A DNA stretch of 64,000 bases, taken from positions 165,843 to 229,842 of the forward strand of contig CAZDIP010000002.1 in the NCBI GenBank assembly GCA_964505635.1, given 5' to 3'. This document shows positions 1 to 64,000 of the stretch, in pieces. The position numbers and the translations under genes were made by a program. Each line of letters starts with the position of its first letter. Positions within the stretch are counted from its first letter, which is position 1. Origin of the DNA: an uncultured Candidatus Saccharibacteria bacterium (lineage in GTDB: Bacteria > Patescibacteriota > Doudnabacteria > UBA920). Below the pieces are notes generated by a model. That model was not told the DNA's origin. It did not search any database and saw nothing but the letters and a program-made list of their open reading frames with translations.

Positions 1-150
1 CAAATATTTCCTCCTTAGGAAAATTCTTTGTGATTTTATAAACCAAAATCGCTAACTTATAAGCCTCCTGCCAGGCATACAAATCTCGGAAAGATTGAAT
101 TTTGTTTTCCGCCTTATACATTATACTTTATACCTTATACACTCTTATTT

Positions 151-1182
151 TTACTTAATAAGGTTCACCACCAACTTCACCATCACATCTTTTTGCCCTC
201 TGTCGCTTTCAGCCACCAGCAAAGCCAAAGCAGCCAAGGCCGTGTCGTTTATTTTTCTCTGGCCTTTTTTATTCATCAAAAAATTATTCTCTACCAAAAA
301 AATCAAAAATAGCAAAGAGCCTATGCGCTTGTTCCCGTCGGCAAACGGGTGGTCTTTTATGCAAAAATAAAATAAATGCGCGGCCTTCTCTTCTATGGAC
401 GGATATAGCTGCTTGCCTTCAAAAGTCTGTTCTATATTTCCAAGCAAGGCTTTAAATTTTTCCCCCACCTCTTGCCCAAACAGGCTGCCGGCTTCTTTTT
501 TTGCTTCCAGTCTTTTTTTGAACTGCAAAATTGTCTTTTGGATTTCTTCGTGCTTAAGGCACCTGGCCTGCTTTTTACTTACGTCCTGAATTTTTAGTTC
601 GCCTTTGTCATATAAATTTAAAACCGCCCAAGTGGTGGCGTAGTCGGAAATTATGCTTAAAAGCTCTTTTTCATAACCCGTCGCTTTTTGCGCTTCTATT
701 AAATTTTGGAATAACCTTGCCGTTTGCCGCAGTTCCGTTAACTGTAAATCATGCTCTTTTTTAAGCTCGTTTAACCTATTTTCATTAACAACAAAACCTT
801 TAACAATATAGTCTCTTAAGCGCTGAGTAGCCCAAATTCGGAACTGAGTGCCGCGTTTAGATCTTACTCTATAACCAACTGAAATTATTACATCCAGGTT
901 ATAATAACCAACTTCTCTTTCTACTTCTTTTAAGCCCTCCTTTCGAACTGCCCGGAATTTCCGGGTAGTTTGATTTTGGCTTAATTCAGCCTCTTTGTAT
1001 ACATTTTGAATATGTTCAGATATTGTATCCCTGTCTTTCCCAAAAAGTGCCGCCATTTGAGCTTGGTTCAGCCAAACTGTATCATTTTCCAACTTAACCT
1101 CAATTTCCGGCCCAACCTGGTCTTTGTATATAATAATTTCGCCCTTTTTTGTTTCTTGCATATGTTTATTAATAAACTTCAA
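151..1182 (-). CDS. Fic/Doc-family protein with N-terminal RhuM-like domain
   Basis: N-terminal YYNLDVIISVGYRVRS (RhuM family signature); C-terminal HPFADGNKRIGSLLF (Fic/Doc HPFx[DE]GNxR motif). Confidence 0.7.
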   Translation of the reverse strand: MKFINKHMQETKKGEIIIYKDQVGPEIEVKLENDTVWLNQAQMAALFGKDRDTISEHIQNVYKEAELSQNQTTRKFRAVRKEGLKEVEREVGYYNLDVIISVGYRVRSKRGTQFRIWATQRLRDYIVKGFVVNENRLNELKKEHDLQLTELRQTARLFQNLIEAQKATGYEKELLSIISDYATTWAVLNLYDKGELKIQDVSKKQARCLKHEEIQKTILQFKKRLEAKKEAGSLFGQEVGEKFKALLGNIEQTFEGKQLYPSIEEKAAHLFYFCIKDHPFADGNKRIGSLLFLIFLVENNFLMNKKGQRKINDTALAALALLVAESDRGQKDVMVKLVVNLIK

Positions 1183-1250
1183 AAACTATATAAATTTTTT
1201 TCTTTATTCTTCAAAATACATAAATATAATACATAAATCCGGATTTAAAA

Positions 1251-4097
1251 TTATTTAATAGGATCCATCTCTCCCCAATTATCGCCCACTTTAGCTTCAG
1301 CCTTAATAGGAACGGATAAAGAAATTGCTTCTTCCATTAACTTCTTTATTATTTTGGCATAATGTTCTACCTTATCTTCCTTAACCTCAAATACCAATTC
1401 ATCATGCACCTGTAATAAATTTCGGATTTCGGATTTCGGATTTCGGATTTCTTTATGTATGTTTATCATCGCCACCTTTATTACATCTGCCGCCAAACTT
1501 TGTATGGGGAAATTAACCGCTGCCCTTTCCGCAGCCGCCCGAATAAAAAATTGGGAAGATTTAATTTCCGGAAACTTGCGCATTCGGCCTAATTCATTTC
1601 TCACAAAACCTTCCTGGTTAACCTGCAATTTAATTTGTTCAATATATTCTTCCACTTGCGGATAAGCTTTAAAATATTTTTCTATATACTGCTTGGCGTC
1701 CGCCCTGCTCATTTCACCCACGCGGGCAGAAAGCCCAAAACTGGACACGCCGTATAAAATGCCAAAGTTAATAGTTTTGGCATCGCGGCGCATATCTTTA
1801 GTTACTTGGGCGGCCTCAACTCCAAAAATTTCCATGGCGGTTTTTTCGTGAATATCTTCTTCGTCCTTAAACACCTGCATCATTTTTTTGTCTTGGGCCA
1901 AATGCGCGACTATTCGAAGTTCAATTTGCGAATAGTCCAAACTCAAAAGCTTAAAGCCTTTTTCTGCCACAAAAGCCTTGCGCACCTGGCTACCCAAACC
2001 TTCGCCCCTGACCGGGATATTTTGTAAATTGGGGTCAACAGAAGAAAGCCTGCCGGTAGCCGCAATCGTTTGGTTGTAACTGGTATGCAGCCGGCCGGTT
2101 TTTTTATTTACCATTTGGGGCAGCGTTGTTAAATAGGTGCTGTATAATTTCGCTACTTCCCTGTACTCTAAAATTTTTGGGATAATTTCGTGCTGTCCCA
2201 GCATTTTTTCCAAATTATCGGCCGAAGTGGACACTCCGGTTTTAGTACGCTTATTATTTATTGCTTCTAATTTTAGCTCGTCGAACAAAACTTCCTTAAG
2301 CTGCTTGGGGGAGGCGATATTAAATTCCCGGCCGGCTAATTTATAAATTTTGCCTTCCAAATCTTTTATAGAAATTTCCGCTTCCCCGGCCAGCTTGTTT
2401 AAAAGTTTAGTGTCTAATTTTATGCCGTTTAATTCCATGTCCGACAAAACTGCCACTAAAGGCATTTCTATTGTTTCAAAAACTTTAACAAGTCCGTTCT
2501 TTTTTAATTCCGGTTCAAATATTTCTTTAAGCCGCATTGTCATGTCCACATCTTCGCAGCAATACCAAGAAACTTTCTCTGGACTAACTTTGTCCATGGT
2601 AATTTGATCTTTGCCTTTGCCAATCAAATCTGTAATAGGCTGCATTTGGTAGCCCAGCTCGTTAAAAGCCAAGGCATCTAGCCCGTGCTGCCTGGTTCCG
2701 GCATTTAAAAGATATGAGGCTATCATCGTATCGAAGCTGATAACTGATAAATGATAACTGATAACTTTTAACACCTGTGCATCGTACTTTATGTTATGGC
2801 CGATTAGTTTTACTTTTCCAGACGTAAGTAAGGTTTTTAATTCAGGAGATGATAAAAATAGATCCGCGGGTACATAAAAAGCCTGGCCTGGCTTTACGCA
2901 AAAACCCACGCCCACCAATTCCGCGATAATTGGATCAAGCCCCGTGGTTTCCGTGTCAATTGATATTTCTGTAGTTTTCTGTAGTTCGGTAATTAATTTC
3001 TGTAGTTTTTCTTCCGTATCTACAAATATATAATCCTGTTTGCCAATAGCTTTTATTTCTTGATTCTGATCTGTAATGTCACCTCTTGCTACTTGATACT
3101 TGCCTGCCTCGCCGGCAGGCGGGCTTCCTGCTTCATTCTTCGGCAACTTCCCAAGCAAATTTCTAAATTCCAAGCTCTGAAACATCTTCACTGTCTTTTG
3201 CAAATGCTCCTGGTCTAATTCATACGCTTTAATTTCCGGGTCTATGCCCGGCACGTCGCAAATAATTTGCGAAAGTTCATACGACATTTTCGCCTGTTCT
3301 TCCTGTTCTTCTAAAAGCTTTAAAATTCTTTCTTTAATATTTTTTCGTGCTTGTGATTTTGGATTTCGGATTTGCTCATACAACTCTTTTATAGAATGGT
3401 ATTTTGAAATTAACTCGCTGCCTGTTTTTTCGCCAATGCCGCGCACGCCCGGGATGTTATCGCTCGGGTCGCCTCTTAAAGCTTTATAGTCCACCATTTG
3501 GTCGGGATTTAAGCCATAACGTTCCCTAACAGCCTTAGAGTCGTAAATTACAGTGTCGGTTAAGCCTTTTCTTGGCGCGTAAACCCTGACTTTGCCGTTT
3601 ACCAGCTGTAAAGTATCCATATCGCCGGTTAAAATAAATATCTCGGCATTCTCGTGGCTTTTGTCGTGAAAATGTTTGGACAAAGTTCCTAACACGTCGT
3701 CTGCCTCATAACCTTCCTTTTCATAAATTGGCACATTCATAGCCCTAAGCACGTCTTTAATTACCGGGATTTGGTCGTACAAAGCTTGGTCGGCCTTAAC
3801 CCTTGTTGCTTTATATTCTTTGTATTTTTCGTGCCTAAATGTAGGTCCGGCTAAATCAAAAGTCGCGGCTATGTGAGTAGCTTTTATATCCTTCATGGCC
3901 TTTAAAAATATAGTCAGAAAACCAAAAACTGCACCTGTTGGCCGTCCGTCTTTAGTGGTTAAATTAGGCAAAGCGTGATAGGCCCTGTGCACCAAGGCAT
4001 TCCCGTCTATTAAAAGATAGCGTTCACGCACACTTCCCCCTCTCCCTCTGGGAGAGGGTTGGGGTGAGGGTGAATTTTTAGATAGATATTCAGACAT
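1251..4097 (-). CDS. polA: DNA polymerase I
   Basis: 5'-nuclease N-terminus (LLIDGNALVHRAYHAL), 3'-5' exo and polymerase motifs (RRDAKTINFGILYG, LLQVHDELVFEV). Alternative GTG start at 4031 is preceded by a strong SD (AGGGGGAAG). Confidence 0.9.
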   Translation of the reverse strand: MSEYLSKNSPSPQPSPRGRGGSVRERYLLIDGNALVHRAYHALPNLTTKDGRPTGAVFGFLTIFLKAMKDIKATHIAATFDLAGPTFRHEKYKEYKATRVKADQALYDQIPVIKDVLRAMNVPIYEKEGYEADDVLGTLSKHFHDKSHENAEIFILTGDMDTLQLVNGKVRVYAPRKGLTDTVIYDSKAVRERYGLNPDQMVDYKALRGDPSDNIPGVRGIGEKTGSELISKYHSIKELYEQIRNPKSQARKNIKERILKLLEEQEEQAKMSYELSQIICDVPGIDPEIKAYELDQEHLQKTVKMFQSLEFRNLLGKLPKNEAGSPPAGEAGKYQVARGDITDQNQEIKAIGKQDYIFVDTEEKLQKLITELQKTTEISIDTETTGLDPIIAELVGVGFCVKPGQAFYVPADLFLSSPELKTLLTSGKVKLIGHNIKYDAQVLKVISYHLSVISFDTMIASYLLNAGTRQHGLDALAFNELGYQMQPITDLIGKGKDQITMDKVSPEKVSWYCCEDVDMTMRLKEIFEPELKKNGLVKVFETIEMPLVAVLSDMELNGIKLDTKLLNKLAGEAEISIKDLEGKIYKLAGREFNIASPKQLKEVLFDELKLEAINNKRTKTGVSTSADNLEKMLGQHEIIPKILEYREVAKLYSTYLTTLPQMVNKKTGRLHTSYNQTIAATGRLSSVDPNLQNIPVRGEGLGSQVRKAFVAEKGFKLLSLDYSQIELRIVAHLAQDKKMMQVFKDEEDIHEKTAMEIFGVEAAQVTKDMRRDAKTINFGILYGVSSFGLSARVGEMSRADAKQYIEKYFKAYPQVEEYIEQIKLQVNQEGFVRNELGRMRKFPEIKSSQFFIRAAAERAAVNFPIQSLAADVIKVAMINIHKEIRNPKSEIRNLLQVHDELVFEVKEDKVEHYAKIIKKLMEEAISLSVPIKAEAKVGDNWGEMDPIK
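4034..4075. repeat. GC-rich palindromic element (CCCTCTCCC-tct-GGGAGAGGG) at the polA 5' end
   Basis: Perfect 9-bp inverted repeat at 4038-4058 inside a GC-rich ~40-nt stretch that encodes the non-conserved SPSPQPSPRGRGG segment, or lies in the 5'UTR if the GTG start is used. Confidence 0.45.
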
Positions 4098-4140
4098 AAT
4101 CACATTATACCTAATTCCAAAAAGACGGTCATCATTTATC

Positions 4141-4203
4141 AAAAAATAAAAACAGGGGGAGGCGGGGGCGCTTGTGGCGCCCCGACCCCGATCCCTGTTT
4201 TCG
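4141..4203 (-). terminator. GC-rich hairpin terminator downstream of PEP-CTERM gene
   Basis: acagggggaggcgggggcgc/gcgccccgaccccgatccctgt imperfect long stem flanked by A/T runs. Confidence 0.45.
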
Positions 4204-4287
4204 AATGACGATGTCTTTACCGAGCCGGCGCCTATAGCGCCGGTAGTGCGCCCGCAGCTTGCGGGCATTGGTACGTTTTGGCATGGC

Positions 4288-5052
4288 CTAGCTCCTTCGG
4301 CGGAAAACGCCTACGGAGAGCAGTCCGAGACCAATCAGCCCCAACGATGCTGGTTCCGGCGTATCCGAAGGCTTTTCTGAAGGAAACACCGACGGAACCT
4401 GCGCATAGCCATACTTAGACCACTGCGTGGTGTGCATCTGCGCGTCAGGAAAACTCTCCTTAAACGCATATTGCCAGGTATCGCTGTTCTGATACTGGCC
4501 GAACATGTATGCTGTCCACCACCCGAAAGATTCGTAGCTGCGTTGAGCGTTGTTATTCCAGATGCTGGTCTGGGTGCACAATCCCAGGTCGTCGCAGGTA
4601 TAGTAATACGAGCTGAAAGACTTGGTCTTGTACGTGTCTACCGACGTGCTGCCACCGATAGACGAGTAGCCCGTCGTATCGGCGTAGGAGTACGTATTGT
4701 TCATTTGCGTGGTTACGGTTGAGGTGGACAGCTGACTGCCCGATCCCCAATCCGCCCCCCACATATCCACCCCGCTGTACTCGCCGTAGCTGTCCTGGTA
4801 GGAAACCGTTTTCCAGGAGTTGACCCAGAATACGTCCCGCGCAAACCACCCGTCGTAATATGAGCCATTGCCGGCTCCCGAGTCCGTTGTTGTGGTGCCG
4901 TAGGCCCACGTGCCAGAGTAGTTGCAGGACGTCACGGTGCCGTAGCTACACGGCTCGTTGTTGTACGTACCATAGCTGTAATTTTCCACCGTGATAGGGG
5001 TTGCGCTGGCCGTGGCCGCGAAAACAAAAAACAAAATCGTCAAAAAGTTCAT
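4288..5052 (-). CDS. PEP-CTERM sorting-domain secreted protein (S/T/Y/G/W-rich)
   Basis: N-terminal signal peptide MNFLTILFFVFAATASA. C-terminal PEPASLGLIGLGLLSVGVFRRRS (PEP motif, TM helix, Arg cluster). Local GC is markedly higher than flanks. Confidence 0.65.
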   Translation of the reverse strand: MNFLTILFFVFAATASATPITVENYSYGTYNNEPCSYGTVTSCNYSGTWAYGTTTTDSGAGNGSYYDGWFARDVFWVNSWKTVSYQDSYGEYSGVDMWGADWGSGSQLSTSTVTTQMNNTYSYADTTGYSSIGGSTSVDTYKTKSFSSYYYTCDDLGLCTQTSIWNNNAQRSYESFGWWTAYMFGQYQNSDTWQYAFKESFPDAQMHTTQWSKYGYAQVPSVFPSEKPSDTPEPASLGLIGLGLLSVGVFRRRS

Positions 5053-5212
5053 GGTGCCTCCTTATGGTTCCATGTGTCTGTTTGAGTCGTACGCAATTAA
5101 TGCCATCTTTTCGCCAAGTGGCTAAAGAAAAACATTTATATGTCACCACTGACTCGGTATAGTGACCTTATATTATACCTTATTTTAAGCTTTTTGTCAA
5201 TATCAAACAATA

Positions 5213-5238
5213 AAAAACCGCTTTTTTAAGCGGTAATA
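5213..5238 (-). terminator. rho-independent terminator after pilB
   Basis: accgctt-aaaaaa-aagcggt hairpin followed by a T-run on the minus strand. Confidence 0.6.
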
Positions 5239-5259
5239 AATTATTTATTTTGTTTATAC

Positions 5260-6912
5260 TTAATCCCCAGCTACCCGAAAAACCTCTTCCACATCCGTAA
5301 TACCTTCCAGAGCTTTTAAAAGCCCGTCCTGCAACATGCTAACCATGCCTTGCTGCACGGCAACTTTTTTAAATTCACTCATTGCCGCCTCTTTCATTAT
5401 TAAATCCTGAATTTTTTCATCCACTTCAATAATTTCATAAATCCCCAGCCGGCCTTTATAACCCAAATTATGGCACCTAAAACAACCCGGGCTATGGTAA
5501 AAAGTTAAATTTTTGGGCAATTTAATATCCAGGCTTTTTGGCAACGCACCAAGGGCATGCCGCACCCTTTCCATTAAAGTCGGCGAAAGAGCGTAATTAA
5601 CTTTACAGGCCTGGCAAATTTTTCTAACCAGTCTTTGAGCCAGTACAGCCGACAAAGCAGGACCCACCACAAACGGCTTTACTCCCATGTTAATAAGCCG
5701 GGGGATAGCGCCGGAAGCATCGTTAGTATGCAAAGTAGAAAAAACCAAATGACCGGTCAAAGCCGCCTGCATGGCTACTTCGGCCGTCTCCTGGTCTCTT
5801 ATTTCCCCCACCATTACAATGTCCGGATCCTGCCTGAGTATCGCTCGTAAACCTTTGGCAAAATTAAAATCCACGTTATGGTCTATGGGTGTTTGGACAA
5901 TGCCTTCCAATTTATACTCCACCGGGTCTTCCAATGTAATAATTTTTACCCCGGGTTTATTTAGTTTGCTAATAAATGAATACAATGTAGTTGTTTTACC
6001 GCTGCCTGTGGGGCCGGTTGTAACAATCATGCCGTTGGGCTTTTCTAAAATTTTGCTAACTATGGAAAGCACTTCCGGCCTAAAACCCAAAGTCCCGACT
6101 TCTAAGCTAACATCTCCCCGGCCAAGCAGCCTCATAACAATTTCTTCCCCGTAGGCACTGGGCAAAACCGATACGCGTACGTCTATGGGTTTTTGTAAAA
6201 AATAAAAAGTCGCCCTGCCGTCCTGCGGGGAATTCTCCACATTTAGTTTTAATTTGGAAATTATTTTTATTCTTGATACCAGGCCCTTATAAACGCTCCT
6301 GTCTAAATGCAGCATGTCTTGCAAAACTCCATCTATACGAAAACGCAATTTCAAAAAATGCTCTTCCGGCTCCAAATGGATATCTGAAGCTCCAAGGTGC
6401 ACGGCGGCGCCAAAAATAATATCTATTAACTCGGAGGAGGTTTTCTGTTTTTGTATTTCCGCAGATTTAAGACTTTCCAGAATTTTTTGGAAATCAACCT
6501 GTCCGGAAATCATTACAGTGTCTTCATGCCTTGCTGTGGGTCTTAAAATTTTAGCAAAAAATTTTTTAACCATTTCCAGGCTGGTTTTGGAAACCAGATA
6601 TAAAGTCACGGTATTAGTTTGCGACAATTCCTCAACCTTGGCCATCAGTCCCGAATTGTAAGGATCAACCATTCCTACTCTTAAATCTTGATTTTCTTTA
6701 TAAAAAGGCACGGCGCCAAAACTTTCAGCCTCTTTTAAAGTAAACATACCCAACACGTTTAAGTCCACCGGAAACCCCTTAAGGTCAACATAGGGCAAAC
6801 CCAAAGCCACCGCTTTTACACGCGTTTCCTCTTCTTCCATCTTGCGGTTTACATCACTCAAAGTACGCTGTAAATCCTGGGGCGTACTGGATAAAAAATT
6901 ATGTTTTGACAT
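5260..6912 (-). CDS. pilB: type IV pilus/type II secretion ATPase, GspE/PilB family
   Basis: Walker A GPTGSGKTTTLYSF; N-terminal GspII_E_N-like region; C-terminal CxxC...C zinc motif (CFRCHNLGYKG). Confidence 0.85.
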   Translation of the reverse strand: MSKHNFLSSTPQDLQRTLSDVNRKMEEEETRVKAVALGLPYVDLKGFPVDLNVLGMFTLKEAESFGAVPFYKENQDLRVGMVDPYNSGLMAKVEELSQTNTVTLYLVSKTSLEMVKKFFAKILRPTARHEDTVMISGQVDFQKILESLKSAEIQKQKTSSELIDIIFGAAVHLGASDIHLEPEEHFLKLRFRIDGVLQDMLHLDRSVYKGLVSRIKIISKLKLNVENSPQDGRATFYFLQKPIDVRVSVLPSAYGEEIVMRLLGRGDVSLEVGTLGFRPEVLSIVSKILEKPNGMIVTTGPTGSGKTTTLYSFISKLNKPGVKIITLEDPVEYKLEGIVQTPIDHNVDFNFAKGLRAILRQDPDIVMVGEIRDQETAEVAMQAALTGHLVFSTLHTNDASGAIPRLINMGVKPFVVGPALSAVLAQRLVRKICQACKVNYALSPTLMERVRHALGALPKSLDIKLPKNLTFYHSPGCFRCHNLGYKGRLGIYEIIEVDEKIQDLIMKEAAMSEFKKVAVQQGMVSMLQDGLLKALEGITDVEEVFRVAGD

Positions 6913-7000
6913 GCTTTTTGTTTCTCTCTGTGAAATAAAAACAACAACTGCCTTTATTATAGCATTTGTTGTTTATGCTTGTCCTCTGCTTTCAAAAATT

Positions 7001-8149
7001 TTAATGGCTGGCAAATAAGCGCGCGAGCTTGTTTTCCAACTCTACGACCGTGGTGTCTGAAAGCTCATACTGCCTGGTCCAATAAGGCATCAAGCCATGA
7101 ACCCCTATCTTTATAGGTTGGCCTAAAAGCTGGTCCACTATAGAAGGATCGACTTGAACATGCCCAGCAAACTGCAAAGAAAACTTTCCATTACTGTGCT
7201 CTCCGGCCAAACAGAGCATTTTGTAACCGCTAATGTTGTCTATCAGCTCCCGCAAAAGCATGGGTAAATTTTCAAGACCAGCGCCGGACTTTTCAAAATC
7301 CGTGGTCAACAAAATTGAAAACACACCCTTGCTTTCCTGAATCAATTTAAGCCTGGCCAAAGAACGCCCCCAGAGTCTCAAATAAGGTAATGACCGGGTT
7401 TTATATAAATGCCTGACAATTTCCTGCTGATGTCCGCCTAAATCCATTAAGCGCGCCGCCTGCAAAAAAACCTTGGGCGTAGTTTGTGGCCTTTGAAAAC
7501 TGTTAGTCTGGCTAATAATTCCGCATAAAAGGCAGGTGGCAATATCTTCGGTTACCAGTTCCTTACGAGTCGCTTCAAAAAGTTCGGTTAATATTTCCGC
7601 GACCGATGTAGCGTTAATGTCTACGATATTAACAGCCGCAAAGTATTCGTTGCCGGCATTAAAATCCAAATTAACTTTTGGGGTTTGAAAAAACAAGTCT
7701 CCGGCATCTTCAAATAACTTGCCCAAAACCGACAAATTTTCACAACCCAAAATAATAATTAGGTCATAAAAGTCGTTTTGAATTTCAAAACTTACATCTT
7801 CCTGAGCAAAAACCCCGGGTTCAGATTTTAAATAAATTTTTACCTGGTTTTCAAAAATGTCATAACTCAGCTCCTTTAGCTTGTTATTTTTAGTGTTTAT
7901 TACTAAAGCGCCGGATTTACCCGTAAAGACAGAGTTTTTAATGTCTTCTATTCTAGGCAAAAAACCTGCGATCTTCGGCAGCTTGCCCGAGGTCGCAATA
8001 TACGGAGTCTTTTCAAAACCCCTTAAAAAAGCAGCCAAACTTAGTGCGCTGGCTGTAAGGTCAACTGTTAAATCTTCCGGCAGCGCAATTAAGATATTTT
8101 TTGCCTTATTAATAGCATTTAAAAATTCTGTAAAAGTAGTTTTTTCCAT
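7001..8149 (-). CDS. DHH/DHHA1-family paralog (NrnA-like) with degenerate catalytic motifs
   Basis: Shares DIATCLLCGIIS, LYKTRSLPYLRLWGRSLARL and GHVQV with the NrnA at 53990-54970, but the N-terminal DHH aspartates are replaced (ALPEDLTVDLTAS). Confidence 0.5.
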   Translation of the reverse strand: MEKTTFTEFLNAINKAKNILIALPEDLTVDLTASALSLAAFLRGFEKTPYIATSGKLPKIAGFLPRIEDIKNSVFTGKSGALVINTKNNKLKELSYDIFENQVKIYLKSEPGVFAQEDVSFEIQNDFYDLIIILGCENLSVLGKLFEDAGDLFFQTPKVNLDFNAGNEYFAAVNIVDINATSVAEILTELFEATRKELVTEDIATCLLCGIISQTNSFQRPQTTPKVFLQAARLMDLGGHQQEIVRHLYKTRSLPYLRLWGRSLARLKLIQESKGVFSILLTTDFEKSGAGLENLPMLLRELIDNISGYKMLCLAGEHSNGKFSLQFAGHVQVDPSIVDQLLGQPIKIGVHGLMPYWTRQYELSDTTVVELENKLARLFASH

Positions 8150-8264
8150 AAATAAATGATTAAACAGTATAATTGATTCTTGCGCCTAAGTCAATATTAT
8201 TTAGGACACGCCTGCCGATGGCAAAAAGTTGCGGTATTAATAACAATTGGGTTAAAATAACCAC

Positions 8265-8669
8265 ATGAAGCCGGACATGCTGATAGAAATCAAAAATTCC
8301 AAAACAGCAGCGGAAAAAATAGCCCAAACCCTCAAGGGTGGAGAAATTATGGGGCTTATAGGCACTTTGGGCGCGGGAAAAACGACTTTTGTTCAACACC
8401 TTGGTAAGGTCCTTAATGTTAAACAGCGCATCACCAGTCCCGGTTTTAGCCTTATGAATATTTATTATGCTAAATTAAGCAGCGGGAAAAAAATTTACTT
8501 TTACCATTTGGATCTCTATAGGACGCGTAATTTTCGCGAGGTTAAAGACTTGGGCCTAACTGAGGTTTGGGGCAAAAAAAATGTAATTACCATTATTGAG
8601 TGGGCAAATAAAATTAACAAACATTTACCAACAAAAACCCGTATTTTAAAATTTTCCAATGAACATTAA
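8265..8669 (+). CDS. tsaE: tRNA threonylcarbamoyladenosine biosynthesis protein TsaE
   Basis: P-loop GLIGTLGAGKTTFVQ; size and context match the YjeE family. Confidence 0.8.
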   Translation: MKPDMLIEIKNSKTAAEKIAQTLKGGEIMGLIGTLGAGKTTFVQHLGKVLNVKQRITSPGFSLMNIYYAKLSSGKKIYFYHLDLYRTRNFREVKDLGLTEVWGKKNVITIIEWANKINKHLPTKTRILKFSNEH

Positions 8670-9861
8670 CCGACTTGCTATTTTTTTATTTGCAATTACC
8701 TTTACCGTTTTGCCCAATGCAGCTCGGGCGGAAGAAACGGCTGTTTTTAATTTTGTCCACCAAAATGAGTCTTTTGAAGTGGACACGGCAACCCTTTCGG
8801 CTTGGCAGGGCAAAACAGTACTGCCAACTAGCAACTTGTTAACCTTATCCGTTACAGCAGCAAATCCGGTGGCATTATATTTTGGCCAACAAAGCAGGCC
8901 AAGCACAACAAGAGCCAGTTATAATTTTCGACCTGACAAAATTTACGCCTTTATTGCCAAACTGGCGGAAAAAATTGAACAAAAACCCCAGGAGCCGGTA
9001 CTGGAAATAATAAATAATCGCGCGGTCAAGTTTACGCCGCCAAAAAATGGTAAAAATCTGGACGCCTACGCCAGCACCCTTTGGGCGCTCGCGGCATTAA
9101 ACAACCGCGACCAAAAAGTCGAACTGACTGTTTATGAACAGTCGCCGCGCAAAAAACTGAGCGAGCTTAATAACTTAGGAATTAACGAGCTTTTGGCTGA
9201 AGGAAAATCCAGCTTTAAAGGCAGCCCCAAAAACCGACGTCACAATATTACGGTGGGGGTGGAAAAAATGAAAGGTATAATTTTAGCTCCGGGCGAAGAA
9301 TTCAGTTTCAATAAATTTTTAGGGCCGGTGGAGAAAGAAGAGGGTTTTTTGCCCGAACTGGTAATTAAACGAACCGGCACCGTGCCTGAGCTTGGAGGTG
9401 GCTTATGCCAAGTTTCCTCTACCACTTTTAGAGCGGCCATGAACGCCGGCCTGCCTATAGTGCAAAGAAAAAACCACGCTTATGCCGTGCAATACTATTC
9501 CCCCCAAGGCACAGACGCAACAATTTACCCGGGAGTTGTAGATTTAAAATTTAAAAATGATACCTTGGCGAACCTGTTAATCTGGCCAAGTTTTCCTGAC
9601 AAAGATACCTTGGTTTTTGATTTTTACGGCACCAAGGATCAGCGAGTTGTGGATGTTAAAAAACCAATACAGTACGACCGCAAAGAAGACGGCAGCTTAA
9701 AGGCAGAATGGACGAGAGTGGTTTTAAAAGACGGGGTAACCAGCACCTCCACCTTTAAGTCTGTTTACCAACCCCCCGCCCTTTTCCATAAAGAAGAAGA
9801 ATTTGTTACATCCGCCTCGCCCGCTCCCACGCCAACGCCTGCTCCGTTGACTGTAAATTAA
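8659..9861 (+). CDS. VanW-family secreted protein
   Basis: Signal peptide; GGGLCQVSSTTFRAAMNAGLPIV VanW core. Confidence 0.75.
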   Translation: MNINRLAIFLFAITFTVLPNAARAEETAVFNFVHQNESFEVDTATLSAWQGKTVLPTSNLLTLSVTAANPVALYFGQQSRPSTTRASYNFRPDKIYAFIAKLAEKIEQKPQEPVLEIINNRAVKFTPPKNGKNLDAYASTLWALAALNNRDQKVELTVYEQSPRKKLSELNNLGINELLAEGKSSFKGSPKNRRHNITVGVEKMKGIILAPGEEFSFNKFLGPVEKEEGFLPELVIKRTGTVPELGGGLCQVSSTTFRAAMNAGLPIVQRKNHAYAVQYYSPQGTDATIYPGVVDLKFKNDTLANLLIWPSFPDKDTLVFDFYGTKDQRVVDVKKPIQYDRKEDGSLKAEWTRVVLKDGVTSTSTFKSVYQPPALFHKEEEFVTSASPAPTPTPAPLTVN

Positions 9862-9932
9862 CAATTTTTATTTCTTCGTTACTAGATTAGCAACATACTA
9901 TGCTATGAAAATATTAAATTTTGCCTCTATTT

Positions 9933-9962
9933 AATACCGCCTAAACAAGCGGTATTTTTATT
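9933..9962 (+). terminator. rho-independent terminator
   Basis: aataccgc-ctaaacaa-gcggtatt followed by tttattt. Confidence 0.55.
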
Positions 9963-10012
9963 TATCAATTTTCAAATTTATACAAAAGCATGGTAAAATT
10001 GAGCTATAAACC

Positions 10013-11056
10013 ATGATAACTTCATCTAACCAACAAGAAACTTCCGGTGTTATTCGGCAAGATATTGAACCCGAAGATCTTTTAATAGAGCAAAACCTGC
10101 GCCCGCAAATCCTGGATGAATACATTGGCCAGGCCTCGGTTAAAGAAAACCTCAAAGTTTTAATGCAGGCGGCAAAGCAAAGAGCGGAACATTTAGAGCA
10201 TTTGCTATTTTATGGCCCACCGGGTTTAGGTAAAACCACCCTGGCTCTGATTATAGCCAAAGAAATGGGTGCAAATATTAAAGTAACCTCCGGCCCGGCG
10301 ATTGAAAGGGCAGGCGACCTAGCTTCACTTTTAACCAACCTTTCCGAAGGTGATGTTTTGTTTATTGACGAAATTCATAGGCTTAACAAAGTGGTGGAAG
10401 AAGTCTTGTATCCTGCTATGGAAGACTTTATTTTAGACATTGTTCTTGGCAAAGGCCCGGGAGCCAGGAGTATTAGAATGGATTTGCCAAAATTCACGTT
10501 AATTGGAGCCACGACCAGAATCGGCTTAATCTCCAGTCCGCTAAGAGATCGTTTTGGAGCCACCTATCGCCTGGAGTACTACCAGCCCCACGAAATAAAA
10601 TCTATAATCCACCGTTCTAGCAAAATTTTAAACACCAATATAGAAGGAAGTGCGGCTTTAGAATTAGCCAACCGATCCCGCTTTACTCCGCGCATTGCCA
10701 ATAGACTGTTAAAGCGAGTGCGTGATTTTGTTCAAGTCCACAAGCGTGATACAATAGATCTAAACTCCGCGCAACAAGCCTTACAAATGCTAGAGGTTGA
10801 TTCTTTGGGATTAGATAAAAATGACTTAAGAATTCTTGACGCCCTGATTAACAAGTTTAACGGCAAGCCGGTCGGCCTCACCACCCTGGCAGCCGCAACC
10901 GGCGAGGAAGAGGACACAATAACCGATCTGCACGAACCCTTTTTACTACGGCTGGGGCTTATAACCAAAACCCCCAAAGGCCGGCAAGCCACCAAAAACG
11001 CCTACACTCACCTGGGTATAAATGCCCCGGAAAACTTACAAAACACTTTACTTTAA
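10013..11056 (+). CDS. ruvB: Holliday junction branch migration ATPase RuvB
   Basis: [15 protein letters not shown] Walker A, sensor and winged-helix regions. Confidence 0.92.
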
Positions 11057-11059
11057 CTT

Positions 11060-11269
11060 ATGGACTTTGCTAACCTAAGCGGTTTGTTTATTTCAATTTT
11101 ATACTATGCCTTAGTTGGCATTACTGCTTTTTTAGGCATCTTTGGCGCATACATACTAATTCGTTATGGCCAATCCCTGACCTTGTCATTTTTAGGCAGC
11201 GTTGTCTTTTCTATTTTCTTTATAGTTCTGCTTAGCAGCTCGTATAATATTTTGCAGTCCATACTCTAA
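11060..11269 (+). CDS. small membrane protein (2 TM)
   Basis: hydrophobic 69-aa ORF tightly following ruvB. Confidence 0.4.
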   Translation: MDFANLSGLFISILYYALVGITAFLGIFGAYILIRYGQSLTLSFLGSVVFSIFFIVLLSSSYNILQSIL

Positions 11270-11272
11270 GCT

Positions 11273-11806
11273 ATGAGAAGACTTTTTCCCAGCCAACAAG
11301 AGGATGAAAAAATTTACCTGGTCATCCGGGAACATTGGTTTAGGTTATTTTTTAAACTCCTGGTGTGGGCGGTTTTTGCCTCACTTTTCCCGCTTTTCCA
11401 ATATTTCGGCCCGCAAATTGCCCCAGGCCTCTTTGAAGGTGCTGTGGGTAATTTATTCAAACTACTCGGAACGGTTTATTTATTAATCACTCTTTTGGCC
11501 CTATTTTTAATTTTAGTGCTGTACTACCTTAACCTGCACATTATTACAGAAATTCGGGTAGTAGATATTGACCAAAAAGGCCTTTTCTCCCATGTGGTTT
11601 CGGAATTGCATATTCACCAGATTGAAGATGTCAGCAGTGAAAGCAACGGCGTTTTCGGAACGCTATTTAACTATGGTAACGTTTACGTGCAAACCGCGGG
11701 GACAAAAGAACGCTTTGAGTTTGATAATGTTCCAAATCCCGCAGCTATAAATAAACTGCTCTTGGATCTTTATGAAAAGATCCCCCACAAAACACCTAAC
11801 GACTAA
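11273..11806 (+). CDS. membrane protein with bacterial PH (bPH_2/YdbT-like) domain
   Basis: two N-terminal TM helices then a PH-like beta-rich domain (IITEIRVVDIDQKGLFSHVVSELHIHQIEDV...NYGNVYVQTAG). Confidence 0.5.
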   Translation: MRRLFPSQQEDEKIYLVIREHWFRLFFKLLVWAVFASLFPLFQYFGPQIAPGLFEGAVGNLFKLLGTVYLLITLLALFLILVLYYLNLHIITEIRVVDIDQKGLFSHVVSELHIHQIEDVSSESNGVFGTLFNYGNVYVQTAGTKERFEFDNVPNPAAINKLLLDLYEKIPHKTPND

Positions 11807-11808
11807 TT

Positions 11809-12276
11809 ATGAAAAAGGTTATTGCTGTATCAGGAGGCTTTGACCCTTTGCACATAGGCCATGTGGAAATGATGCAAGAAGCCAAAGCTTTAGGCGACAA
11901 ACTTATAGTAATTATCAACAACGATAATTGGCTAAAAGCAAAAAAAGGTTTTGCTTTTATGCCTGAGCAAGAAAGGGCTGCTATTATAAAGGCTATAAAA
12001 TATGTTGACGAAGCTGTGCTTACCGACCACCCGGAAAATCCTGAGGGCGCAGAAGCAATGTCTGTTTCAAATATGCTAGAAAAAATCAAGCTGGATATTT
12101 TTGCAAACGGCGGAGACCGGGACGAAAAAAACGCCAGCGACCCTAATTCTTCTCTTTACTATGATATTAAAACCTGCGAAAAATTAGGGATTAAAATGAT
12201 ATTCAATGTTGGCAAAAGCGGCAAAATTCAAAGCTCAAGCTGGTTAATAAACAAAGCAAAACAAAACAAGGCCTAA
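11809..12276 (+). CDS. cytidylyltransferase-superfamily nucleotidyltransferase (TagD/HldE-domain-II-like)
   Basis: GGFDPLHIGH (HxGH) motif and IIKAIKYVDEAV resembling glycerol-3-phosphate cytidylyltransferase. Confidence 0.6.
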   Translation: MKKVIAVSGGFDPLHIGHVEMMQEAKALGDKLIVIINNDNWLKAKKGFAFMPEQERAAIIKAIKYVDEAVLTDHPENPEGAEAMSVSNMLEKIKLDIFANGGDRDEKNASDPNSSLYYDIKTCEKLGIKMIFNVGKSGKIQSSSWLINKAKQNKA

Positions 12277-12289
12277 AGGCCTTGTTTTG

Positions 12290-12562
12290 CTAATCCGTTG
12301 GGTCGTCGGCGGGCTTTAAATCCACCACATCTTCAAGACCCAATCTTTGAATACCCTGAGGCCCAAAGTCAAATAAAAAAACTCCTTCTTTTGAGTCAAA
12401 ACCTTTAAAAACCCCATTAGCTTCTTTTGCTTCTCCTTGTGAGTCTCTATATTCAACCCTTACCCGGCGGTCTTGATTGTTTGGATTCTTTAAAAACAGA
12501 CCTTTTTCCATCTGGCCAGGTAATGAAGCCATATCCACCTGGTGCTCGTTGTCTTCAAACAT
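12290..12562 (-). CDS. hypothetical protein
   Basis: ORF only; protein-like composition. Confidence 0.35.
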   Translation of the reverse strand: MFEDNEHQVDMASLPGQMEKGLFLKNPNNQDRRVRVEYRDSQGEAKEANGVFKGFDSKEGVFLFDFGPQGIQRLGLEDVVDLKPADDPTD

Positions 12563-12582
12563 AAAAAATTTACTTTAATATT

Positions 12583-13299
12583 CTAATTGTTTAAATAAGA
12601 AATAATCGACAAGCTTGCCAGCGCAGAAGTTTCTGACCGAAGAAAAATCGGCCCAAGTGATAGCGTCTTGCAGCTCGGCAGAGATTGTATCTGGTTAACC
12701 TCTTTTTGAGTAAAACCGCCTTCTGGGCCAATTATGATTGCAACATCGGGCATCTTGCCTCTAACATTTAACTTACCGCCTGCGATATCGCATAAATATA
12801 TTTGCTCAAAATTACCGGCTGATAAAATTACATCGTCTAATGCCTTCAAATATTCTAAAGTTGGCGGACAAACCCGGTCTGACTGCTTAGCCGCTTCCCA
12901 AAGTATTTTATTCCAACGCTCGTATTTCTTTTTAAATACTTCCGGCGTTATTTTTGTTGCCGTGTTTTGTGAATTAAAAAGGATAATTTTATGCGCCATA
13001 AGCTCTGTAGATTTTTGAAAAATAAAATCCAAAGCTTTTTCGCTGACAACTGATTGAAACAGGGTAATTTTTACCTCTGGTTCAGGGGGAGTTTGTATTT
13101 TTTTTAAAACCTTAACGGTCAAAGATTTTCTCTCGGCTTTTAAAATTTCAACAACAAACCTCTCTTCCCCCGCTCCTTGCAAATTAAAACTTTCCCCTTT
13201 TTTTATCCGACGTGAAAGTAAAATATGCACCGCCTCTTCGTCTGACAGTTCTGCAACCTGACCGGGTAATATTTTTTGATTTGTTAAAAAATAACTCAT
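12583..13299 (-). CDS. rsmE: 16S rRNA (uracil1498-N3)-methyltransferase
   Basis: IIGPEGGFT and LGPIFLRSETSALA motifs of RsmE. Confidence 0.8.
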   Translation of the reverse strand: MSYFLTNQKILPGQVAELSDEEAVHILLSRRIKKGESFNLQGAGEERFVVEILKAERKSLTVKVLKKIQTPPEPEVKITLFQSVVSEKALDFIFQKSTELMAHKIILFNSQNTATKITPEVFKKKYERWNKILWEAAKQSDRVCPPTLEYLKALDDVILSAGNFEQIYLCDIAGGKLNVRGKMPDVAIIIGPEGGFTQKEVNQIQSLPSCKTLSLGPIFLRSETSALASLSIISYLNN

Positions 13300-13304
13300 A
13301 CAAA

Positions 13305-13610
13305 CTAAAACTCAACGGCAATTGTAAAAACTAACTGCTTGCCCAAAACCTGGTTTAAAGCATGAACCATGCGGCTGGTTAAAATTTTAATTTGGTAGGC
13401 AATTTCCCTGCTCAAACAAGCAACAAACAAAACTCCTTTTTTAAAATCCAGCGCCCGGGTCTGCTCCCTGCCAGCTTCCATAAAAGTTTCGACAATTTTA
13501 TACCAACAGCTCAAAACCTGATAACGCACTAGCCCAGGTTTTATTTTTTTATTTTCTCCCACCTGGCTTAAAACTTGATCAATTTTTATGAACTGGGTTT
13601 TATTTTTCAT
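13305..13610 (-). CDS. DUF721/DciA-like protein
   Basis: ~100-aa protein immediately downstream of recF, which is the typical DUF721 context. Confidence 0.5.
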   Translation of the reverse strand: MKNKTQFIKIDQVLSQVGENKKIKPGLVRYQVLSCWYKIVETFMEAGREQTRALDFKKGVLFVACLSREIAYQIKILTSRMVHALNQVLGKQLVFTIAVEF

Positions 13611-13629
13611 GTTTTTATTTTAACTTATA

Positions 13630-14715
13630 TTAATTTTCCTCAACCTCCACAGCCGGGCTTAAAGTAACATGCTGGGCCGGCATTTCCAAAGGATGAGTGG
13701 TGGTGATAAAAGTTTGAAATCTGCCCTGTAAATACTTCAACAAAAAAGTTCTTCTAGTTTCATCCAATTCCGACAGCACGTCGTCGAGCAGCAATATCGG
13801 CTTGTCCTCACCCCGACTCAAATATTCAAGTTCTAATATTTTTAAGGCCAATACCTGGCTTCTTAATTCCCCGCGGGAAGAAAAGGGCGACAACAGCAAA
13901 CCCTCGCTCTTGAGGGAAAAGTCGTCCCTGTGCGGACCAACTAAACAGCTCCCCGCGGCCAACTCCTTACTGTGGTAATTTTTAAGTTTTTGGAGTATGG
14001 CGTTTTTAACCTCCTCCCTGCTCTCACCCAAAAAAGCATCATAAACCACCTCAACCGGGCGATGAAAGCCCGAAATGGTTGTATAAATTTCTGCTATACT
14101 GGTATTTAAAAAGTTAACAAATTTCTTTCTTTGTAAAACTATCTCAGATCCAAAATCAGCTAATTGGGCATTCCAGCTTTCAAGTCCGCTACCAGTTGAA
14201 CGACCGGCTTTTATATCCTGCAGCAGTCGGCTTTTTTGGAACAAAACCTTTTTATACTCGCCCAAAGACTCCAAATAAGAAAGATTTTTCTGCGATAAAA
14301 CCATGTTAAAAAATTTGCGCCTGGCTTCCGGAGGCTTGCTGAATAAATCAACGTCTGTCGGGTCAAAAATAACAACGCTGATAAAATTCTGGACATCCTT
14401 TCTTTTCTTTTTTACACCATCAAGCAAAAAGTTAGCATAAATTTTGTCACGCTTTTCCAAAAAAGCCTGTAGTGTATGACTTTCGTTGTTTTTTTCAACC
14501 TGCATTTTTATCTCTATTTCATTTGCGTCTCTTAAAAATATAAACTCGTTGTCATCCCGAAAAGATTTAAACAGCGAAGCAAAGTAAACAGACTCCAGCA
14601 GGTTGGTTTTTCCGACTGCGTTAGGCCCCGTAATAACCACCACATCACTGGTAATATCCAAGTTCAGGCTCGGGTAATTACGAAAGTTTTTTATTTGAAT
14701 ATTATTGATTTTCAT
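13630..14715 (-). CDS. recF: DNA replication/repair protein RecF
   Basis: ITGPNAVGKTNLLES Walker A, LLLDDVLSELD signature. Confidence 0.9.
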   Translation of the reverse strand: MKINNIQIKNFRNYPSLNLDITSDVVVITGPNAVGKTNLLESVYFASLFKSFRDDNEFIFLRDANEIEIKMQVEKNNESHTLQAFLEKRDKIYANFLLDGVKKKRKDVQNFISVVIFDPTDVDLFSKPPEARRKFFNMVLSQKNLSYLESLGEYKKVLFQKSRLLQDIKAGRSTGSGLESWNAQLADFGSEIVLQRKKFVNFLNTSIAEIYTTISGFHRPVEVVYDAFLGESREEVKNAILQKLKNYHSKELAAGSCLVGPHRDDFSLKSEGLLLSPFSSRGELRSQVLALKILELEYLSRGEDKPILLLDDVLSELDETRRTFLLKYLQGRFQTFITTTHPLEMPAQHVTLSPAVEVEEN

Positions 14716-14754
14716 ATTTAAAATTTGGCCAATATAATTAATTTATATTTTTTG

Positions 14755-15855
14755 TCAGTTTTTTATCGGCATCACCAAATACAAATAACCCTTATCGCCG
14801 GAAGGAAAAAACACCGCTGGCGAACTGCTGTCTATTACTTTTATTTCTACCTTATCCGACTCTATAACATTAAGTGCGTCTATAACATAGCGATAATTTA
14901 ACAACATCCCCCCTTTTTCTCCGGCAATCTCTGCTTCAACTTCTACCACACTCCTGCCAAGATCCCCTGCTTCTGCGGTCAAGATTAGCTTGCCGGCATC
15001 TGGTAAATACTCAAACATAACGCTGTTGGTATTATGGCTAAAAATAGAGGCGGTTTTTATTGCGCTAATTAAATCATTTTTTACAACCAGCATCTTTGTT
15101 AAAAATTCTGTGGGAATTATTTCTTTATATTCAGGAAATTGGCCATCCACCAACCGGCTGGTTAACTGGGTATCGTTAAAATTAAACACCACCTGGCTCT
15201 CTGTTAGGCCAATTATAACTTTTTCGGTGTAGCTAGAACAAAGGCGGGAAATTTCAACGGCTGTTTTGTGGGGTAAAATAATCTCCCTGTCGTCTTCGTC
15301 AACCAAATTTAAACTCATTGTTTTTTCCGCCAGCCTATACCTATCTGTTGCGGCATAAATAATTTGGTTGTTCTTTATTTTTATCAACACCCCGGAGATT
15401 TCCGGCTGGGTCTGGTTATTGGAAGATGCGAACATGACCATGTCCAAACTATTTTTCAGCTCTGCTGGATCGATTTCAATGGTTTTACTGTTATCAACTA
15501 CTGGTATTAAAGGAAAGTCTTCGGGTGGCAATGTTTTAATGTTGGTATTATAGTTTTCTGTTTGAATTTCAAGAATACCTGTTTTTGAGTTAATGTTTAT
15601 GTTTTTATTTGGCAGGTTACCCACTAACTCCATTATTGTTTTGGCGTTAACGGTCAACTCGCCTTCTTCTTCGACTTTACACCTTATTTGTGTTGTTATG
15701 GCAATTTCCAGGTTTGTTGAAGATATTTTCAAGGCCCCATTTTCTGTTTTAAGTAAAACATTGTTTAATATTGGCAGTGTATTGCTTGGAGAAATTATTT
15801 TACCAACAACACCAAACCCGATTTTTAAATTTTCTTGTGTACACACTATTTTCAT
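14755..15855 (-). CDS. dnaN: DNA polymerase III beta sliding clamp
   Basis: three-domain beta-clamp length and conserved context dnaA-dnaN-recF. Confidence 0.9.
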   Translation of the reverse strand: MKIVCTQENLKIGFGVVGKIISPSNTLPILNNVLLKTENGALKISSTNLEIAITTQIRCKVEEEGELTVNAKTIMELVGNLPNKNININSKTGILEIQTENYNTNIKTLPPEDFPLIPVVDNSKTIEIDPAELKNSLDMVMFASSNNQTQPEISGVLIKIKNNQIIYAATDRYRLAEKTMSLNLVDEDDREIILPHKTAVEISRLCSSYTEKVIIGLTESQVVFNFNDTQLTSRLVDGQFPEYKEIIPTEFLTKMLVVKNDLISAIKTASIFSHNTNSVMFEYLPDAGKLILTAEAGDLGRSVVEVEAEIAGEKGGMLLNYRYVIDALNVIESDKVEIKVIDSSSPAVFFPSGDKGYLYLVMPIKN

Positions 15856-16023
15856 AAATAATTAATTATATATAATAAATAATAATAATATTAAGCCGTG
15901 TTGATTTGTGGATTACTAAATTTCTTTAATAATTACCTCTTTTTGCTTGTTGTTTGTTGTTGATAGGGTTGTTGTTTAATACTGGATAAAAATTTTTATT
16001 ATAAAAAAATTATAATTTATTAT

Positions 16024-17370
16024 TTATATATACAACTTATCCAGAATTAAATCCACCTCCTGCTTAAACTCAACCTTTTCGCTTAATAGATTCTCTATTT
16101 TTTCTACGGCGTGCATAACCGTTGTGTGATCCCTTCCTCCAAAAAAATCACCAATGGAAGGGAATGAATTATCCAGGTTTTTTCTTATCAAATACATTGC
16201 AATTTGCCTGGGTTTTACAAATTCTTTCCTGCGGGACTGTTTAATCAGGTCTTCAAGGGTTATGTTGTAGAATTCGGCGACTAGTTCCGCTATTTTTTTT
16301 GCGGAAGTTACCCTTTTTTTTATTCCTATTATGCTGGTTAAAATGTTTTTTGCTTCTTCTAAAAACAACCCACGGTTGTGCATTTGTTGGTATACTGCAA
16401 GTTTATTTAGGGCACCTTCTAACTCCCTAACATTGTTTTGTATATTCTCTGCAAGGTAAAAAAGAATTGGTTCTTCTATGGCTACCCCGCGTTTTTCCAT
16501 TTTGTTTCGGAGTATGGCCATGCGGGTTTCTAAGTCAGGGGCCTGTATATCTACCACCATTCCCCACTCAAAGCGTGAAATCAACCTTTGTTCAATAGCC
16601 GGTATTTCTTTTGGCGGTCGGTCGGAGGTAATAATTATTTGCTTGCCTTTATCTCTTAGTTCATTAAAAGTATGAAAAAATTCTTCTTGGGTTCCTTCTT
16701 TGCCGGCAATAAACTGAATGTCGTCAATTAGCAACATATCAGCGTCGCGGTATTTTTTTTTGAATTCGTCGGTACGTTTTTGTTTAATAGAATCAATATA
16801 ATCGTTAGTGAATTTTTCACTGCTTACGTATAAAATTCTACTCCTGGGATTTGAACTTAGTAATTTATGACCCACGCCCTGCATTAAATGGGTTTTTCCC
16901 AAACCAACACCCCCGTAAATAAATAATGGGTTGTACTGGCTGCCTGGGTTTTTTGCCACAGCGATACTGGCCGCGTACGCCAGCTCGTTATTTTTTCCAG
17001 TAATAAAGGTTTCAATAGTGTATTTGGGATTCAGCCCCAGGATTGGGATTGTTTGATTTTCTGTTTGTTCAAAGTTTTTTCCAACCGCCCTGCTGTTATT
17101 ATTGGTTTTTTGGGTAATTTGGGAAACATTCCCTATTTGGTAGCGCACTTCTTTTATTTCCGGTGCAATTGTTTTTAGAGCTTTAAGTATTTCTGCCTGA
17201 TATTTGCTACTAATCCAGTTTTTATGGAACATGTCAGGGAGGTGAATTGTAATATAGTCGTCGCCTTTCTCCGAAATCCCTGTATTTTTAAACCAAGTGT
17301 TAAAATTAGCCTTGCTTAGTGTAATTTCTAAATGTCCCAATATGGCTTGCCAGAGCTGCTGGTTGTTCAT
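16024..17370 (-). CDS. dnaA: chromosomal replication initiator DnaA
   Basis: GGVGLGKTHLMQ Walker A, C-terminal DnaA-box binding HTH. Confidence 0.93.
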   Translation of the reverse strand: MNNQQLWQAILGHLEITLSKANFNTWFKNTGISEKGDDYITIHLPDMFHKNWISSKYQAEILKALKTIAPEIKEVRYQIGNVSQITQKTNNNSRAVGKNFEQTENQTIPILGLNPKYTIETFITGKNNELAYAASIAVAKNPGSQYNPLFIYGGVGLGKTHLMQGVGHKLLSSNPRSRILYVSSEKFTNDYIDSIKQKRTDEFKKKYRDADMLLIDDIQFIAGKEGTQEEFFHTFNELRDKGKQIIITSDRPPKEIPAIEQRLISRFEWGMVVDIQAPDLETRMAILRNKMEKRGVAIEEPILFYLAENIQNNVRELEGALNKLAVYQQMHNRGLFLEEAKNILTSIIGIKKRVTSAKKIAELVAEFYNITLEDLIKQSRRKEFVKPRQIAMYLIRKNLDNSFPSIGDFFGGRDHTTVMHAVEKIENLLSEKVEFKQEVDLILDKLYI

Positions 17371-17547
17371 GGTTTTTAAAAAGTTTTAGTGACTTTGTTT
17401 ATAGTACTTATTGAATTTTATCAGTGAGTTATCAACATGTAAAACAGTAAAAAATGCGCAGAAATATAAGGTTTTTAACAGTACGTGTTAATATGGTGTG
17501 GATATTTTGTGATAATAAATTTTTTTTACGCCCCCTCTTTTTTAGTA

Positions 17548-17576
17548 TTGACCAAGAACGGTCATTTCAGTATAAT
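17548..17576 (+). promoter_or_regulatory. sigma70-type promoter upstream of rpmH
   Basis: TTGACC - 17 nt - TATAAT. Confidence 0.5.
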
Positions 17577-17603
17577 TACTTAAGAAATTATTAATCTGAT
17601 TTT

Positions 17604-17738
17604 ATGAAAAGAACGTATCAGCCGAAGGTTAAACGCAGAAAGCGCAGGCATGGGTTTTTAAAGCGAATGCAGACAAAAACAGGGCGAAATGTTTTGGCAA
17701 GGCGTCGTGCCAAGGGTAGAAAGAAACTAAGCGTTTAA
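17604..17738 (+). CDS. rpmH: 50S ribosomal protein L34
   Basis: [44 protein letters not shown] (44 aa; below ORF-track cutoff). Confidence 0.88.
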
Positions 17739-17765
17739 TTTTCAGACCAGCCAGTTTAGTGTATT

Positions 17766-18098
17766 ATGTTAGCTAAAAAGCATCGTCTAACCAAAACTAA
17801 GGACGTTTTAGCGGTCTTTGCCAGGGGACGGGCTTTTTTTAACCCATATTTTTCTTTAAAAATCCTCAAGAATAAAACGGGAAAGCCTCGTTTTACGATT
17901 GTGGTTTCTACCAAAGTTTCAAAAAAAGCCGTCGTAAGAAACCGGCTAAAGCGAATAATTAGGGAGCTTATAAAAAAAAATATGGCAAGTTTTTCTGAGG
18001 CAGATTTTGTTTTTACCATCAAACCGGGTTTTCTTCAACTGGAAGAAAGGGAAGGCTTGGCTAAAATAGAAAGTATGATTAAAAACCAAAAAGTCTAA
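17766..18098 (+). CDS. rnpA: ribonuclease P protein component
   Basis: basic 110-aa protein directly after rpmH. Confidence 0.85.
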   Translation: MLAKKHRLTKTKDVLAVFARGRAFFNPYFSLKILKNKTGKPRFTIVVSTKVSKKAVVRNRLKRIIRELIKKNMASFSEADFVFTIKPGFLQLEEREGLAKIESMIKNQKV

Positions 18099-18108
18099 AA
18101 GTAATTAC

Positions 18109-18360
18109 ATGATGAATCTGCCTAAAAAAATTAGCATATTTATAATTAAAATTTATCAGACTCTAATTTCTCCCGATCATAGCTGGTTAAAAGCACGCTA
18201 TCCGTATGGTTACTGCAGGCACTACCCTTCTTGTAGTGAGTATACAAAAAGTGCTATTGAAAAATTTGGCTTAATTAAAGGTGTTTTTTTAGGGACCCGC
18301 AGAATTATTCGCTGTAATCCCTTTGCTTCCCCATCAATAGACCCAGTACCAAAATCTTAA
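18109..18360 (+). CDS. yidD: membrane protein insertion efficiency factor YidD
   Basis: YPYGYCRHYPSCSEY conserved Cys motif. Confidence 0.8.
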   Translation: MMNLPKKISIFIIKIYQTLISPDHSWLKARYPYGYCRHYPSCSEYTKSAIEKFGLIKGVFLGTRRIIRCNPFASPSIDPVPKS

Positions 18361-18367
18361 AAAATCT

Positions 18368-19081
18368 ATGTTTTTAAATCTTTATAACGAGGTTATTTAT
18401 AGGCCACTTTTAAATTTGTTAGTTTTTTTCTATCAAGTTATTCCCGGACACGATATCGGAATCGTGATTATTTTACTAACCTTATTCATTCGTTTTCTTT
18501 TGGCCCCTAGTTTCCATAAGTCTTTGAAAAGTCAAAAGGCAATGAATGACTTGCAGCCCAAGCTAAACGAGTTAAGAGAAAGGCATAAAGACGACAAAGA
18601 GGCTCAGGCCAAGGCCATGATGGCTTTGTATAAAGAACATCAAATAAATCCTTTTTCCTCATGTTTGCCTTTATTGCTCCAGTTGCCTATTTTAATCGCA
18701 TTGTATCAAGTTTTCAGCAAAGCTCTTTCTAATCACCTGACGGGCTTATATAGTTTTGTCAATTTTACTGGACAAATTGATCCTAGATTTTTGGGCTTAA
18801 TTGACCTGTCCAAGCATTCCGGGGGTTCCGTCGCAGGTATGATTTTGGCATTTTTGGCGGGTCTTGCCCAATTTTGGCAGTCTAAAATGATGTTGCCTAA
18901 AAGTCAAAGCACCGACGCAACAACCAAAGCCATGCAAATGCAAACTACCTATATTTTACCGGTTATCAGCGTGGTTATTGCGTTTAAGCTTCCGGCTGGC
19001 CTACCGCTTTATTGGATTGTCACCACACTATTCGCTGTTGCCCAGCAGTATTATATTCACAAAAAACAACCGCTTAGTTAA
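18368..19081 (+). CDS. yidC: membrane protein insertase YidC (short form)
   Basis: YidC/Oxa1 core TM helices; conserved operon position. Confidence 0.85.
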   Translation: MFLNLYNEVIYRPLLNLLVFFYQVIPGHDIGIVIILLTLFIRFLLAPSFHKSLKSQKAMNDLQPKLNELRERHKDDKEAQAKAMMALYKEHQINPFSSCLPLLLQLPILIALYQVFSKALSNHLTGLYSFVNFTGQIDPRFLGLIDLSKHSGGSVAGMILAFLAGLAQFWQSKMMLPKSQSTDATTKAMQMQTTYILPVISVVIAFKLPAGLPLYWIVTTLFAVAQQYYIHKKQPLS

Positions 19082-19098
19082 AAAGTAAAGCCCAGCAC

Positions 19099-19569
19099 AT
19101 GACGGATTACGATAAAATTGAACAAATTAAAGCGATTATTTTAGAGTTGCTTGAACAAGCCGGTTTTTCAGCGGCTGTGGAATACGAGGAAAGTATTACC
19201 AAAGGCCTGATTTTTAATATTAGCACGCCGGATTCTTTTTTGTTGATTGGAAGACAGGGGTCTGCTCTCCATGCCTTGCAAGTGCTGGTTCAGTCTTTGG
19301 TTTTTAAGCGCATGCCCGCCCAAGATCCAGTATGGTTTTCTATTGACGTTGATGATTACAAGCGTAAAAGAGAGTGGTATTTGAAGGAAACCGCTAAGGC
19401 GGCCGCTGAAAAGTTGAAAAAAACCGGCCGCGCTCAGGCGCTAGAATTTATGCCGGCTTATGAACGCCGTTTTGTTCACGCGTATTTGCAGCAGCATGAA
19501 CCAGAGGTTTATTCGGAGAGCTTGGGTCAGGAACCGAGCAGACGCATAGTAATTAGATTAAAAAAATAA
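19099..19569 (+). CDS. jag: Jag/KhpB R3H-domain RNA-binding protein
   Basis: C-terminal R3H-like region (ERRFVHAYLQQH); operon position after yidC. Confidence 0.8.
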   Translation: MTDYDKIEQIKAIILELLEQAGFSAAVEYEESITKGLIFNISTPDSFLLIGRQGSALHALQVLVQSLVFKRMPAQDPVWFSIDVDDYKRKREWYLKETAKAAAEKLKKTGRAQALEFMPAYERRFVHAYLQQHEPEVYSESLGQEPSRRIVIRLKK

Positions 19570-19570
19570 G

Positions 19571-19598
19571 AAAATACCCCCTAAAAAGGGGGTTTTTT
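19571..19598. terminator. bidirectional terminator between jag and convergent gene
   Basis: ccccctaaaaaggggg hairpin flanked by A- and T-runs. Confidence 0.6.
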
Positions 19599-20763
19599 AA
19601 ATTAAACTTAAAATTAACCAAAAAACTACGGCCAGGTCATTTTTAAAATATGGGTTGTCAAACTGGCCTTGCACAAGTACGGTAATTAAAAAAATGGCGA
19701 CAGAAAGACCAATTAGGTTTTTATGATCTGTTAAGCCTTTATAAATAGCGGAGAAAATTATTATCAAAACGGAAAATAAACCCAAAATACCGGTTTCGGT
19801 CCAGAAATTTAAAAATATATTGTGGGGGTAATTATGGTTTGGCAAGCTTTGGTCTTGGATTATTCTTTTATATTCCCTGGCATAGCCTCCAAGGCCCAAA
19901 CCAAAAATCGGTGATTCTTTTATGGCCGCTATCCCGCTTTGCCAGAGAGTCAGCCGGGAGGTAGATGACTTTTCCCCTTGCAAGGGAGCTGTTAAACGCT
20001 CTTTTAAAAATGGGTTGGCATAAACTGTCAGTCCGGCCACCAAAGCCAGCGCGCCAAGCAAAAGTCTGGTTTTTTTGTTTCCGGCAAAAAAGATATAAGT
20101 TAACAGGGCGAAAAACAGTCCAATCCAGCCGGAACGTGATAAGGACAATAGCAGGCCAAAAGCCCCTATAAGCCAGAGCATTAACCAAAATTTATTTTTA
20201 TTTAAAGATTTAATTTTTTGTCCTAGGTCCGGGATTAAAAAGCCTAAAAGCGGGGCAGACCACAGTGCGTAAAAATTAGGATGGCCAAAAATAGAAAGTG
20301 CCCGCCTTGGTTCTTGCTGGTTGCCTGCAAATAAGGGTAAAAGCCCCATGCCGGTGAAATATTGAATTATGGCGTAAAGACCCAAAGCGGAAAGTGCCAA
20401 ATAAAGAGCAATAATAAGAAAGTTTTTTGAAGCCGGGGATTTTTCAAAAGTATATTTAGCAATAAAATAAAGGCTGAGAGGCTGCAAAAACAAAACTAAA
20501 AATAATCCTAATGACCCCGTGTCATACCCGGCCTTAATTAGACCCACAACTCCGGCAATAAAAAAAAATCCAACCGCAATATTTTGTTTTTTAAGCCAGC
20601 TTGCAAAAGTAAATATTTCGCCTTTCTTTTTTAACGTATAACAGAAAACTAACCAGACTAAAGCAATCCAAGCCATTAACATGTTGGCAGGAAGCCCTAG
20701 CAGGTTAAATCGCAATGAATAGGCTGGGTTTAAAAAGAGGCTGATTAAGATTAAGTATGTCAT
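19597..20763 (-). CDS. O-antigen ligase/polymerase (Wzy_C) family membrane protein
   Basis: ~10 TM helices with central periplasmic loop; overlaps PBP gene by 4 nt. Confidence 0.5.
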   Translation of the reverse strand: MTYLILISLFLNPAYSLRFNLLGLPANMLMAWIALVWLVFCYTLKKKGEIFTFASWLKKQNIAVGFFFIAGVVGLIKAGYDTGSLGLFLVLFLQPLSLYFIAKYTFEKSPASKNFLIIALYLALSALGLYAIIQYFTGMGLLPLFAGNQQEPRRALSIFGHPNFYALWSAPLLGFLIPDLGQKIKSLNKNKFWLMLWLIGAFGLLLSLSRSGWIGLFFALLTYIFFAGNKKTRLLLGALALVAGLTVYANPFLKERLTAPLQGEKSSTSRLTLWQSGIAAIKESPIFGLGLGGYAREYKRIIQDQSLPNHNYPHNIFLNFWTETGILGLFSVLIIIFSAIYKGLTDHKNLIGLSVAIFLITVLVQGQFDNPYFKNDLAVVFWLILSLI

Positions 20764-23351
20764 TGTTCGCTTGGGGTGTTTAAGCTGGGCAGCGCTTCTT
20801 TGCTAAAAGTTACATTTACGCTCGTATCAGCAGTGTTTCCCAAAATATCAACAACTTTTATGGCAATGGTGTGCGGCCCGTTTGAATATTGGTTGTACAA
20901 AGTAAAAAGGTAAGGCATTGAGGTTTTGCTTGCAACAAAAAACCCGTCTATATAGACATCTACTCTGGATATGGGATTATTGCCAACCGCGGAGACATTA
21001 ACCAAAAAAGGAACTTCCGAAATAATAGCCTCTTCTTGCGGTTGTAGTATGTTGACAACAGGGTTTGTTGTGTTGTTATTGGGCACAGAAGGTATGCCTA
21101 GCCCTTGCGGGTATCTGTAGCCGTTGGCTAAAGCCCAGGCAATAACCGCGTTTTCCCAAGCTGGGATTTCGGGTTTTTCGCTATGAAGTACAACGTAATT
21201 TTCGTAAATAATTTGGCTCGGAGGAGTTTGGCTGGTAGCAGGCAAATGAGTGATTGAGTCAATCGCAACTGTCTGGTGCACATCGTCGGTTTGTACGGGG
21301 ATCGAATAGTCTGCAAATACTTCTTCTTTAGTGCTAGGGGTGTTGTTTGAAGGTAATTTTCCGGATAATTCGTCTACAACTATTTTGGTAATTCCAGGCG
21401 GTTGTTTAAATTCTTCAACTGGATTGTCTTTAAGCGCTGTTTTCATAAATTCATTCCATATTGGAGCCGCAACGAAAACCCCGTCAGCACCTTTTTTTAG
21501 CAAGGTGCCGTCGTTGTTTCCTACCCAAACCCCCGCGGCCAAAGACGGGGTAAATCCTACGGTCCAACCGTCTTGCCATTTTTGGGTGGTGCCGGTTTTG
21601 GCTGCTACAGGCCTGTCAGGTAAAATTAGTGGCGAGTTGGAGCCAAAAACATAAGCTCGAGCCTTATTGTCTGTCATAATACTAGTTAGTAAATATACAG
21701 CTTGCGGGTCAGCAATAATTTGCGGCTCATCTTTATATTCTTCTAAAATTTTTTGGTCTCGGTTGATTATTTTTAAAATCGCTGTTTTTTCATGTTTAAC
21801 CCCCCCGTTGGCTATGACCGAATAAGCGGCCACGTGATCAAGTAGTTTTATTTCACAACCGCCCAATACCAAAGACAGACCGCAGTCAGCCAGAGGGCTG
21901 GTAATGCCAAGGTCTCTTGCTGTTTGCACAGCATTATCGACACCGACTAATGCCAATGTTTTTACAGCTGGAATGTTTAGAGAGCCAGCCAAGGCCTGGC
22001 GCATGGAAATGGGTCCGCGTTCTTTGCCGTCATAGTTTTGAGGTGCATAGTCTTTGTCGCCGTACCTTCCGAAATTTGTGGTCACATCTAAGAGCATAGT
22101 GGCCGGAGCGTACTTGAATTCTTTGGAAAAGGCTGTCAGGTAGACATAGGGCTTAAAACTACTGCCGGGCTGGCGGCTGGAAACGGCAACGTTTACATTA
22201 GGTTCAAATAAGCAATTTTTTCCGGGCTTACAACCTTCCGGCAAAGGGTCAGCAAAATAGTCTTTACTTCCAACCATAGCTAAAATTTGTCCTGTTTTAG
22301 GGTCAATTGCCACTAAAGCCGCATTATTACCGTTATATTTTTTTGAATTTTTTTCTACGCCCTTCAAAACAGCTTCTTCGGCAATTTTTTGTAAAGATGG
22401 ATCTAGAGTGGTATAAACTTTTAACCCCCCTTCCTGCAAAGTTTTTTCTCCGAATTTTTGAGCCAGATAGTCCTGAACCATTAACACAAAATGCGGGGCA
22501 TTTATAGCGGTTTTTGTTTTGGAAAATTCCACTTTTTCGTCTTTGGCTGCTTGTTCCTGTTCTTTGGTTATATAACCTTGCTCGCGCATTTGACTTAATA
22601 TGTAGTCTTTCCTGCCATCCAATATTTGTCTGTTTGGGCCGAATGGGTTGTACCGGCTTGGCGATTGCGGGAGAGCTGCCAGATAAGCGCTTTCAGCCAG
22701 ACTTAAATCTTTGGCGTGTTTGCCAAAATAACTTTGAGCAGCCGCCTCTACCCCGTAGGAATTACGGCCGTAAGGAATTTCATTTAAATATAATTTTAAT
22801 ATGTCATCTTTGGAAAAACGCGCTTCTAAACTTAAAGATAAAATAGCTTCTCGGATTTTACGATCAAAGCTTTTGCTGTTGTTTAAAACCGCATTTTTTA
22901 CAAATTGTTGAGTTAGGGTGCTGCCGCCTCCGCCGCTGGGACCAAGGTTTATCGCATACCTGAAAACTGAACGGAAAATCCCTCTAAAATAAAGGCCGTG
23001 GTGTTGGTAAAAATCTTTATCTTCTATGGCAATGGTAGCATGTTGTAGGTCCGGGGAAATTTGGTCCAAATTTACCAATGTTCTTTTCGCTTCCCCGTGA
23101 ATTTCATAAAGCAGGGTGTTGTCCCGCGCGTAAATTTTAGTGCTTTCGGTAACCTGCCGTTCAAGCAGCTTGTTGGGGTCTGGCAAGTCTTTAGCGTAAT
23201 AAGCAAAAATTAAAGCCCCGGTAATTATGCCTAAAGCAATCAGCCTAAAGCCCCACAGGCCTAATTTTTTAACATCCCAGTGCCATTTTAAAAACCCCTT
23301 TTTCCTGAATTTTGATTTAGGCTCCTTATTTTTATAACTATACACGCGCAT
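20760..23351 (-). CDS. penicillin-binding protein 1A (bifunctional glycosyltransferase/transpeptidase)
   Basis: GT51 motifs (IAIEDKDFYQHHG, RKIRE), SSFKP active-site serine, C-terminal Ig-like extension. Confidence 0.9.
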   Translation of the reverse strand: MRVYSYKNKEPKSKFRKKGFLKWHWDVKKLGLWGFRLIALGIITGALIFAYYAKDLPDPNKLLERQVTESTKIYARDNTLLYEIHGEAKRTLVNLDQISPDLQHATIAIEDKDFYQHHGLYFRGIFRSVFRYAINLGPSGGGGSTLTQQFVKNAVLNNSKSFDRKIREAILSLSLEARFSKDDILKLYLNEIPYGRNSYGVEAAAQSYFGKHAKDLSLAESAYLAALPQSPSRYNPFGPNRQILDGRKDYILSQMREQGYITKEQEQAAKDEKVEFSKTKTAINAPHFVLMVQDYLAQKFGEKTLQEGGLKVYTTLDPSLQKIAEEAVLKGVEKNSKKYNGNNAALVAIDPKTGQILAMVGSKDYFADPLPEGCKPGKNCLFEPNVNVAVSSRQPGSSFKPYVYLTAFSKEFKYAPATMLLDVTTNFGRYGDKDYAPQNYDGKERGPISMRQALAGSLNIPAVKTLALVGVDNAVQTARDLGITSPLADCGLSLVLGGCEIKLLDHVAAYSVIANGGVKHEKTAILKIINRDQKILEEYKDEPQIIADPQAVYLLTSIMTDNKARAYVFGSNSPLILPDRPVAAKTGTTQKWQDGWTVGFTPSLAAGVWVGNNDGTLLKKGADGVFVAAPIWNEFMKTALKDNPVEEFKQPPGITKIVVDELSGKLPSNNTPSTKEEVFADYSIPVQTDDVHQTVAIDSITHLPATSQTPPSQIIYENYVVLHSEKPEIPAWENAVIAWALANGYRYPQGLGIPSVPNNNTTNPVVNILQPQEEAIISEVPFLVNVSAVGNNPISRVDVYIDGFFVASKTSMPYLFTLYNQYSNGPHTIAIKVVDILGNTADTSVNVTFSKEALPSLNTPSEQ

Positions 23352-23377
23352 GGCCTAATTATAACGGATTATGTATA

Positions 23378-24589
23378 ATGTATAAAGTATTAAAAATGAG
23401 ACCTATGGATGATATAAAAATAGAAGAACTTTTGAGCCGGGGGGTTGAAGAAGTTATAGACAAAGCTAATTTGGAAAAGGCTTTGAGAAGCAAAAAAAAA
23501 TTAAGGGTAAAATTGGGAATTGATCCGACCTCGCCCAATATTCATATTGGCCGCGCTGTTGTTTTATGGAAATTACGAGCTTTTCAGGAATTGGGGCACA
23601 AAGTCGTATTTATTGTAGGTGATTTCACCGGACTTATTGGCGACACTTCAGATAAAGACAGTGAAAGACCGATGCTTGACGACAAAATAATACAAACCAA
23701 TCTTAAAAGCTATTTTTCACAGGCTGCAAAAATTATAGATCAGAAGAAAGCCGAAATGCACTATAATTCTAAGTGGCTAAAGAAAATAGGTTTTTTTGAG
23801 CTTGGGAAGCTGGCAAACTTATTTGGCCTGCATGAAATGTCGGCCAGGGAAAATATTGCCTTAAGGCTTAAGGCTGGTAAGCCTGTTTCTTTGAGGGAAT
23901 TGCTATATCCTCTTATGCAGGGCTATGACTCCGTTGCAGTGAAGGCTGATGTTGAACTTGGGGGAACAGACCAGAGATTTAACTTGTTAGCGGGGCGCAC
24001 AATTCAAAAAGCTTACGGTCAAAAGCCGCAAGATATTTTAACCACACGATTAATGGAAGGAACGGACGGAAGAAAAATGTCATCTTCTTGGGGCAATACC
24101 GTCAATATTACCGATGAACCCAATAATATGTTTGGGAAAGTAATGTCCATACCCGACAATTTAATCAAAAAATATTTTGTGTTGGCGACTCGAACGCCTT
24201 TAGAGGAAATAGATGAAATTTTAAAATTCCCTAATCCTCGCGATCAAAAACTAAAATTAGCGGAAGAAATTACCAAACTCTACCATGGTGAGAAAAAGGC
24301 TTTAGCCGCTAGAATTGCTTTTATAAACCAGTTTAGTAAAGGCGAGCTCCCGCCTGATATAGAAACAAAAAAAATTACCGGTGTAATGCAACCGGTTGGA
24401 AATTATAAGCTGTCAGTTTTAATGAAAACTGTAGGATTGGTGGAGAGCAAAGGAGAGGCTCGTAGGTTAATAGAGCAAAAGGGTGTAAAGGTTAATGAGA
24501 TTGTAAGCGATGATGTTGAAATATCTTTAGATGGCAAACAGGAATATCTACTCCAGGTAGGAAAAAGAAAAATTTTACGAATAAAATAA
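23378..24589 (+). CDS. tyrS: tyrosine--tRNA ligase
   Basis: HIGH (PNIHIGRAV) and KMSKS-like (KMSSS) motifs; C-terminal S4-like domain. Confidence 0.9.
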   Translation: MYKVLKMRPMDDIKIEELLSRGVEEVIDKANLEKALRSKKKLRVKLGIDPTSPNIHIGRAVVLWKLRAFQELGHKVVFIVGDFTGLIGDTSDKDSERPMLDDKIIQTNLKSYFSQAAKIIDQKKAEMHYNSKWLKKIGFFELGKLANLFGLHEMSARENIALRLKAGKPVSLRELLYPLMQGYDSVAVKADVELGGTDQRFNLLAGRTIQKAYGQKPQDILTTRLMEGTDGRKMSSSWGNTVNITDEPNNMFGKVMSIPDNLIKKYFVLATRTPLEEIDEILKFPNPRDQKLKLAEEITKLYHGEKKALAARIAFINQFSKGELPPDIETKKITGVMQPVGNYKLSVLMKTVGLVESKGEARRLIEQKGVKVNEIVSDDVEISLDGKQEYLLQVGKRKILRIK

Positions 24590-24597
24590 GTTATTTT

Positions 24598-24634
24598 AAA
24601 ACCCCCTTTCTAAACTAGAAAGGGGGTTTTATTT
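24598..24634 (+). terminator. rho-independent terminator after tyrS
   Basis: aaaccccctttctaaactagaaagggggtttt. Confidence 0.6.
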
Positions 24635-24640
24635 TCTTTG

Positions 24641-24832
24641 TTATACAGCCTCTTGCGAGGGAGTTTCCTCACTTGTTTCGTTTTCTGGATCCATCGTTCC
24701 TGAATCATCGGCAGCGCTGCCTGCGTCAGGCATGCCGGTTGTGGGAGTGTCTTCGAAAAGCATAGTTGATTCCTTTCTGCATCCCTCCAAAAAGAGAGAG
24801 CGGGTTAAGAATAAATTTAGTATATCAGCCAA
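24641..24832 (-). CDS. small acidic low-complexity ORF (doubtful)
   Basis: 63-aa ORF overlapping ruvC end by 8 nt; no recognisable domain. Confidence 0.2.
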   Translation of the reverse strand: MADILNLFLTRSLFLEGCRKESTMLFEDTPTTGMPDAGSAADDSGTMDPENETSEETPSQEAV

Positions 24833-25325
24833 GTTTTTTTCTGTCCAGGTTTTTTGAGTAAAAATGGCCGGTACACAAAGCAGCAGCTAACGCATCTGCG
24901 GCATCGTCTGGCTTAGGCACACTTTTTAAATTAAAAATTTTTTGTACCATATACTGCACTTGTTTTTTTTCCGCCTTGCCGTAACCGCATATAAAATTTT
25001 TTATTTGCAGCGGGGTAAATTCATAAATCGGTAGCCCGTTGTTTTGCGCTATGTATAGCACAACTCCCCTGGCTTGGCTCACGCTCATAACAGTTTTTTG
25101 ATTAGTGGTAAAAAATAGTTTTTCCACCCCAACAGCCTTTGGTTTATATTTGTCTATAATTGCAGAAATATCATCGCCTAAAATTTTAAGGCGATCAGCA
25201 TCTCTCAGTCTTTTATCTGTGGAAATCACCCCAAAATCAACCAAAGTGGGCTGATTGGTTTTTTCTATTTTAATTATGCCGTATCCGGTTGTGGCGGTGC
25301 CGGGGTCAATGCCGAGGATTGTCAT
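24825..25325 (-). CDS. ruvC: crossover junction endodeoxyribonuclease RuvC
   Basis: MTILGIDPGTATTGYGII N-terminus with catalytic Asp. Confidence 0.9.
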   Translation of the reverse strand: MTILGIDPGTATTGYGIIKIEKTNQPTLVDFGVISTDKRLRDADRLKILGDDISAIIDKYKPKAVGVEKLFFTTNQKTVMSVSQARGVVLYIAQNNGLPIYEFTPLQIKNFICGYGKAEKKQVQYMVQKIFNLKSVPKPDDAADALAAALCTGHFYSKNLDRKKLG

Positions 25326-25353
25326 ACCTTAACTAATAACAATTAATTTATAA

Positions 25354-25716
25354 CTAGTAACTGTTGCGGATAAACTTCTCAAAGCCACGGAGCTGTTTTG
25401 AAACATTTTCTATTTTAACCAGGATATCATCATATTGAGATTGATTAATACATTCATCATCCAAAGCGCAGTCAAAGCAAGCAACGACTTCGTCTAAGGA
25501 TGTCATTGAGCGGTTAATGAATAAATTTTTATCCTTTTCGGTTTTTCTGTTAGAACCTTCTGCGATTTGCAAAACCACCGAGAGAACTGCTCGTCTCAGT
25601 TGATTAGTTAGAATGTAAAATTCGTCTTTAGGGAATAGCTTTGCAAGCTTATTTACATCTACTCTTAGTTTTCTGGCATCTTTATAAACTTGCCAATTTT
25701 GGAACCTGTAAGCCAT
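25354..25716 (-). CDS. four-helix-bundle protein (23S rRNA intervening-sequence protein family)
   Basis: ~120 aa, pattern typical of TIGR02436-like proteins. Confidence 0.55.
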   Translation of the reverse strand: MAYRFQNWQVYKDARKLRVDVNKLAKLFPKDEFYILTNQLRRAVLSVVLQIAEGSNRKTEKDKNLFINRSMTSLDEVVACFDCALDDECINQSQYDDILVKIENVSKQLRGFEKFIRNSY

Positions 25717-25748
25717 GCCTTTGTTTGTTACTTGTTATCAATTATTTG

Positions 25749-26471
25749 TTATACGTTTGCTGAAGTATGCACCGCAATTACGTCTTCGTCATTCTCTAAT
25801 TCAGCAAATAAATTATCAACTTTAGGTTTTTGATCTTCAGTTAAATTAACACCCTGCGAAGACTCTTTTATTATATCCGCCCGTGCGATTTTTGCGCCAG
25901 CTGTTGTTAAAGATTGTTTTATTTTACCCAAGTCTAAAGGCTTGGTGTAAACTTCTAAGCCTTCTGCCGATTCGCGCACATCTTCGGCGCCGGCGTCGAT
26001 GGCGGCTAATTCAATTTGTGATAAATCATCGCGGTCGCGCTCCACTAAAATTTGCCCCTTAGTGCTAAACTGCCAAGCAACAGAGTTTTGCGCGCCTATG
26101 CTTCCGCCGTGTTTGGCAAATATGTGGCGGATGTTTTGAAAAGTCCTGTTAGAATTGTCGGTCGCACATTCTACCAAAAACGCAGTGCCAAAAGGCCCAT
26201 AGCCCTCGTAAACCACCTCCTGTATTTGCCCTGCCCCACTTCCTGTTGATGCCTTAATCGCCCTTTCAATGTTTTCGTTAGGCATGCCCTGGTCTTTGGC
26301 ATATTCAATCGCGCCTTTTAATTTAAAGTTAACAGAGGGGTCGCCGCTGCCTCCGCCTTCTTTTACTGCTATGCTGATTTTTTTCCCAAGCTTGGAATAC
26401 AAAAGTCCGCGCTTTTGGTCAAGTGTGCCTTTGGTTCTTTTAATTTGTGACCATTTACTGTGCCCGCTCAT
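25749..26471 (-). CDS. yebC: YebC/PmpR family DNA-binding regulator
   Basis: MSGHSKWSQIKRTKG N-terminus. Confidence 0.9.
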   Translation of the reverse strand: MSGHSKWSQIKRTKGTLDQKRGLLYSKLGKKISIAVKEGGGSGDPSVNFKLKGAIEYAKDQGMPNENIERAIKASTGSGAGQIQEVVYEGYGPFGTAFLVECATDNSNRTFQNIRHIFAKHGGSIGAQNSVAWQFSTKGQILVERDRDDLSQIELAAIDAGAEDVRESAEGLEVYTKPLDLGKIKQSLTTAGAKIARADIIKESSQGVNLTEDQKPKVDNLFAELENDEDVIAVHTSANV

Positions 26472-26740
26472 AGATTTTTATAAATGTCGTGCTTGCCAAT
26501 GCTAATAAACACTACTCCCCCGTTGGGTTTTCGGTAGAAAATTATTCTGTAGCTTAAATTTATTGATATTGAAAAAAGCCCAGCCAGTTTACCTTTTAAG
26601 CTGTGTAGCCCAAGCGAAGGATGGAGAGGGTTTTCCCGGAAAACTTTTTCTTTCGTAATTGTCAGCTCTTGAATATCCCTGGGTATTTTTTTCAACAGTT
26701 TTACAAACTCCAGTGAGTAGGATATTTCTTTTATAATCAT
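26468..26740 (-). CDS. type II toxin-antitoxin toxin, RelE/ParE superfamily
   Basis: 90 aa, immediately downstream of a 75-aa RHH-like partner, separated by 2 nt. Confidence 0.55.
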   Translation of the reverse strand: MIIKEISYSLEFVKLLKKIPRDIQELTITKEKVFRENPLHPSLGLHSLKGKLAGLFSISINLSYRIIFYRKPNGGVVFISIGKHDIYKNL

Positions 26741-26742
26741 AA

Positions 26743-26970
26743 TTATAAAAGGTCGGCCAGCGAGCTTGCTTTTATGAGTTTTCCGTCCTTTTCGTCCTTT
26801 TTTGCTTGCTTGTATATGCGCAGCAGTTCTTTTTCGGTAATTAGGTTTTCATCGGAATCCACTAAATAGCGAATATAACTACTGGTATTGGGGAAACCTC
26901 GCTTTTTGGCCCTTGTTTTTATTTCCTGTGCCGTTTCCGGCGGCAAAGAAAGGTTTAAAATGGTTCTCAT
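26743..26970 (-). CDS. putative antitoxin (ribbon-helix-helix/ParD-like)
   Basis: 75 aa, basic N-terminus, upstream partner of RelE-like toxin. Confidence 0.5.
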   Translation of the reverse strand: MRTILNLSLPPETAQEIKTRAKKRGFPNTSSYIRYLVDSDENLITEKELLRIYKQAKKDEKDGKLIKASSLADLL

Positions 26971-26978
26971 AACTTAAT

Positions 26979-26998
26979 TGTATTACAGCTGTAATACA
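26979..26998. promoter_or_regulatory. perfect 20-bp palindrome (TGTATTACAGCTGTAATACA), putative TA operator
   Basis: located 9 nt upstream of the antitoxin start on the minus strand. Confidence 0.45.
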
Positions 26999-27062
26999 GG
27001 TGTCAAGGCACATTAATTTTTAAACTTAAGTCCATCTGTGTTCTGTCCTAAAAGGCGTTTTA

Positions 27063-27980
27063 TTATGGATATTTCAAAAAATTAGTAATAATATGGCCAA
27101 GCTCTTTCTCTTTACCCGTAAAACCATGATCCCCGTTATTTATTATTCTAAAATCAAAATTTTGTTTTTTCTTTAGCTCGTGTTTAAAAATTTCAATAAT
27201 TTTAGGTACTTGGCCAAAACAAAATTCGTCTTTGTCACCGTATATAAGAATTGACTTTGAGTTTATTGATTTAATCTCTCTAAATAATTTTTTTTTGGTA
27301 ATATTTAACTTGTTTAATTTTTCTAAAAATGGAAAGGTATTATACAATCCTTCTGGGTTTAAAATGTCAAACATGCCTTGGTAGGAATAACATCGTCCGT
27401 TGATAATCTGGGGGTCCATAAAATTTATACCCTCACCACGTTTTATTTTTCTTTTGCAAAGACCTAAAATCTTAAAGAATTTTGTTCTCCCAAACTCATT
27501 GTAATATAAACCTTTATCATCTGCTCCGCAAATGATCAAGTTTTTTAATATTTGATTGCCTGGTTTTTTGTAGTGATATACGCAAATTTTATTTGCACCG
27601 GTTGAAAAACCAGAAAGCGCGAATTTTTTATACCCCAAAGTCTTTAAAAAACTAATCGCCCCGTCAATATCCTTAACACAGTCTTCGATTCGTTCGTGAG
27701 AAGTACCGCACCAATATCTTATAATTTTTCCATTTTTTTCGTACTTGATCCTGTTCGTTATACCACACCCACGGTTATTAAAAGCCAAAAAACTCCATCC
27801 GGCCGCATTGACGTATTTTGCGAGGCCGTTGTATTTTTTGGGATTCTGGAATACGGTGGTTATGCCATTACCATGTAGATTTATAAGAATATTCTTTGCG
27901 TTTTGCTTCTCAAATAAAAGTCCTGGAAGAGGTATTCCATCGGTGGCTTTGAAATGCACAAATTTCGCGTTACTAATCAT
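27063..27980 (-). CDS. alpha/beta hydrolase fold protein
   Basis: GFSTG nucleophile elbow (GxSxG), HGNG oxyanion region. Confidence 0.55.
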   Translation of the reverse strand: MISNAKFVHFKATDGIPLPGLLFEKQNAKNILINLHGNGITTVFQNPKKYNGLAKYVNAAGWSFLAFNNRGCGITNRIKYEKNGKIIRYWCGTSHERIEDCVKDIDGAISFLKTLGYKKFALSGFSTGANKICVYHYKKPGNQILKNLIICGADDKGLYYNEFGRTKFFKILGLCKRKIKRGEGINFMDPQIINGRCYSYQGMFDILNPEGLYNTFPFLEKLNKLNITKKKLFREIKSINSKSILIYGDKDEFCFGQVPKIIEIFKHELKKKQNFDFRIINNGDHGFTGKEKELGHIITNFLKYP

Positions 27981-28642
27981 TTAAATGAAACTAATATTGT
28001 TAATTCTCCTTTTATAGAAACCCGTTCTTTTAATTGATGAATGACATCTTGTGGATTGCCGCGAATAAATTCTTCATGCATTTTGGTAAGTTCGCGAGCG
28101 ACTACCACTTGGGAATTGGGAAAGGCGTTAGCCACGAAACTTAAAGTTTTTAAAATCCTTTCCGGACTTTCGTAAAATATAGCCGTACTTTCTGTGTCGG
28201 CCGCCGCCTGCAAAGCAGAAACAGCTTTGGCCGCGGTTTTTTGCAAAAAACCTAAAAACATAAAGCGGTCGGTTGGCAGGCCTGAGGCAGAAAGTGCGGT
28301 AATGGCAGCGTTCGCGCCAGGTATAGGAATAACCTGTACGTTTTGCGCTACACATTCTCTAACTAGCCTAAAGCCGGGGTCAGAAATACCAGGCGTGCCA
28401 GCGTCGGTAATTAAGCAGCCACTTTGTTTTATAAGCCTGCGGGTTAATTCTTTTACCACTTGCTGTTCATTAAATTCCGCGAACTGCATCAATTCTTTTG
28501 GCCAGGTGTCTATATGTTCCAAAAGCCTTCTGCTATACCCCGGATTTTCTGCAATTATAAAATCGCACGACTTTAATGTTTCGATAGCGCGTAAGGTTAT
28601 ATCTTGCAAATTTCCTATTGGGGTTGCGACTATGTAAAGCAT
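27977..28642 (-). CDS. rsmI: 16S rRNA (cytidine1402-2'-O)-methyltransferase
   Basis: MLYIVATPIGNLQDITLRAIETL tetrapyrrole-methylase-like N-terminus typical of RsmI. Confidence 0.85.
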   Translation of the reverse strand: MLYIVATPIGNLQDITLRAIETLKSCDFIIAENPGYSRRLLEHIDTWPKELMQFAEFNEQQVVKELTRRLIKQSGCLITDAGTPGISDPGFRLVRECVAQNVQVIPIPGANAAITALSASGLPTDRFMFLGFLQKTAAKAVSALQAAADTESTAIFYESPERILKTLSFVANAFPNSQVVVARELTKMHEEFIRGNPQDVIHQLKERVSIKGELTILVSFK

Positions 28643-28688
28643 GGATAGAATGATATGACTTAAAAGAATTAAATGAATGACACGAATA

Positions 28689-29054
28689 TCAACTTTTATG
28701 GTTATTAATCGCTGTATTTTTAGATGAAGTCATTATGGCGGTTAGCTCATCAGCTTCTTTTAGTAGTTTATTAATTACTTCTGGTTTTATTATGTTTGAG
28801 GCCACTAAAAGTTCGAGCCAGTCAAGGGTTTCGTCGCATTCTTCTACTACTGTCCCAATTTTGTGGATAAAGTCTTTTGCGGATTTACAGCGACATGCGG
28901 CGCGGTAGTTTGTATAGACCGAAGTCCCGGATCTTAATAATTGGTCTCCGATTCTTCTTCCAACATTGCCGCAATTCGCTTCTAAATATTTATACAATTT
29001 TACTGTTTCCACTGCGAATTCTTTTGTTCTTTGTTTTAAGTCTGATTTTTCCAT
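28689..29054 (-). CDS. four-helix-bundle protein (23S rRNA IVS protein family), second copy
   Basis: 121 aa with the same family pattern as 25354-25716. Confidence 0.5.
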   Translation of the reverse strand: MEKSDLKQRTKEFAVETVKLYKYLEANCGNVGRRIGDQLLRSGTSVYTNYRAACRCKSAKDFIHKIGTVVEECDETLDWLELLVASNIIKPEVINKLLKEADELTAIMTSSKNTAINNHKS

Positions 29055-29088
29055 ATTTTTGTCACTCTTTTAATTGCTGTCATTCTTG

Positions 29089-29364
29089 TCATTCATCATG
29101 GCTTTCTAGCCCAAACATTTCTTCTATTAAAGCGTATTCGTTACGTAGACGTTCGCGGTAATCGCCAAGCTCCCATTTTTCATCCCCCGAGGCTTCCTGG
29201 TATTTTTCTTCAGTTTGATCTAACTCGTCGTTTATAACTTCCAGGCGGGCATAGGCCTCTTCTTCTGTTTGGGGGGAGTGTTCAAGCCAGTCTCTGTAAG
29301 ACAGGCCTAGCCGATCTTCGTATTTTTCTTCAAACAAATCTTTTATTTTTTCTTCATCTAGCAT
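29089..29364 (-). CDS. hypothetical acidic protein
   Basis: start taken at MLDEEK; highly acidic, no domain recognised. Confidence 0.3.
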   Translation of the reverse strand: MLDEEKIKDLFEEKYEDRLGLSYRDWLEHSPQTEEEAYARLEVINDELDQTEEKYQEASGDEKWELGDYRERLRNEYALIEEMFGLESHDE

Positions 29365-29412
29365 AGTTTGCAAATTAATACTTATGTATTTTAGCCTAAA
29401 ATTTAATAAATT

Positions 29413-29470
29413 AAAAACCCCTTTTATGGGTTTCTGGCCGTCAGGCCTAAAAGAAACCAAAGGGGTTTTT
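29413..29470. terminator. large nested hairpin (bidirectional terminator-like)
   Basis: aaaaaccccttt...gggtttct-ggcc-gtca-ggcc-taaa-agaaacc...aaaggggttttt perfectly nested stems. Confidence 0.5.
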
Positions 29471-29690
29471 AGGAAAAGCTTAAAGAAGAGCTTAAAACCT
29501 ATCCGAACCCGGATAGGCGATTACCCAGAAAATTAGGGTAATTATGCCGCTTAGCGCGGGTATTTTTTTTATTTCGTTGTTTTTTGTTTTTGTTTCTTCT
29601 TTAGCTGAGAAGAAATTTTATCCACCAAAGCTTTTGACCATGATGGAAGCTTTTCTATATATATATTATAGCAGATATTGAGTTTTTTGT

Positions 29691-30680
29691 CTATAGCGTG
29701 GTTATTGGTCTGCTTTGAGTAATGTAGAATTTTCCTTTTTCATAAGCCCATTCTATGTCTTGGGGGTTTTTGTAATGTTGCTCAATTTTTTTACATACCT
29801 TGGCCAATTCTACAATTTGTTTGCCGCTAAGTTTTTGTTTTCCGCCAATTTTTTCCGCCAATTTTTTTTGTATATTTCCTTTTGAAGTTTTAGCAATCAT
29901 CATACTCTGCCGGGAAATATTTATGTCTAAAATGGAAAAATCTTTTTTGTGCACAATATAAGTGTCAGGTGTAATAAGTCCTCCAACAATAGCCTCGCCA
30001 AGTCCAAAGCCTGCTTCTATAACCATCTGGTCATAATCTTTGGTAACCGGATGTACGGTAAAGCTAATTCCGCTTACTTCGCTTTGGACCATTTTTTGCA
30101 CCACCACTGCCACGGAAACTTTGGTTTTATGAAGTTTTTTTTCAAACCTGTAAAATATAGCCCTTGGGGTAAACAAGGAAGACCAACATTTCTTTACCTG
30201 TTTTATTACATCTTTTTCTGTAACGTTTAAATAGGTTTCCAATTCCCCTGCCCAGGAAGCGACCTTGCTGTCCTCTGCCGTGGCGCTGGATCTGACCGCC
30301 ACTAGTTGTAGTAATCCCCTCCTAGAATAGGAGGGGTGTCTCGCTAAACGGGACGGGGTGGTATTAAATAATTTATCATAAGCTTCCATAATCCCTTTTT
30401 GTAAATCTTTAGGCATATCAACGTCTAAAATCATCCTTCTTATTTCCGCACTAGCTTTGTCTACTGAATTTATGTCTTTATGGTTTACTTTTTTTTGTAC
30501 GGATTCTATTTCTGCGTCTAAGTCTGTTTCTTTTAAAAATTGGTCAAAGGCTGAGGCCAGCACAACAAAGCCCGGCGGCACGGACATTCCTGCCCCTGTC
30601 ATCTCTCCCAAAGAAGCGCCTTTACCACCTGCAATCGCGACATCTTTTTTTGAAAGTTGTTTAAAAGTTTTTATAAACAT
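29691..30680 (-). CDS. stand-alone PEP-utilising-enzyme ATP-grasp module (PPDK_N domain only)
   Basis: KDVAIAGGKGASLGEM and VAVRSSATAED motifs of the PpsA/RPH ATP-binding domain; no His-swivel or PEP/pyruvate domain. Confidence 0.8.
   Translation of the reverse strand: MFIKTFKQLSKKDVAIAGGKGASLGEMTGAGMSVPPGFVVLASAFDQFLKETDLDAEIESVQKKVNHKDINSVDKASAEIRRMILDVDMPKDLQKGIMEAYDKLFNTTPSRLARHPSYSRRGLLQLVAVRSSATAEDSKVASWAGELETYLNVTEKDVIKQVKKCWSSLFTPRAIFYRFEKKLHKTKVSVAVVVQKMVQSEVSGISFTVHPVTKDYDQMVIEAGFGLGEAIVGGLITPDTYIVHKKDFSILDINISRQSMMIAKTSKGNIQKKLAEKIGGKQKLSGKQIVELAKVCKKIEQHYKNPQDIEWAYEKGKFYITQSRPITTL
30299..30368. repeat. GC-rich palindromic in-frame insertion inside ATP-grasp gene
   Basis: CCCCTCCT-agaat-AGGAGGGG inverted repeat (30316-30336) encoding extra residues before the conserved VAVRSSATAED. 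Confidence 0.4.
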
Positions 30681-30685
30681 AAAAA

Positions 30686-31747
30686 TTATTTTATTTTTGT
30701 AATAATCCCCTTGTTTGCATCTACCTCAATTATATCACCATCTTTTAGTACTTTGGTGGCTATTTTAGTGCCAATTATGCAAGGTTTTTTTATTTCACGA
30801 GCAGTGATAGCTGCATGTGACAAAATTCCTCCTGCGTCAGTTACAAATGCGGCGGCCTTATGCATAATAGGTAAAAATTCAGGCCGCGTAGCGCCAGTAA
30901 CTAAAATATCGCCAACTTTAAAATCCGTAGCCTTTTTTGGATTTATAACAATTTTAACTTTGCCAACAATTTTACCCGGATAAGCTACGCTGCCTTTCAA
31001 TTCTTTTAAGTTTTGTTTTGAGACTAATAGGCTTTCAACTTTTTTGATGGTTTGATCAGTATAAAATTCATAGCCAACTTTAGTGGCTAATAATATTGCT
31101 TTTTTATCTCGCTTATTTAATTCTTCTATTTTTGGTAATTTGGCAGTGTTAAAATATTCAGCTAACTCTTCTTTTGTTAAGCACAATAATAAATTATATT
31201 TATATTTTATTTTTTTTCCCAGAAGCTTAGTAAAACTAATCATAAAATCCTCGGTTCGATTTAAGACAGGTTCGGCTGCTAATCTGGCAGATTGCAAGGC
31301 AGGCAAATATTTTTTTAGTAAATTAGGCTGTAAATAATCAACAACATATTTTATATTAATGTGTGGATGGTAATAAGCCAGAAGTTTTTTCCAGAAAGTA
31401 AAATAAAGCTTGAGCGTAGGTTTTGAAGATTCGTGCGCATTTATAAATTTTAAAAAGCTTTTGGCTTGTTGTTTTAAGCGGCGGGCTATAACCAACGCAT
31501 GCCGTGGATTTTTTTCTATCTGATTGGCTAAATATTTACCCAAACGGTCGCGGTCAGTTTGGCGCATCCAGCCGGCGCTTCTACCATGAGAAATAAAAAT
31601 TATTGATTGGCTTTTAAAAGGATGCCCACCAAAAATTAATTCTTTGGTGTACTGATTTATAAAATGAGTGCTGGTTAAAAAACTCCAACGTCCGTCGTAA
31701 ATTTTAACCCAGTCATTGTGAATAAAAGATTTTAGATTAAATTTCAT
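30686..31747 (-). CDS. PEP-utilising-enzyme mobile (phospho-His swivel) domain protein, paralog A (short N-terminal region)
   Basis: C-terminal [22 protein letters not shown] with conserved catalytic His. Confidence 0.75.
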
Positions 31748-33186
31748 TTTATTTTCCTAACAATCCCTTTATCTGCATCTATCTGAATTATATCACCATC
31801 TTTAAACACCTTGGTAGCAAACTTGGTACCGACAATACAGGGTTTATGGAGTTCACGCGAGACGATGGCCGCATGACAGGTAATACCTCCAATGTCTGTT
31901 ACTATTGCTTTAGAGAGTTTCATAATCGGCAAATAATTGGGGTCGGTCATGCGAGTTATAAGTATTTCCCCGGGTTTAAAATTAACAGAATCCTTACTGT
32001 CCAGAATTATTTTTACCCTTCCCTTAACCCGACCTGGATAAGCTAATTCGCCCGTTAGCCTCTTGGTGGATTTGATTTTTGGCAAAAGTTTGATGATTTT
32101 AGAAAATTCGCTTTCTGCTTTTTCGCCAACATACTCATTTATTTTAGGCCTTTTAAATACAACAAGCACTCTCTTATACTTGTTGTTAATTTTTTCTATA
32201 TCTAATTTTGACTTAAATAGCCCAGACACCTTATTTGGAGGAATAACCCTCATTTGATTTAACGAGAGGTTTAAGCGAATACCGATCTCAGTCATTATTT
32301 TATCCGCTAAAAAATAGGTTAAAGAATGTGCGTCTACTCGTTTTGCTTTTAAATCTACAAGCATTCTCAGCATAATTGAAAATTTTTTTTGAGACCCTTC
32401 AAATTTGGTAAGAATATTTGCTTGCTTAATCAGCAAATTTTTTTTGCTGTTAAACCTAACGCCAATATTTTTTAGGATCCTAGGATTTTTTGCGGCAATA
32501 ATAAAATTTGTTTTAAAATATTCTTCGCTTAAAGCCGGTCCCGCCCACCCGTACGTCATCCAGCTGTATTTGACGCAGTGTTTTTTTAATATATTTTTTT
32601 GTTCTGCTATAAATTTCCCGTATTTCTTAAAAAGAGTTAAAAGATCTAAATCTTGTTGTTCAGCTCGGGAGCTGTAATGGCTTGTTGTGAGAACAGTGAA
32701 TACGGAGTTTAATTTTGAAATAGAATACCTGGTAAGTATTATGTCTTTAACATAATCTGTTAAAAAAGAATTTGATAATTCAAGAATGTTTGGAATTTGA
32801 CCTCGTCTCCATAAAGTTTCATCTAACTCAAATAGTTCTTTATGGTATTCTAAAAGCCCTTTATTATCAAGCTTAGAAAAATTAATTTTTGTCCATTTTT
32901 TTTCTAAATCAAGAATTTTATCTGCCGCAATATTTATTTCATTCAATACATTTAATAATAAGCCCGGGTTTGTCTTAATTTTAGTTAAAAATTTTTTACC
33001 TGCTTGTGTATACTCTTGTCTGTTAAAATAGTATGCTTCGGTGCCTTGAGAAAAGGTCGCCGCTATAGTATTTACCTCGCATCCGTATTTTTTGAAATCA
33101 TAAAGCCAGGCCTTAAGAGGAGCCAGTCCTTGGTACCAATAAAACCCCGGCCACTCCCAAGCAAATAATTCGGATGATTTTTTCAT
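31744..33186 (-). CDS. substrate-binding-like region + phospho-His swivel domain protein, paralog B
   Basis: C-terminal [22 protein letters not shown]; N-terminal region homologous to paralogs C and D ([12 protein letters not shown]). Confidence 0.75.
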
Positions 33187-33187
33187 A

Positions 33188-34687
33188 TTATATTTTCCTC
33201 ACGATTCCCTTATTTGCATCCACCTCCACCATATCCCCGTCTTTCAGTACCTTGGTCGCGAATTTGGTGCCAATTATGCAGGGCTTTTTCATTTCTCTGG
33301 CTACAATAGCCGCGTGGGAAGTTATGCCTCCCTGGTCGGTTACAAAGGCGTTGGCTCTATACATGGCAGGCAAAAAGTCGGGATTGGTGGAAAGGGCAAC
33401 TAAAATATCCCCATGCTGGACTTTGTTTAGGTCTTTGGCAGTAAAAACCAATTTGGCTTTACCAATGGCTTTGCCTAAAAAAGCAGCTTGGCCATGAAGT
33501 TCGGAAGCATCTGATACTTCTTCAGGCAGTACCAAACGCCTTAGTACCTTTTTTGCTGTTTTTATAGTATAAAATTTGCGGCTTTTTGGTGTTATTACTT
33601 CCACCACATATTTTGTCCGCCCTAAAATAGTTTTTTTATTAACTTTTTTTCCACTTAATATTTTTAAAATTTCTTCGCGGGTACAGTAACATAAAAATTT
33701 AGGCGGCAATTTTAAACGCGTAGAAAGTTCAGAAAAAATAATATCTGAAATATAGGAAAAATAATGCCTTATACCTACACGGTAGATTTTAAGACAGCTA
33801 AATTGCCTGGCTGCTTCAAATAATATTTTTTCTTTGGCAATAAATTTTAACTGCCTGGTTAATTTTATTTGGTCTGCTTTTAGTTTTTTTAGGAAGTTGC
33901 CATGGTCGTTGAGTTGTTTTTTTAAGCCGGCTTTATTTGTAAAGATTTTTTCCAGGCGAATAATAAAATCTTTGGGTTCCACAATCGGGCCTTGGTAGCC
34001 ATAATGAAGCCAAATATATTTTTGGGTATGGTTTGCAAAATCCGGGGAATTTATTGCCGCATCTAGCCGCTTGTATTTAAAAGCTATTTCCAGTAAATCT
34101 TTTTGTTCCTGCCAAAACAGGGTTTCATCAGCCGGTGTAATTAGGGTATTTAAAATGTTTTGAATATTGTTTTCGGCAACATCGTGTACCCGCAAGGCTG
34201 AAATTAATTTTTTGGTTAAATAATTATGTTCAAAGTCGCTTAAAACAGGAATACTGCCTATTGCGTTTAATTCTAAATATGGCTTCCACATGGCTTTTAA
34301 CCAAGCTTTAATTTGCGCCAAACTTTTTTGCTCAAGGTTTGCGTGTTCAATTTTTTGGCACAATGCCATTATTTCTTCGCCATTTTTTATATGTTCGGAA
34401 TTAAGTTTTTTTAATGACAGTTGTCCGTTTTCCAAACGTTTTATGCAAGCCATGCCCATAGTATTCCAATTAGCCAAATTAAAACCGTATCTCAGTGATT
34501 CGTTTTTTATTTCCATTAATCCCGCGCTAAAACCTACCCCTAAATATTTTTTTACATGCGGTAAAAACATAAAAGCATCTGAAACCATTGAGATGGCAAA
34601 ATAATTGACGTTATTTTCTTCTACCAAAATTTTAATTGATTGTGGTTCCATAAATTTAAATCTTTTTAACAGTCCCCTTATTAGCAT
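33188..34687 (-). CDS. substrate-binding-like region + phospho-His swivel domain protein, paralog C
   Basis: C-terminal [22 protein letters not shown]; likely true start at MEPQSIK (34651), overlapping the stop of paralog D. Confidence 0.75.
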
Positions 34688-36170
34688 CCACTTCCACCAT
34701 ATCCCCGTCCTTAAAAACTTTGGTAGCGATTTTAGTGCCTATAACACAAGGAATACCTAGTTCACGGCTAACAATAGCCGCGTGGGAAGTTATACCTCCC
34801 TGCTCGGTTACAATTGCCGCAGCCTTTTTCATTGCTGGGACAATGTCCGGGTCAGTCGCCACGGAAACTAAAATATCGCCTTTGTTAAACTTGGCCATAT
34901 CTTTGGCTCGAAAAATCTTTTTCACCACGCCTTTGGCAAAACCCGGCTGCGCGGTTTGCCCGACTACTTCGGTAATGCCCTCGGCCGAAAACTTTTTAAA
35001 AGTTTTAATTATATTTTTAGCTTTCTTGCCAACATACAAAGTTTCAAAGTCTTTTTCCGTGTACAGTATGCATTCCGTCATACACTGGTTTATAAATTTT
35101 TTGTTGATTTTGCCATATATCAAAGCCTGTTTAACTTGATCCATAAGCATAAATTGTACCTCAAAGCGATTTAATTTAAGCCTCTTGGCAATTTCAGGTA
35201 AAAGCGTTTTATGCATTAAGTACAAATGTAAAAGCTGGGCATGGCGGCGGTAAAGCTTGGTAATGGCAAAGCCTCGCGCTGTCTTAAACTGTGTTTGGTA
35301 AAGGCGGCCGATTTTTAATTTTTTTATTAAAACTTTTTGCTGCGCATGCGCTGCTTTAAGCTGGCTTTTTTCTTTTTGTAAAATTTTATCTCCGCCTACG
35401 CCTGTTTCAAAAATTTCCAGCATCTCATTAAAGTAATGCTTTTCAGAAAAAGGTTTGACATTACCCGCGTAAATATAACCCAAGTGACCCCATTTTTGGC
35501 TGTGTGCTAAAAGTGTTATTTTAAGTTCTGTCGAAAGCTTTTTTAGTTTTATATCTTTGAAAAATATATTGTAAATTTTTAAAAATTCTTCCCGCTCTTT
35601 AGCGACAATGGTTTTTTGCGTGGGCGTAGTGAGAGTAATAAAAGCATTTTCTGCTTCTTCCTTACTTGCGCACACACCATACAAATAGCTTTTTAGTTTT
35701 TTGGTAAAATTGTTATGGAACATGTCTACAGCCACCGGCAGCCAGCCATAAGTGTAAAGCTTGGTGTGTATTTGATCCTGCTTTTTATAGATTTCCCAGA
35801 GTTGCCTGTTAGAAAGTTTGGTTAAATCTTTGGCCGCGATACTTTTTGAATAAATTATAAGTTTGTCCGACCATTTAACAATGTTGTCGTTTAATTCTTT
35901 TCCTAGAGATGGTTTTTTAAATAAGGCTTTTAGGATATTCTCGGCCACTTCCAAACTGTCGCGTTCGCCAAAGTAAAAATGCATTAAAAATTTTTTATAA
36001 TGCGTTACCACCCGCTTGTAATTTTTTATAAATTTATAGCTGGTGTTGCTGCAAAAGCAGGACATAGGCACCTGAAAGAAAAAGACGTCGGAGTCCGGAA
36101 TTTGTTCAGCAAGCATCCATTCGTCCGGATGCTGTAAAAATTTAGGAGTAACTTTTTTCATAGTCGTCAT
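34656..36170 (-). CDS. substrate-binding-like region + phospho-His swivel domain protein, paralog D
   Basis: C-terminal [22 protein letters not shown]; first gene of the operon. Confidence 0.75.
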   Translation of the reverse strand: MTTMKKVTPKFLQHPDEWMLAEQIPDSDVFFFQVPMSCFCSNTSYKFIKNYKRVVTHYKKFLMHFYFGERDSLEVAENILKALFKKPSLGKELNDNIVKWSDKLIIYSKSIAAKDLTKLSNRQLWEIYKKQDQIHTKLYTYGWLPVAVDMFHNNFTKKLKSYLYGVCASKEEAENAFITLTTPTQKTIVAKEREEFLKIYNIFFKDIKLKKLSTELKITLLAHSQKWGHLGYIYAGNVKPFSEKHYFNEMLEIFETGVGGDKILQKEKSQLKAAHAQQKVLIKKLKIGRLYQTQFKTARGFAITKLYRRHAQLLHLYLMHKTLLPEIAKRLKLNRFEVQFMLMDQVKQALIYGKINKKFINQCMTECILYTEKDFETLYVGKKAKNIIKTFKKFSAEGITEVVGQTAQPGFAKGVVKKIFRAKDMAKFNKGDILVSVATDPDIVPAMKKAAAIVTEQGGITSHAAIVSRELGIPCVIGTKIATKVFKDGDMVEVDANKGTVKKI

Positions 36171-36395
36171 TGCGATCCCGATAAGGTCGGGAGAAACAAT
36201 CTATAAAAAGTAATTGATTTTTACTGCCTTAAACTTACCTTAAATATAGCAAATATCTATAAAAAACGTGAGTCTAAAAACCCATTCCGAGCGAAGAGAG
36301 GAATCCCTTTATGTAACAATTCCCTAATATTTTAAAGCGATACTTCACTTCATTCTGTATGGTTACTCGGGGTTTGGGATTTATACCAAAAACTA

Positions 36396-36424
36396 TTGAC
36401 AAAAAGTATAGAAAATGATATAAT
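36396..36424 (+). promoter_or_regulatory. near-consensus sigma70 promoter
   Basis: TTGACA - 17 nt - TATAAT; ~270 nt upstream of the next CDS. Confidence 0.45.
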
Positions 36425-36698
36425 ATATTGTTATATTTTGTGGCTGTTGGTGCCAATTTTGGCGCTTTTACTCAAATATAACCGGTGGTTCTTTAACAAT
36501 TGGTTGTTGGTTGAGCAAATTACAGCCATCTAAATCACATATGACTTCTTAGGTCTATTGAATAGAAAATTAGAAAGCATCTTCTCCACAAGGTCGAAGA
36601 GTATTTTTGTTTTTTCGGACACAGCGAATAGTGGTTAAATTTTAACCCCTGCCTGCTATGTCCGAATTCTGTTGGAAATTTCTGTTAGGAGAAAGACA

Positions 36699-37307
36699 AT
36701 GAAACGTTTGTACTATTTCCGCCATTCCATCAAGGACGGAGAGGCGAGCACGCTCGGGCCCAAGGGGCTTGAACTCGCCAATTTGGTTGGCGCGTGGGTT
36801 TTCTGCCACGACCATGAGTTTGACCCCGCTCTGGTGTTCACCGGTCCTCTTGTCAGAACGGTTCAAACCGCCTACGCTTTCATGCAAGGCGTGTCCAAGA
36901 GGTGCGGTGGCTCGATGCCTATACTCATGCCTGCCATTCCCGAAATCGGCGACGACGCACTCTTTGCCGAAATGGTGAAGCCTGCTGAACAGTTCCGCGC
37001 CCTGGCAGGCGAGATGGGCAATTACCGCGCATTACTGACATGCCACGACGGCGACGTTGTGGACTTCTGGATTGTGCGCGCCATGGAGGGGCTCAAAAAG
37101 ATGGTCGGTGCGATGGAGGAAGTGAACTGCGCAGTGGTGTTTGGTCATTCTCCGATCATTGAATTGACATTGGCCGGCATCCTCGGAAAACAGCTCCCCG
37201 AGGAACTTCTGACTTTTTCGGAAATGGAAGGTGTGCTGTTGACCGTTGACGGCGACGGCAAAGTCAACGTCATAGTCCACAAGATCTCCATGCCCGCGCA
37301 GGCCTAA
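36699..37307 (+). CDS. histidine phosphatase superfamily (phosphoglycerate-mutase-like) protein, GC-rich
   Basis: LYYFRHSIKDGEAS (RHG-type motif) and FGHSP; RBS aggagaaagacaATG; GC content much higher than flanks. Confidence 0.5.
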   Translation: MKRLYYFRHSIKDGEASTLGPKGLELANLVGAWVFCHDHEFDPALVFTGPLVRTVQTAYAFMQGVSKRCGGSMPILMPAIPEIGDDALFAEMVKPAEQFRALAGEMGNYRALLTCHDGDVVDFWIVRAMEGLKKMVGAMEEVNCAVVFGHSPIIELTLAGILGKQLPEELLTFSEMEGVLLTVDGDGKVNVIVHKISMPAQA

Positions 37308-37340
37308 CCACAACCACAACAACCAACCCACCGCAAATTC

Positions 37341-37391
37341 GCGGGCAGAAGGGCGTCCATCCTAGGACGCTTTCACTTCTGCCCGCTTTTC
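37341..37391 (+). terminator. rho-independent terminator
   Basis: gcgggcagaag...cttctgcccgc 11-bp stem with nested ggcgtcc/ggacgc hairpin followed by tttt. Confidence 0.55.
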
Positions 37392-37459
37392 ATTTGCCTT
37401 TATATTTTTACTTTTATAACTTCTGCACTCTATATCTGAAATTTAATGCTATAATACCT

Positions 37460-37493
37460 GTACCCGAAATTAACGGCCGTTAAAAAGAGGTAC
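37460..37493. promoter_or_regulatory. imperfect palindrome GTACCCGAAATTAACGGCCGTTAAAAAGAGGTAC overlapping promoter/RBS of the PaaX-like gene
   Basis: core TAACGGCCGTTA shared with the 34-bp perfect palindrome at 38053-38086; extended -10 (TGcTATAAT) at 37447-37455. Confidence 0.45.
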
Positions 37494-38024
37494 ATGGGAA
37501 AAAGTAAAAAAGAACTGACTTTAACCAGCAAGTTTTTATCGCATTTATATTTAGCGCACGACTTTTTGCTGCCTTTTGTATCCATCCCCGAATTTAAAAA
37601 ACGGGCCCTGTTTGGAAGTTACGGCAGTTACCGTTCGTCTGTTTACAAGCTTTATAAGCGGGGTTGGATAAAGTTTGTAAATAAAGACGCGCAAAGATTT
37701 ATCAAGTTAACCGGCAAAGGACAGTTGCGAGCTTTATTAGCTAAAGCAAAACACCCCCTGCCACAAAAGTGGGACGGCAAATGGCGGATGATTATTTTTG
37801 ACATCCCCGAAGAGGCTAAGGAATTAAGAAACCAGCTCAGGAATTTGTTGAAAGAAAATGATTTTTTCAAACTCCAGGCCAGTGTGTATGTAAATCCATA
37901 TTCCTTAAATCGGGAAGCCATTAAATATTTACAGGAGACAAAGCTTTTGCCGTATATAAGAATTTTAAAAATTGAGGAAGTTGATAATGACTCGGATTTA
38001 AAAAAACATTTTAACCTTGTTTAA
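37494..38024 (+). CDS. PaaX-like transcriptional regulator (short form: wHTH + PaaX_C-like region)
   Basis: KWDGKWRMIIFDIPEEAKELRNQLRNLLKENDFFKLQASVYV matches the W..G.W..V.FDIPE...R..LR..L...GF..L..SV pattern of the PaaX C-terminal region; N-terminal winged-helix-like segment. Confidence 0.5.
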   Translation: MGKSKKELTLTSKFLSHLYLAHDFLLPFVSIPEFKKRALFGSYGSYRSSVYKLYKRGWIKFVNKDAQRFIKLTGKGQLRALLAKAKHPLPQKWDGKWRMIIFDIPEEAKELRNQLRNLLKENDFFKLQASVYVNPYSLNREAIKYLQETKLLPYIRILKIEEVDNDSDLKKHFNLV

Positions 38025-38052
38025 AAAATTGACCAAAGACCAGGCGTAATTT

Positions 38053-38086
38053 GTACCCGTTTCTAACGGCCGTTAGAAACGGGTAC
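38053..38086. promoter_or_regulatory. perfect 34-bp palindrome GTACCCGTTTCTAACGGCCGTTAGAAACGGGTAC
   Basis: 15-bp arms around a GGCC centre; 28 nt downstream of the PaaX-like gene and ~35 nt upstream of the tRNA-Ile promoter. Confidence 0.5.
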
Positions 38087-38120
38087 AAAGGCTTTATATT
38101 TATTGTGATGGATTATGGCC

Positions 38121-38148
38121 TTGAAAATTCGTTTGCGCTGGGTTATAA
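38121..38148 (+). promoter_or_regulatory. sigma70-type promoter for tRNA-Ile
   Basis: TTGAAA - 17 nt - TATAAT ending 10 nt before the tRNA. Confidence 0.45.
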
Positions 38149-38158
38149 TATTTTTCAC

Positions 38159-38235
38159 GGGCGTGTAGCTCAGCTGGTTAGAGCACGAAGCTTATACCTT
38201 CGGGGTCCTAGGTTCAAATCCTAGCACGCCCACCA
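38159..38235 (+). tRNA. tRNA-Ile (anticodon UAU)
   Basis: cloverleaf: acceptor gggcgtg/cacgccc, anticodon loop cuUAUac, T-loop ttcaaat, encoded CCA. Confidence 0.8.
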
Positions 38236-38263
38236 GTAAGTAAAAAAACTGAGTTCGGGTAAT

Positions 38264-38647
38264 TTGAATTATAAAATTATGCACGAACATTGCTATCAGG
38301 TTGCTCCTTGCAAATGGTGCATGTTAGGTTCAAAAATTTTTGGACACGGCCTAACCAAGCTTTTGGGAAAAAAATGGCCCAGGCTTACACTTCCGCAAGT
38401 GACTCCAAATTTATCGGGCTTGGATTTGCAAATAGTCGGAGGTTTGGTTAACCGGGGTTTTACCGAGCATGACATAGACGTTATTGGCCAGGAAAGTGAT
38501 GTAAAGGTCTTGGCTAAAAGACTGTCTGAGGCGGGAATTTCTAATTTATTGCACTACTGCGGCCCAAAAGCCAGCAGCCATTCCCATTGGCGGGCTTTGA
38601 AAAACGGATTTTTGGTAACTTTTTTGGGGAATAAAATGTATTTATAA
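38264..38647 (+). CDS. hypothetical protein (Cys-cluster, possible minimal nucleotidyltransferase fold)
   Basis: CYQVAPCKWC and GGLVNRGFTEHDIDVIG. Confidence 0.3.
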   Translation: MNYKIMHEHCYQVAPCKWCMLGSKIFGHGLTKLLGKKWPRLTLPQVTPNLSGLDLQIVGGLVNRGFTEHDIDVIGQESDVKVLAKRLSEAGISNLLHYCGPKASSHSHWRALKNGFLVTFLGNKMYL

Positions 38648-38648
38648 T

Positions 38649-38677
38649 AAAACTCCTCCGCAAGAGCGGAGGAGTTT
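38649..38677. terminator. rho-independent terminator (shared by convergent genes)
   Basis: aaactcctccgc-aaga-gcggaggagtttt. Confidence 0.55.
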
Positions 38678-38704
38678 TGCGTAATACGTTATACCTAATA
38701 CTTT

Positions 38705-41170
38705 TTATATTACTGTGGCGCTGGCTACTTTGTCGCCTTCATCAAGGCGCATTACCCTTACGCCTTGGGTGGCGCGTCCCAGGGTAGAGATGGAATTAAG
38801 AGGAGTGCGGATGGTCTGGCCCATTTTGGAAATTATTACCAGGTCATGCTCTTCAGCGTTGTTTAAAATATACATGGCCACAATTTTTCCTGTTTTGGGC
38901 GTAACCTTTAAAGTCTTAATGCCGCTGCCGCCGCGATGTTGAATTTTATAATATCCGGCTTCGGTTTTTTTGCCCAAGCCGTTTTCCGTGACCACTAAAA
39001 CTTCCAGGTCTTTGACGTTAATTTCTTTTCTTATTACGTCCATGGAAATGATTTGGTCGTCCTTTTTAATCCGCATGCCGGTAACTCCGGCAGCAGACCT
39101 GCCCATGGCGCGGACATCTTTTTCGTTGAAACGTATGGCCTGGCCATTGGCGGTAGAGAGCATAATTTGGTCGTCGCCACTGGAAAATTCTACCCATTTA
39201 AGTTCGTCACCGTCTTTTAAGGTGATGGCTATCATGCCGCTGCGGCGGACTTTGGCAAATTCTTCCCGGTCGGTTTTTTTAACAAGGCCGTTTTTGGTGG
39301 CCATAACAAAGAATTTCGCGCTGTCTTTTTTAGACAGAGTTAAAACGGCCTGACTGGTTTCGCCGGCGCCTAATTGTAAAAAGTTGACTAAAGCCTGACC
39401 CTTGCTGACGCGGGAGCCTTCGGGAAGTTCGTAAACTTTGGTTAGGAAAACCCGGCCTTTGTTGGTAAAAAAGAGTATGTCGTCGTGGGTGTTGGAGGAA
39501 ATTAATTTTTCCACAACATCTTCTTCTTTTAAGGTTTGGCCTATAACCCCCTTGCCGCCGCGCGCCTGCTGGCGGTAGGTGTCCGGCGCCAGGCGTTTAA
39601 CATAGCCTGATTTAGTAATCGTAATTATGACGTTTTCTTCCGGAATTAAGTCTTCAGCAGAAAAAGTCCCCACCGCGTGTTTAACTACCTGGGTTCTGCG
39701 TTCGTCGCCAAAGCGGGCTTTTAAATCTTCCACTTCTTTTTTTATGATGCCTAAAATCTTCTTGCTGGATTTTAAAATGCCTTCCAATTCTTCTATTAAA
39801 GCTTTCTTTTCTTTAAGTTCGTCGTCAATTTTTTTTCTTTCCAGCCCGGCCAGAGTCTGGAGCCGCATGTCCAAAATGGCGTTTGACTGGATGTCCGTCA
39901 GTTTGAACTTTTTCATTAAGTTTTCGTGGGCTTCTTCCCGGTTGGCCGATTTTTTTATGGTATTTATAATCGCATCTATATTGTCGAGAGCTTTTTTTAG
40001 TCCCTCTAAAATATGCGCGCGCTCTTTGGCCTTGCGCAGTTCAAATTCCGTGCGCTTGCGAATCACAATCTGGCGGTGTTCTAAGTATTTTTCCAGAACA
40101 GTTTTTAAATTTAAAACGTGCGGCTCTATGCCGTCTACCAAAGCCAGCATGTTTAAGTGGAAAGTTTCCTGCAGCTGGGTGTAGGAAAAAAGTTGGTTTA
40201 AAATTTTGTTGGCTAAGGCGTCCTTCTTAAGGTCAATTACAATTCTAACCCCGTCTTTGTCGCTTTCGTCCCTCACATCCCGGATGCCTTCTATTTTTTT
40301 GTCGCGCACCAGTTCGGCGATTTTTTCCAAGAGCGTTGCTTTGTTAACTCGGTAAGGAATTTCATGGATTAAAATTTGGAAGCTGCCGCTTTTAGTTTCC
40401 GAAATTTCCGTTTTACCGCGCATGACAATACTGCCTTTGCCCGTGGCATAGGCGTTTTTTATGGCTGCCTGGTCGTAAATTATTCCGCCAGTCGGGAAAT
40501 CGGGGCCTTTAACAAATTCCAACAGGTCTTCGGTGGTGGCTTCCGGGTCGTTAATTAAGGCGACTATCGCGTCGCAAAGTTCGGTTAAGTTATGGGGCGG
40601 GATGTCGGTTGCCATGCCAACCGCGATACCCAAAGTGCCATTTAAAAGCAGGTTGGGAAGTTTGCCCGGCAAAACCGAAGGTTCTTTTCTGGTCGCGTCG
40701 TAGTTGTCCCTCCAGGTAACGGTTTCTTTGTCCAAGTCAGTCAATAGTTCTTCGGCTAAGGCCGACATTCTGGCTTCCGTGTACCTCATGGCAGCGGCGC
40801 CGTCCCCGTCCATGCTGCCAAAGTTGCCTTGCCCGTCTATAAGCGGGTAGCGCATGGCAAAATCCTGAGCCATGTGCACCATGGAGTCGTAAACCGCAAT
40901 GTCGCCGTGCGGGTGATATTTACCTAGCACGTCGCCGACCACGGCTGCGGATTTTCTGAATTTAACATTGTGCCTTAAGCCCAGTTCATGCATAACGTAT
41001 AAAATTCTGCGGTGTACGGGTTTTAGTCCGTCGCGCACGTCGGGCAGGGCTCGGCTAACTATTACGCTCATGGCGTAGTCTAAATACGACTCCTGCATTT
41101 CTGTTTCTATGGTGCGGGGTTTTATGCTGCCAATATCGGCGGAAAGTTCTTGAGATGAATCTTTAGGCAT
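38705..41170 (-). CDS. gyrA: DNA gyrase subunit A
   Basis: [26 protein letters not shown] active-site region with the catalytic Tyr, and C-terminal beta-pinwheel repeats. Confidence 0.93.
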
Positions 41171-41171
41171 G

Positions 41172-41663
41172 TTATTTCTTTTTAGGTTTACGAGGTGGTT
41201 CAGGTTGTTTTTCCCCCGTTATTTTTAAATTACGGGGATTAAGTACCCAGACTTTAAATTTTTCCAACGCGCTGACAAGTTTGTCTGCTTCACTATAAAT
41301 TAGAATCGCTCCATACTTATCGGTGCCTTTATGTGAAATAAAATTTTCCAGTTGTTTTATAAATCTTTCCAAATCGCATTTTATGGTATTCCGTGAGCAG
41401 AAATTTGCAAACTGTTGCTTTAATTCCAAACTTATAAAATCTGAACGCTTAAATGGCGAGGCTACATTGGGGAAGTTATTTATGAGTTTTGTTCTTGCTT
41501 CCCACACCCCTTCTTTCCAGGGCTCTTTGCCTGCTTTTGTAAAATTGGAATAATGGGGTATGATCGGTTTTAGCCAATTAAAAATATTTAATAGTTCTTG
41601 TTTTAATTCATCAATCTGCCGAATTTCGTCGGGCCTTTCTCGGTTTAATAATATTTCCTTCAT
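41172..41663 (-). CDS. hypothetical protein
   Basis: ORF only; translationally coupled to gyrA. Confidence 0.4.
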
Positions 41664-41863
41664 TTTTTATAATTTTCTTTTATGTCCTTTATTCCCCTGC
41701 CAACGGTTTGAAATAAAGTGGTGTCGGCCTGGGTTTGTTTATTAAGGCCTGAAGTCGCAACCCAGACTATGAGCATAAAACAGAGGGCCATAAAAGCTGC
41801 CAACCAAACCAGTTTTATTTTTTGCTCTCTGGGTTTTTGACGCAAGCTTTCTATAAACGACAT
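41660..41863 (-). CDS. small membrane protein (1 TM)
   Basis: 67-aa ORF with hydrophobic core, overlapping neighbour by 4 nt. Confidence 0.3.
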   Translation of the reverse strand: MSFIESLRQKPREQKIKLVWLAAFMALCFMLIVWVATSGLNKQTQADTTLFQTVGRGIKDIKENYKK

Positions 41864-41867
41864 AAAA

Positions 41868-42494
41868 TTACCTTAAAGGCTCTAAAATTACCAACCTGGT
41901 TCCTTCTTCCTGTAAATCTTTCTTTTTTACAGTCAGCTTGTCGGTTTCTTCTTTTTTTCCACCCATTTCTTTGGTAAATTTATCCACGCTATCTAAATCC
42001 AAAATTAGACCATTCATTTTATAGTGACTGGGAATAACAATTTTAGGTTCTATTTCGTTGACGATTTTGGCTGCTAAAGAGGCCGAAATAACCGTATTTC
42101 CGCCGACCGGCAGAATCAAAATATCAATTTCCCCCAGTTCCTCAATTTCTTCCTCTTTCATATTCCAGTCTTTTATATGGGTCAGGTTTAAGATGCGAAT
42201 GTCCTCGCTTTCAATTAAAAAGACGGTTATATATTTGTCTTGTTGTTTTAAAGGGAAACCGGAAATGCTTACGCCTTTTAAATCGTAGTCGCCCGGATCC
42301 GAAACGTCAAAATGTTCGCCCGAAATGCCCGAACTGGCTGAATATAATTTGCTGTTTTTTTGAGCCAACATTAAAATATCGGCCGTCCCGCGGGGTGGAA
42401 TTAAGCCGCTGTCTTTATGGAATGGATCAGTTATAATAGTTGCTTCTTTGGTTGTGATTTTAAAGCTGGAAAGGCCAAAATATTGAATTTGCAT
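41868..42494 (-). CDS. MBL-fold metallo-hydrolase (UPF0173-like)
   Basis: beta-lactamase-like fold pattern, ...ILILPVGGNTV...VIPSHY. Confidence 0.55.
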   Translation of the reverse strand: MQIQYFGLSSFKITTKEATIITDPFHKDSGLIPPRGTADILMLAQKNSKLYSASSGISGEHFDVSDPGDYDLKGVSISGFPLKQQDKYITVFLIESEDIRILNLTHIKDWNMKEEEIEELGEIDILILPVGGNTVISASLAAKIVNEIEPKIVIPSHYKMNGLILDLDSVDKFTKEMGGKKEETDKLTVKKKDLQEEGTRLVILEPLR

Positions 42495-42739
42495 AGGCTA
42501 CAGAACTAGAGAATATGAGAATCTAGGGAAAACTACAAAACCTTAATCTCGTAGTTTTTTGTAGTGAATTAATGAATTTCTGTAGACTAATTATATACAA
42601 TTTTAAGCAAAATGGGAAGGGAAAAAAGACTTGAAATTAAACAGATAATAGCGTAAAATATCCATACAAAGGAGGTGCACTATGGCCATCAGTTAGGAGT
42701 CTAACTCTGGTCATGTTAACACATCACACCGCAACCATT

Positions 42740-42979
42740 TCACGTTCCGTGGATGATCACGGCGAAATCTTGATTGTTCGGAGCTTCAACGGGCTTAATG
42801 CCCTTGTTGATCCAATTTTTCAAGACGTAGTCGTGTTTGTTCCCAACGGCCGGCGTGCCAGGCTTGTGGAATTTCAATTCCCAAGTGTTGGCCGTTTTTG
42901 TGGCCGTGACCCCGAGGTGGTAGTGAGCCGCATTTGCGGCGGAGCCGTTGGCTTTCGTTTTATCTGCCATGATCTTCAT
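42740..42979 (-). CDS. hypothetical small protein in GC-rich island (doubtful)
   Basis: 79-aa ORF with balanced composition; the competing plus-strand ORF is Arg/Val-rich, typical of wrong-frame GC-rich DNA. Confidence 0.2.
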   Translation of the reverse strand: MKIMADKTKANGSAANAAHYHLGVTATKTANTWELKFHKPGTPAVGNKHDYVLKNWINKGIKPVEAPNNQDFAVIIHGT

Positions 42980-43347
42980 GTTCTATTGCAAGAACTTAGT
43001 GAAGGTCAACGGGTAGATGTTATGCCAGCCGCCGACCCTGCCCATGCGTATGCGCCGGTCTTCCGCCCCTTGCCTGTACTTTCCGGAGCGGTTGCCGCGC
43101 AACCCGTGTATGCTTGCGCTGCTGCGTAAGCGTCATTTCGGCCGCTGGAAACAGGCAACCAGCGGCTTCTTTAATAACCAGATATAGGCGCTTGCTTTTT
43201 TTGGCAAAATCAGTATAATAATAGAGCTTATTTAGACAAGCGCCATATAATTATTAACCCTAAATAAGCCTATGTAACCGGCGCTTATAAGTTTTAATGC
43301 AAACTAAAGTTTTTATTTTATCGATCTAAATAGGGATCGTTTTTTAT

Positions 43348-44553
43348 TTGCATTTTTATAATTTTATGATGGAAGAAAAAGCACAGACTACCACCGTTGC
43401 CCAAACCAGCATTCCTGCCGGTGCGGCAAAAGCCAAAACCATGGGAGAGTTAATAGACAGCGGGGTGGAAATTAAAGTTTTAAAGCCCGGGGACATGGTA
43501 GAGGGCGCATTAATTTCGGTCGGTAAGAACGAGGTTTATGTGGACTTGGAAGGCTACGGGATAGGCGTGGTTCGCGGCCGCGAGCTTTACGACGACCAAG
43601 CCACGCTTTCCGCGCTAAAGCCCGGGGACAAAGTTTTTGTTTCCGTGGTGGAAATAGAAAATAAAGAAGGCATAGTGGAATTGTCCATGCGCCAGGCCGG
43701 CCAGGAGCGCGTTTGGCAGACCCTGCGCGAGAAGATGGAAAGCAAGGAAGTAGTTAGAACCAAAATTTTGGAAGCCAACAAGGGCGGGCTTATGGTGGAA
43801 ATCAACAATGTAATCGGTTTTTTGCCGGTTTCCCAGCTGTCGTTGGAACATTACCCCAGAGTGGAAGATGGCGATAAAAATAAGATTTTGTCGGTTTTAA
43901 ATTCCTATGTCGGCCAGCTTTTTGATGTGCAGATTATTACCGCGGACAACGAGGAGGAAAAATTAATTGTCAGTGAAAAAGCGGTGTTTGAAAAAGAAGT
44001 GGAAAATCGCCTGGGCCAGTTAAAAATCGGCCAGGTGGTAGAGGGTTTTATTACCGGCGTGGTGGACTTCGGCGCTTTTGTAAAGTTTGGCGACTTGGAA
44101 GGTTTGGTGCATATTAGCGAGCTGGCTTGGCAGCGCATAGAAAATCCTAAAGATATTGTAAAAGTCGGTCAGCAGGTTTCGGCCAAAGTTATTTCTATAG
44201 ACAAGGGTCGCGTTAGCCTGTCTATAAAACAATTACAGCAGGATCCTTGGCTGGAAGCTGTGAAGAAATATCAAATTGGACAAAAAGTTACCGGCAAAAT
44301 AGCAAAGATTATGCCGTTCGGCGTATTTGTTGAATTGGATAAAGACATTCAAGGCTTGGCTCATGTTATGGAATTGTCGCATGAGGCAGTTAAAAGTCCG
44401 GAAGATGTTTTAAAAATCGGCGAGGAAAAAGAGTTTAAAATTATTTCCATTGAGCCGGGCGAGCACCGTTTAGGCTTGTCTTTAAAGGCTTTAACCGAAG
44501 CTCCGGTTAAGCCGGAACAAAAGGCCGAAGCAGTCGAGGCTCCAAAAGAATAA
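43348..44553 (+). CDS. rpsA: 30S ribosomal protein S1 (four S1 domains)
   Basis: repeated S1 OB-fold motifs (GxV.G.V, ISEL). Confidence 0.85.
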   Translation: MHFYNFMMEEKAQTTTVAQTSIPAGAAKAKTMGELIDSGVEIKVLKPGDMVEGALISVGKNEVYVDLEGYGIGVVRGRELYDDQATLSALKPGDKVFVSVVEIENKEGIVELSMRQAGQERVWQTLREKMESKEVVRTKILEANKGGLMVEINNVIGFLPVSQLSLEHYPRVEDGDKNKILSVLNSYVGQLFDVQIITADNEEEKLIVSEKAVFEKEVENRLGQLKIGQVVEGFITGVVDFGAFVKFGDLEGLVHISELAWQRIENPKDIVKVGQQVSAKVISIDKGRVSLSIKQLQQDPWLEAVKKYQIGQKVTGKIAKIMPFGVFVELDKDIQGLAHVMELSHEAVKSPEDVLKIGEEKEFKIISIEPGEHRLGLSLKALTEAPVKPEQKAEAVEAPKE

Positions 44554-44565
44554 ATTTTCAAAATA

Positions 44566-44602
44566 AAATACGGTAAGCCCTATAAGGGCTTACCGTATTT
44601 TT
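44566..44602. terminator. bidirectional rho-independent terminator
   Basis: aaatacggtaagccc-tata-agggcttaccgtattttt. Confidence 0.6.
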
Positions 44603-44609
44603 AGTTAAA

Positions 44610-44834
44610 CTACATAGTGGGCTGGCTTTGCGCGCCAGAACACATTTTGCAGGTTTGTTTGTGAGTGACTAATTCGTAAACCGCAGAAAGACCGACTAAG
44701 ACATAAACCACTTTAGCGGCCACGCCTACGCCTAGCAGGTACATGACTAAGTTGAAGTTAAAGGCGCCAACCAAACCCCAGTTAAGGGCGCCGACAACAA
44801 CCAATATCCACGCTACCATGTGTAAAGCTTTCAT
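44610..44834 (-). CDS. DUF378-family small membrane protein
   Basis: ALNWGLVGAFNFNLV pattern, 2 TM. Confidence 0.55.
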   Translation of the reverse strand: MKALHMVAWILVVVGALNWGLVGAFNFNLVMYLLGVGVAAKVVYVLVGLSAVYELVTHKQTCKMCSGAQSQPTM

Positions 44835-44904
44835 TTAGTTCACCCCCTTTCGGGAAAGTTTTTGCTTGTTTAAATCAGTACTTATATATTATAGCATGTT
44901 CAAG

Positions 44905-45402
44905 TCAAAATATCCGCAATAGTATTTTGGTAAAGCCCGAGGCGTCTAAATTAAAGTGGAATTCTCCTTTGACGGTTTTGCCTTTTAAAACCAACGGAAG
45001 CCAATAGCGGTCGTCCGGCCACATTAGTTTGTAAGGTATATTTTTAAATTTAAACCAGCGCGGCTTCATTTCCCCGGATTCTTTGGGTGTGCCGCGCCAG
45101 CTATTTGTTAGGTACAAATAAACCTTTTGATTATTTTGAGGCTTATTGGAAAAAAAGAATTTTAGCCAACCCGCTGGCTTTAGATCTTTTTTGTCTGACT
45201 TAATGCCAACCTCTTCCGCTAATTCTCTTAAAGCCCCTTGTTTCAAGTTTTCGCCCGGTTTGAGTTTGCCTCCGCAACCATTATATTTACCTTGGCCAAA
45301 CCCTCTCTTTTTTAGAGCCAGTAAAATAGACGCTTTACGTATTAAAAAAATCAAAGTTGTTTGCTTCATAACCAGTTTGTGTTTGTTTCTAACCGCTGGC
45401 AA
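44905..45402 (-). CDS. NUDIX hydrolase
   Basis: Nudix box GGKLKPGENLKQGALRELAEEVGI. Confidence 0.75.
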   Translation of the reverse strand: MPAVRNKHKLVMKQTTLIFLIRKASILLALKKRGFGQGKYNGCGGKLKPGENLKQGALRELAEEVGIKSDKKDLKPAGWLKFFFSNKPQNNQKVYLYLTNSWRGTPKESGEMKPRWFKFKNIPYKLMWPDDRYWLPLVLKGKTVKGEFHFNLDASGFTKILLRIF

Positions 45403-45458
45403 AAAAGTCTAAAAGCGTTATGCTAAAATAATAACCCCTTTTAGGGGTTATTATTAAA

Positions 45459-46844
45459 TTACCAGCCGAATTGTTTGCCGACTTCCTCGGGCATTTCGCG
45501 GCGGCGCGCGATTTTTATTTCCCCGTTGGTTGCTATGAGCTTGGCCGGGGAAGACAATAGGCAGTGATGGGAAGCCAGGCTGTCCTGGTAGGCGCCGGTA
45601 TCCAGCAGCGCGATATATAATTCGTCGCAGTCACTTAAGCGGGGCAGCAAAATGTAGGAGCCGCCAGCCGTATACTTGTCGTCAGAGTCGCAGGAAGAGC
45701 CGGCTAACCAGACTTTTTCCAGTTTTTTATTGTTCATATTATTAACCGGTATGACATGCCATTTTTGGTGAATTGCCCAGGTGTCTATTAAGTCATTCAT
45801 AAAGCTTCCGTCTATGACATACCAGCGGTTGTTGCCTTTGTTGTCAACAGTTTTTTCGGCTAAAATTTTGTAAATTGTAATCTGAGCCGGGGCGGCCACA
45901 TACCTGCCCCATTCAGTAATTAAGTTTGGGTGTTTAACTCCTAATTTGTCGCAGTGGTTTTTGGCGGCTTTGACAATTTGTTGAATCAGATTTTTGGCTG
46001 AATAAAAATGTTTCTTCTTTTCGTAAGGCACGCCTGCTCCCCCGCCTATATCCAAAGTATCCAACCCGGGATTTTTTTCCCGAAGTTTGGCGTAAAGCTC
46101 TAGAGCGCGTTTTAGCGGCTTTACAAAGCCGTCAATTTTTTCAATCTGGCTGGAAATGTGGTAATGCAGCACGGATAAATTGCGGATTTTGCCCAACGCA
46201 AGCAGTTCGTTTTCGGTAAAGCCGTAGCGATTATACTTTTTATCCCAGTGGCTGTCTACCTTTACGTCCAAATTAACCCTAATCCCCACCTCGCCTTTAA
46301 ATTTTGCCATCCGTTCCAGCTCCACGTGGTCTTCTATAATAGGAATGACTATTAAGCCCTTGCTTTTTAACTCCTCAATCAATTCTATATATTTGGGAGT
46401 TTTGGGGCCATTACAAATAACTCTGATTTTTGCGTTAAACTTGTCCTGCTCTATCATTTTTTTCACCAGATAGAGTTCGTTGGCTGAAGCAACGTCTAAA
46501 TTGGCGCCCTCAGCCACGGCCGGCAAAACAAACTCCTTGTTCTGATTAACTTTCATGGCGTAATGGTAAAAGAATTTGCCTTTATAGCCTAAAACTTTTA
46601 TATAGGCGTTGAAGGTCTCAATTAAGTCTCTGACCCGGTTTTCTATGATAGTTGGAAAAACTATTTCAGTTGAGGTCCCGTATTTTTTTACAATGTCAAA
46701 AATGTTGTACTGGAAATTGCCTTCCCTGACAATTAACTCTCCGTCCGGACCAATGTCAAAGTTTTGGGTATTAACTTCTTCCAAACCCAAACGCCAGAAT
46801 TTTTTAAAACCGTTTTTCTTTTTTGCCGCGCTTTTAGTAGTCAT
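45459..46844 (-). CDS. PLP-dependent fold-type III decarboxylase (arginine decarboxylase-like)
   Basis: YAMKVNQNKEFV, HYHISSQIE, DIGGGAGVPY, EWGRYVAAPAQ motifs. Confidence 0.7.
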   Translation of the reverse strand: MTTKSAAKKKNGFKKFWRLGLEEVNTQNFDIGPDGELIVREGNFQYNIFDIVKKYGTSTEIVFPTIIENRVRDLIETFNAYIKVLGYKGKFFYHYAMKVNQNKEFVLPAVAEGANLDVASANELYLVKKMIEQDKFNAKIRVICNGPKTPKYIELIEELKSKGLIVIPIIEDHVELERMAKFKGEVGIRVNLDVKVDSHWDKKYNRYGFTENELLALGKIRNLSVLHYHISSQIEKIDGFVKPLKRALELYAKLREKNPGLDTLDIGGGAGVPYEKKKHFYSAKNLIQQIVKAAKNHCDKLGVKHPNLITEWGRYVAAPAQITIYKILAEKTVDNKGNNRWYVIDGSFMNDLIDTWAIHQKWHVIPVNNMNNKKLEKVWLAGSSCDSDDKYTAGGSYILLPRLSDCDELYIALLDTGAYQDSLASHHCLLSSPAKLIATNGEIKIARRREMPEEVGKQFGW

Positions 46845-47143
46845 TTATTAAATGATTAATAACCGCAAATAATACTATATTTTTTAAATTTTGTCAAGCC
46901 TTAGTTAAATTTATTCAGAAAAATAAAAAAAGCACCCGGGATTTTTACCAGCTGCAATAAATTAAGCCATTGAATTGACCTGTTTGGTTTTGGTTTAAAA
47001 ATTCAGTTATGTTTTTTTCTAGCAACCCCTTAAAATATAATGAACGATAAAAATAATTTATCACCCGAATTTTTCTTTGTCAATAGAATTTTAGGATTTT
47101 TTGGTTGACCTTAGCAGTTGTAAAAAGAACAAGCCGTATAAGT

Positions 47144-47229
47144 GGTGCCCAGGGAGGGAATCGAACCCTCAATCCCTTGCGGGCGACAGATTTTAAGTCT
47201 GTAGCGTATACCAGTTCCGCCACCTGGGC
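47144..47229 (-). tRNA. tRNA-Leu (anticodon UAA)
   Basis: anticodon loop cuUAAaa, long variable arm, T-loop ttcgatt, CCA encoded. Confidence 0.85.
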
Positions 47230-47390
47230 GCGTCGCAATTTGTTTCGGGCCTTCGTTCCGACTTGAGTTTAAATTCGTAACTCGCACCCTTCACAATTGC
47301 TTCTTTTCCCCAAAAATCCGTGCTCGTCCCGATTAGTATCGGGACTGCGCTCCTGATTTTTGAGGACCTCTTTTTAGGGGATTTATATTT

Positions 47391-47465
47391 TGGAGGTGCA
47401 GATGGGAATCGAACCCATGCATTGCGGTTTTGCAGACCGCCGCGTTACCACTTCGCCACTGCACC
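47391..47465 (-). tRNA. tRNA-Cys (anticodon GCA)
   Basis: 3-bp D-stem, anticodon loop cuGCAaa, discriminator U, CCA. Confidence 0.8.
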
Positions 47466-47518
47466 GCATAACAAGAATGCTATCTAATTTTAATCAAAAA
47501 CCTAAAAACTGGCAATAG

Positions 47519-47550
47519 AAAACCCCTAAAGGTTATTTTAGGGGTTTTCT
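47519..47550. terminator. hairpin terminator
   Basis: aaaacccctaaaggttattttaggggtttt. Confidence 0.5.
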
Positions 47551-47554
47551 TAAA

Positions 47555-48205
47555 TTATTTAGCCAGAGCTAATTCAAAGTTTTTTAATAAGGTAATTCTT
47601 TCCTGTTCAGCGTCTTCGGTTAGCTGGTTTAATTCATTTAACTTTTTTTCACAGCCGTAAACCCAGTTGCTGCTACCCGGATACACATAAATGCCTTTCA
47701 TTTTTTTGCAGGTCGTGTATCTTTCTTTGTAAATCGGTTTTTCAAGCAATTTACTCAAGTCTTCAAACCAGTCTAATTTGGTCGGGTAAGTTCTCCATAA
47801 AGGGTGGCCGGGGGCTACCCCGATTCCGCTACAGTTATTGCTCTTGCCCGGACAGTGTTTGCCGAAATTGCTTTCTACCCAGGAAATAGCCAGGGCGCGC
47901 TGCCACTGAGGGAAATTGGGAATTTCTTCCGCGTATTGAGCTAAGGGTGAACCGTGTTTTTCTAAATAACTTTTTAAGTTTTTGGTTAAGGGATCTTCGC
48001 TAATTATAGCGTTGATGTTTAAAAGGTTTTGGGTTTGGATTTTGGAAAAGTCTTTGATTTCAAAAACTAATTGCTGATTGCTCTGAGTCTGAGGGCTTAA
48101 AGCGGCCCGCATAACTTCCGGATATACCAAAGGAGTTATGGAAATTGCCAAAGTTATAACAACGGCAATTTTTTTAGCAGACTCAAGAGTAAAGAGAGCT
48201 TTCAT
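47555..48205 (-). CDS. secreted hypothetical protein, possibly lysozyme-like/lytic transglycosylase-like
   Basis: N-terminal TM/signal; ALAISWVESNFGKH...SGIGV loosely resembles the SLT ES-x-F/N...GA.G motif. Confidence 0.35.
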   Translation of the reverse strand: MKALFTLESAKKIAVVITLAISITPLVYPEVMRAALSPQTQSNQQLVFEIKDFSKIQTQNLLNINAIISEDPLTKNLKSYLEKHGSPLAQYAEEIPNFPQWQRALAISWVESNFGKHCPGKSNNCSGIGVAPGHPLWRTYPTKLDWFEDLSKLLEKPIYKERYTTCKKMKGIYVYPGSSNWVYGCEKKLNELNQLTEDAEQERITLLKNFELALAK

Positions 48206-48679
48206 TCTTTAAATCAAACTCCTTTCTCCCCTTGCCTTAAAGCTTGTTAGCTTTTTTGGCAATGCTGATTATATGTATTAAAAGGTACTATTAGCCAATT
48301 TCGACCTTAAGTTATTAATTTAAGTTATTGGCTATAAATAAAAAAGTGCCATGTAGCACTTTCTTAATATAATTATACTCTCTTTTCAAAGCTTTTTCAA
48401 GCCTTTTTTGCTTGTTTAAGCCATATTTAAGCCAAAAAACATTTCTTTACTCTTACCTTTGCCAAAATTCAGCCCTCTTAAATAAGCCAAAACTTGTTTT
48501 TTAAATATATGGCCAAAGATTGCCGTCATGGTGGTTTAGTTGGTTTATAAAGGCTTAAATTTGTTTATATAAAAAGCTCAAAAGTCGCTTTTTGGGTAAT
48601 TAGCGAATGCATACTAAGGGTGAAACCGTATTTTACCGTAATTTAAAACCCAATATTTAGAAAATTAACTAAATATTAC

Positions 48680-49417
48680 TTATTTTCTTTTGCCAAAGAT
48701 CCTTAAAAATTTTAGGAATAGGTTTATAAAATCTAAGTATAAGGTCAGGGCCCCCATAATTGCCTCTTTTTTATCTGCGTCAGAGTTTGTGTTCATCACT
48801 GTATTCATATCTTTTATTTTTTGCGTGTCGTAGGCGGTTAAGCCGACAAAAATAAAAATACCCGCATAAGTTGTTATCCAATCGAGTGTGCTATTAAGCC
48901 AAAATAAATTAACAAGGGTGGCAACAACTAAACCAAACAGCAGCATGCCGAGCAAATTTCCCCAAGCAGTTAAATCTGTTTTAGTATAATAACCATATAG
49001 CGCCATGGCCCCAAATACTCCCGCGGTTATAACTAATGCAAGAGCAATTGAACTTGCAGTATAAACCAGGAAGATAAAACCTAGGGTTATCCCATTTAAA
49101 GCCGAATATAAAATAAATGTTAGGCGCGCTGCTGCAAGCGACATTGTTTTTACCATTGAAGATAAATAAGCAACCATTATAATCTCTAAAATTAACAACC
49201 CGTAAAAAATAAGATGATTGCCGAACACTAACTGGCTTAAAGAAGGGCTGCTTGCGATGAAGCCGGCAGCTGCGGCGCTTATGCATAAAGCAATGGCCAT
49301 CCAGCCAAAAACCTGAGTTATAAAACTTTGTTCGTCTATGGCAAAAGTCGGGTCAATTAGGGTAGGGGCTGCTGTTATATTCCGCTGCAGAACAGGCGGA
49401 ATCGTTTTGTTTTCCAT
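48680..49417 (-). CDS. Bax inhibitor-1/YccA family membrane protein
   Basis: 7 TM; C-terminal GALTLYLDFINLFLKFLRIFG typical of BI-1 family. Confidence 0.75.
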   Translation of the reverse strand: MENKTIPPVLQRNITAAPTLIDPTFAIDEQSFITQVFGWMAIALCISAAAAGFIASSPSLSQLVFGNHLIFYGLLILEIIMVAYLSSMVKTMSLAAARLTFILYSALNGITLGFIFLVYTASSIALALVITAGVFGAMALYGYYTKTDLTAWGNLLGMLLFGLVVATLVNLFWLNSTLDWITTYAGIFIFVGLTAYDTQKIKDMNTVMNTNSDADKKEAIMGALTLYLDFINLFLKFLRIFGKRK

Positions 49418-49488
49418 TGTTTTGTTTCTTTTATTTAATTATATTCTTAGAATGAGTATAACAAAAAACACCTTTAAGTAAAGATGTT

Positions 49489-49715
49489 TTTGTGGAGCGC
49501 CTAACCCCGCATAACTAGAAAACTCGTATGCGGGGCGTGGCGGGAAGTTTCCAATTCCCTTTGACAAATGAAAAAACTTTCACAAAATTGTGAAAGTTTT
49601 TTCATTGGAGCGGGTAATCCACCTACGCTAAAGCTTCGGCGGACAGGCGGGAAAAGTTCTCATTCCCACTGACAAAAAGAAAATGCCCGACCGTTGAGGT
49701 CAGGCATATTCTTTT
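49489..49715. repeat. two ~110-bp tandem repeat units, each beginning with a copy of the tRNA-Gly 3' end (TGGAGCG[GG/CC]TAA) and ending in a terminator-like hairpin
   Basis: unit1 49492-49600, unit2 49606-49715; shared GGCGGGAA(A)AGTT.C.ATTCCC..TGACAAA core; unit3 is the intact tRNA-Gly. Confidence 0.5.
49679..49715 (-). terminator. terminator hairpin downstream of tRNA-Gly
   Basis: atgcctgacc-tcaac-ggtcgggcat stem (with a G-U) followed by uuuuc on the minus strand. Confidence 0.45.
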
Positions 49716-49788
49716 GGAGCGGGTAACGGGAATCGAACCCGTGTCATTTGATTGGCAACCAAATGTACTACCATTGTACTATACCCGC
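49715..49788 (-). tRNA. tRNA-Gly (anticodon GCC)
   Basis: acceptor gcgggta/tacccgc, anticodon loop uuGCCaa, T-loop ttcgatt, CCA. Confidence 0.85.
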
Positions 49789-49789
49789 C

Positions 49790-50080
49790 TGGTGCCTCGG
49801 GTCAGAATCGAACTGACTACGCCAGCCTCTTCCAAGGCTTTTTTGGACTATATCATCATCCCGAAATTTTCGGGAGCTGGGCGCTTAGTACGGGATTATT
49901 GTTGGGACTCACCCGTTAGTCTCTACGCCTTTTCCGGCACCTTTGCCCGCCGGAACTTGGTTCGGGATTGTTATCTTTTAAGATAGTTTTTCCCGAGTTC
50001 ACCCAGTTTTTCTCAATCCACCTTGCGGCGGATGGCCCCAAAGATTTTAGGGCTGCGCTCTACCAATGAGCTACCGAGGC
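49790..50080 (-). tRNA. tRNA-Phe (anticodon GAA) interrupted by a group I intron in the anticodon loop
   Basis: 5' exon GCCTCGGTAGCTCATTGGTAGAGCGCAGCCCT (ends at U33); 3' exon GAAGAGGCTGGCGTAGTCAGTTCGATTCTGACCCGAGGCACCA; the spliced product closely matches canonical tRNA-Phe. Confidence 0.65.
49833..50048 (-). ncRNA. group I self-splicing intron (~216 nt)
   Basis: P1 between exon GCCCU and internal guide GGGGC (U.G at the splice site); P-like GCGGGCAAAGG, R-like GUAGAGACUAAC and S-like AUGAUAUAGUCC elements (P7 GACUA/UAGUC); terminal G before the 3' exon. Confidence 0.55.
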
Positions 50081-50105
50081 ACATAAATTATTTACGATTT
50101 TTGAG

Positions 50106-50182
<77 letters not shown>

Positions 50183-50212
50183 AAGTTTGCTTAGGGCTGC
50201 TTGCCTAATATA

Positions 50213-50551
50213 TCAAAAAAAGACTTTTTTGGCAATAGCTTTTGACAGTTCGGTTAATGCGTCAATGTTGTCTGCTTTTGAAGTTTTGCATTTAAAAATT
50301 TTGCCGCATTTTTGGCATTCATGCGTTAAAATATATTCGCCTTTTTCCATTTCTAAATTAATTGGCTTCATAAGCCCCCCGCATTTTTCCGCCCTGTCGC
50401 CGGGGTTTATGTCCACATGCAGGCTAAAAAGGCATTTAGGGCAATGGTTGGTGTAGCCGTTGCCTTTGACTTTAAACCCGCAGTTTTTGCAAATAAAATT
50501 TTCAGTTTTTTTGGTGAATTTTTTAAGCATGCTTTTATGGTATAGTAACAA
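50213..50551 (-). CDS. RNHCP-domain zinc-ribbon protein
   Basis: CKNCGF...GYTNHCPKC...CQKCG Cys pairs with the TNHCP motif. Confidence 0.5.
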   Translation of the reverse strand: MLLYHKSMLKKFTKKTENFICKNCGFKVKGNGYTNHCPKCLFSLHVDINPGDRAEKCGGLMKPINLEMEKGEYILTHECQKCGKIFKCKTSKADNIDALTELSKAIAKKVFF

Positions 50552-50669
50552 ATTCTTGAATAATAAAAAAGTGAGCTAGTATTTTAAAGTGTAAGACATA
50601 AGGCTTGAAAGAAAGTATAAAAAAGTCTATAATGCCCTAGTTATAGACAGAAAAAATCCTTAAATATTT

Positions 50670-50753
50670 GCCCAGGTGGTGGAATGGCATACACGTACGC
50701 TTGAGGTGCGTATTCCTTTTGGATTGAGGGTTCGAGTCCCTCCCTGGGCACCA
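50670..50753 (+). tRNA. tRNA-Leu (anticodon GAG)
   Basis: anticodon loop uuGAGgu, long variable arm, CCA; acceptor and T arms identical to tRNA-Leu(UAA) at 47144. Confidence 0.85.
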
Positions 50754-50754
50754 T

Positions 50755-50784
50755 AAAAATCCCAAAAATGCTTTTGGGATTTTT
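50755..50784 (+). terminator. rho-independent terminator
   Basis: aaaaatcccaaaa-atgc-ttttgggattttt. Confidence 0.55.
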
Positions 50785-50796
50785 ATGTGGCATGAG

Positions 50797-50831
50797 AAAA
50801 GCCGCGCGATCCTCCATGTCGCGCGGCTCTT
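50797..50831 (-). terminator. GC-rich hairpin terminator for the GC-rich hypothetical gene
   Basis: aagccgcgcga-tcctccatg-tcgcgcggctctt. Confidence 0.5.
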
Positions 50832-50846
50832 GGTTGTATAAGTAGG

Positions 50847-52319
50847 TTACCACCCGGACCGTTCTTTCCTGACAGCAATTACCATTTTGCGCAGTGGGTC
50901 GTTATCTTTTGGCATTCCTGCCCAGGTGGAAGTCGCTCCACCCATGAGGCGGCTCATGAGACAACCGTTGTTGCAACGAATTTTGGGATTCGTTTGAGCC
51001 GCCAGGCGACTCATTCCTCCCAGCAAGTAGTCTTCTACCTGCTGGATGCTTTCTATCCGAACAAGGTCGCTTACAGTATAGCGGTTCCAGTAGCAGGCTA
51101 GTTTGAGGCCAGGGAAGACGCCTGCTTCCCACGGCGTGACGGTTGCGGCTCCGGCGCCTTCAATCTTAACCTGTCCCCAGGTTTCGCCGGTGATGCCCAT
51201 CTGCGTATAGAAGCCGGCACCAATGTCTTCGTAGCAGCGCCAGAGTCCGTGGCCAGACATGGCCAAACACAGGCGATCTGGGTCTTTGTTATACAGTCGG
51301 ATTGCGGCTTCCAGGAGATCCCAGAAATGGTGCCGTGACGGGATAAACCGTTGATTGGCCGGTTTATCATGTTCGTCTAGGGCCCAAGTGACGATTTTGT
51401 GGATGTGAGGCAGGTCGTCCGGCGAAAACAATGCTTCGCCATTGGACGGGCTGCTCTGCGCCGGGTACGGGTTGAAAATCATGGACGGAAACTCAGCATG
51501 AGCCGCTGCCGCCATTTCCAACAAGTGTGGGACGTTGGTATGCTTGAACACCACGTTCCAGAGAATGCGCGAATTCGGAAATCCTTCTCGCAAGATACGC
51601 CGGGTGGCAGCGACGCCTGCAAGCAGTTTCTTTCGCGGCCCCTGGAATTTGTTGAGTTTGTTGTGCGCGGCGACCAGTTCTTCTTCTGTCATGGACAGAA
51701 CCTGAGCCAGATCGTCAGGGCTGGTGATGTGGTCAAAGCTGAAGGCAAATACTTTTGGAGGGTGTCGCTTCAACATGGCAACGAACCTGCCGGTTGTGTC
51801 GGATGCGATGCGCCAACCTACTGCTGTCAAGTTGGCACTTACATCATTTTCCTCGCACCACCGAAACCCTGGTTCGAGGTTGTTGAAGAGCTCGGTGTTG
51901 CCACCGAAAAAGTTCAACCCCTTTTTGCCGGAAACCACCCCTGCCTTGAATGCTTCCGATTGTGCTGTCGGCGCCTCCATACGCTCCATCAGTTCGTTGA
52001 ATTTTGTGCTGTTGACCCAAAAATTCCACGCTCTGATTTGGGCTTGGAAAATCATGTCAACGCGCTGGATGATCTCTCCAATAGGCGCGTAGCTTGCCGT
52101 CCGGATACCGGGATTTCTGACAGAAGCCCCGTCGCAGTCGTAGTCGTTTTGGGTTGGATTGCCTTGGTCGTCTGTAAGGACACAGTTGTAGTTACAGACC
52201 TCTCCTTCGCCGAAGCTTCCGTTGCCATGATCCGCCCACGCAGACACGAAGTTGATCTGTGCGGCTGCAGTTTCGGGATGAATGTAACCCTGTTCACGAA
52301 GTTTGTCTATAGCGCTCAT
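50847..52319 (-). CDS. hypothetical 490-aa protein, GC-rich (Cys motifs CNYNC and CNNGC; function unknown)
   Basis: long ORF with much higher GC than the genome background; no confident family assignment from sequence alone. Confidence 0.45.
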   Translation of the reverse strand: MSAIDKLREQGYIHPETAAAQINFVSAWADHGNGSFGEGEVCNYNCVLTDDQGNPTQNDYDCDGASVRNPGIRTASYAPIGEIIQRVDMIFQAQIRAWNFWVNSTKFNELMERMEAPTAQSEAFKAGVVSGKKGLNFFGGNTELFNNLEPGFRWCEENDVSANLTAVGWRIASDTTGRFVAMLKRHPPKVFAFSFDHITSPDDLAQVLSMTEEELVAAHNKLNKFQGPRKKLLAGVAATRRILREGFPNSRILWNVVFKHTNVPHLLEMAAAAHAEFPSMIFNPYPAQSSPSNGEALFSPDDLPHIHKIVTWALDEHDKPANQRFIPSRHHFWDLLEAAIRLYNKDPDRLCLAMSGHGLWRCYEDIGAGFYTQMGITGETWGQVKIEGAGAATVTPWEAGVFPGLKLACYWNRYTVSDLVRIESIQQVEDYLLGGMSRLAAQTNPKIRCNNGCLMSRLMGGATSTWAGMPKDNDPLRKMVIAVRKERSGW

Positions 52320-52468
52320 TGCTTTCTCCTACTTTCCTTTGAGATATACCCTCTTTGGTATTGGCCTTATTTTATTTCAAATCTTTAAATAGTTCAACCC
52401 TCCTTGACCCGGGAGTTGATACTGGATAAAATAATCAGGATCTAGAAGTACAATTACAGGGAGGTTTT

Positions 52469-53152
52469 ATGGCGAAAGCCGGTATCGTGGTGGTAAGTAA
52501 TACGCTTACGAATCACGCGCTCACTATCATGCGGGACAAGCGTACTAAGATGCGTGAGTTTCGTGAGGGGGCAATTTATTTGTCCCGAATCCTTGCTTAT
52601 GAGGTTGGTAAAACCTTTGAAGCCTCGAGCAAGACCATTGAAACCCCGCTCGGTCGTTTTGAGGGCCAAAGGCTCGTCTCGAGGGCTTCGATCGTTCCGG
52701 TCCATCGCGCGGGCGGCATCATGACTCAGCCGTTCATTGACATGTTGCCGACAGCAGACCAGGTGCTGGATGTTGGCGTTTATCGCGACGAACTCGATGG
52801 TTGCAGGCCAAAAGAGTATCTGAACAAAATCCCTGCTCGTATCAGCGGTCGTCGGGTTTATGTGGTGGTGGATCCAATGCTTGCGACCGCGGGATCCGCG
52901 ATTCACACTATTAGCCTTTTAAATAAGGCCGGTGCTCAAAGTGTTGTCTACGCGGGCATTGTGTCTGCACCCGAAGGAGTGAAAGCTCTTTTACAGGCGC
53001 ATCCAAACACCAAGGTTTTTACAGTCTCAGTGGATGAGTGCCTCAACGCCTCCAACTATATTGTAAAGGGGTTGGGCGACTTCGGTGACCGGATGAATGG
53101 TACGAGAGTATATGTTCGTAGAGTCAAACGTCTTGATGGTATGGCGGCTTAG
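52469..53152 (+). CDS. upp: uracil phosphoribosyltransferase
   Basis: VYVVVDPMLATAGS PRPP-binding motif and IVKGLGDFGDRMNGT C-terminal signature; RBS agggagg; GC-rich. Confidence 0.85.
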   Translation: MAKAGIVVVSNTLTNHALTIMRDKRTKMREFREGAIYLSRILAYEVGKTFEASSKTIETPLGRFEGQRLVSRASIVPVHRAGGIMTQPFIDMLPTADQVLDVGVYRDELDGCRPKEYLNKIPARISGRRVYVVVDPMLATAGSAIHTISLLNKAGAQSVVYAGIVSAPEGVKALLQAHPNTKVFTVSVDECLNASNYIVKGLGDFGDRMNGTRVYVRRVKRLDGMAA

Positions 53153-53242
53153 GCTATACAGATTTCTCGCTGGCGTGTGTGGGGCACGCTGGCGAGACTC
53201 GTTTTTTTATATTAAAATTAGAGTGCAATTAAGTTTATTTTT

Positions 53243-53818
53243 ATGTTTATCCCCGTAGTGTTAGGTTCAGTCAGAGACCAGCGCCGCAGCCTTGCTCCGG
53301 CGAAGTTATTGGTGGAAAAAATCAAAGCGGCCGGGCATGAGTCAGAACTTGTAGACTTTAAAGAAATGCCTTTGCCGTTTTTTGACCTTCCTACTGTGCC
53401 GGTGGCTTTAAAAGGAGTTTATCCAAACGAAAATGCGCAAAAATGGAGCAATGTCGCCCGCAGGGCTGATGCTTTGGTGTTAATAGTAAGCGAATACAAC
53501 CACGGCTATTCTGCGGTATTAAAGAACGCCCTTGACTGGCTGTATATGGAATTTAATAGAAAGCCCTTTGGCATGGTAGGCGTGTCGGACGGCAAATATG
53601 GCGGTATGCGCGCCATGGAAGCCTTGCGGCAGGTAATAGAAAATTTTGGCGCTGTAGCTATGCGCGAGGTGGTGGCATTTGGCCCGGTTCAGGATGCTTT
53701 TGATGCGGAAGGAAAATTGGTTGATGAAAGTTATTTAAAAAAGATTGACGGCCTTTTAAAAGTTTTAGTTGAATTTGCCCAAGCATTAAAGCCCATAAGG
53801 CCGGACTTAAAAGTTTAA
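53243..53818 (+). CDS. NAD(P)H-dependent FMN reductase family oxidoreductase
   Basis: flavodoxin-like pattern SEYNHGYSAVLKNALDW. Confidence 0.7.
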   Translation: MFIPVVLGSVRDQRRSLAPAKLLVEKIKAAGHESELVDFKEMPLPFFDLPTVPVALKGVYPNENAQKWSNVARRADALVLIVSEYNHGYSAVLKNALDWLYMEFNRKPFGMVGVSDGKYGGMRAMEALRQVIENFGAVAMREVVAFGPVQDAFDAEGKLVDESYLKKIDGLLKVLVEFAQALKPIRPDLKV

Positions 53819-53846
53819 AGTTACTTTATTGATTGAAATATTTTTT

Positions 53847-53882
53847 ATCAACTTTTTTACGCAATTGCGTAAAAAAGTTGAT
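53847..53882. promoter_or_regulatory. perfect 36-bp palindrome ATCAACTTTTTTACGCAATTGCGTAAAAAAGTTGAT between convergent genes
   Basis: 16-bp arms around an AATT centre; T/A runs lie inside the arms rather than trailing them. Confidence 0.4.
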
Positions 53883-53989
53883 AAACTGAGATTGTTGAAA
53901 GTTTAAATAAGAGTTATTAGCCCGCAAAAATCAAATTTAATGGGGGCTGATTTTGAATCAACGCAATAATTACTATTTTAATTTAGCTG

Positions 53990-54970
53990 TTAAGTTACTT
54001 TCCACTTGCCGGATTCATCTTTCACGAGTTTGCCAACTACAGAAAACCCCGCGGCCAGCCTATGCCCCCCGCCACCGAAGGTTTTTGCCAGAGCAGAGAC
54101 GTCGGTGTTTTTAAATTCATCGCTTCTTAAACTGGCTTTAATAACCGGGCCGTCCTGGCGTAAAAATATTGCGCATTTGGCTTCCGGCACCTTATTTAGC
54201 GTTTCCGCCAAGCCGTCGAACGCGGTTTGGGACAGGTTTTGGAATCCTGTTAAATCCTTGTCAGTCATGACAGAGTAAATAATTTTTTCTTTTTTGTCGT
54301 AGTGGGTGTTTTCTAAAGCCTTGCCCCAGGCTTTTAAGCCGGGCGCATCTTTGCTTTTATAGGCATTGGTAATTATTAAATTAATTTGCCCGCCTTTGCG
54401 AACCAGTTCAGCTGAGGCTTTTAGAGTGCTTGCTTGAGTATTGCTATGTTTAAAACATCCAGTGTCGGTAATAATGCCGCAGAGTAAGCATGTGGCAATA
54501 TCTTTTGTAATTCCCCAGTTATTATAAATAAAAAAATCGTAAACTAGTTCGGCAACCGAAGATTTGTTTTTATCCACCAGGTTTATGTCGCCAAACAGTT
54601 TGTTGTCGGGGTGGTGATCAATGTTCAAAATTTTTAAATCAGGACTAAATTTTTTAAGTTCAGTGATTGTGGTCAAACCGGTTCGTTCTAAATTTGAACA
54701 ACCGCAGGCTATTAGCAGATCAAAATTATTGGTAGTTATGTCTTCCTGAATTTTTTGGCTGCCTGGCAAGAATGCCAAAGAGGGTGGCACGCCTTTTTTA
54801 ATAACTACCGTTACTTTTTTCCCCATTTTTACCAACTGGTGGTACAAGGCTAAAATACTGCCTCCGTCGTCGCCGTCCATTCTTTCGTGCATGGTGAGAA
54901 GAATATTGCCGGAGGAATTTATAAGTTTTGTAGCTTGCTCAAAGTGTTCAATCATATTTGTAAAATTCAA
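53990..54970 (-). CDS. nrnA: bifunctional oligoribonuclease/pAp phosphatase NrnA (DHH-DHHA1)
   Basis: DHH motifs HERMDGDDGGS, NIDHHPDN and DHHA1 GGGGHRLAAG. Confidence 0.8.
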   Translation of the reverse strand: MNFTNMIEHFEQATKLINSSGNILLTMHERMDGDDGGSILALYHQLVKMGKKVTVVIKKGVPPSLAFLPGSQKIQEDITTNNFDLLIACGCSNLERTGLTTITELKKFSPDLKILNIDHHPDNKLFGDINLVDKNKSSVAELVYDFFIYNNWGITKDIATCLLCGIITDTGCFKHSNTQASTLKASAELVRKGGQINLIITNAYKSKDAPGLKAWGKALENTHYDKKEKIIYSVMTDKDLTGFQNLSQTAFDGLAETLNKVPEAKCAIFLRQDGPVIKASLRSDEFKNTDVSALAKTFGGGGHRLAAGFSVVGKLVKDESGKWKVT

Positions 54971-54999
54971 AATTTGGATATCTGTTTCGGGTTTTGAAT

Positions 55000-55368
55000 T
55001 TAGGGTTTAGGACTTTCTTCCTGGTGCACTTTCCGTATTAGTTCGTCGACATGTTCTACATATCTTGGGCTGGTATCCAAATAAAAGCTAATTCGGGGAA
55101 AAATTTTGGTTTTCATTGCGTTATTCAAGCGTCCCTGAATTTCATATATATTCTCGGATAAAAATTTTAATATTGCTTCATCTTTGCCGCCTAAAATTGA
55201 AATCCAGATTTTTGCCCATTTCATGTCTCCGCTGGTTTCTACGCGGCTTATGGTAACCAAGCCGTTTTGACCTTCTAAATATTCGTGCAGCACCGGTCCT
55301 AATACATGTTCAATTAGAGAATTAATCCTGGCAATACGGTTGGTGTTTTTAGGTTGTTGTTTTTTCAT
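55000..55368 (-). CDS. rbfA: ribosome-binding factor A
   Basis: KH-like RbfA pattern; follows infB. Confidence 0.85.
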   Translation of the reverse strand: MKKQQPKNTNRIARINSLIEHVLGPVLHEYLEGQNGLVTISRVETSGDMKWAKIWISILGGKDEAILKFLSENIYEIQGRLNNAMKTKIFPRISFYLDTSPRYVEHVDELIRKVHQEESPKP

Positions 55369-55523
55369 AAAAGTTGTCAGCTTTCTATATTAATGGGGGA
55401 ATTACATTCATTATATCAAGTGTAAGACTAACCATTATATCCCACGAGCCAACTTTTTTCAATACCAATATTAAACCCCCGATTTAAGGGGGTTTAATGT
55501 CAAAGTTAAAGCCTGTAAATTAT

Positions 55524-57452
55524 CTACAAAGTTTTAAGTTTAATTTTTTCTTCAAAACTTTCCAATACGTCACCTTCTTGAATTTTTATCGGGCTTTTGA
55601 TTTTCATTCCAAATTCATTGCCTTTTTCTATGGTTTTAGCCGCGACTTTGTTGTGCTGCAGTTCTAATATTTCGCCGGTACCAATTTCTTTATCTTGTCT
55701 CCAAATGGCAATTTTGCCAATTTTTTTAATTTCTCCTTCCTCAGCCTTGCCGCCTATGATCATCAGGTTTTTTTCTGTTCTAAAAATAGCCATCACTTTT
55801 CCTTTACCGTGAGTGATTTTTTCCGTTTCCGGGGCAAACATTTTTATAACCGCGCTGGTTACGTCTTCTAAAAGTTCGTAAATTACCTGGTATTCATCTA
55901 TAACAATATTTTTTTGCCTGGCTAAAGAGGCGGCTTTGGGGTTAACCTTGGATCTAAATGAAATTATCTCAGATTTACTGGAAGCAGCTAAAAGTACGTC
56001 AGACTCGTTAATCTCGCCAACGCCTTCGCTTAAAACATTTATTTTTACCTCGTCATTCTTTAATTTGGCAATGGATTGTTTTATGGCTTCCAGTGAGCCG
56101 GCTACATCTGTTTTTATTATTAAATTTAATGTCTTATTTTCCAAATCCCCGACCAGAGACTGTTTGGAAGACAGTTTGTGACTGCGGTTTTTCTTTTGGG
56201 ATATGCTGGCTATTTGTTTAGCCTCGTCCAAAGTTTCAACAGTCTGCAAGATATCCCCGGCCATAGGGGTTTCGCTAAAACCTGAAATTTGCGCGGGGGT
56301 GGAAGGTTTGGCTTCTTTGAGTTTGCGCCCGGTTTCGTCTTCCAGGCTGCGGACGCGACCAAAAGCAGCGCCGGCTACAATAATATCCCCGACTCTTAAC
56401 GTGCCGTTTTGGACAATTACCGTGGCGGTACTGCCTTTGCCGTGCATAATTCGGGATTCAATAATTGTTCCTACTGTTTTGCCTTGGGGGTTGGCTTTTA
56501 AATCTTCCAGTTCCGCTGTTAACAGAATCATTTCGAGTAAATTGTCTAATCCGAGATTTTGCTTGGCTGAAATTTCACAAGCAATGGTTTTTCCTCCCCA
56601 TTCTTCCGTTAGCACATTTTGTGCGGCCAACTCTTGTTTTACGCGCATAACATTGGCATCCGGCTTGTCTACTTTGTTTATTGCTACTATCATGGGGGTG
56701 CCTGAAAATTGAGCGCGCTTAATGACTTCCAGGGTTTGAGGCCTTACTCCGTCGTCTGCAGCAACCACCAAAACAATAATATCTGTAACGTTTGCGCCTC
56801 TGGCGCGCATTTCTGAAAAGGCTTCGTGTCCGGGTGTGTCCAAGAATGTTATCCATTTATCGTTCTTTTTTACCCGGTAGGCGCCGATGTGCTGGGTAAT
56901 CCCCCCGCTTTCGCCTTCAGCCACACGAGTTTTGCGGATGGTGTCTAGTAAAGTGGTTTTACCGTGGTCAACATGACCCATAATTGTAACTATGGGAGGC
57001 CTAAGTTTAAGATTTTCCTGGTTTTCGCTTTTTATAACCTGTTCTAAAAATCCGGATCCAAAATCCTGTTGGTTGGTATCGGCTTCGGTTTCCACTTCAA
57101 AGCCCAAATCTTGAGCCACAATGCTTGCGGTTTCAAAATCAACTTCCTCATTAATGGTGGCCATAATTCCGTTTTTAATGAGTTCTTTTATAACGTCCAC
57201 TACCGGCAGCTTAAGCAGCAAAGCAAAATCTTTAACTTTAATATAGCTGGGGAGTTTAACTTTTTGCGGGACAGATTCCGTTTTGGCAGTTTTAGTTTGA
57301 GTGTTTACCGACAGAGCTTCGGTAAGTTTTTTGGCTAGAAAGTTGTCTACTTTGTTGGCTTTGGGCGAAATAAAAATCCCCTTCTCCCTGGCTTTTTGGC
57401 GAAGTTCCTGAATGGACATGTTTAATTGTGAGGAGAGCGAGGAAAGATTCAT
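55524..57452 (-). CDS. infB: translation initiation factor IF-2
   Basis: G-domain [24 protein letters not shown]. Confidence 0.93.
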
Positions 57453-57564
57453 TTTAAACTAGATTTTTCAATTAAGCTTATTAACCATACCAGAAAACCT
57501 TGATAAAATCAAGGTAGAAAGCGAAATCAAAAATTGAAAAAAAATTTTAAACTAAAAAGAGGTT

Positions 57565-58407
57565 TTAAAAAGTTCTGTTTTTCCCGACAATCATCCTAAG
57601 CCGTTGCGGAATAATTTCTACCGTTGAGGGAAACTTGGCAACAATTCTTCCCAGCATGGACAAGGGAGTCCCTCGGGGTTCTATAAATTCAATTTTTTTA
57701 CATTTTATAACCGTGGTTTTGGGAACATTTTCCAAAACCCCTTCCGCAATATCCCGCCTGTATTGCAAAATTTGAAATTTATTAAGCGGTTCTAAAATTA
57801 GCAAATCCAAATGACTGTCCGTGGGATTGGCTATGTTGTGGGATTTGGCAGAGGTAGAGCGAATGTTTACCGCAAGTCCCCCCAGAGCCGAGAGGGTTAC
57901 GTTGTACGAGTCGTCTATTCTTATGGTTAGGCTTTTCGGCTCATTGGACAAAAGTTTGAGAGCAGACCATAATCCAACGCTTTTTAAATTTTGACTAAGA
58001 GCCCCAAATTCCAAATAACTAATGAAGTAGTTGCCGGCAATTTTTGCCAGGTCAATTTTTTCAATCCTCCGGGCAGCTAAAGTTTTGGCTCCCCCAAAAA
58101 CCCCTTCAATTCCCAGGATTTTACCTAAGAAAGAATTGTCGTCAAAGGGAATAAAGCCTAATGTAAAATCGCGGCCTTTTAACGCGGCCAACATTAAATT
58201 AAAGGTGTCGTCTGAGCCACAGGCAACTAAGGTTTTAACGCCTCTTTGGCTGGCGGTTTCCACCAAATCTTGCACAGTTCTTAAGGGTGTAACCCTAGCC
58301 ATTTCTCCAGAAATTTTGAATTCAGCCAAAAGACCGTGCAGTTCGTTTTGCAAGCGTTCAAATTTATCTATGGCCAGGCCGTTTTGGTCAAGTATGTAGT
58401 AATACAT
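57565..58407 (-). CDS. diacylglycerol-kinase-catalytic-domain (YegS/BmrU-like) protein with degenerate GGDGT motif
   Basis: LVACGSDDTFNLMLAAL in place of the canonical ...GGDGT... Confidence 0.45.
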   Translation of the reverse strand: MYYYILDQNGLAIDKFERLQNELHGLLAEFKISGEMARVTPLRTVQDLVETASQRGVKTLVACGSDDTFNLMLAALKGRDFTLGFIPFDDNSFLGKILGIEGVFGGAKTLAARRIEKIDLAKIAGNYFISYLEFGALSQNLKSVGLWSALKLLSNEPKSLTIRIDDSYNVTLSALGGLAVNIRSTSAKSHNIANPTDSHLDLLILEPLNKFQILQYRRDIAEGVLENVPKTTVIKCKKIEFIEPRGTPLSMLGRIVAKFPSTVEIIPQRLRMIVGKNRTF

Positions 58408-58511
58408 TGGGATAAACTAACAACAGATAATTAATAACCCATAACCACCATAGATAACTGATTCTTTGCCGCACTATCAGTTATCAATTATTGGTTATGA
58501 GTTAATCTGAA

Positions 58512-58907
58512 TTATTCTTCCTCAATTTGTTCAACAGCAGGTTTTTTCCCGTTTGCGTTATTGTTTCCCATAACGCACTTACCTGAAAATATTGCCCCGT
58601 CTTCTACCCGCAAAATTTGGCAATTTATATCCCCTGTAATTTTTGAAGTACCCTGAAGGATTAAATGGCCCATAATTTTTAGATTGCCTTGAATTTCCCC
58701 GCCAATTACAGCATTGCCGGCTTGCACATCAGCTAAAATTTTTGCGCCTTCGTTAATAAAAACGCCTTGGCTGGTTTTAACTTTGCCGTTGACTTGGCCT
58801 TCAATTTTGATGTTTCCTTCTGAGTTTAAATCCCCCTGGATTTTTACTGAAGGCCCGACCACGGTTTCTGCCGCGGCGCTTAGGTTTTCGTCAAATGTTT
58901 TCTCCAT
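58512..58907 (-). CDS. bactofilin family cytoskeletal protein
   Basis: repetitive beta-helical pattern VVGPSVKIQGDLNSEGNIKIEGQVNGKV... Confidence 0.75.
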   Translation of the reverse strand: MEKTFDENLSAAAETVVGPSVKIQGDLNSEGNIKIEGQVNGKVKTSQGVFINEGAKILADVQAGNAVIGGEIQGNLKIMGHLILQGTSKITGDINCQILRVEDGAIFSGKCVMGNNNANGKKPAVEQIEEE

Positions 58908-58943
58908 ATCAGCTCCTTTTTATGCATCAATAAGATGCGGTGG

Positions 58944-59438
58944 TTAATTTAGTGGGTTGGTTGCTGCCATTGCTATGGCTTTAAGTTCTTCTTCCGTAAG
59001 TTTTTGTTCACTAACGCCTTTTATAAGCTTTTTAATATAAATGCGGTTTTGTTCCCTGCCGTGCATGGAAGTTAAGATTAAGCCGCTTGAATTATTATCT
59101 AGCATTGCCAGACAAAAACTGAAATTTCCTCCGCCGTCGGCAAAGGGGTTAAACCTGATTAGGCCTACTTTTTGCACCGCAAACTGCAGCTGCTTGCGCA
59201 GCTCTTCCAGCTGGCTTTCCAAATTTATTTGGTTGTTGTGCAGTCCTTGAATATTTTCGGAAACTCGATATATTAAACTTTCCAAATTACCGGCATTTTG
59301 GCCGGAAAAAAGCGTGTTTTTAAGCCTGTAAATTTTTATAAATAAAAATCCCAACCAACCGTTTAAGGCCAAGCTTATTATGGCAAGAATCAGCGTTACT
59401 AAAGCCAAAGTTTGATAATTTTGGTTCCACATGGACAA
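58944..59438 (-). CDS. DUF4446 family protein
   Basis: N-terminal TM + coiled coil; RFNPFADGGGNFSFCLAML motif. Confidence 0.5.
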   Translation of the reverse strand: MSMWNQNYQTLALVTLILAIISLALNGWLGFLFIKIYRLKNTLFSGQNAGNLESLIYRVSENIQGLHNNQINLESQLEELRKQLQFAVQKVGLIRFNPFADGGGNFSFCLAMLDNNSSGLILTSMHGREQNRIYIKKLIKGVSEQKLTEEELKAIAMAATNPLN

Positions 59439-59503
59439 ATACTGTTAATATTGTAAAATGCTTCCGCCCTATTCTAACACCAAAAGAGGTTTGCTTTCAA
59501 ATC

Positions 59504-59764
59504 ATGAAACTGCTATTCTTGAAGGGCCGTTGTTTAAATAAAGTTACCGAATTTATGAACAATAAAACATCAAAAGAAAATGGTATCCAGGGGATTTCTG
59601 CCATTGCCGCGGAACACCGGGCTGAGTACAAAGTCATTAAGCACGATTTAGTAAGGCTTTTTTTATTGAATTTAGTTTACCTGGCAGCCGTGTTATTTTT
59701 GTATTCTTATGAGCAAAAAACTGGGTTTTTATCGGAATGGTTAAGCAAAATACTTAAGTTTTAA
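59504..59764 (+). CDS. small hypothetical membrane protein
   Basis: 86-aa ORF with one TM. Confidence 0.3.
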   Translation: MKLLFLKGRCLNKVTEFMNNKTSKENGIQGISAIAAEHRAEYKVIKHDLVRLFLLNLVYLAAVLFLYSYEQKTGFLSEWLSKILKF

Positions 59765-59849
59765 TAGCTCTTATTTTTGCCTCGGATTTCGGGGCTTTTT
59801 CTTTTATCCCAAGAATGTGATAGTATATATCATATACGATATAATTTTT

Positions 59850-60026
59850 ATGAGCCTCCGTCGAATACCACGGCTAAAGCCTCAGATGAAGGCGGAACGG
59901 ATTACTTATATCATTAACACATCCATACTGCTTCGGCCGGTTCCAAAGAAATTAGGCTGATAAACCCGCCGAAGCTTTAGCGAAGGCGGGTATGGATGGC
60001 ACACGGCTTTAGCCGTGGGAGTCCAT
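59850..60026 (+). ncRNA. structured 5' leader RNA of HTH-murA (riboswitch/attenuator-like, class unknown)
   Basis: long-range helix CCACGGCUAAAGCC (59866-59879)/GGCUUUAGCCGUGG (60004-60017), helix CAUCCAUAC/GUAUGGAUG, and mutually exclusive pairings UGCUUCGGC/GCCGAAGC vs CCCGCC/GGCGGG adjacent to the RBS GGGAG. Confidence 0.4.
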
Positions 60027-61538
60027 ATGACTGAACAAGAAAAAATCGGGCAGTTTGTTTTTCAAATAAGAGAACAAAAGGGCCTGACTCAATCAGAATT
60101 TGCAAAAAGGCTTAAAACCAGCCAATCGGCGGTGGCTCGCATGGAAAAGGGTCAACAAAATTTTTCTACCGAAATGCTGGCTAAAATCAGCGGAGTTTTG
60201 GGTAAAGATATAATCACCCTTTCCGGAGATTCCTTGAGTTTTAAAATTACGGGGGGATTTAAACTCTCGGGACGCGTTTTTACCAACGCCTCAAAAAACG
60301 CCGCTTTAGGCCTTTTGTGCGCTTCGCTGCTTAATAAAGGCGTAACAACTTTAAAGAACCTCCCAAAAATAGAGGAAATTTTTAGATTTATTGAGGTTTT
60401 GCAAAGTATTGGGGTATTGTTGAAATGGGATGGCGCGGATTTAATTATTAAACCCCCTAAAAGGTTTTTAATTAAGAATTTAGACAAGGATGCGGCTGTT
60501 AAAACCCGGAGTGTAATAATGTTGATGGGCCCCCTCGCGCATTTTGTTAAAAATTTTTCCCTGCCCTTTGCCGGAGGTTGCAAGTTGGGAGAAAGAACGG
60601 CAGCTCCCCACCTGCTCGCGTTGGAGTCTATGGGAGTTGAGGTTAAAACCGTTCACGATCATTATGAAATTACATGCGGAAAGCTTCGGCCGGCGGAGTT
60701 TGTTTTATATGAAATGGGAGATACTGTGACGGAAAATGCCATTATGGCCGCGGCGTTAATTCCGGGCAAGACTGTAATTAAGCTGGCCTCCAGTAACTAT
60801 ATGGTGCAGGATGTTTGTTTGTTTTTACAAGCCTTGGGGGTAAAAATTGAGGGTTTGGGAACATCCACTTTGGCCATACATGGTGTGCCGGAAATTAATA
60901 AAGACGTGACTTTTAGCGTTATGGAAGACCCGATTGAGTCAATGATGTTTCTTACCATAGCCGCTTTGACTGAGTCGGCGATTATAATAGAAAAGTGTCC
61001 GATTGATTTTTTGCAGATGGAATTATTCAAAATGCGAAAAATGGGGTTTAAATATAAAATACTCAAGAGCTATAAGTCAGCCAATAATTATACCAACTTG
61101 GCTGATATACAGACTTTTCCTTCCCGGCTTGTTGCCGCTGATGTAAAAATTCATCCCCTGCCTTCTAACGCAGGCATAAACATAGATAACTTGCCATTTT
61201 TTGTTCCCTTGGCGGCAAAAGCCGAGGGCAAAACCTTAATTCACGATTGGGTTTATGAAAACAGGGCAATATATTATTTAGAGTTAAATAAATTGCGCGC
61301 AAATGTTACCCTGTTAGACGCACATCGGGTTATAGTAGAAGGGCCGACTGAATTAAAGGCCGCCGAGGTTATTTGTCCTCCGGCTTTGCGGCCGGCTGCC
61401 GTGATTTTAATTGCCATGCTTGCGGCTAAAGGTACTTCCATTTTAAGAAATGTTTACTCAATTTCCAGGGGCTATGAAGATTTAGCCTCCCGCTTGGCAA
61501 AATTAGGAGCAAAAATTGAAGTTATAAAAGGAATTTAA
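60027..61538 (+). CDS. murA: UDP-N-acetylglucosamine 1-carboxyvinyltransferase with N-terminal XRE-type HTH domain
   Basis: N-terminal ~65 aa IGQFVFQIREQKGLTQSEFAKRLKTSQSAVARMEKG (Cro/C1 HTH); MurA core KITGGFKLSGRVFTNASKNAALGLL and the catalytic Cys loop FAGGCKLGERTAAPH. Confidence 0.85.
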   Translation: MTEQEKIGQFVFQIREQKGLTQSEFAKRLKTSQSAVARMEKGQQNFSTEMLAKISGVLGKDIITLSGDSLSFKITGGFKLSGRVFTNASKNAALGLLCASLLNKGVTTLKNLPKIEEIFRFIEVLQSIGVLLKWDGADLIIKPPKRFLIKNLDKDAAVKTRSVIMLMGPLAHFVKNFSLPFAGGCKLGERTAAPHLLALESMGVEVKTVHDHYEITCGKLRPAEFVLYEMGDTVTENAIMAAALIPGKTVIKLASSNYMVQDVCLFLQALGVKIEGLGTSTLAIHGVPEINKDVTFSVMEDPIESMMFLTIAALTESAIIIEKCPIDFLQMELFKMRKMGFKYKILKSYKSANNYTNLADIQTFPSRLVAADVKIHPLPSNAGINIDNLPFFVPLAAKAEGKTLIHDWVYENRAIYYLELNKLRANVTLLDAHRVIVEGPTELKAAEVICPPALRPAAVILIAMLAAKGTSILRNVYSISRGYEDLASRLAKLGAKIEVIKGI

Positions 61539-62110
61539 TGGACTTAATTACCTACATTTATAGCAATGAATTGTACGGGATTGTTTACGTGATTATGTTT
61601 TTTGGCATGTTTATTGATGCAAACTTGACCATACTAAGCAGTATATTTTTGTTTACCGAAAGCCATGGTATTTTTTCGCAGGCTATTTTTTTGCCTGTTA
61701 TTTTGGGAGGCTTTGCCGAGCAGTTTGTTTTGGTTTTTATTGGCTGGCACTTACGTAGTAAAGAAAAAATTGCAGTTTGGGCAGACAGGGTTGTTGGGAA
61801 ATACGACTCACATTTAACCGGGAATATTTTTCGTTCGCTTTTATTGTCAAAATTTGTTTTAGGGTTGCATCGCGCAGTGTTAATCCGCATTGGTATGTTA
61901 AAGCTTTCTTGGCAAGATTTTTTGAAAGCCACCCTGAAGTCAACTTTAATTTGGCTGTTTATTGTCGGTTTTTTAGGTTTCGCGTTTAGTAAATCCTATC
62001 AAATTTTGGCTGAATATTTTAATTATGCCGGCCTACTTTTGCTGACACTTTTTTTGGTATTTGTAATTTTGGAAATATTGGTTTCTAGAAAACTGAAAAA
62101 AGACATTTAA
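61538..62110 (+). CDS. DedA/VTT-like membrane protein
   Basis: multi-TM 190-aa protein, start overlapping murA stop. Confidence 0.4.
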   Translation: MDLITYIYSNELYGIVYVIMFFGMFIDANLTILSSIFLFTESHGIFSQAIFLPVILGGFAEQFVLVFIGWHLRSKEKIAVWADRVVGKYDSHLTGNIFRSLLLSKFVLGLHRAVLIRIGMLKLSWQDFLKATLKSTLIWLFIVGFLGFAFSKSYQILAEYFNYAGLLLLTLFLVFVILEILVSRKLKKDI

Positions 62111-62189
62111 AGGTCTTTACTGAAGTTGGATTTTTAGTATAAAATTACTCAAACGTTAAATATTGGGTTATAAAAATTTTGTTTGTTTG

Positions 62190-62263
62190 GGGCCTATGGT
62201 CCAGTGGTAAGACGTGGCATTCGCATTGCCAAGACGCGAGTTCGATTCTCGCTAGGTCCACCA
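62190..62263 (+). tRNA. tRNA-Ala (anticodon CGC)
   Basis: G3.U70 identity pair, anticodon loop uuCGCau, CCA. Confidence 0.85.
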
Positions 62264-62288
62264 AAAACTCCCCTTTGCGGGAGTTTTT
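62264..62288 (+). terminator. rho-independent terminator
   Basis: aaaaactcccc-tttgc-gggagttttt. Confidence 0.55.
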
Positions 62289-62306
62289 AAATGCTATACT
62301 TTAAAT

Positions 62307-62777
62307 ATGTATAAAATTAAAATTATTGTCTTAGGAAAATTTAAAGAAAAAGCTTACAAGGAATTAGAAGCAGAATTTTTGAAACGTCTCTCCCCTTTTG
62401 CGAAGATTTCAGTTTTGGAACTGGCTGAAATTGGGTACGGAAAAAACCCTGACTTAGATAAAGTTAAACAACAGGAAGCGCAAAAAATTATTAAGTCTTT
62501 ACCGACTAATTCAATAATAATTTTACTGGAAGAAAAGGGCACCTTAAGGGATAGTAAAGATTTTTCAAAGTTTATAGAACGCGTGGGCTCGTTGGGCAAA
62601 GAACTGGTTTTCGTGATAGGCAGCGGAATTGGTCTTCATTCATCGCTTAAAGAATATGCCAATTACTCAATTTCACTTTCTCCCCTAACCTTCCCTCACA
62701 ACCTGGCTAGAATAATTTTAGAAGAGCAGTTATACCGGGCTTGCATGATTTTGGGAAATAGAGAATACCACAAATAG
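62307..62777 (+). CDS. rlmH: 23S rRNA (pseudouridine1915-N3)-methyltransferase
   Basis: SPOUT-class RlmH size and pattern (IIVLGK...LVFVIGSGIGLH). Confidence 0.85.
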   Translation: MYKIKIIVLGKFKEKAYKELEAEFLKRLSPFAKISVLELAEIGYGKNPDLDKVKQQEAQKIIKSLPTNSIIILLEEKGTLRDSKDFSKFIERVGSLGKELVFVIGSGIGLHSSLKEYANYSISLSPLTFPHNLARIILEEQLYRACMILGNREYHK

Positions 62778-62835
62778 TTATTAGTTAGTAGCCTTTAGTT
62801 TTTAGAACAGCCACCACCAATCGGTGGTTGTTTTG

Positions 62836-63246
62836 TTAAAACCAAGTAGATTTTTTGTATTCTAAATACTCGTCAGAAAATTTTTTCAATAAAACTTTTT
62901 CTTCTAAATGTGACCTAATAAATTGAAGTATTATTACTGCTATCAGTAAAATATACATCCACCATAAATTGTACATAATACATACCCCCGCGATTGCTAT
63001 AGTGGAAGCCAGGTAAATTGGGTGCCTTATCTTTTTATAAACACCATTTTTTACTAAAAATCTGGCTTGTGGTGTTATGGAAAAAGCTTGCCCCAGCGTT
63101 ATTCTGGCATTTAACCAAATATAAATTCCCACTGCGGATAAAATTCCCGCAAGAATTTTTCTTGTGCTAATTCCTAGATAGAAGGAATATATTATTGAAG
63201 TAATAACAATAATAATATCTGCTACATTTCCTCTTATTTTATTCAT
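62836..63246 (-). CDS. isoprenylcysteine carboxyl methyltransferase (ICMT)/phospholipid methyltransferase family protein
   Basis: GVYKKIRHPIYLA motif, 4 TM. Confidence 0.75.
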   Translation of the reverse strand: MNKIRGNVADIIIVITSIIYSFYLGISTRKILAGILSAVGIYIWLNARITLGQAFSITPQARFLVKNGVYKKIRHPIYLASTIAIAGVCIMYNLWWMYILLIAVIILQFIRSHLEEKVLLKKFSDEYLEYKKSTWF

Positions 63247-64000
63247 AATTCATTTTTAGCAGCGATTATGCCCAAAAATACCCAAAGCAGCATTTGGGAT
63301 TGCTGTAAAGTGTAAAAATAGTGGTCAAAAAACATCAAAATTAGAAAAACAAACAGAATAGTGGTAAGTAGTAAGAAGTAAGCAGTAAATTGGAATTCTT
63401 TAGAAGATTTTAATTTATAGATTATAGATTTTAGATGGCAAAGGAAGATTCCAATTAAAATTAAAGCTGCCGGAATGCCTAATTCAGCGGCAGAGAGTAA
63501 AAAATAGTTGTGGATTGGTTGTTTTTGCCAAGGTTGTAGCGTTTTTTGGCTATATGGTTCCATGTGAAGCACTCCCTCCCCTGCCCCAACGCCAATAATT
63601 GGCTTGGCTTTAATTATTTTTAGGGCAATGCTATTGTATTCAACCCTTTCAAAATAGGCATTATCTTTAATTGAAGCTCGCGAAAATAAATACGGATAAA
63701 ACAAGAACGATGAAAATACTACTGAAAGAATAATAACAATAATTGCCGTAGTGGATTTAATCCAAAACCCATTATTTTTGAGCTTTATTAGAAGGAATAG
63801 AAAGAATAAAATTAATCCTAAAGCTAAACCTAAATATGCTGCACGTGAAAACGTAACAGTTAGGCCTAAAATATTGAGAAAAGTGATAATTGCCCAGTAA
63901 ATTTGAGCTTTTCTTTCTGAATTTATAAGTTTATAGACACCAAAAAATATAGCTATCAATAAAAATACAGCTAAAACATTAGGATGAGGAAATGTCCCGT
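63243..64000 (-). CDS. O-antigen ligase/polymerase family membrane protein (5' end beyond window)
   Basis: multi-TM with Wzy_C-like loop; reading frame stays open to the window edge. Confidence 0.5.
   Translation of the reverse strand, partial: GTFPHPNVLAVFLLIAIFFGVYKLINSERKAQIYWAIITFLNILGLTVTFSRAAYLGLALGLILFFLFLLIKLKNNGFWIKSTTAIIVIILSVVFSSFLFYPYLFSRASIKDNAYFERVEYNSIALKIIKAKPIIGVGAGEGVLHMEPYSQKTLQPWQKQPIHNYFLLSAAELGIPAALILIGIFLCHLKSIIYKLKSSKEFQFTAYFLLLTTILFVFLILMFFDHYFYTLQQSQMLLWVFLGIIAAKNEL

What the first reader, a model, noticed from the sequence alone, without database searches (positions are those of the whole stretch)
4034..4075. Related GC-rich palindromic mini-insertions inside coding regions (polA 5' end and ATP-grasp gene)
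Seen: CCCTCTCCC-tct-GGGAGAGGG (4038-4058) sits at the polA N-terminus, encoding the non-conserved SPSPQPSPRGRGG stretch or forming an RBS-sequestering hairpin if the GTG start at 4031 is used. CCCCTCCT-agaat-AGGAGGGG (30316-30336) lies within a ~70-nt GC-rich stretch that adds about 20 residues just before the conserved VAVRSSATAED of the ATP-grasp protein. Both keep the reading frame. Established analogy: Rickettsia palindromic elements insert in-frame into genes. Inference: a family of short GC-rich palindromic elements that colonises coding regions in this AT-rich genome.
Basis: partly seen in the sequence, partly recalled or inferred. Interest (0 to 1): 0.5.

Follow-up and report, generated by a model that had tools for sequence, protein, structure and literature searches.

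The report
Triplex-type palindromic repeats inside CPR genes
Two short GC-rich hairpin repeats of the widespread BoxC/"triplex-motif" kind, known in E. coli only between genes, sit in-frame inside two housekeeping genes of this ultrasmall (Candidatus Doudnabacteria) bacterium and its relatives, much like the selfish palindromic elements of Rickettsia.

Summary
All-pyrimidine/all-purine hairpins occur 4 times in the window and 0 times in 50 shuffles.

Site 1 (4038-4070) is a canonical copy of the BoxC/PIT/TM_ECO "intrastrand triplex motif". It matches E. coli copies at 30-31 of 34 bases, and the match list covers 5374 of 5426 E. coli genomes.

Site 2 (30316-30362) has the same three-block plan, with a second small hairpin nested in loop 2. 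The same composite turns up in three other Patescibacteria genomes.

Both sites lie inside coding sequence. polA is leaderless in this clade (TATAAT-N6-ATG in 9 of 9 loci), so ATG 4097 is the likely start and the repeat adds SPSPQPSPRGRGG, which the closest orthologues lack. In the ATP-grasp protein the repeat adds 18 residues in a loop modelled as disordered.

Of 120 homologues, 33 carry inserts at that same spot, needing at least 15 gains or losses. Many of those inserts are triplex-motif-type hairpins.

In related genomes such repeats also interrupt RecG, MnmA and a YrdC-like gene. One genome has two copies, 91% identical, in unrelated genes.

The element family is already known, but its in-frame colonisation of genes in Patescibacteria appears undescribed.

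The parts
4038..4058 (.). Site 1 hairpin: pyrimidine arm CCCTCTCCC (4038-4046), loop TCT, purine arm GGGAGAGGG (4050-4058).
   Evidence: RNA hairpin of 9 bp, about -18 to -19 kcal/mol.
4061..4070 (+). Site 1 third block (G)GGGTGAGGG, a mirror repeat of the purine arm with one A changed to T. Together with 4038-4058 it completes a 34-nt triplex motif (TM).
   Evidence: 30-31 of 34 bases identical to the TM_ECO sequences of Holder et al. 2015; matches in 5374 of 5426 E. coli genomes.
1251..4097 (-). polA coding sequence as annotated (948 aa, identical to P0001), starting at ATG 4097. The TM occupies roughly codons 9-21 (SPSPQPSPRGRGG).
4104..4132 (-). Promoter-like ATGACC-17-TATAAT. The -10 box ends 6 nt before ATG 4097, which is a leaderless arrangement.
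   Evidence: The same TATAAT-N6-ATG is present in L121, L122 and L206-L211. Eight such gene starts occur in the window against 0-1 in random sequence.
4029..4031 (-). Alternative in-frame GTG start just downstream of the purine arm (rival reading).
   Evidence: SD-like motifs precede only 11 of 49 ORFs in the window.
30316..30336 (.). Site 2 hairpin: CCCCTCCT (30316-30323), loop AGAAT, AGGAGGGG (30329-30336).
30338..30354 (.). Inner small hairpin GTCTCG-CTAAA-CGGGAC, nested in loop 2 of the site 2 element.
   Evidence: The same module sits in the same position in L124 (15991), L134 (5131) and L150 (9959).
30355..30362 (+). Site 2 third block GGGGTGGT, the mirror of AGGAGGGG with A changed to T.
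   Evidence: this 8-mer class occurs only 10 times in 128 kb, so 0.002 are expected in a 30-nt stretch..
30303..30368 (-). Segment encoding FNTTPSRLARHPSYSRRGLLQL (residues 105-126). It replaces the 4-residue K-x-K-F of insert-free orthologues, a net gain of 18 aa.
   Evidence: AlphaFold2 pLDDT is below 50 for residues 109-122.
29691..30680 (-). PEP/pyruvate-binding (PPDK_N, PF01326) ATP-grasp protein, 329 aa.

Best explanation
Both sites are copies of one class of short, non-autonomous GC-rich repeat: the BoxC / PIT / 'intrastrand triplex motif' (TM) family. Each copy has a pyrimidine-only arm, a short loop, the complementary purine-only arm, and a mirror-repeat third block.

Site 1 is a canonical 34-nt copy. 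Site 2 is a composite variant in which a second small hairpin sits in loop 2.

In this Candidatus Doudnabacteria genome both copies lie inside coding sequence with the C-rich strand as sense strand. That strand has no stop codon in any frame. The repeats are therefore translated into Ser/Pro-then-Arg/Gly low-complexity peptides. One forms an N-terminal extension of PolA ahead of the first conserved strand. The other forms a disordered surface loop of the ATP-grasp domain, between a helix and the VAVRSS strand.

Shown here: the identity of the family, the intragenic in-frame position, absence from the closest orthologues, recurrent gain or loss at the ATP-grasp loop, and near-identical copies in unrelated genes of a related genome.

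Inferred: the copies arose by duplicative spread of a selfish element whose mobilising machinery is unknown. In these compact genomes, selection keeps only copies that are in-frame, stop-free and placed in permissive loops, linkers or termini. On this view they are tolerated passengers, as proposed for Rickettsia palindromic elements, and not functional modules.
For: Family identity:
- Site 1 matches E. coli TM_ECO sequences at 30-31 of 34 bases, and all three 9-nt blocks (27 positions) match.
- The site 1 51-mer hits 5374 of 5426 E. coli genomes, with a median of 12 places per genome and no annotated feature under the listed matches.

Shared architecture:
- 23 of 30 pyrimidine/purine hairpins in 1.31 Mb of Patescibacteria DNA have a mirror third block within 30 nt, against 5.2 expected.
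- The third block of site 2 has p of about 0.002.
- The composite with an inner hairpin recurs in L124, L134 and L150.

Coding position:
- polA has TATAAT-N6-ATG in the window, L121, L122 and L206-L211.
- The closest PolA orthologues start MNKERYLLIDG, with no insert.
- The ATP-grasp reading frame is intact on both sides of the insert, and the modal homologue is 311 aa against 329 aa here.
- The insert is modelled as a low-confidence loop and falls in a short variable loop of solved PEP synthases.

Recurrence and spread:
- 33 of 120 homologues carry inserts at the same spot, needing at least 15 state changes on a neighbour-joining tree.
- The inserted DNA is a strong hairpin in nearly all cases, and TM-type in L124, L142, L204 and L205.
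- Unrelated hairpin types occupy the same site in L134 and L155.
- Two 91%-identical 96-nt copies lie in the ATP-grasp and MnmA genes of L167.
- TM-type copies interrupt RecG (L124) and a YrdC-like gene (L136) relative to orthologues.
- KKSPTSPNPSSGRRGI occurs at two different positions in the orthologues P0143 and P0173.

Orientation: in 13 of 15 intragenic copies the C-rich strand is the sense strand, whereas intergenic copies split 5:5 (my count).
Against: Only two copies are visible in the 64-kb window, and I could not retrieve the rest of this genome.

No target-site duplication, transposase or clean insertion boundary was found. At site 2 the flanks have diverged.

The polA start codon is inferred, not measured, and an internal GTG with an SD-like purine arm exists.

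The neighbour-joining tree that gave at least 15 events is built on a short, highly similar protein. Recombination between alleles could inflate the count.

The polA 5' end is not itself a hot spot: 0 of 49 further loci carry a GC hairpin there. Whether the window and L121 copies are independent or ancestral is unresolved.

Neutrality of the inserts is assumed, not tested.
Confidence: 0.75

Rival explanations
1. Site 1 is not translated. PolA starts at GTG 4031, and the TM lies in a 5' leader, where its purine arm (GGGAGAGGGGG, 4-7 nt upstream of the GTG) supplies a Shine-Dalgarno sequence. The hairpin sequesters that sequence, making it a translational attenuator of polA.
For: The GTG is in frame and would give M-RERYLLIDG, close to the orthologues' MNKERYLLIDG. 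In L121 the degenerate TM is likewise followed by AGGAG about 11 nt before the ATG of M-LIDG. The hairpin is stable.
Against: TATAAT-N6-ATG is conserved at the polA start in 9 of 9 clade loci, including L122, which has no element. Leaderless-type starts are enriched in the window, 8 against 0-1. SD-like motifs precede only 11 of 49 ORFs. This reading says nothing about site 2, which is certainly internal to a conserved domain.
Confidence: 0.15
2. The repeats are host-beneficial structural DNA or RNA signals and not selfish passengers. Candidate roles are triplex or G-quadruplex/hairpin switches that pause replication, transcription or translation, or devices that generate local variability. 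They would be retained at these positions for that function.
For: The three-block architecture is conserved from E. coli to Patescibacteria. The E. coli version forms a stable triplex in vitro and is associated with local genomic instability (Holder et al. 2015). A G4-hairpin-duplex switch has been proposed for the same sequence (PMC5100583). The same loop is hit recurrently.
Against: The closest orthologues of both genes do without the repeats. Insert sequences, lengths and even element types differ freely at the hot spot. Published tests in E. coli found no promoter, terminator or in vivo triplex signal. The orientation bias is limited to intragenic copies and fits selection for translatability.
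Confidence: 0.08
3. The two palindromes are unrelated chance or compositional features, or assembly artefacts, in fast-evolving low-complexity segments.
For: The arms differ in sequence (CCCTCTCCC against CCCCTCCT). Loop 2 of site 2 is 18 nt, outside the published triplex-finder limits. Only two copies are seen in 64 kb.
Against: Shuffles give 0 such hairpins. The third block is significant. The same elements are seen in many independent assemblies and genomes.
Confidence: 0.02

Closest known systems
BoxC / PIT element / TM_ECO G/C-rich intrastrand triplex motif (Bergler 1992; Hoyne & Maher 2000; Holder et al. 2015, PMC4666352; also the 'G4-hairpin-duplex switch' of Kaplan et al. 2016, PMC5100583)
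   Same: Site 1 has the identical block sequences CCCTCTCCC / GGGAGAGGG / GGGTGAGGG with 3-nt loops, and matches at 30-31 of 34 bases. The family is multi-copy, spread across phyla, and has no known mobilising enzyme.
   Different: In E. coli the motif is reported as always intergenic. Here it is inside coding sequence and translated. Site 2 is a composite with an 18-nt loop 2 that holds another hairpin. This host is a 39-41% GC Patescibacteria genome, a group not covered by the 2015 survey.
Rickettsia palindromic elements (RPE; Ogata et al. [quoted passage not shown]
   Same: These are palindromic repeats inserted in-frame into unrelated housekeeping genes of a reduced genome. They add peptide segments at structurally permissive sites, and insert-free orthologues exist.
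   Different: RPEs are about 100-150 bp, specific to Rickettsia and fall into ten families. The elements here are 34-66 nt, GC-rich with homopyrimidine/homopurine arms, and belong to a cross-phylum family. I did not test sequence relationship to RPEs.
Intragenic MITEs / ERIC elements (Delihas 2007; review PMC10969869)
   Same: These are small non-autonomous repeats with inverted termini that can form in-frame fusions. The 96-nt L167 element has 9-bp terminal inverted repeats.
   Different: No target-site duplication or cognate transposase was identified. The window copies are far shorter than typical MITEs.
REP / REPIN elements mobilised by RAYT (Y1) transposases
   Same: These are short GC-rich hairpin repeats that are asymmetric and orientation-sensitive.
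   Different: REPs are extragenic and carry GTAG/CGTC heads. I looked for neither a RAYT gene nor such a head here. REP arms are not homopurine/homopyrimidine.

Membership tests
BoxC/PIT/TM (G/C-rich intrastrand triplex motif) | Three consecutive blocks: a pyrimidine block, its complement, and a G-rich mirror-repeat third block. Stems are 6-15 nt and loops 1-6 nt (ITxF criteria). | tested here: met
   Site 1 has 9/9/9-nt blocks with loops of 3 and 2-3 nt. Site 2 has 8-nt blocks and a 5-nt loop 1, but its loop 2 is 18 nt, so it fails the loop limit. The feature is met for site 1 only.
BoxC/PIT/TM (G/C-rich intrastrand triplex motif) | Sequence similarity to the E. coli consensus. | tested here: met
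   Site 1 matches at 30-31 of 34 bases. BLAST finds it in 5374 of 5426 E. coli genomes at 80-95% identity. Site 2 shares only the architecture.
BoxC/PIT/TM (G/C-rich intrastrand triplex motif) | Intergenic location (reported as 'always' in E. coli). | tested here: not met
   Both window copies lie inside ORFs that are conserved on both sides. Among 28 related hairpins (window plus L121-L202), 12 lie in ORFs of at least 100 aa.
BoxC/PIT/TM (G/C-rich intrastrand triplex motif) | Many copies per genome. | tested here: inconclusive
   The 64-kb window holds 1 canonical and 1 composite copy. Related loci hold up to 3 per 21 kb (L124, L134). The rest of this genome could not be fetched.
BoxC/PIT/TM (G/C-rich intrastrand triplex motif) | Forms an intrastrand triplex as single-stranded DNA. 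| not testable with these tools
   Only hairpin folding could be computed. The triplex was shown in vitro for the E. coli sequence, which has the same three blocks.
Rickettsia palindromic elements (RPE) | In-frame insertion into conserved protein-coding genes, with orthologues that lack the insert. | tested here: met
Rickettsia palindromic elements (RPE) | Element of about 100-150 bp belonging to one of the RPE sequence families. | tested here: not met
MITE | Terminal inverted repeats plus a target-site duplication, related to an IS transposase. | tested here: inconclusive
   The L167 96-nt element has 9-bp terminal inverted repeats. No target-site duplication is discernible at the window sites or by comparing filled and empty sites. 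No transposase search was done.
Intrinsic terminator | A GC-rich hairpin followed by a T-run on the transcribed strand. | tested here: not met
   Neither site was called by the terminator scan (for site 1), and neither is followed by a T-run. The window hairpins at 24602 and 38653 do have A/T-run flanks.
Any Rfam RNA family | A match at or above the gathering score. | tested here: not met
   Only chance-level miRNA/sRNA matches of 14-21 bits, against gathering scores of 74-100 bits (site 1 region only).

The most novel reading that the evidence does not exclude
TM/BoxC-type repeats are an actively mobile element shared across phyla, from E. coli to Patescibacteria and phage-like contigs. Their unknown mobilisation mechanism, perhaps acting on ssDNA hairpins or through repair, repeatedly delivers them into genes of ultrasmall bacteria. 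There they create peptide insertions at defined hot spots, such as the loop before VAVRSS in the ATP-grasp protein, the PolA linker and N-terminus, RecG and MnmA. [quoted passage not shown]
Probability: 0.3. Interest if true: 0.8.

Novelty: new variant of a known kind. Interest (0 to 1): 0.6.

Why it matters
BoxC/PIT/TM repeats have been known for 30 years, yet they have no established function or mode of spread, and they were described as strictly intergenic.

This work shows the same 34-nt motif, and composite derivatives of it, translated inside essential genes across many Patescibacteria. One protein loop has been hit at least about 15 times, and near-identical copies lie in unrelated genes of one genome. 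Three consequences follow:

1. It extends the 'selfish DNA in coding regions' phenomenon from Rickettsia to a huge radiation of reduced genomes.
2. It gives natural filled and empty sites with which to study how these repeats move and what proteins tolerate.
3. It warns annotators that S/P-R/G-rich segments and over-long N-termini in CPR proteins can be repeat-derived.

Tried and rejected
- Rfam scan of 3800-4400: only chance-level hits.
- The idea that the polA 5' end is a general hot spot: rejected. None of 49 further polA 5' regions has a GC-rich hairpin, and only P0057/L121 among 120 homologues has a TM-like N-terminus.
- SD-led start at GTG 4031: considered, but judged less likely than the conserved leaderless ATG.
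- Terminator reading for the two sites: rejected, because no T-run follows either.
- Fetching more of the source contig, to count copies genome-wide, failed. The 336-aa edge protein and P0001 are not on record, and other look-ups returned only short Logan contigs.
- Target-site duplication: comparing filled sites (window, L204, L205, L124) with the empty site (L203) gave no clean boundary.
- Literature searches for intragenic palindromic or TM elements in Patescibacteria/CPR returned nothing relevant. This is absence from the searchable library only.
- Folding z-scores for the bare 42-mers are unremarkable (-0.4 and -1.4), because shuffles of such C/G-block sequences also pair. The 81-91-nt contexts give z of -3.0 and -2.5.
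Full report
**Observation**

On the + strand, site 1 reads CCCTCTCCC (4038-4046), TCT, GGGAGAGGG (4050-4058). It continues TT-(G)GGGTGAGGG to 4070. Site 2 reads CCCCTCCT (30316-30323), AGAAT, AGGAGGGG (30329-30336).

Both genes are on the minus strand. There the stretches read SPSPQPSPRGRGG near the PolA N-terminus and ...TTPSRLARHPSYSRRGLLQL-VAVRSSATAED in a 329-aa PF01326 (PPDK_N, ATP-grasp) protein.

Neither site is a chance match:
- The 36-mer of site 1 has no match in 100 shuffles.
- Perfect hairpins whose 5' arm is entirely pyrimidine and C-rich occur 4 times in the window and 0 times in 50 shuffles.
- Two of the four are the sites in question. The other two (24602, 38653) are intergenic hairpins flanked by A and T runs.
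- An independent Logan assembly reproduces site 2 at 100% identity.

**Organism**

The annotated PolA (P0001) and the ATP-grasp protein (P0121) are exact database entries from a 235-kb NCBI contig. Their best named relatives are Candidatus Doudnabacteria, in the Patescibacteria/CPR.

**What site 1 is**

A literature search on the block sequences led to Holder et al. 2015 (PMC4666352).

Site 1 is the BoxC / PIT / 'TM_ECO' G/C-rich intrastrand triplex motif. E. coli copies such as CCCTCTCCCTGTGGGAGAGGGCCGGGGTGAGGGC differ from the window copy only in the loops and at the last base, matching at 30-31 of 34 bases.

BLAST of the window 51-mer finds it in 5374 of 5426 complete E. coli genomes. The median is 12 places per genome, and none of the listed matches lies under an annotated feature.

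That paper reports several things about the motif:
- It occurs in more than 260 genomes and is always intergenic in E. coli.
- It forms a triplex in vitro as a single strand.
- It showed no promoter or terminator activity in earlier tests.
- It is associated with local genomic instability.

Kaplan et al. 2016 describe the same sequence as a G-quadruplex/hairpin/duplex switch. No Rfam family matches.

**Are the two sites related?**

Yes, through their architecture. Site 2 also has a mirror-repeat third block, GGGGTGGT at 30355-30362, which is AGGAGGGG reversed with A changed to T. This is the same logic as GGGTGAGGG at site 1.

That class of 8-mer occurs only 10 times in 128 kb, so 0.002 are expected in a 30-nt stretch.

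The 18 nt between the purine arm and the third block form a second small hairpin, GTCTCG-CTAAA-CGGGAC. The same composite (third block, then a GTCCCG...CGGGAC hairpin, then the pyrimidine/purine hairpin) recurs in three other genomes: L124 at 15991, L134 at 5131 and L150 at 9959.

Across 1.31 Mb of Patescibacteria loci there are 30 such hairpins, against 0-1 in randomisations. Of these, 23 have a mirror third block within 30 nt, against 5.2 expected.

The aligned copies share a consensus of roughly aCCTC(A/T)CCCC-nn-CCCTCTCCt-loop-aGGAGAGGG-gRAAt.

**Is site 1 coding?**

The closest PolA orthologues (82-83% identity) begin MNKERYLLIDG or MINKEKYLLIDG, without the S/P-R/G stretch. That left two possibilities: a 5' leader with a GTG 4031 start, or an in-frame insertion.

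The DNA favours the insertion:
- In the window a TATAAT box ends 6 nt before ATG 4097.
- The same TATAAT-N6-ATG sits at the polA start in L122, which has no element, in L121, and in the six closest metagenomic loci L206-L211. That makes 9 of 9 loci.
- Starts of the form -10 box, then 5-7 nt, then ATG, opening ORFs of at least 60 aa, occur 8 times in the window against 0-1 in random sequence. One of them is the ATP-grasp gene itself.
- SD-like motifs precede only 11 of 49 long ORFs.

polA therefore looks leaderless, ATG 4097 is the likely start, and the TM lies at about codons 9-21.

A degenerate TM, CACCCTCACC-TAG-CCTCTCCC-CTCAA-GGGAGAGG, sits at the equivalent place and in the same frame in a 66%-identical Doudnabacteria polA (P0057/L121). 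None of 49 further polA 5' regions has a GC hairpin. This position is therefore not a general hot spot. Whether the two copies are independent or ancestral remains open.

**Site 2 is a hot spot**

Of 120 homologues (63-100% identity), 87 have the four-residue K-x-K-F before VAVRSS. The modal length is 311 aa. The other 33 carry 13-43 residues there.

Many of these inserts are recognisably TM-encoded:
- STSPQPSPRLGRG in P0127, almost the site 1 peptide
- PSPRPSPKGRGG
- HPSPPIPLPRGEGG
- SPTSPNPSSGRRG

At the DNA level the inserts are strong hairpins. L124, L142, L204 and L205 have full three-block TMs, for example CCTCTCCCC-AA-CCCTCCCC-ACGCCT-GGGGAGGG in L204. L134 and L155 carry unrelated hairpin types at the same spot.

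On a neighbour-joining tree built without the insert columns, at least 15 state changes are needed and the root state is 'no insert'. The window protein's nearest neighbours include insert-free P0123 and P0124.

The segment lies between helix 91-106 and strand 127-133, with pLDDT below 50 for residues 109-122 in an AlphaFold2 model. It corresponds to a short variable loop in solved PEP synthases.

**Evidence for spread into other genes**

- In L167, two copies of a 96-nt element with 9-bp terminal inverted repeats are 91% identical (87 of 96). They lie in the ATP-grasp gene and in MnmA, 3 kb apart.
- In L124, TM-type copies interrupt RecG. About 64 residues are absent from the L166 orthologue. 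The ATP-grasp gene there is interrupted twice, and the second copy has another element nested in its loop.
- L136 has a copy in a YrdC-like gene.
- The peptide KKSPTSPNPSSGRRGI occurs at two different positions in two orthologues.
- The PolA inter-domain linker is another variable spot that holds repeat-encoded peptides in homologues, including LTPALSRGERE in P0024.
- Of 28 hairpins (window plus L121-L202), 12 lie in ORFs of at least 100 aa.
- In 13 of 15 intragenic copies the C-rich strand is the sense strand, whereas intergenic copies split 5:5 (my count). This fits selection for translatability. The C-rich strand is open in all three frames, while GGGTGAGGG contains TGA in one frame.

**Mechanism**

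What is shown is that these are copies of a known, cross-phylum repeat class, that they sit in-frame in conserved genes at permissive positions, and that they have been gained or lost repeatedly.

What is inferred is that they are selfish or duplicative passengers filtered by selection, as proposed for Rickettsia palindromic elements (PMC10969869). How they move is unknown. I found no target-site duplication and searched for no transposase.

Three rival readings remain:
- Site 1 is a 5'-leader attenuator of polA. I give this 0.15.
- The repeats are a functional DNA or RNA structural signal. I give this 0.08.
- The palindromes are chance features or artefacts. I give this 0.02.

**Novelty**

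The element family and the phenomenon of in-frame palindromic elements are both known. I found no report of TM/BoxC-type repeats inside coding regions, or of any such intragenic repeat system, in Patescibacteria. That search covers open-access literature only.

I rate this a new variant of a known kind, with interest of about 0.6.

Noticed in passing
window 4132-5200: A GC-rich island (55-65% GC against about 40% around it) lies between pilB and polA. It holds a PEP-CTERM-motif protein (4288-5052, minus strand; PF07589, E=1.8e-6) behind a perfect TTGACA-17-TATAAT promoter (5200-5172). It also holds a 50-aa highly basic ORF (4132-4284, minus strand) that overlaps three GC-rich hairpins (4165-4183, 4225-4243, 4250-4266). 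This may be horizontally acquired.
   Followed up: partly
window 3099-3134: A GC-rich hairpin GCCTGCC-GGCGA-GGCAGGC inside polA encodes EAGSPPAGEAG, in the linker between the 5'-nuclease and 3'-5' exonuclease domains. This linker is hypervariable in homologues and full of repeat-like peptides. Examples are P0024 LTPALSRGERE, and P0025/P0028 RSLSSLSEEEYPAKRGE, the same peptide as the RecG insert of L124.
   Followed up: partly
window, gene starts at 8265, 8659, 43369 (+) and 30680, 26970, 23351, 13610, 4097 (-): Eight ORFs of at least 60 aa start 5-7 nt after a TATAAT-like box, against 0-1 in random sequence. SD-like motifs precede only 11 of 49 long ORFs. Leaderless mRNAs seem common in this genome.
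   Followed up: partly
window 24602-24626 and 38653-38674: Two further pyrimidine/purine hairpins (CCCCCTTTCT...AGAAAGGGGG and CTCCTCC...GGAGGAG) are intergenic and flanked by A-runs and T-runs. They look like bidirectional terminators and have no third block.
   Followed up: no
window 53844-53885, 38050-38089, 49567-49606: Long perfect AT-rich palindromes: 21+21 nt with no spacer, 20+20 nt with no spacer, and 19+19 nt with a 2-nt spacer. Their role is unknown (operators or origins?).
   Followed up: no
L167 10306-10400 and 13224-13316: A 96-nt element with 9-bp terminal inverted repeats (AGACCTCTC...GAGAGGTCT) occurs as two copies, 91% identical, in-frame in the ATP-grasp gene and in MnmA of the same genome.
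   Followed up: yes
L124 10600-10700 (ATP-grasp homologue P0143); also P0173 and P0221: A second insertion hot spot lies after FYAFEKGFYK. In L124 a TM hairpin (CCCCTCCC...GGGAGGGG) carries another element nested in its loop, encoding SFAKATADKQ.
   Followed up: partly
L121 2960-2985: An imperfect palindrome CCCCTCTTAttTTAAGAGGaGGG lies over the -35 region of the polA promoter in the P0057 genome, next to the TM copy in the coding sequence.
   Followed up: no
window 36000-58000: A stretch with higher GC (43-49%) than the rest of the window (35-41%). It may have a different origin or be a mobile region. I did not examine it.
   Followed up: no

Follow-up and report, generated by a model that had tools for sequence, protein, structure and literature searches.

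Can one ATP-binding subunit supply phosphate to several different carrier proteins encoded beside it? This question is raised by five genes (E, A, B, C and D) on the minus strand of the window, by which we mean the whole 64000-nucleotide stretch of DNA that was analysed, derived from an ultra-small bacterium of the CPR. The genes are co-directional and tightly packed, neighbours being spaced by −4 to +5 nt, and devote approximately 6.5 kb of coding sequence of the window to one enzyme system. An earlier note on this DNA had described their products as one ATP-grasp protein and four His-swivel proteins, and our analysis bore out this description, including the positions of the genes and the quoted motifs, among them GGKGASLGEM and VAVRSSATAED.

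One ATP-grasp gene and four carrier genes

Gene E (29691..30680, minus strand) encodes a stand-alone ATP-grasp (PPDK_N) subunit of 329 aa, which we propose as the shared ATP-charging component. PPDK_N was its only Pfam match (2e-99, profile 3-311 of 328), and its matches in the PDB included archaeal PEP synthase (8A8E, 4e-75), the ATP-grasp domain of the rifampin phosphotransferase RPH (5HV6, 2e-58) and HpeI (9GOJ, 4e-51). The ATP-site residues K22, R117, T136 and E297 of RPH align with K20, R130, T149 and E310 of E, and the C-terminus of E, QSRPITTL, corresponds to the end of the 5HV6 construct, i.e. to the exact boundary of the ATP-grasp domain. Both observations argue for the split RPH-like dikinase that had been proposed for this locus and, judged from its sequence, E is a complete ATP-grasp domain and not a fragment of a broken ppsA. 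NCBIfam PEP-synthase models scored 91-347 on the operon proteins, against cut-offs of 598-740, and no PEP/pyruvate TIM-barrel domain (PF02896) was detected by Pfam in E or A-D. As judged by the E-values, chance matches are ruled out for the domains of the operon.

An independent assembly (Logan, SRR16481186) contained the same genes; in it E and D have the same neighbours and the E gene is identical, and the architecture is therefore no assembly artefact. None of the five ORFs is disrupted, conserved orthologues of full length exist for each of them in many genomes, and a tblastn search of the window with E and A-D revealed no copies beyond the four swivels and one ATP-grasp, including downstream of E.

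The four remaining genes, all on the minus strand, encode acceptor/His-carrier subunits. D (34656..36170, 504 aa) consists of an N-domain of approximately 395 aa, with a predicted fold resembling the rifampin-binding domain of RPH, followed by a C-terminal swivel with the catalytic His463 (codon 34782-34784). C (33188..34651, 487 aa) has its catalytic histidine at His446 (codon 33314-33316) and is 36% identical with D over 422 aa; its ORF as called mechanically reaches 34687 (499 aa), but we place the start at the ATG at 34651 because the orthologues in two related loci (L002 and L007) are 486-488 aa long. B (31744..33186, 480 aa), with His438 (codon 31873-31875, GGITCH), shares 28-29% identity with C and D over its full length and has an orthologue in a further locus, L057 (2e-90). 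A (30686..31747, 353 aa) is a short-type carrier with a reduced N-domain and a swivel bearing His311 (codon 30815-30817, GGILSH). Pfam matched each of the four proteins only with PF00391 (8e-23 to 2e-27), located right at the C-terminal end.

The catalytic histidine is thus present in all four paralogues, as had been claimed, within the motifs GGILSH, GGITCH and GGITSH (twice). The sequence contexts, among them TEQGGITSH, fit the pattern T/SxxGGxxxH near the C-terminus, and the histidine is kept in A-D and in the 226 swivels examined in related loci, save for one with masked residues. Two residues before the histidine (His-2), 85% of swivels have the threonine typical of PpsA, where RPH and HpeH have methionine, which speaks against the proposed dikinase.

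The N-domains are far more divergent, at approximately 21-25% identity across subfamilies against approximately 55% for the swivel. B, C and D are homologous along their full length, with 28-36% identity, in keeping with the mutual homology and divergence reported for their N-terminal regions. By BLAST, A has only the last ~180 aa in common with B, C and D; profile-profile comparison of A with D gave a full-length alignment with a deletion of approximately 150 aa (probability 100, E 3e-59), and A has the D fold in reduced form. As the missing ~150 aa include the K..RK helix region, A may not function as the same sort of kinase.

The structures were predicted with confidence, and RPH was the only solved structure that matched the D model over its full length, so that the structural relationship to RPH suggested previously holds for this model, with 16% identity between D and the RPH acceptor domain in the structural alignment. 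Searches of the PDB with the N-domain, both as a single sequence and as a 73-sequence profile, found nothing, neither the rifampin-binding domain of RPH nor an N-domain of the PpsA/HpeH type. With no similarity detected at the sequence level, the homology with the RPH acceptor domain rests on predicted structure. The PRK08296 NCBIfam models, which we took to represent the PpsA/HpeH-like family (HpeH, CreH and PpsA being mutually ~45% identical), matched only the last 105-135 residues, i.e. the swivel, with 52-95 bits against cut-offs of 578-730. In a phmmer alignment of modest confidence, the positions of R666, Glu667 and K670 of RPH correspond to K305, L306 and R309 of D, so that the basic residues would be kept and the glutamate replaced by leucine. 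Within the D family Lys305 and Arg308 do not vary, and in the superfamily, which has the consensus K..RK, Arg308 is nearly invariant. All five proteins are probably cytoplasmic, no secretion or membrane features having come to notice.

Related arrays and their phosphohydrolase neighbours

The survey of related genomes that had been suggested showed that the same split architecture recurs across CPR bacteria and DPANN archaea, with a median of four and a maximum of 12 carriers per locus, the latter being 12 paralogues within one 22-kb locus. Stand-alone ATP-grasp genes of 311-354 aa adjoin such arrays in 25 related loci, never more than one per locus; in all 25 the nearest carrier lies on the same strand, in 12 of them within 100 nt. 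Natural fusions were also found, with the orders GRASP-(N-swivel)x2 or x3 and (N-swivel)x2-GRASP, and one protein (P0081) is fused in RPH order, GRASP-N-swivel. The synteny, with at most one stand-alone ATP-grasp per locus, and the fusions with two or three modules lend support, at the level of gene and domain order, to the idea that one ATP-grasp is shared by several carriers. Further relatives of ~775 aa have the order N-swivel-GRASP, and this placement of the ATP-grasp C-terminal to the His domain resembles that in glucan water dikinase. Some loci contain the stand-alone gene alongside a true PpsA or PPDK; the stand-alone proteins match E at 1e-104 to 1e-156, whereas the co-resident PpsA/PPDK match it at 5e-12 to 6e-76. 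In 23 of 41 long loci there was neither a stand-alone nor a fused grasp-plus-carrier gene within 10 kb, and the carriers there could possibly be charged by another donor.

Paralogues within a locus share only ~25% identity in the N-domain, and 94% are more closely related to a protein from a different genome. By this comparison the carriers are old, stable subfamilies, each represented once per locus, and the previous description of the array as ‘diversifying’ does not stand. By sequence, the repertoire comprises over 100 subfamilies. Genome-specific co-adaptation was tested for in the swivel domains with a null result, which speaks against the proposed dikinase.

A histidine-phosphatase-superfamily gene (36699..37307, plus strand), divergently transcribed from the operon, is a recurrent partner of such arrays that the earlier note had passed over. 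It encodes 202 aa from the ATG at 36699, as also called in the Logan assembly, within an ORF that begins at a TTG at 36672. The product matched Pfam His_Phos_1 exactly at the cut-off (E 1.8e-4) and has the RH...R...H core; its only NCBIfam match, to SixA, was faint and far below the cut-off. In other loci, His-phosphatase-like genes lay within 1.5 kb of the arrays in 30/31 cases (34% expected, p 2e-13). Three phosphohydrolase superfamilies (His_Phos_1, HAD and HD) are significantly clustered beside the arrays, an HD fusion was also seen, and the arrangement recalls that of the Hpe operon, which contains the HAD phosphatase HpeD. We regard the product of the window gene as a probable accessory phosphohydrolase of the system. 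The intergenic region between D and this gene (36171..36698) contains divergent promoter-like sites, namely a perfect TTGACA-17-TATAAT with TG on the plus strand (36396-36424) and two sites with 9/12 matches each on the minus strand (36456-36427 and 36434-36405); it contained no Rfam element, and its fold z-score was −1.8.

Proposed small-molecule phosphorylation and its alternatives

On the domain content, catalytic residues, predicted fold, synteny, fusions and phosphatase association observed here, we put at roughly 0.6 the probability that the operon specifies a two-component small-molecule dikinase, i.e. a split RPH homologue, in a one-to-many form. Charging in trans, the reaction steps and the kind of acceptor we infer by analogy with RPH, PpsAB and HpeHI. 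ATP would be bound by E, on which the C-terminal swivel of A, B, C or D would dock transiently, so that the conserved histidine could attack the β-phosphate with release of AMP; hydrolysis of the γ-phosphate would then leave His~P, and the swivel would turn back to its own N-domain and pass the phosphate to the acceptor bound there (net, ATP + X + H2O → AMP + Pi + X-P). As the four N-domains belong to four different, anciently diverged subfamilies, each probably has its own acceptor, and by analogy these would be hydroxyl-bearing small molecules, probably hydrophobic or aromatic. The role of the neighbouring phosphohydrolase is probably either to reset the phospho-His or, like that of HpeD in the Hpe pathway, to take the phosphate off again once a subsequent step has transformed the product.

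The main rival is a regulatory or signalling role, in which E phosphorylates the carriers themselves and no small molecule is phosphorylated; transcription or enzyme activity would then depend on whether the carriers are phosphorylated, a state that the SixA-like histidine phosphatase would reset, or on whether they have bound a ligand. ATP-grasp/swivel-His proteins do act as regulators: VadK (Rv1127c) is a PPDK-derived autophosphorylating His kinase that regulates the methylcitrate cycle (PMC13400623), and PspR of Haloferax is an RPH-like protein that binds DNA through its central domain (PMC10948481), although both are single proteins and not arrays. Consistent with such a role, a subclass of D-like relatives of ~600 aa, which adjoins the grasp gene in two loci (L061 and L066), has an N-terminal extension with repeated sub-threshold winged-HTH matches, HTH_10 regulator genes lie next to nine DPANN loci, and the faint SixA match of the window phosphatase is to a phosphohistidine phosphatase. 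However, the window proteins lack a DNA-binding extension, and the addition of an HTH in one subclass suggests that the N-domain itself does not bind DNA. Moreover, the phosphotransfer site of RPH aligns with conserved basic residues, and HAD and HD phosphohydrolases, the usual substrates of which are small phospho-esters, are associated with the arrays as well. CPR and DPANN genomes are probably only ~1 Mb by estimate, and 4 to 12 such regulators in so small a genome would be unusual. We therefore consider a purely regulatory system unlikely.

Inactivation of antibiotics or toxins, with each carrier phosphorylating a different antibiotic of hosts or competitors, would be a special case of small-molecule phosphorylation, and we rate it as less probable still. 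The earlier note had raised this possibility; it draws on RPH being the sole solved structure to match a whole carrier and on some CPR genes having been scored as rph-like in a survey of the CPR resistome (PMC8651080). Against it, the RPH models scored only 40-66 bits overall on A-D (54-66 with NF041857) and 271 (NF041857) and 197 (NF000283) on E, far below the cut-offs of 999 and 1700 respectively, and no match in sequence links the N-domain with the drug-binding region. The subfamilies are ancient and stably inherited, whereas resistance genes are typically mobile and patchy in distribution; PADLOC gave no match for E or A-D, no mobile-element context was found, and the characterized split relatives are catabolic and not resistance enzymes. 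Finally, a decayed or mis-assembled ppsA/ppdK, with E as the 5′ fragment of a disrupted gene and the carriers as pseudogene debris, might be suspected from the similarity of E and the swivels to genuine PEP synthases, but is refuted by the independent assembly, the exact domain boundary of E, the intact conserved ORFs, the coexistence of stand-alone grasp genes with intact PpsA/PPDK and the lack of further domain copies in the window and of PEP/pyruvate-binding domains in the five proteins.

A large part of microbial diversity belongs to the CPR bacteria and DPANN archaea, the genomes of which are reduced and code for lineage-specific proteins that mostly lack a known function. If one ATP-grasp subunit charges many modules, this would be a modular route to many kinase specificities in a reduced genome and would extend the subfamily of two-component dikinases, which was recognized only recently, well beyond aromatic catabolism. 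A bolder and distinctly more doubtful extension is a CPR/DPANN ‘hub-and-spoke’ system, in which one ATP-grasp hub would serve a great number of interchangeable acceptor modules of ancient origin and, with the phosphatases, would trap or activate many host-derived metabolites; if true, ultra-small episymbionts would have here a metabolic strategy that defines their lifestyle, and every subfamily would represent a new kinase specificity. Phosphorylated acceptors, if found, would show what these organisms take from their hosts, and the idea of one-to-many charging is directly testable.

Comparison with known dikinases

The prodiginine ligases PigC, RedH and HapC and glucan water dikinase likewise apply ATP-grasp/swivel-His logic to non-pyruvate acceptors, but are single polypeptides with other acceptor domains and no paralogue arrays. 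In sequence, the ATP-grasp and swivel are closest to archaeal PEP synthase, sharing GGxT[SC]H with threonine at His-2; PpsA and PPDK, however, have a TIM-barrel and a central swivel, whereas here the swivel is C-terminal, the TIM-barrel is absent and the acceptor fold is different. RPH (RPH-Lm; 5FBS/5FBT/5HV1) has the same three modules, with the shared ATP-site residues and the probably equivalent basic residues described above and with P0081 as a relative in the same fused order, but it is a single polypeptide with an acceptor domain unrelated in sequence; in the alignment Glu667 is not kept, the RPH model scores are far below the cut-offs, and rifamycin binding is unsupported here.

The closest parallel is with the characterized two-component small-molecule dikinases, the RPH homologues HpeHI of Rhodococcus, AcvAB of Sphingobium, CreHI of Corynebacterium and phenylphosphate synthase PpsAB of Thauera (PMC12167813), which are split and act in trans, so that the earlier claim of an undescribed in-trans system cannot be upheld. 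These systems also have a separate ATP-grasp subunit with the ATP-site residues, HpeI being matched by E, and a second subunit with an RPH-like substrate domain and a C-terminal swivel histidine, as in A-D; RPH was reported as a structural match for HpeH (PMC12167813), as for our D model. A phosphatase is likewise tied to the operon (HpeD or AcvF), and the chemistry, ATP → AMP + Pi + X-P, is presumed to be common. In contrast, HpeH is a 71 kDa protein whereas the window-type carriers have ~350 or 480-510 aa, with N-domains that the PRK08296 models do not match outside the swivel and threonine in place of methionine at His-2; among the neighbouring genes that were examined, none for a carboxylase or for aromatic catabolism was noted, and the hosts of the arrays are CPR bacteria and DPANN archaea. 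Above all, the ratio of grasp to carrier is 1:1 in the characterized systems, but 1:4 in the window and up to 1:12 in its relatives: split enzymes with one carrier were already known, and the arrays, which appear to be undescribed, add the one-to-many layout.

Organization of the operon and its ATP-grasp subunit

Five minus-strand ORFs fill positions 29691-36170 of the window, with junctions lying between a 4-nt overlap and a 5-nt gap. Four of them encode the carriers D (34656-36170, 504 aa), C (33188-34687, 499 aa, or 487 aa if the ATG at 34651 is the start, with which ortholog lengths of 486-488 aa agree), B (31744-33186, 480 aa) and A (30686-31747, 353 aa), and the fifth encodes E (29691-30680, 329 aa). 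Every motif quoted in the earlier note is present in the translated ORFs. By Pfam, the ATP-grasp domain PPDK_N is the sole domain of E (2e-99, profile positions 3-311 of 328), the PEP-utilisers mobile domain (the swivel domain) is the sole domain of A-D, at the extreme C-terminus of each, and a PEP/pyruvate-binding domain is absent from all five proteins. B, C and D are homologous from end to end with 28-36% identity, and by BLAST A has only its last ~180 residues in common with them.

Run SRR16481186, assembled independently in Logan, also has E and D with their neighbours unchanged, indicating that this architecture is real. Together with the end of E at a domain boundary, a tblastn search of the window with E and A-D that found no further copies, and the survey of related loci described below, this excludes a broken ppsA gene or an assembly artefact.

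The whole length of E aligns with the ATP-grasp domains of an archaeal PEP synthase (8A8E, 4e-75) and of the rifampin phosphotransferase RPH-Lm (5HV6, 2e-58). A further match of E is HpeI (9GOJ, 4e-51), which serves as the separate ATP-grasp component in a characterized two-component dikinase. In RPH, mutagenesis showed that Lys22, Arg117 and Thr136 position ATP, with Glu297 as a further residue of the site (PMC4844700); in our alignment the counterparts of these four residues are K20, R130, T149 and E310 of E. In addition, the C-terminal end of E, QSRPITTL, is the exact end of the crystallized RPH ATP-grasp construct.

The closest named relatives belong to Candidatus Doudnabacteria and other Patescibacteria. 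Upstream of D we found no match to an Rfam element, such as a riboswitch or leader RNA that would name a ligand, and an unremarkable RNA fold (z -1.8). Housekeeping genes elsewhere in the window include GyrA-like and YebC-like ORFs, recognized by eye from their translations, an RsmI-like methylase and tRNAs, among them a tRNA-Ile with a genomically encoded TAT anticodon (38159-38235, +). A group I intron (Rfam RF00028, 49823-50058, minus strand, 61.3 bits, E 4e-13) is flanked by tRNA-Gly(GCC) (49715-49788) and tRNA-Val(TAC) (50106-50182) and is either free-standing or inside a gene that escaped detection. Downstream of the operon are a 23S_rRNA_IVP four-helix-bundle protein (28689-29054, minus strand, 5e-17) and a weakly matching YafQ/RelE-like toxin ORF (26468-26740, minus strand).

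Fold and conservation of the carriers

The structure of D, predicted with AlphaFold2 from 33 homologs, was confident (pLDDT 92.5), and the six best Foldseek matches of this model were all RPH-Lm (E 3e-13, TM up to 0.61). The same structural picture holds for HpeH, for which RPH was the sole full-length match, with 20% identity over 473 aa (PMC12167813). Neither a phmmer search of the PDB with D residues 1-401 nor a search with a 73-sequence family profile of the acceptor domain upstream of the swivel (the N-domain) gave anything significant, so the N-domain is tied to RPH only by comparison of the predicted fold and is not recognizable by sequence alone. When anchored by the swivel domain, and only then, D 265-400 aligns with RPH 623-760. 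This alignment, of modest confidence, places K305, L306 and R309 of D opposite R666, E667 and K670, which in RPH make up the second phosphotransfer site (PMC4844700). K305 and R308 are invariant in D orthologs, R308 is nearly invariant across the superfamily, and a K..RK consensus persists despite a mean identity of 21%. The N-domain also contains conserved aromatic-rich motifs (H..KY.W..Y.Y.G).

In contrast with the N-domains, the swivel domains are ~55% identical across all subfamilies, and the catalytic His is kept in all of them; in the window it is His311 of A, His438 of B, His446 of C and His463 of D. The residue at His-2 is Thr in 85% of the swivels, as in PEP synthase, whereas RPH and HpeH have Met. 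Carriers that dock on the same local ATP-grasp protein might be expected to have swivels more alike within a locus than between loci; identities were 54.6 and 54.5% respectively, and 201 of 500 permutations gave a value at least as high, a null result that is uninformative rather than contrary because conservation is uniform across the swivels.

One subclass of the D-like carriers, ~600-630 aa long (L061 9746-11554, L066 9713-11614 and L055 7265-9139 in related loci; proteins P0298, P0367 and P0383), bears a ~90-aa N-terminal extension with repeated sub-threshold winged-HTH matches (HTH_20, MarR_2, HTH_IclR, HVO_A0114), and its gene adjoins the ATP-grasp gene in L061 and L066.

Recurrence of the arrays and their phosphohydrolase partners

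Relatives of D, sought in one genome per species, numbered 549, and the 80 best loci came mainly from CPR lineages and DPANN archaea. CPR hosts among the best loci were Doudna-, Magasanik-, Falkow-, Kerfeld-, Komeili-, Buchanan-, Nealson- and Portnoybacteria and Parcubacteria, and DPANN hosts were Micrarchaeota, Woesearchaeota and Nanoarchaeota; some records are labelled ‘uncultured Gammaproteobacteria’ or ‘Methanosarcinales’, these labels being those of third-party bins. A search of 1.84 billion proteins, clustered at 50% identity, with the D N-domain alone retrieved at least 518 cluster representatives, a lower bound, as the query was a single sequence. The split architecture recurs: the 41 loci that span 15 kb or more contain a median of four swivel-only genes and a maximum of 12 (L084), with two or more in 29 loci and four or more in 21. 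A stand-alone ATP-grasp gene (311-354 aa) was present in 18 of these 41 loci, and none had more than one. Across 82 loci such a gene was on the strand of the nearest carrier gene in 25 of 25 cases, and no more than 100 nt from it in 12. Genuine PpsA or PPDK coexists with it in some loci, and their similarity to E (5e-12 to 6e-76) is well below that of the stand-alone genes (1e-104 to 1e-156). Natural fusions occur in the RPH order, GRASP-N-swivel (P0081), as multi-module proteins, namely GRASP-(N-swivel)x2, GRASP-(N-swivel)x3 and (N-swivel)x2-GRASP, and with the ATP-grasp domain after the swivel, as N-swivel-GRASP and one N-swivel-GRASP-HD (P0345, 1538 aa; P0284, P0302 and P0321, ~775 aa). Such fusions are ‘Rosetta-stone’ evidence for one ATP-grasp domain serving several modules.

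The paralogs are old. Between paralogs of one locus, the best N-domain identity was 25% at the median and was never above 60%, 94% of the proteins had a closer relative in another genome, the 180 paralogs of 36 loci gave 178 locus-wise distinct clusters, and clustering of 235 proteins at 35% identity gave more than 100 groups. The low within-locus identity and the closer relatives elsewhere lead us to reject recent tandem duplication, and with it the ‘diversifying’ array proposed in the earlier note.

A phosphohydrolase gene lies beside the array in 32 of 82 loci. The 34% of non-array sequence that lies no more than 1.5 kb from an array gene held 30 of 31 His-phosphatase-like genes (p 2e-13), 15 of 15 HAD-like genes (p 9e-8) and four of four HD-domain genes (p 0.013), in a test somewhat biased by the fact that four of the six query families (His-phosphatase variants HP3-HP5 and a HAD family) were first noticed as recurrent array neighbours. 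The presence of three unrelated phosphohydrolase folds at the arrays, together with the HD fusion, argues that phosphate removal is part of the system. A phosphatase is also encoded in the characterized Hpe and Acv operons, and the NagD-like (HAD family) HpeD removes the phosphate after a carboxylation step (PMC9618137; PMC12624787). In the window, a histidine-phosphatase-superfamily gene (36699-37307, +, 202 aa) is divergent from D, and its match to SixA is faint; the enzyme may come into play once a downstream transformation has taken place, or may instead reset His~P in the manner of SixA. The GC content is 0.43 at 36001-38000, which holds this gene, compared with 0.35-0.37 over the array (30001-36000), and just beyond the phosphatase gene a 176-aa ORF (37494-38024, +) matches the PaaX central Cas2-like domain (4e-21) and, more weakly, CRISPR_Cas2. 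The ~200-aa HAD-like hydrolase found in L031 (17040-17645) and 14 other loci has DFHG rather than DxDx as motif I, and its gene often abuts or overlaps an array gene (0-12 nt).

A proposed one-to-many dikinase and its known relatives

The best-supported reading of the operon is a one-to-many two-component dikinase. All of the required elements are present and conserved, and gene order and fusions tie one ATP-grasp domain to several carriers. From RPH and the two-component dikinases PpsAB and HpeHI we infer that E would take up ATP and pyrophosphorylate the swivel His of each carrier in trans, the γ-phosphate would leave as Pi, and His~P would go back to its own N-domain and hand its phosphate to the acceptor bound there. 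Judging from the aromatic-rich motifs and the known substrates of related enzymes, the acceptors may be small hydroxylated molecules of hydrophobic or aromatic character; PfkB kinase and PRTase genes adjoin a few arrays, too weak an argument for nucleoside salvage.

That the carriers are instead regulatory phospho-His proteins, for which VadK and PspR are precedents, seems unlikely to us: the weak winged-HTH-like extension of the ~600-aa carriers beside the ATP-grasp gene and the HTH_10 genes that neighbour arrays in DPANN loci speak for it, but the carriers in the window are without the extension, and enzymes are a better fit than regulators for the conserved K..RK site and for the HAD and HD partners. 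Still less probable is the special case of the dikinase that the earlier note raised, an antibiotic-resistance array, to which RPH model scores, PADLOC (zero matches to anti-phage defence for the operon proteins), N-domain searches against the PDB and paralog age lent no specific support.

The in-trans split of ATP-grasp protein and carrier is already established, and the claim of an undescribed multi-paralog in-trans system is therefore only partly right; what stands is the arrays, of which our literature searches for CPR or DPANN found no description, one CPR resistome survey giving a few rph-like matches without describing them. The system differs from the known split dikinases in its stoichiometry, which here is one-to-many, in an N-domain that forms a distinct sequence superfamily with two size classes, in swivel and ATP-grasp sequences that are PEP-synthase-like, in a systematic association with phosphohydrolases, and in a host range that lies mainly among CPR bacteria and DPANN archaea.

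What the first reader, a model, noticed from the sequence alone, without database searches (positions are those of the whole stretch)
37447..38086. PaaX-like regulator bracketed by two palindromes sharing a TAACGGCCGTTA core
Seen: a 176-aa ORF whose C-terminal half (KWDGKWRMIIFDIPEEAKELRNQLRNLLKENDFFKLQASVYV) matches the characteristic pattern of the PaaX C-terminal region. Its promoter/RBS is overlapped by GTACCCGAAATTAACGGCCGTTAAAAAGAGGTAC (37460-37493, ATG at 37494; extended -10 TGcTATAAT just upstream). A perfect 34-bp palindrome GTACCCGTTTCTAACGGCCGTTAGAAACGGGTAC lies 28 nt after its stop (38053-38086) and ~35 nt upstream of the tRNA-Ile(UAU) promoter. Inference: an autoregulated repressor whose second operator may also terminate transcription or control the downstream tRNA-Ile(UAU). 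The DIPE...SVYV beta-alpha-beta pattern is also reminiscent of Cas2/VapD-like folds, which makes the family worth a structural look.
Basis: partly seen in the sequence, partly recalled or inferred. Interest (0 to 1): 0.6.

Follow-up and report, generated by a model that had tools for sequence, protein, structure and literature searches.

The report
Small regulator gene bracketed by matching palindromes
A small DNA-binding protein gene of an uncultured (Patescibacteria/CPR-type) bacterium sits between two copies of its own probable 34-bp palindromic binding site, and this gene-plus-two-sites unit is conserved in dozens of distant relatives, which points to a large, unstudied family of self-controlling regulators whose second site has no settled role.

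Summary
The ORF at 37494-38024 encodes 176 aa. Site A (37460-37493) follows an extended -10, contains the RBS and ends at the ATG. Site B (38053-38086) is a perfect 34-bp palindrome.

The protein is a winged helix plus a Cas2-like domain, the N-terminal two thirds of PaaX.

In 67 of 78 homologous loci, down to 33% identity, the gene is bracketed by two related 34-bp palindromes. The centre CGnnCG and a W-rich spacer are conserved everywhere. The outer arms differ between genomes but match within a genome. Site A always overlaps the gene's own promoter.

In a syntenic rml operon the whole unit (A, gene, B) is present in two genomes and cleanly absent in two. The sites therefore belong to the gene, not to its neighbours. 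Coupling of site B to tRNA-Ile(UAU) is not conserved.

Best reading: an effector-less mini-PaaX autorepressor with a promoter operator and a 3' auxiliary operator, plus a few orphan sites. The role of B and the unusually perfect palindromy remain unexplained.

Novelty: new variant of a known kind. Interest is moderate.

The parts
37341..37395 (+). Terminator-like hairpin (GCGGGCAGAAG...CTTCTGCCCGC followed by TTTTCATTT) that ends the upstream gene and insulates the cassette promoter. This is context, not a core part.
   Evidence: Read from the sequence. The stem and T-run are conserved in the 70%-identity relative L001.
37447..37455 (+). Extended -10 promoter element TGcTATAAT of the regulator gene. 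The predicted transcription start falls in the left arm of site A.
   Evidence: Read from the sequence. The same TGnTAtAAT sits a few nt before site A in L001 and L006. The -35 is weak, so the consensus scan did not call it.
37460..37493 (.). Site A: an imperfect 34-bp palindrome (12/17 pairs), the probable autoregulatory operator. It covers roughly +1 to +32 of the transcript, contains the RBS AAGAGG (37485-37490) and ends at the ATG.
   Evidence: A homologous site overlaps the promoter in 63 non-redundant loci.
37494..37763 (+). [quoted passage not shown]
   Evidence: AlphaFold model with pLDDT 83.6. Foldseek hits cover the full length of PaaX 8a39, Rv0674 3kfw and Jannaschia 3l09, and also MarR/PadR/F-93-type winged helices. 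The Pfam PaaX N-terminal model gave no hit.
37764..38024 (+). Cas2-like ferredoxin domain (residues 91-176; the range includes the stop codon), the probable dimerisation module. It carries WDGKW, FDIPE (D103 invariant) and QxSVY motifs. No PaaX_C domain follows it.
   Evidence: PF20803 PaaX_M at E 4e-21. PF09827 Cas2 at 25.4 bits against a cutoff of 23.8. TIGR01573 at 29.2 bits against 24.5. Invariant columns are listed, and the alignment to type II Cas2 FDMP...QFSVY is.
38053..38086 (.). Site B: a perfect 34-bp palindrome (40 bp with its TTT/AAA flanks, 38050-38089), 28 nt after the stop codon. It is the probable second (auxiliary) operator. As RNA it would form a hairpin of -28.7 kcal/mol, but with no U-tract.
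   Evidence: A B-type site lies a median of 15 nt after the stop codon in 63 loci and is perfect in 25 of 63.
38121..38235 (+). Promoter (TTGAAA-17-TATAAT) and gene of tRNA-Ile(UAU). This is a neighbour and is judged not to be part of the unit.
   Evidence: The distance from the tRNA to site B is not conserved.

Best explanation
The ORF encodes an effector-less 'mini-PaaX': a winged-helix DNA-binding domain fused to a Cas2-like domain that most likely mediates dimerisation.

Inferred mechanism: the dimer (or a dimer of dimers) binds 34-bp two-fold symmetric sites. Each half-site is a species-specific outer arm (positions 1-7), an A/T-rich spacer (8-12) and a family-wide conserved centre (CG at positions 15-16, giving CGnnCG).

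Site A lies on the gene's own promoter and 5' UTR, so binding there would shut off the gene's own transcription, as PaaX does at its Px promoter. In the RNA, the weak A hairpin could also mask the RBS.

Site B, just after the stop codon, is a second and usually better operator that belongs to the same inherited unit. I think it most likely acts as an auxiliary operator. It would raise occupancy at the promoter-compromised site A by cooperative binding or looping across about 590 bp. It could also hinder polymerases that enter or leave the gene.

A few identical or similar 'orphan' palindromes elsewhere in related genomes would be further targets.

Shown: the fold and domains, the sites, their conservation, their co-inheritance with the gene and the promoter overlap. 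Inferred: that this protein binds the sites, the autorepression, and the role of site B.
For: Protein:
- PaaX_M at E 4e-21 and Cas2 just above its cutoff.
- The AF2 model shows a winged helix plus a beta-alpha-beta-beta-alpha-beta domain.
- The best PDB match is E. coli PaaX 8a39 over 172 columns, then Rv0674, 3l09 and Cas2 proteins.
- PaaX is a winged-helix repressor with a dimerisation motif. It binds TGATTC-N27-GAATCA and represses its own promoter by steric hindrance (PMC9493321).

Sites:
- 67 of 78 loci with both flanks have a related A/B pair (identity at least 22/34; the null mean is 14.7).
- C15 and G16 are nearly invariant, and positions 8-10 are W only.
- The arms are variable between loci but 83-89% identical between A and B within a locus.
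- The centre type follows the protein subfamily: CGGCCG against CGATCG/CTATAG.

Promoter overlap takes three forms:
- the -10 lies just upstream of the site (window, L001, L006);
- the site spans TTGACA...TATACT (L008, L011, L012, L027, L030);
- an extended -10 lies at the right edge of the site (L023, L028, L031, L061, L086).
In the last two forms A is largely untranscribed, which places its function on DNA.

Other points:
- There is no G.T over A.C bias among mismatches (68 against 54, p=0.24).
- B is perfect more often than A (25 against 10 of 63, p=0.005), as expected for an anchor operator free of promoter constraints.
- Unit character: the whole A-gene-B block is present in L112 and L118 and absent in L116 and L117 within an otherwise syntenic rmlB-rmlD-rmlA operon.
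- Orphan sites with matching arms occur in L003, L114 and Moranbacteria-type MAGs.
Against: - No binding experiment exists. Correlation between site type and protein subfamily would also arise from simple linkage.
- The protein has no sensor domain. A regulator that mainly controls itself needs further targets, and the orphan sites show no functional theme: their neighbours are CutA1, NUDIX, MacB/FtsX, MiaA, DivIC, LepA and a flippase. Several lie between convergent genes where there is no promoter.
- Looping does not explain why B is fixed within about 30 nt of the stop codon in 49 of 63 loci.
- Simple dimer recognition does not explain why non-conserved spacer positions stay perfectly self-complementary. 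There are 50 compensated A-versus-B differences against about 14 expected.
- It also does not explain why a 36-bp palindrome is identical at five loci in three species-level MAGs.
- The Cas2-type Asp (D103, FDIPE) is invariant here but lost in the PaaX-family relative Rv0674. This hints at more than a scaffold role.
Confidence: 0.6

Rival explanations
1. Roadblock or insulator reading. The protein bound at B and at orphan sites, possibly together with the strong hairpin, stops or attenuates transcription at gene ends. It would act as a sequence-specific termination or insulation factor. Site A would block read-in from upstream genes. This partly overlaps the best explanation and concerns mainly what B does.
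For: - B is tightly tied to the 3' end of the gene (median 15 nt after the stop codon).
- B sites and orphans often sit between convergent genes or right after stop codons (L003 and L006; L096, L100, L104, L108 and L114).
- Perfect Watson-Crick palindromy with no G.T bias is what a hairpin needed on both strands would show.
- Hairpin energy is -28.7 and -27.7 kcal/mol on the two strands, z about -7.8.
- 11 of 37 co-directional upstream genes end within 26 nt of A.
Against: - There is no T-run after B (T fraction 0.37 on both sides). The window's own flanks are TTT before and AAA after.
- The genome also has canonical terminators, A-tract-hairpin-T-tract, for example at 38647-38680.
- In L112 and L118, B lies 11 and 8 nt before the ATG of rmlD inside an operon, so rmlD must be transcribed through or from B.
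- 11 of 30 co-directional downstream genes start less than 60 nt after B.
Confidence: 0.22
2. Selfish or mobile cassette, analogous to a REP element with its RAYT gene. The palindromes would be a low-copy dispersed repeat family. The winged-helix-Cas2-like protein would be their cognate binding and processing protein, with the Cas2-type acidic site possibly acting as a nuclease. The A-gene-B unit would be gained, lost and homogenised as a block.
For: - The unit is present or absent as a block at the same spot of a syntenic operon, with no remnant in the empty sites.
- A related genome carries a 52%-identical cassette elsewhere, next to TrbL/PrgI/TraC-like genes and with three palindrome copies.
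- In several loci A and B are identical imperfect palindromes in direct orientation (L033, L034, L035, L044, L052, L072, L112). Asymmetric positions agree in direct over inverted orientation 82:28, p=2.5e-7.
- Identical 36-bp orphan copies occur in three MAGs.
- D103 is invariant.
Against: - There is no recombinase, transposase or HUH domain.
- Copy number is low: 2 sites in 64 kb and about 2 distal orphans in roughly 410 kb of loci.
- The cassette proteins in L112 and L118 are 71% identical, like the flanking genes at 68-73%. This fits vertical inheritance plus one clean loss.
- The gene stays near gyrA and tRNA-Ile in the four closest relatives.
- There is no target-site duplication apart from the sites themselves.
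- PHROGs gave no hit.
Confidence: 0.1
3. RNA-level control. The palindromes would act as 5' and 3' mRNA hairpins, and the Cas2-like (RRM-like) domain would bind or cleave them, giving translational autoregulation or control of mRNA stability.
For: - In the window and in L001, site A is inside the 5' UTR and includes the RBS.
- The A hairpin folds at -12.6 kcal/mol, z -2.1.
- B forms a very stable 3' hairpin.
- Cas2 and VapD relatives include RNases (established knowledge of those families).
Against: - In many loci the -35/-10 lie inside or at the right edge of A, so A is not transcribed.
- There is no excess of G.U-compatible mismatches on the coding strand (p=0.24).
- Orphan sites lie between convergent genes in either orientation.
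- The N-terminal domain is a classic DNA-binding winged helix.
Confidence: 0.05
4. The palindromes are unrelated to this protein. They would be generic terminators, or operators of another regulator, that merely sit next to the gene.
For: - Another perfect 34-bp palindrome with a different centre lies between convergent genes at 53848-53881, with no paralogue nearby.
- Linkage alone can produce the correlation between site and protein.
Against: - The only constant partner of the site pair across 63 non-redundant loci with diverse neighbours is this gene.
- The sites vanish together with the gene in empty loci.
- The centre of these non-coding sites is conserved down to 33% protein identity.
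Confidence: 0.03

Closest known systems
PaaX, the phenylacetyl-CoA-responsive repressor of E. coli and Pseudomonas (PDB 8a39; relatives 3l09, Rv0674 3kfw)
   Same: - An N-terminal winged helix followed by a Cas2-like central domain (PF20803).
- The best structural match over the full length.
- PaaX binds a long palindrome with widely spaced half-sites (TGATTC-N27-GAATCA) and represses its own promoter (PMC9493321).
   Different: - No PaaX_C effector domain: 176 aa against 316 aa for the 8a39 chain.
- Far below the equivalog cutoff (43 bits against 264.55).
- No paa genes nearby.
- The operator has an additional conserved CGnnCG centre.
- A second operator is fixed at the 3' end of the gene.
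- It keeps the Cas2-type FDIPE Asp, which Rv0674 has lost.
Cas2 (CRISPR adaptation protein) and VapD toxins
   Same: - The ferredoxin-like fold.
- The FD[IM]P...Q.SV[YF] signature, including the metal-binding Asp position.
- Several databases name homologues 'Cas2'.
   Different: - Fused to a winged helix.
- No CRISPR array in the window.
- No cas genes among the neighbours in any annotated locus.
- The VapD score is 15.6 against a cutoff of 100.
- The 'Cas2' names are very likely mis-annotations.
Auxiliary-operator and DNA-looping repressors (lac O1/O2/O3, gal OE/OI, deo). This comparison rests on established knowledge.
   Same: A weaker operator that overlaps the promoter is paired with a stronger distal operator a few hundred bp away, and both are bound by one oligomeric repressor.
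   Different: Here the second operator is always just past the stop codon of the repressor's own gene, so the pair brackets the whole gene. Oligomeric state and looping are untested.
REP elements with their RAYT genes (REPtrons). This comparison rests on established knowledge.
   Same: A gene flanked on both sides by copies of a species-specific palindromic repeat of about 35 bp that also occurs elsewhere in the genome.
   Different: There is no HUH/Y1 transposase fold. Copy number is very low. Site A is integrated into the gene's promoter.

Membership tests
PaaX (TIGR02277 / three-domain PaaX repressor) | Central Cas2-like domain PaaX_M (PF20803) | tested here: met
   E 4.4e-21, 75.2 bits against a cutoff of 24, residues 91-166.
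PaaX (TIGR02277 / three-domain PaaX repressor) | N-terminal PaaX-type winged-helix DNA-binding domain | tested here: inconclusive
   No Pfam hit to the PaaX N-terminal model at E<=1. However, the AF2 model shows a winged helix. Foldseek aligns 172 columns to PaaX 8a39. TIGR02277 aligns residues 45-166.
PaaX (TIGR02277 / three-domain PaaX repressor) | C-terminal effector (phenylacetyl-CoA) binding domain PaaX_C | tested here: not met
   The protein ends at residue 176, right after the Cas2-like domain, and there is no PaaX_C hit. The 150 best family representatives are also short, 81-282 aa.
PaaX (TIGR02277 / three-domain PaaX repressor) | Score above the NCBIfam equivalog cutoff | tested here: not met
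   43.2 bits against a cutoff of 264.55.
PaaX (TIGR02277 / three-domain PaaX repressor) | Genomic association with paa catabolic genes | tested here: not met
   Neighbours include a PEP-utilising enzyme, a His phosphatase, tRNA-Ile, gyrA, rml genes and Mur ligase. No paa genes appear in any annotated locus.
PaaX (TIGR02277 / three-domain PaaX repressor) | Binds a long palindromic operator at its own promoter (autorepression) | not testable with these tools
   The sequence layout is compatible, but binding has not been measured.
Cas2 (CRISPR-Cas adaptation module) | Cas2 sequence profile and fold | tested here: met
   PF09827 at 25.4 bits against 23.8. TIGR01573 at 29.2 bits against 24.5. PADLOC Cas2 at E 2e-7. 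Foldseek hits to type II Cas2.
Cas2 (CRISPR-Cas adaptation module) | Encoded next to cas1 and a CRISPR array | tested here: not met
   No CRISPR-like array in the 64-kb window. No Cas families among the neighbours in the annotated loci.
Cas2 (CRISPR-Cas adaptation module) | Stand-alone protein of about 90-110 aa | tested here: not met
   The Cas2-like part is residues 91-176 of a 176-aa protein that has an N-terminal winged helix.
REP/RAYT (REPtron) | Gene flanked by copies of a genome-specific palindromic repeat | tested here: met
   67 of 78 loci.
REP/RAYT (REPtron) | HUH/Y1 (IS200/IS605 TnpA-like) transposase | tested here: not met
   Only PaaX_M and Cas2 hits were found, and the fold is a winged helix plus a ferredoxin-like domain.
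REP/RAYT (REPtron) | Many dispersed repeat copies per genome | tested here: not met
   Two sites in the 64-kb window. About two distal orphans in roughly 410 kb of related loci. Whole genomes could not be scanned.
Intrinsic (Rho-independent) terminator, for site B | GC-rich hairpin followed by a U-tract | tested here: not met
   The hairpin is present (-28.7 kcal/mol). It is followed by AAAGGCTTTATAT in the window, and there is no T enrichment after B across 63 loci. The consensus scan flagged it only through a loose 5-of-8 T window.

The most novel reading that the evidence does not exclude
The A-gene-B unit and its orphan copies could form a previously undescribed palindrome-and-protein system of CPR bacteria. 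A Cas2-derived domain that retains its acidic site would be targeted by a winged helix to hairpin- or cruciform-forming 34-bp palindromes. There it would process them, or act as a sequence-specific transcription or chromosome-organisation factor. This would explain several observations: perfect self-complementarity is maintained at positions that are not conserved in sequence, A and B are homogenised as direct repeats, identical copies occur at unlinked loci, and the unit is gained or lost as a block. It would be an evolutionary bridge between Cas2/VapD nucleases and PaaX-type repressors.
Probability: 0.12. Interest if true: 0.85.

Novelty: new variant of a known kind. Interest (0 to 1): 0.55.

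Why it matters
Gene regulation in CPR/Patescibacteria is almost uncharted. This family is large: at least 3,344 clusters at 50% identity reach E<=1e-10. It is routinely mis-annotated as 'Cas2' or 'PaaX'.

The sequence alone gives a ready-made protein-operator pair with natural specificity variants. The arms differ from genome to genome, so the pairs could serve as orthogonal repressor-operator parts and as a model for protein-DNA co-evolution.

The family also documents a form intermediate between Cas2 and PaaX, a winged helix joined to a Cas2 domain that keeps the Cas2 signature. The fixed 3' operator and the strict palindromy raise a concrete, testable question about how small-genome bacteria insulate or terminate transcription.

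Tried and rejected
- **Regulon search in this genome.** The pattern GTACC-N8-ACGGCCGT-N8-GGTAC was scanned in genome contigs. The window's genome is not in that collection, so its genome-wide site count is unknown. The scan did reveal orphan copies in other CPR MAGs. High-GC hits (Streptomyces and others) were treated as chance.
- **Looser searches in the window.** These found no third site. ACGGCCGT at 22764 lies inside an ORF and has no arms.
- **Coupling to tRNA-Ile(UAU).** Rejected.
- **Origin-proximal or centromere (parS-like) idea**, prompted by gyrA. There is no DnaA-box cluster, and GC skew shows no clear origin signal in the window, only a weak cumulative-skew minimum near 34-38 kb. 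Dropped.
- **Mutual information between protein columns and DNA positions**, to find specificity residues. The result was dominated by phylogeny and high-entropy columns and was uninformative.
- **Remnant of a solo site in the empty rmlB-rmlD spacer of L116.** No similarity above shuffled controls.
- **Hybrid-site test for site-specific integration** (A left arm complementary to B right arm). The window sites do not fit: B is self-complementary and A is not cross-complementary to it. This was read directly.
- **Rfam.** No family matches either palindrome.
- **Phage libraries.** PHROGs gave no hit.
- **Literature searches** for PaaX with Cas2, Cas2-like or Patescibacteria, and for CPR palindromic autoregulators. 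No description of this family was found. The library lacks most subscription papers.
- **The afdb50 fold library** was unavailable.
Full report
**1. The observation**

- An extended -10, TGCTATAAT, lies at 37447-37455.
- Site A, GTACCCGAAATTAACGGCCGTTAAAAAGAGGTAC, lies at 37460-37493. It contains the RBS AAGAGG and ends at the ATG (37494).
- The 176-aa ORF runs to 38024.
- Site B, GTACCCGTTTCTAACGGCCGTTAGAAACGGGTAC, lies at 38053-38086, 28 nt after the stop codon. It extends to a 40-bp palindrome.
- tRNA-Ile(TAT) is at 38159-38235 and has its own near-consensus promoter at 38121-38149.

The 12-nt core occurs only twice in 64 kb, and the full pattern never appeared in shuffles. Looser searches found no third site in the window. 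Site A is only 12/17 self-complementary: the outer five and inner seven positions of each half pair, and the middle five do not.

**2. The protein**

Pfam gives PaaX_M, 'PaaX protein central Cas2-like domain' (E 4e-21, residues 91-166), and Cas2 just above its cutoff. Neither the PaaX N-terminal model nor PaaX_C is hit. NCBIfam gives PaaX at 43 bits against a cutoff of 264.55 and Cas2 at 29 bits against 24.5.

An AlphaFold model built on 52 homologues (pLDDT 83.6) shows two domains:
- a winged helix: three helices, a beta-hairpin wing and a linker helix, residues about 10-85;
- a beta-alpha-beta-beta-alpha-beta ferredoxin-like domain, residues 97-172.

Foldseek against the PDB puts E. coli PaaX (8a39) first over 172 columns. 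Next come Rv0674 and the Jannaschia PaaX-like protein, then Cas2 proteins and MarR/PadR/F-93-type winged helices.

The effector-binding C-terminal domain is absent.

The family keeps the Cas2 signature FD[IM]P...Q.SV[YF], with D103 invariant. The PaaX-family protein Rv0674 has lost that Asp.

The window has no CRISPR array, and no cas or paa genes appear in any annotated locus. The 'Cas2' and 'PaaX' names that databases give to homologues are therefore best read as mis-annotations.

The family is large: 3,344 clusters at 50% identity reach E<=1e-10, and the best 150 are all short-form proteins. Named relatives are Patescibacteria, often Ca. Doudnabacteria.

**3. Comparative anatomy of the sites**

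The three closest loci that I read by eye all have the same layout, with the centre ACGGCCGT kept and different, still palindromic, arms.

I then took 80 metagenomic loci and scored them with scripts.
- 67 of 78 loci with both flanks available carry a related pair of 34-bp palindromic sites, one before and one after the gene. Identity is at least 22/34, against a mean of 14.7 when flanks of different loci are paired.
- Across 63 non-redundant pairs, C15 and G16 (centre CGnnCG) are almost invariant, positions 8-10 are A/T only, and the arms (positions 1-7) carry almost no family-wide information.
- Yet the arms are 83-89% identical between A and B of the same locus.
- The centre type follows the protein subfamily. 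Proteins at least 42% identical to the query mostly have (A/G/T)CGGCCG(T/C/A). Proteins at 33-41% identity mostly have CGATCG or CTATAG centres.
- B lies a median of 15 nt after the stop codon, and sometimes overlaps the last codons. A lies 0-112 nt before the start codon. The centre-to-centre spacing is 549-771 bp.

**4. DNA or RNA?**

Site A overlaps the core promoter in three different ways.
- The -10 lies just upstream, so that A is +1 to about +32. This is the case in the window, L001 and L006.
- The site spans a TTGACA...TATACT promoter (L008, L011, L012, L027, L030).
- An extended -10 lies on the right edge of the site (L023, L028, L031, L061, L086).

In the last two classes A is mostly not transcribed, so a purely RNA-level role is excluded for the family. 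Mismatches show no excess of G.T over A.C (68 against 54, p=0.24). No T-run follows B. These points favour recognition of double-stranded DNA by a symmetric oligomer. PaaX is the precedent: it binds TGATTC-N27-GAATCA and represses its own promoter by steric hindrance (PMC9493321).

**5. What B is not, and what it may be**

The tRNA-Ile(UAU) link is synteny only. In the four closest genomes the tRNA sits beside gyrA, at 73 nt, 0.26 kb, 1.8 kb and 2.8 kb from B. Most loci have no tRNA there.

B is not a canonical terminator. It has no U-tract, and the genome uses ordinary A-tract-hairpin-T-tract terminators elsewhere.

In L112 and L118, B lies 11 and 8 nt before the ATG of rmlD inside an operon. 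In addition, 11 of 30 co-directional downstream genes start less than 60 nt after B. B therefore cannot be a strong constitutive stop.

B is a perfect palindrome more often than A (25 against 10 of 63, p=0.005). That fits a high-affinity auxiliary operator helping a promoter-compromised A. However, looping alone does not explain why B is fixed at the 3' end of the gene. A roadblock or attenuator role remains a serious partial rival.

**6. The unit is inherited as a block**

Four related genomes share the gene order LGT-DUF5656-PDZ protease-...-rmlB-rmlD-rmlA-...-CAP-sortase.
- In L112 and L118 the block A-gene-B sits exactly between the rmlB stop codon and the rmlD start codon.
- In L116 and L117 it is absent, leaving a 63-nt and a 1-nt spacer with no remnant of a site.
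- The two cassette proteins are 71% identical, like the flanking genes at 68-73%.
- L116 is the sister of L118 (rmlD 83% identical). The simplest history is therefore vertical descent with at least one clean loss.
- The genome of L117 carries a 52%-identical cassette about 40 kb away, next to TrbL/PrgI/TraC-like genes, with three palindrome copies.

So A and B belong to the gene, not to its neighbours.

**7. Orphan sites**

- A third, perfect copy with the local arms lies 2.8 kb upstream in L003, between a TrmB-like gene and an HATPase gene.
- L114 has one between convergent FemAB and Clp_N genes.
- The scan of species-representative genomes found the identical 36-bp palindrome TGTACCATAATTCCACGGCCGTGGAATTATGGTACA at five loci in three Moranbacteria-type MAGs. 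Only one of these is next to a homologue. One further copy may be the B site across an assembly break.
- The neighbours of the orphans are CutA1, NUDIX, MacB/FtsX, MiaA, DivIC, LepA and a flippase, which show no common theme.
- Density is low: about two distal orphans in roughly 410 kb.

**8. Unexplained features**

- Where A and B of one genome differ, the change is compensated on the other arm far more often than independence predicts: 50 against about 14, mostly in the spacer. Examples are L016, L025 and L038. Nearly all orphans are perfect palindromes. Base-specific reading by a dimer does not require this. It suggests either selection for hairpin or cruciform formation on both strands, or the known mutational bias that corrects quasi-palindromes. 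The second explanation rests on established knowledge and was not tested here.
- In L033, L034, L035, L044, L052, L072 and L112, A and B are identical even at asymmetric positions, always in direct orientation (82:28, p=2.5e-7). This indicates gene conversion or recent duplication between the two sites.
- The protein has no sensor domain.
- The Cas2-type Asp is invariant.

These points keep a more exotic reading alive at low probability: a palindrome-processing or selfish, REP/RAYT-like system.

**9. Verdict**

The gene encodes an effector-less mini-PaaX, a winged helix plus a Cas2-like domain, that most probably represses itself through site A. It carries a second, cassette-owned operator B. 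This architecture is conserved across a large CPR family that I could not find described in the literature available to me.

The PaaX C-terminal label and the tRNA-control idea are not supported. I rate the finding a new variant of a known kind, with moderate interest (0.55). The main open questions are what B and the orphan sites do, and why palindromy is so strict.

Noticed in passing
window 49823-50058 (- strand): A group I intron (Rfam RF00028, 61.3 bits against a gathering score of 50) lies between tRNA-Val and tRNA-Gly. The flanking 5' and 3' pieces (GTGCCTCGGTAGCTCATTGGTAGAGCGCAGCCCT ... GAAGAGGCTGGCGTAGTCAGTTCGATTCTGACCCGAGGCACCA) look like a split tRNA gene, possibly tRNA-Phe(GAA), that ARAGORN did not call. 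After manual splicing ARAGORN does call a third tRNA there, though with an uncertain anticodon.
   Followed up: partly
window 53848-53881: A second perfect 34-bp palindrome, TCAACTTTTTTACGCAATTGCGTAAAAAAGTTGA, extends to about 40 bp. Its layout is similar to sites A and B (short arm, W-rich spacer, CG-containing centre), but the centre is different. It lies between convergent genes. No paralogue of the regulator is present in the window. It could be a terminator or a site for a paralogue encoded elsewhere.
   Followed up: partly
window 49570-49603: A near-perfect (16/17) 34-bp palindrome, GAAAAAACTTTCACAAAATTGTGAAAGTTTTTTC, lies in the tRNA cluster region. Only sub-threshold Rfam matches were found.
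   Followed up: no
window 37341-37395 and L001 about 3849-3925: A terminator-like hairpin, GCGGGCAGAAG...CTTCTGCC(C/T)GC plus a T-run, lies just upstream of the cassette promoter. It is conserved between the window and the 70%-identity relative, although the gene upstream differs in identity and strand in L001.
   Followed up: partly
L003 5118-5151 and 8106-8139; L112 11454-11487; L115 about 17730-17770: Another conserved palindromic repeat, TTTCCGCC(N2-3)GGCGGATCCGCC(N3)GGCGGAAA, recurs in several related CPR genomes. Some copies apparently lie inside called genes, including gyrA in L003. It is absent from the window.
   Followed up: no
L110, L111 (Logan contigs carrying the window's gene); L092/L095: Short-read assemblies break inside or at the perfect palindrome. 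Both Logan contigs end 55 nt after the stop codon, which is inside site B. One MAG contig ends where B is expected, and another starts 18 nt before a copy of the site. Such palindromes will be under-represented at contig ends in metagenome surveys.
   Followed up: partly
L003, L113, L114: TrmB-family regulator genes (PF01978) recur within 2-3 kb of the cassette, and L114 has four in 20 kb. The L003 orphan palindrome lies just downstream of one. This could be coincidence, because TrmB paralogues are abundant in these loci.
   Followed up: no
window 38264-38647: A 127-aa ORF between tRNA-Ile and gyrA has no Pfam family. It is followed by a canonical bidirectional terminator hairpin at 38647-38680.
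   Followed up: no
L115 9800-10000 and 10650-11020: GC-rich palindromic segments, for example CCCCGGCTTGACCGGGGATCC and CCTCCGTCCGCCTTAGGCGGGAGGACGG, lie between the palindrome copies and the cassette gene. They look like small inserted repeat elements and may explain why A is 200 nt from the ATG and why a third copy exists there.
   Followed up: no
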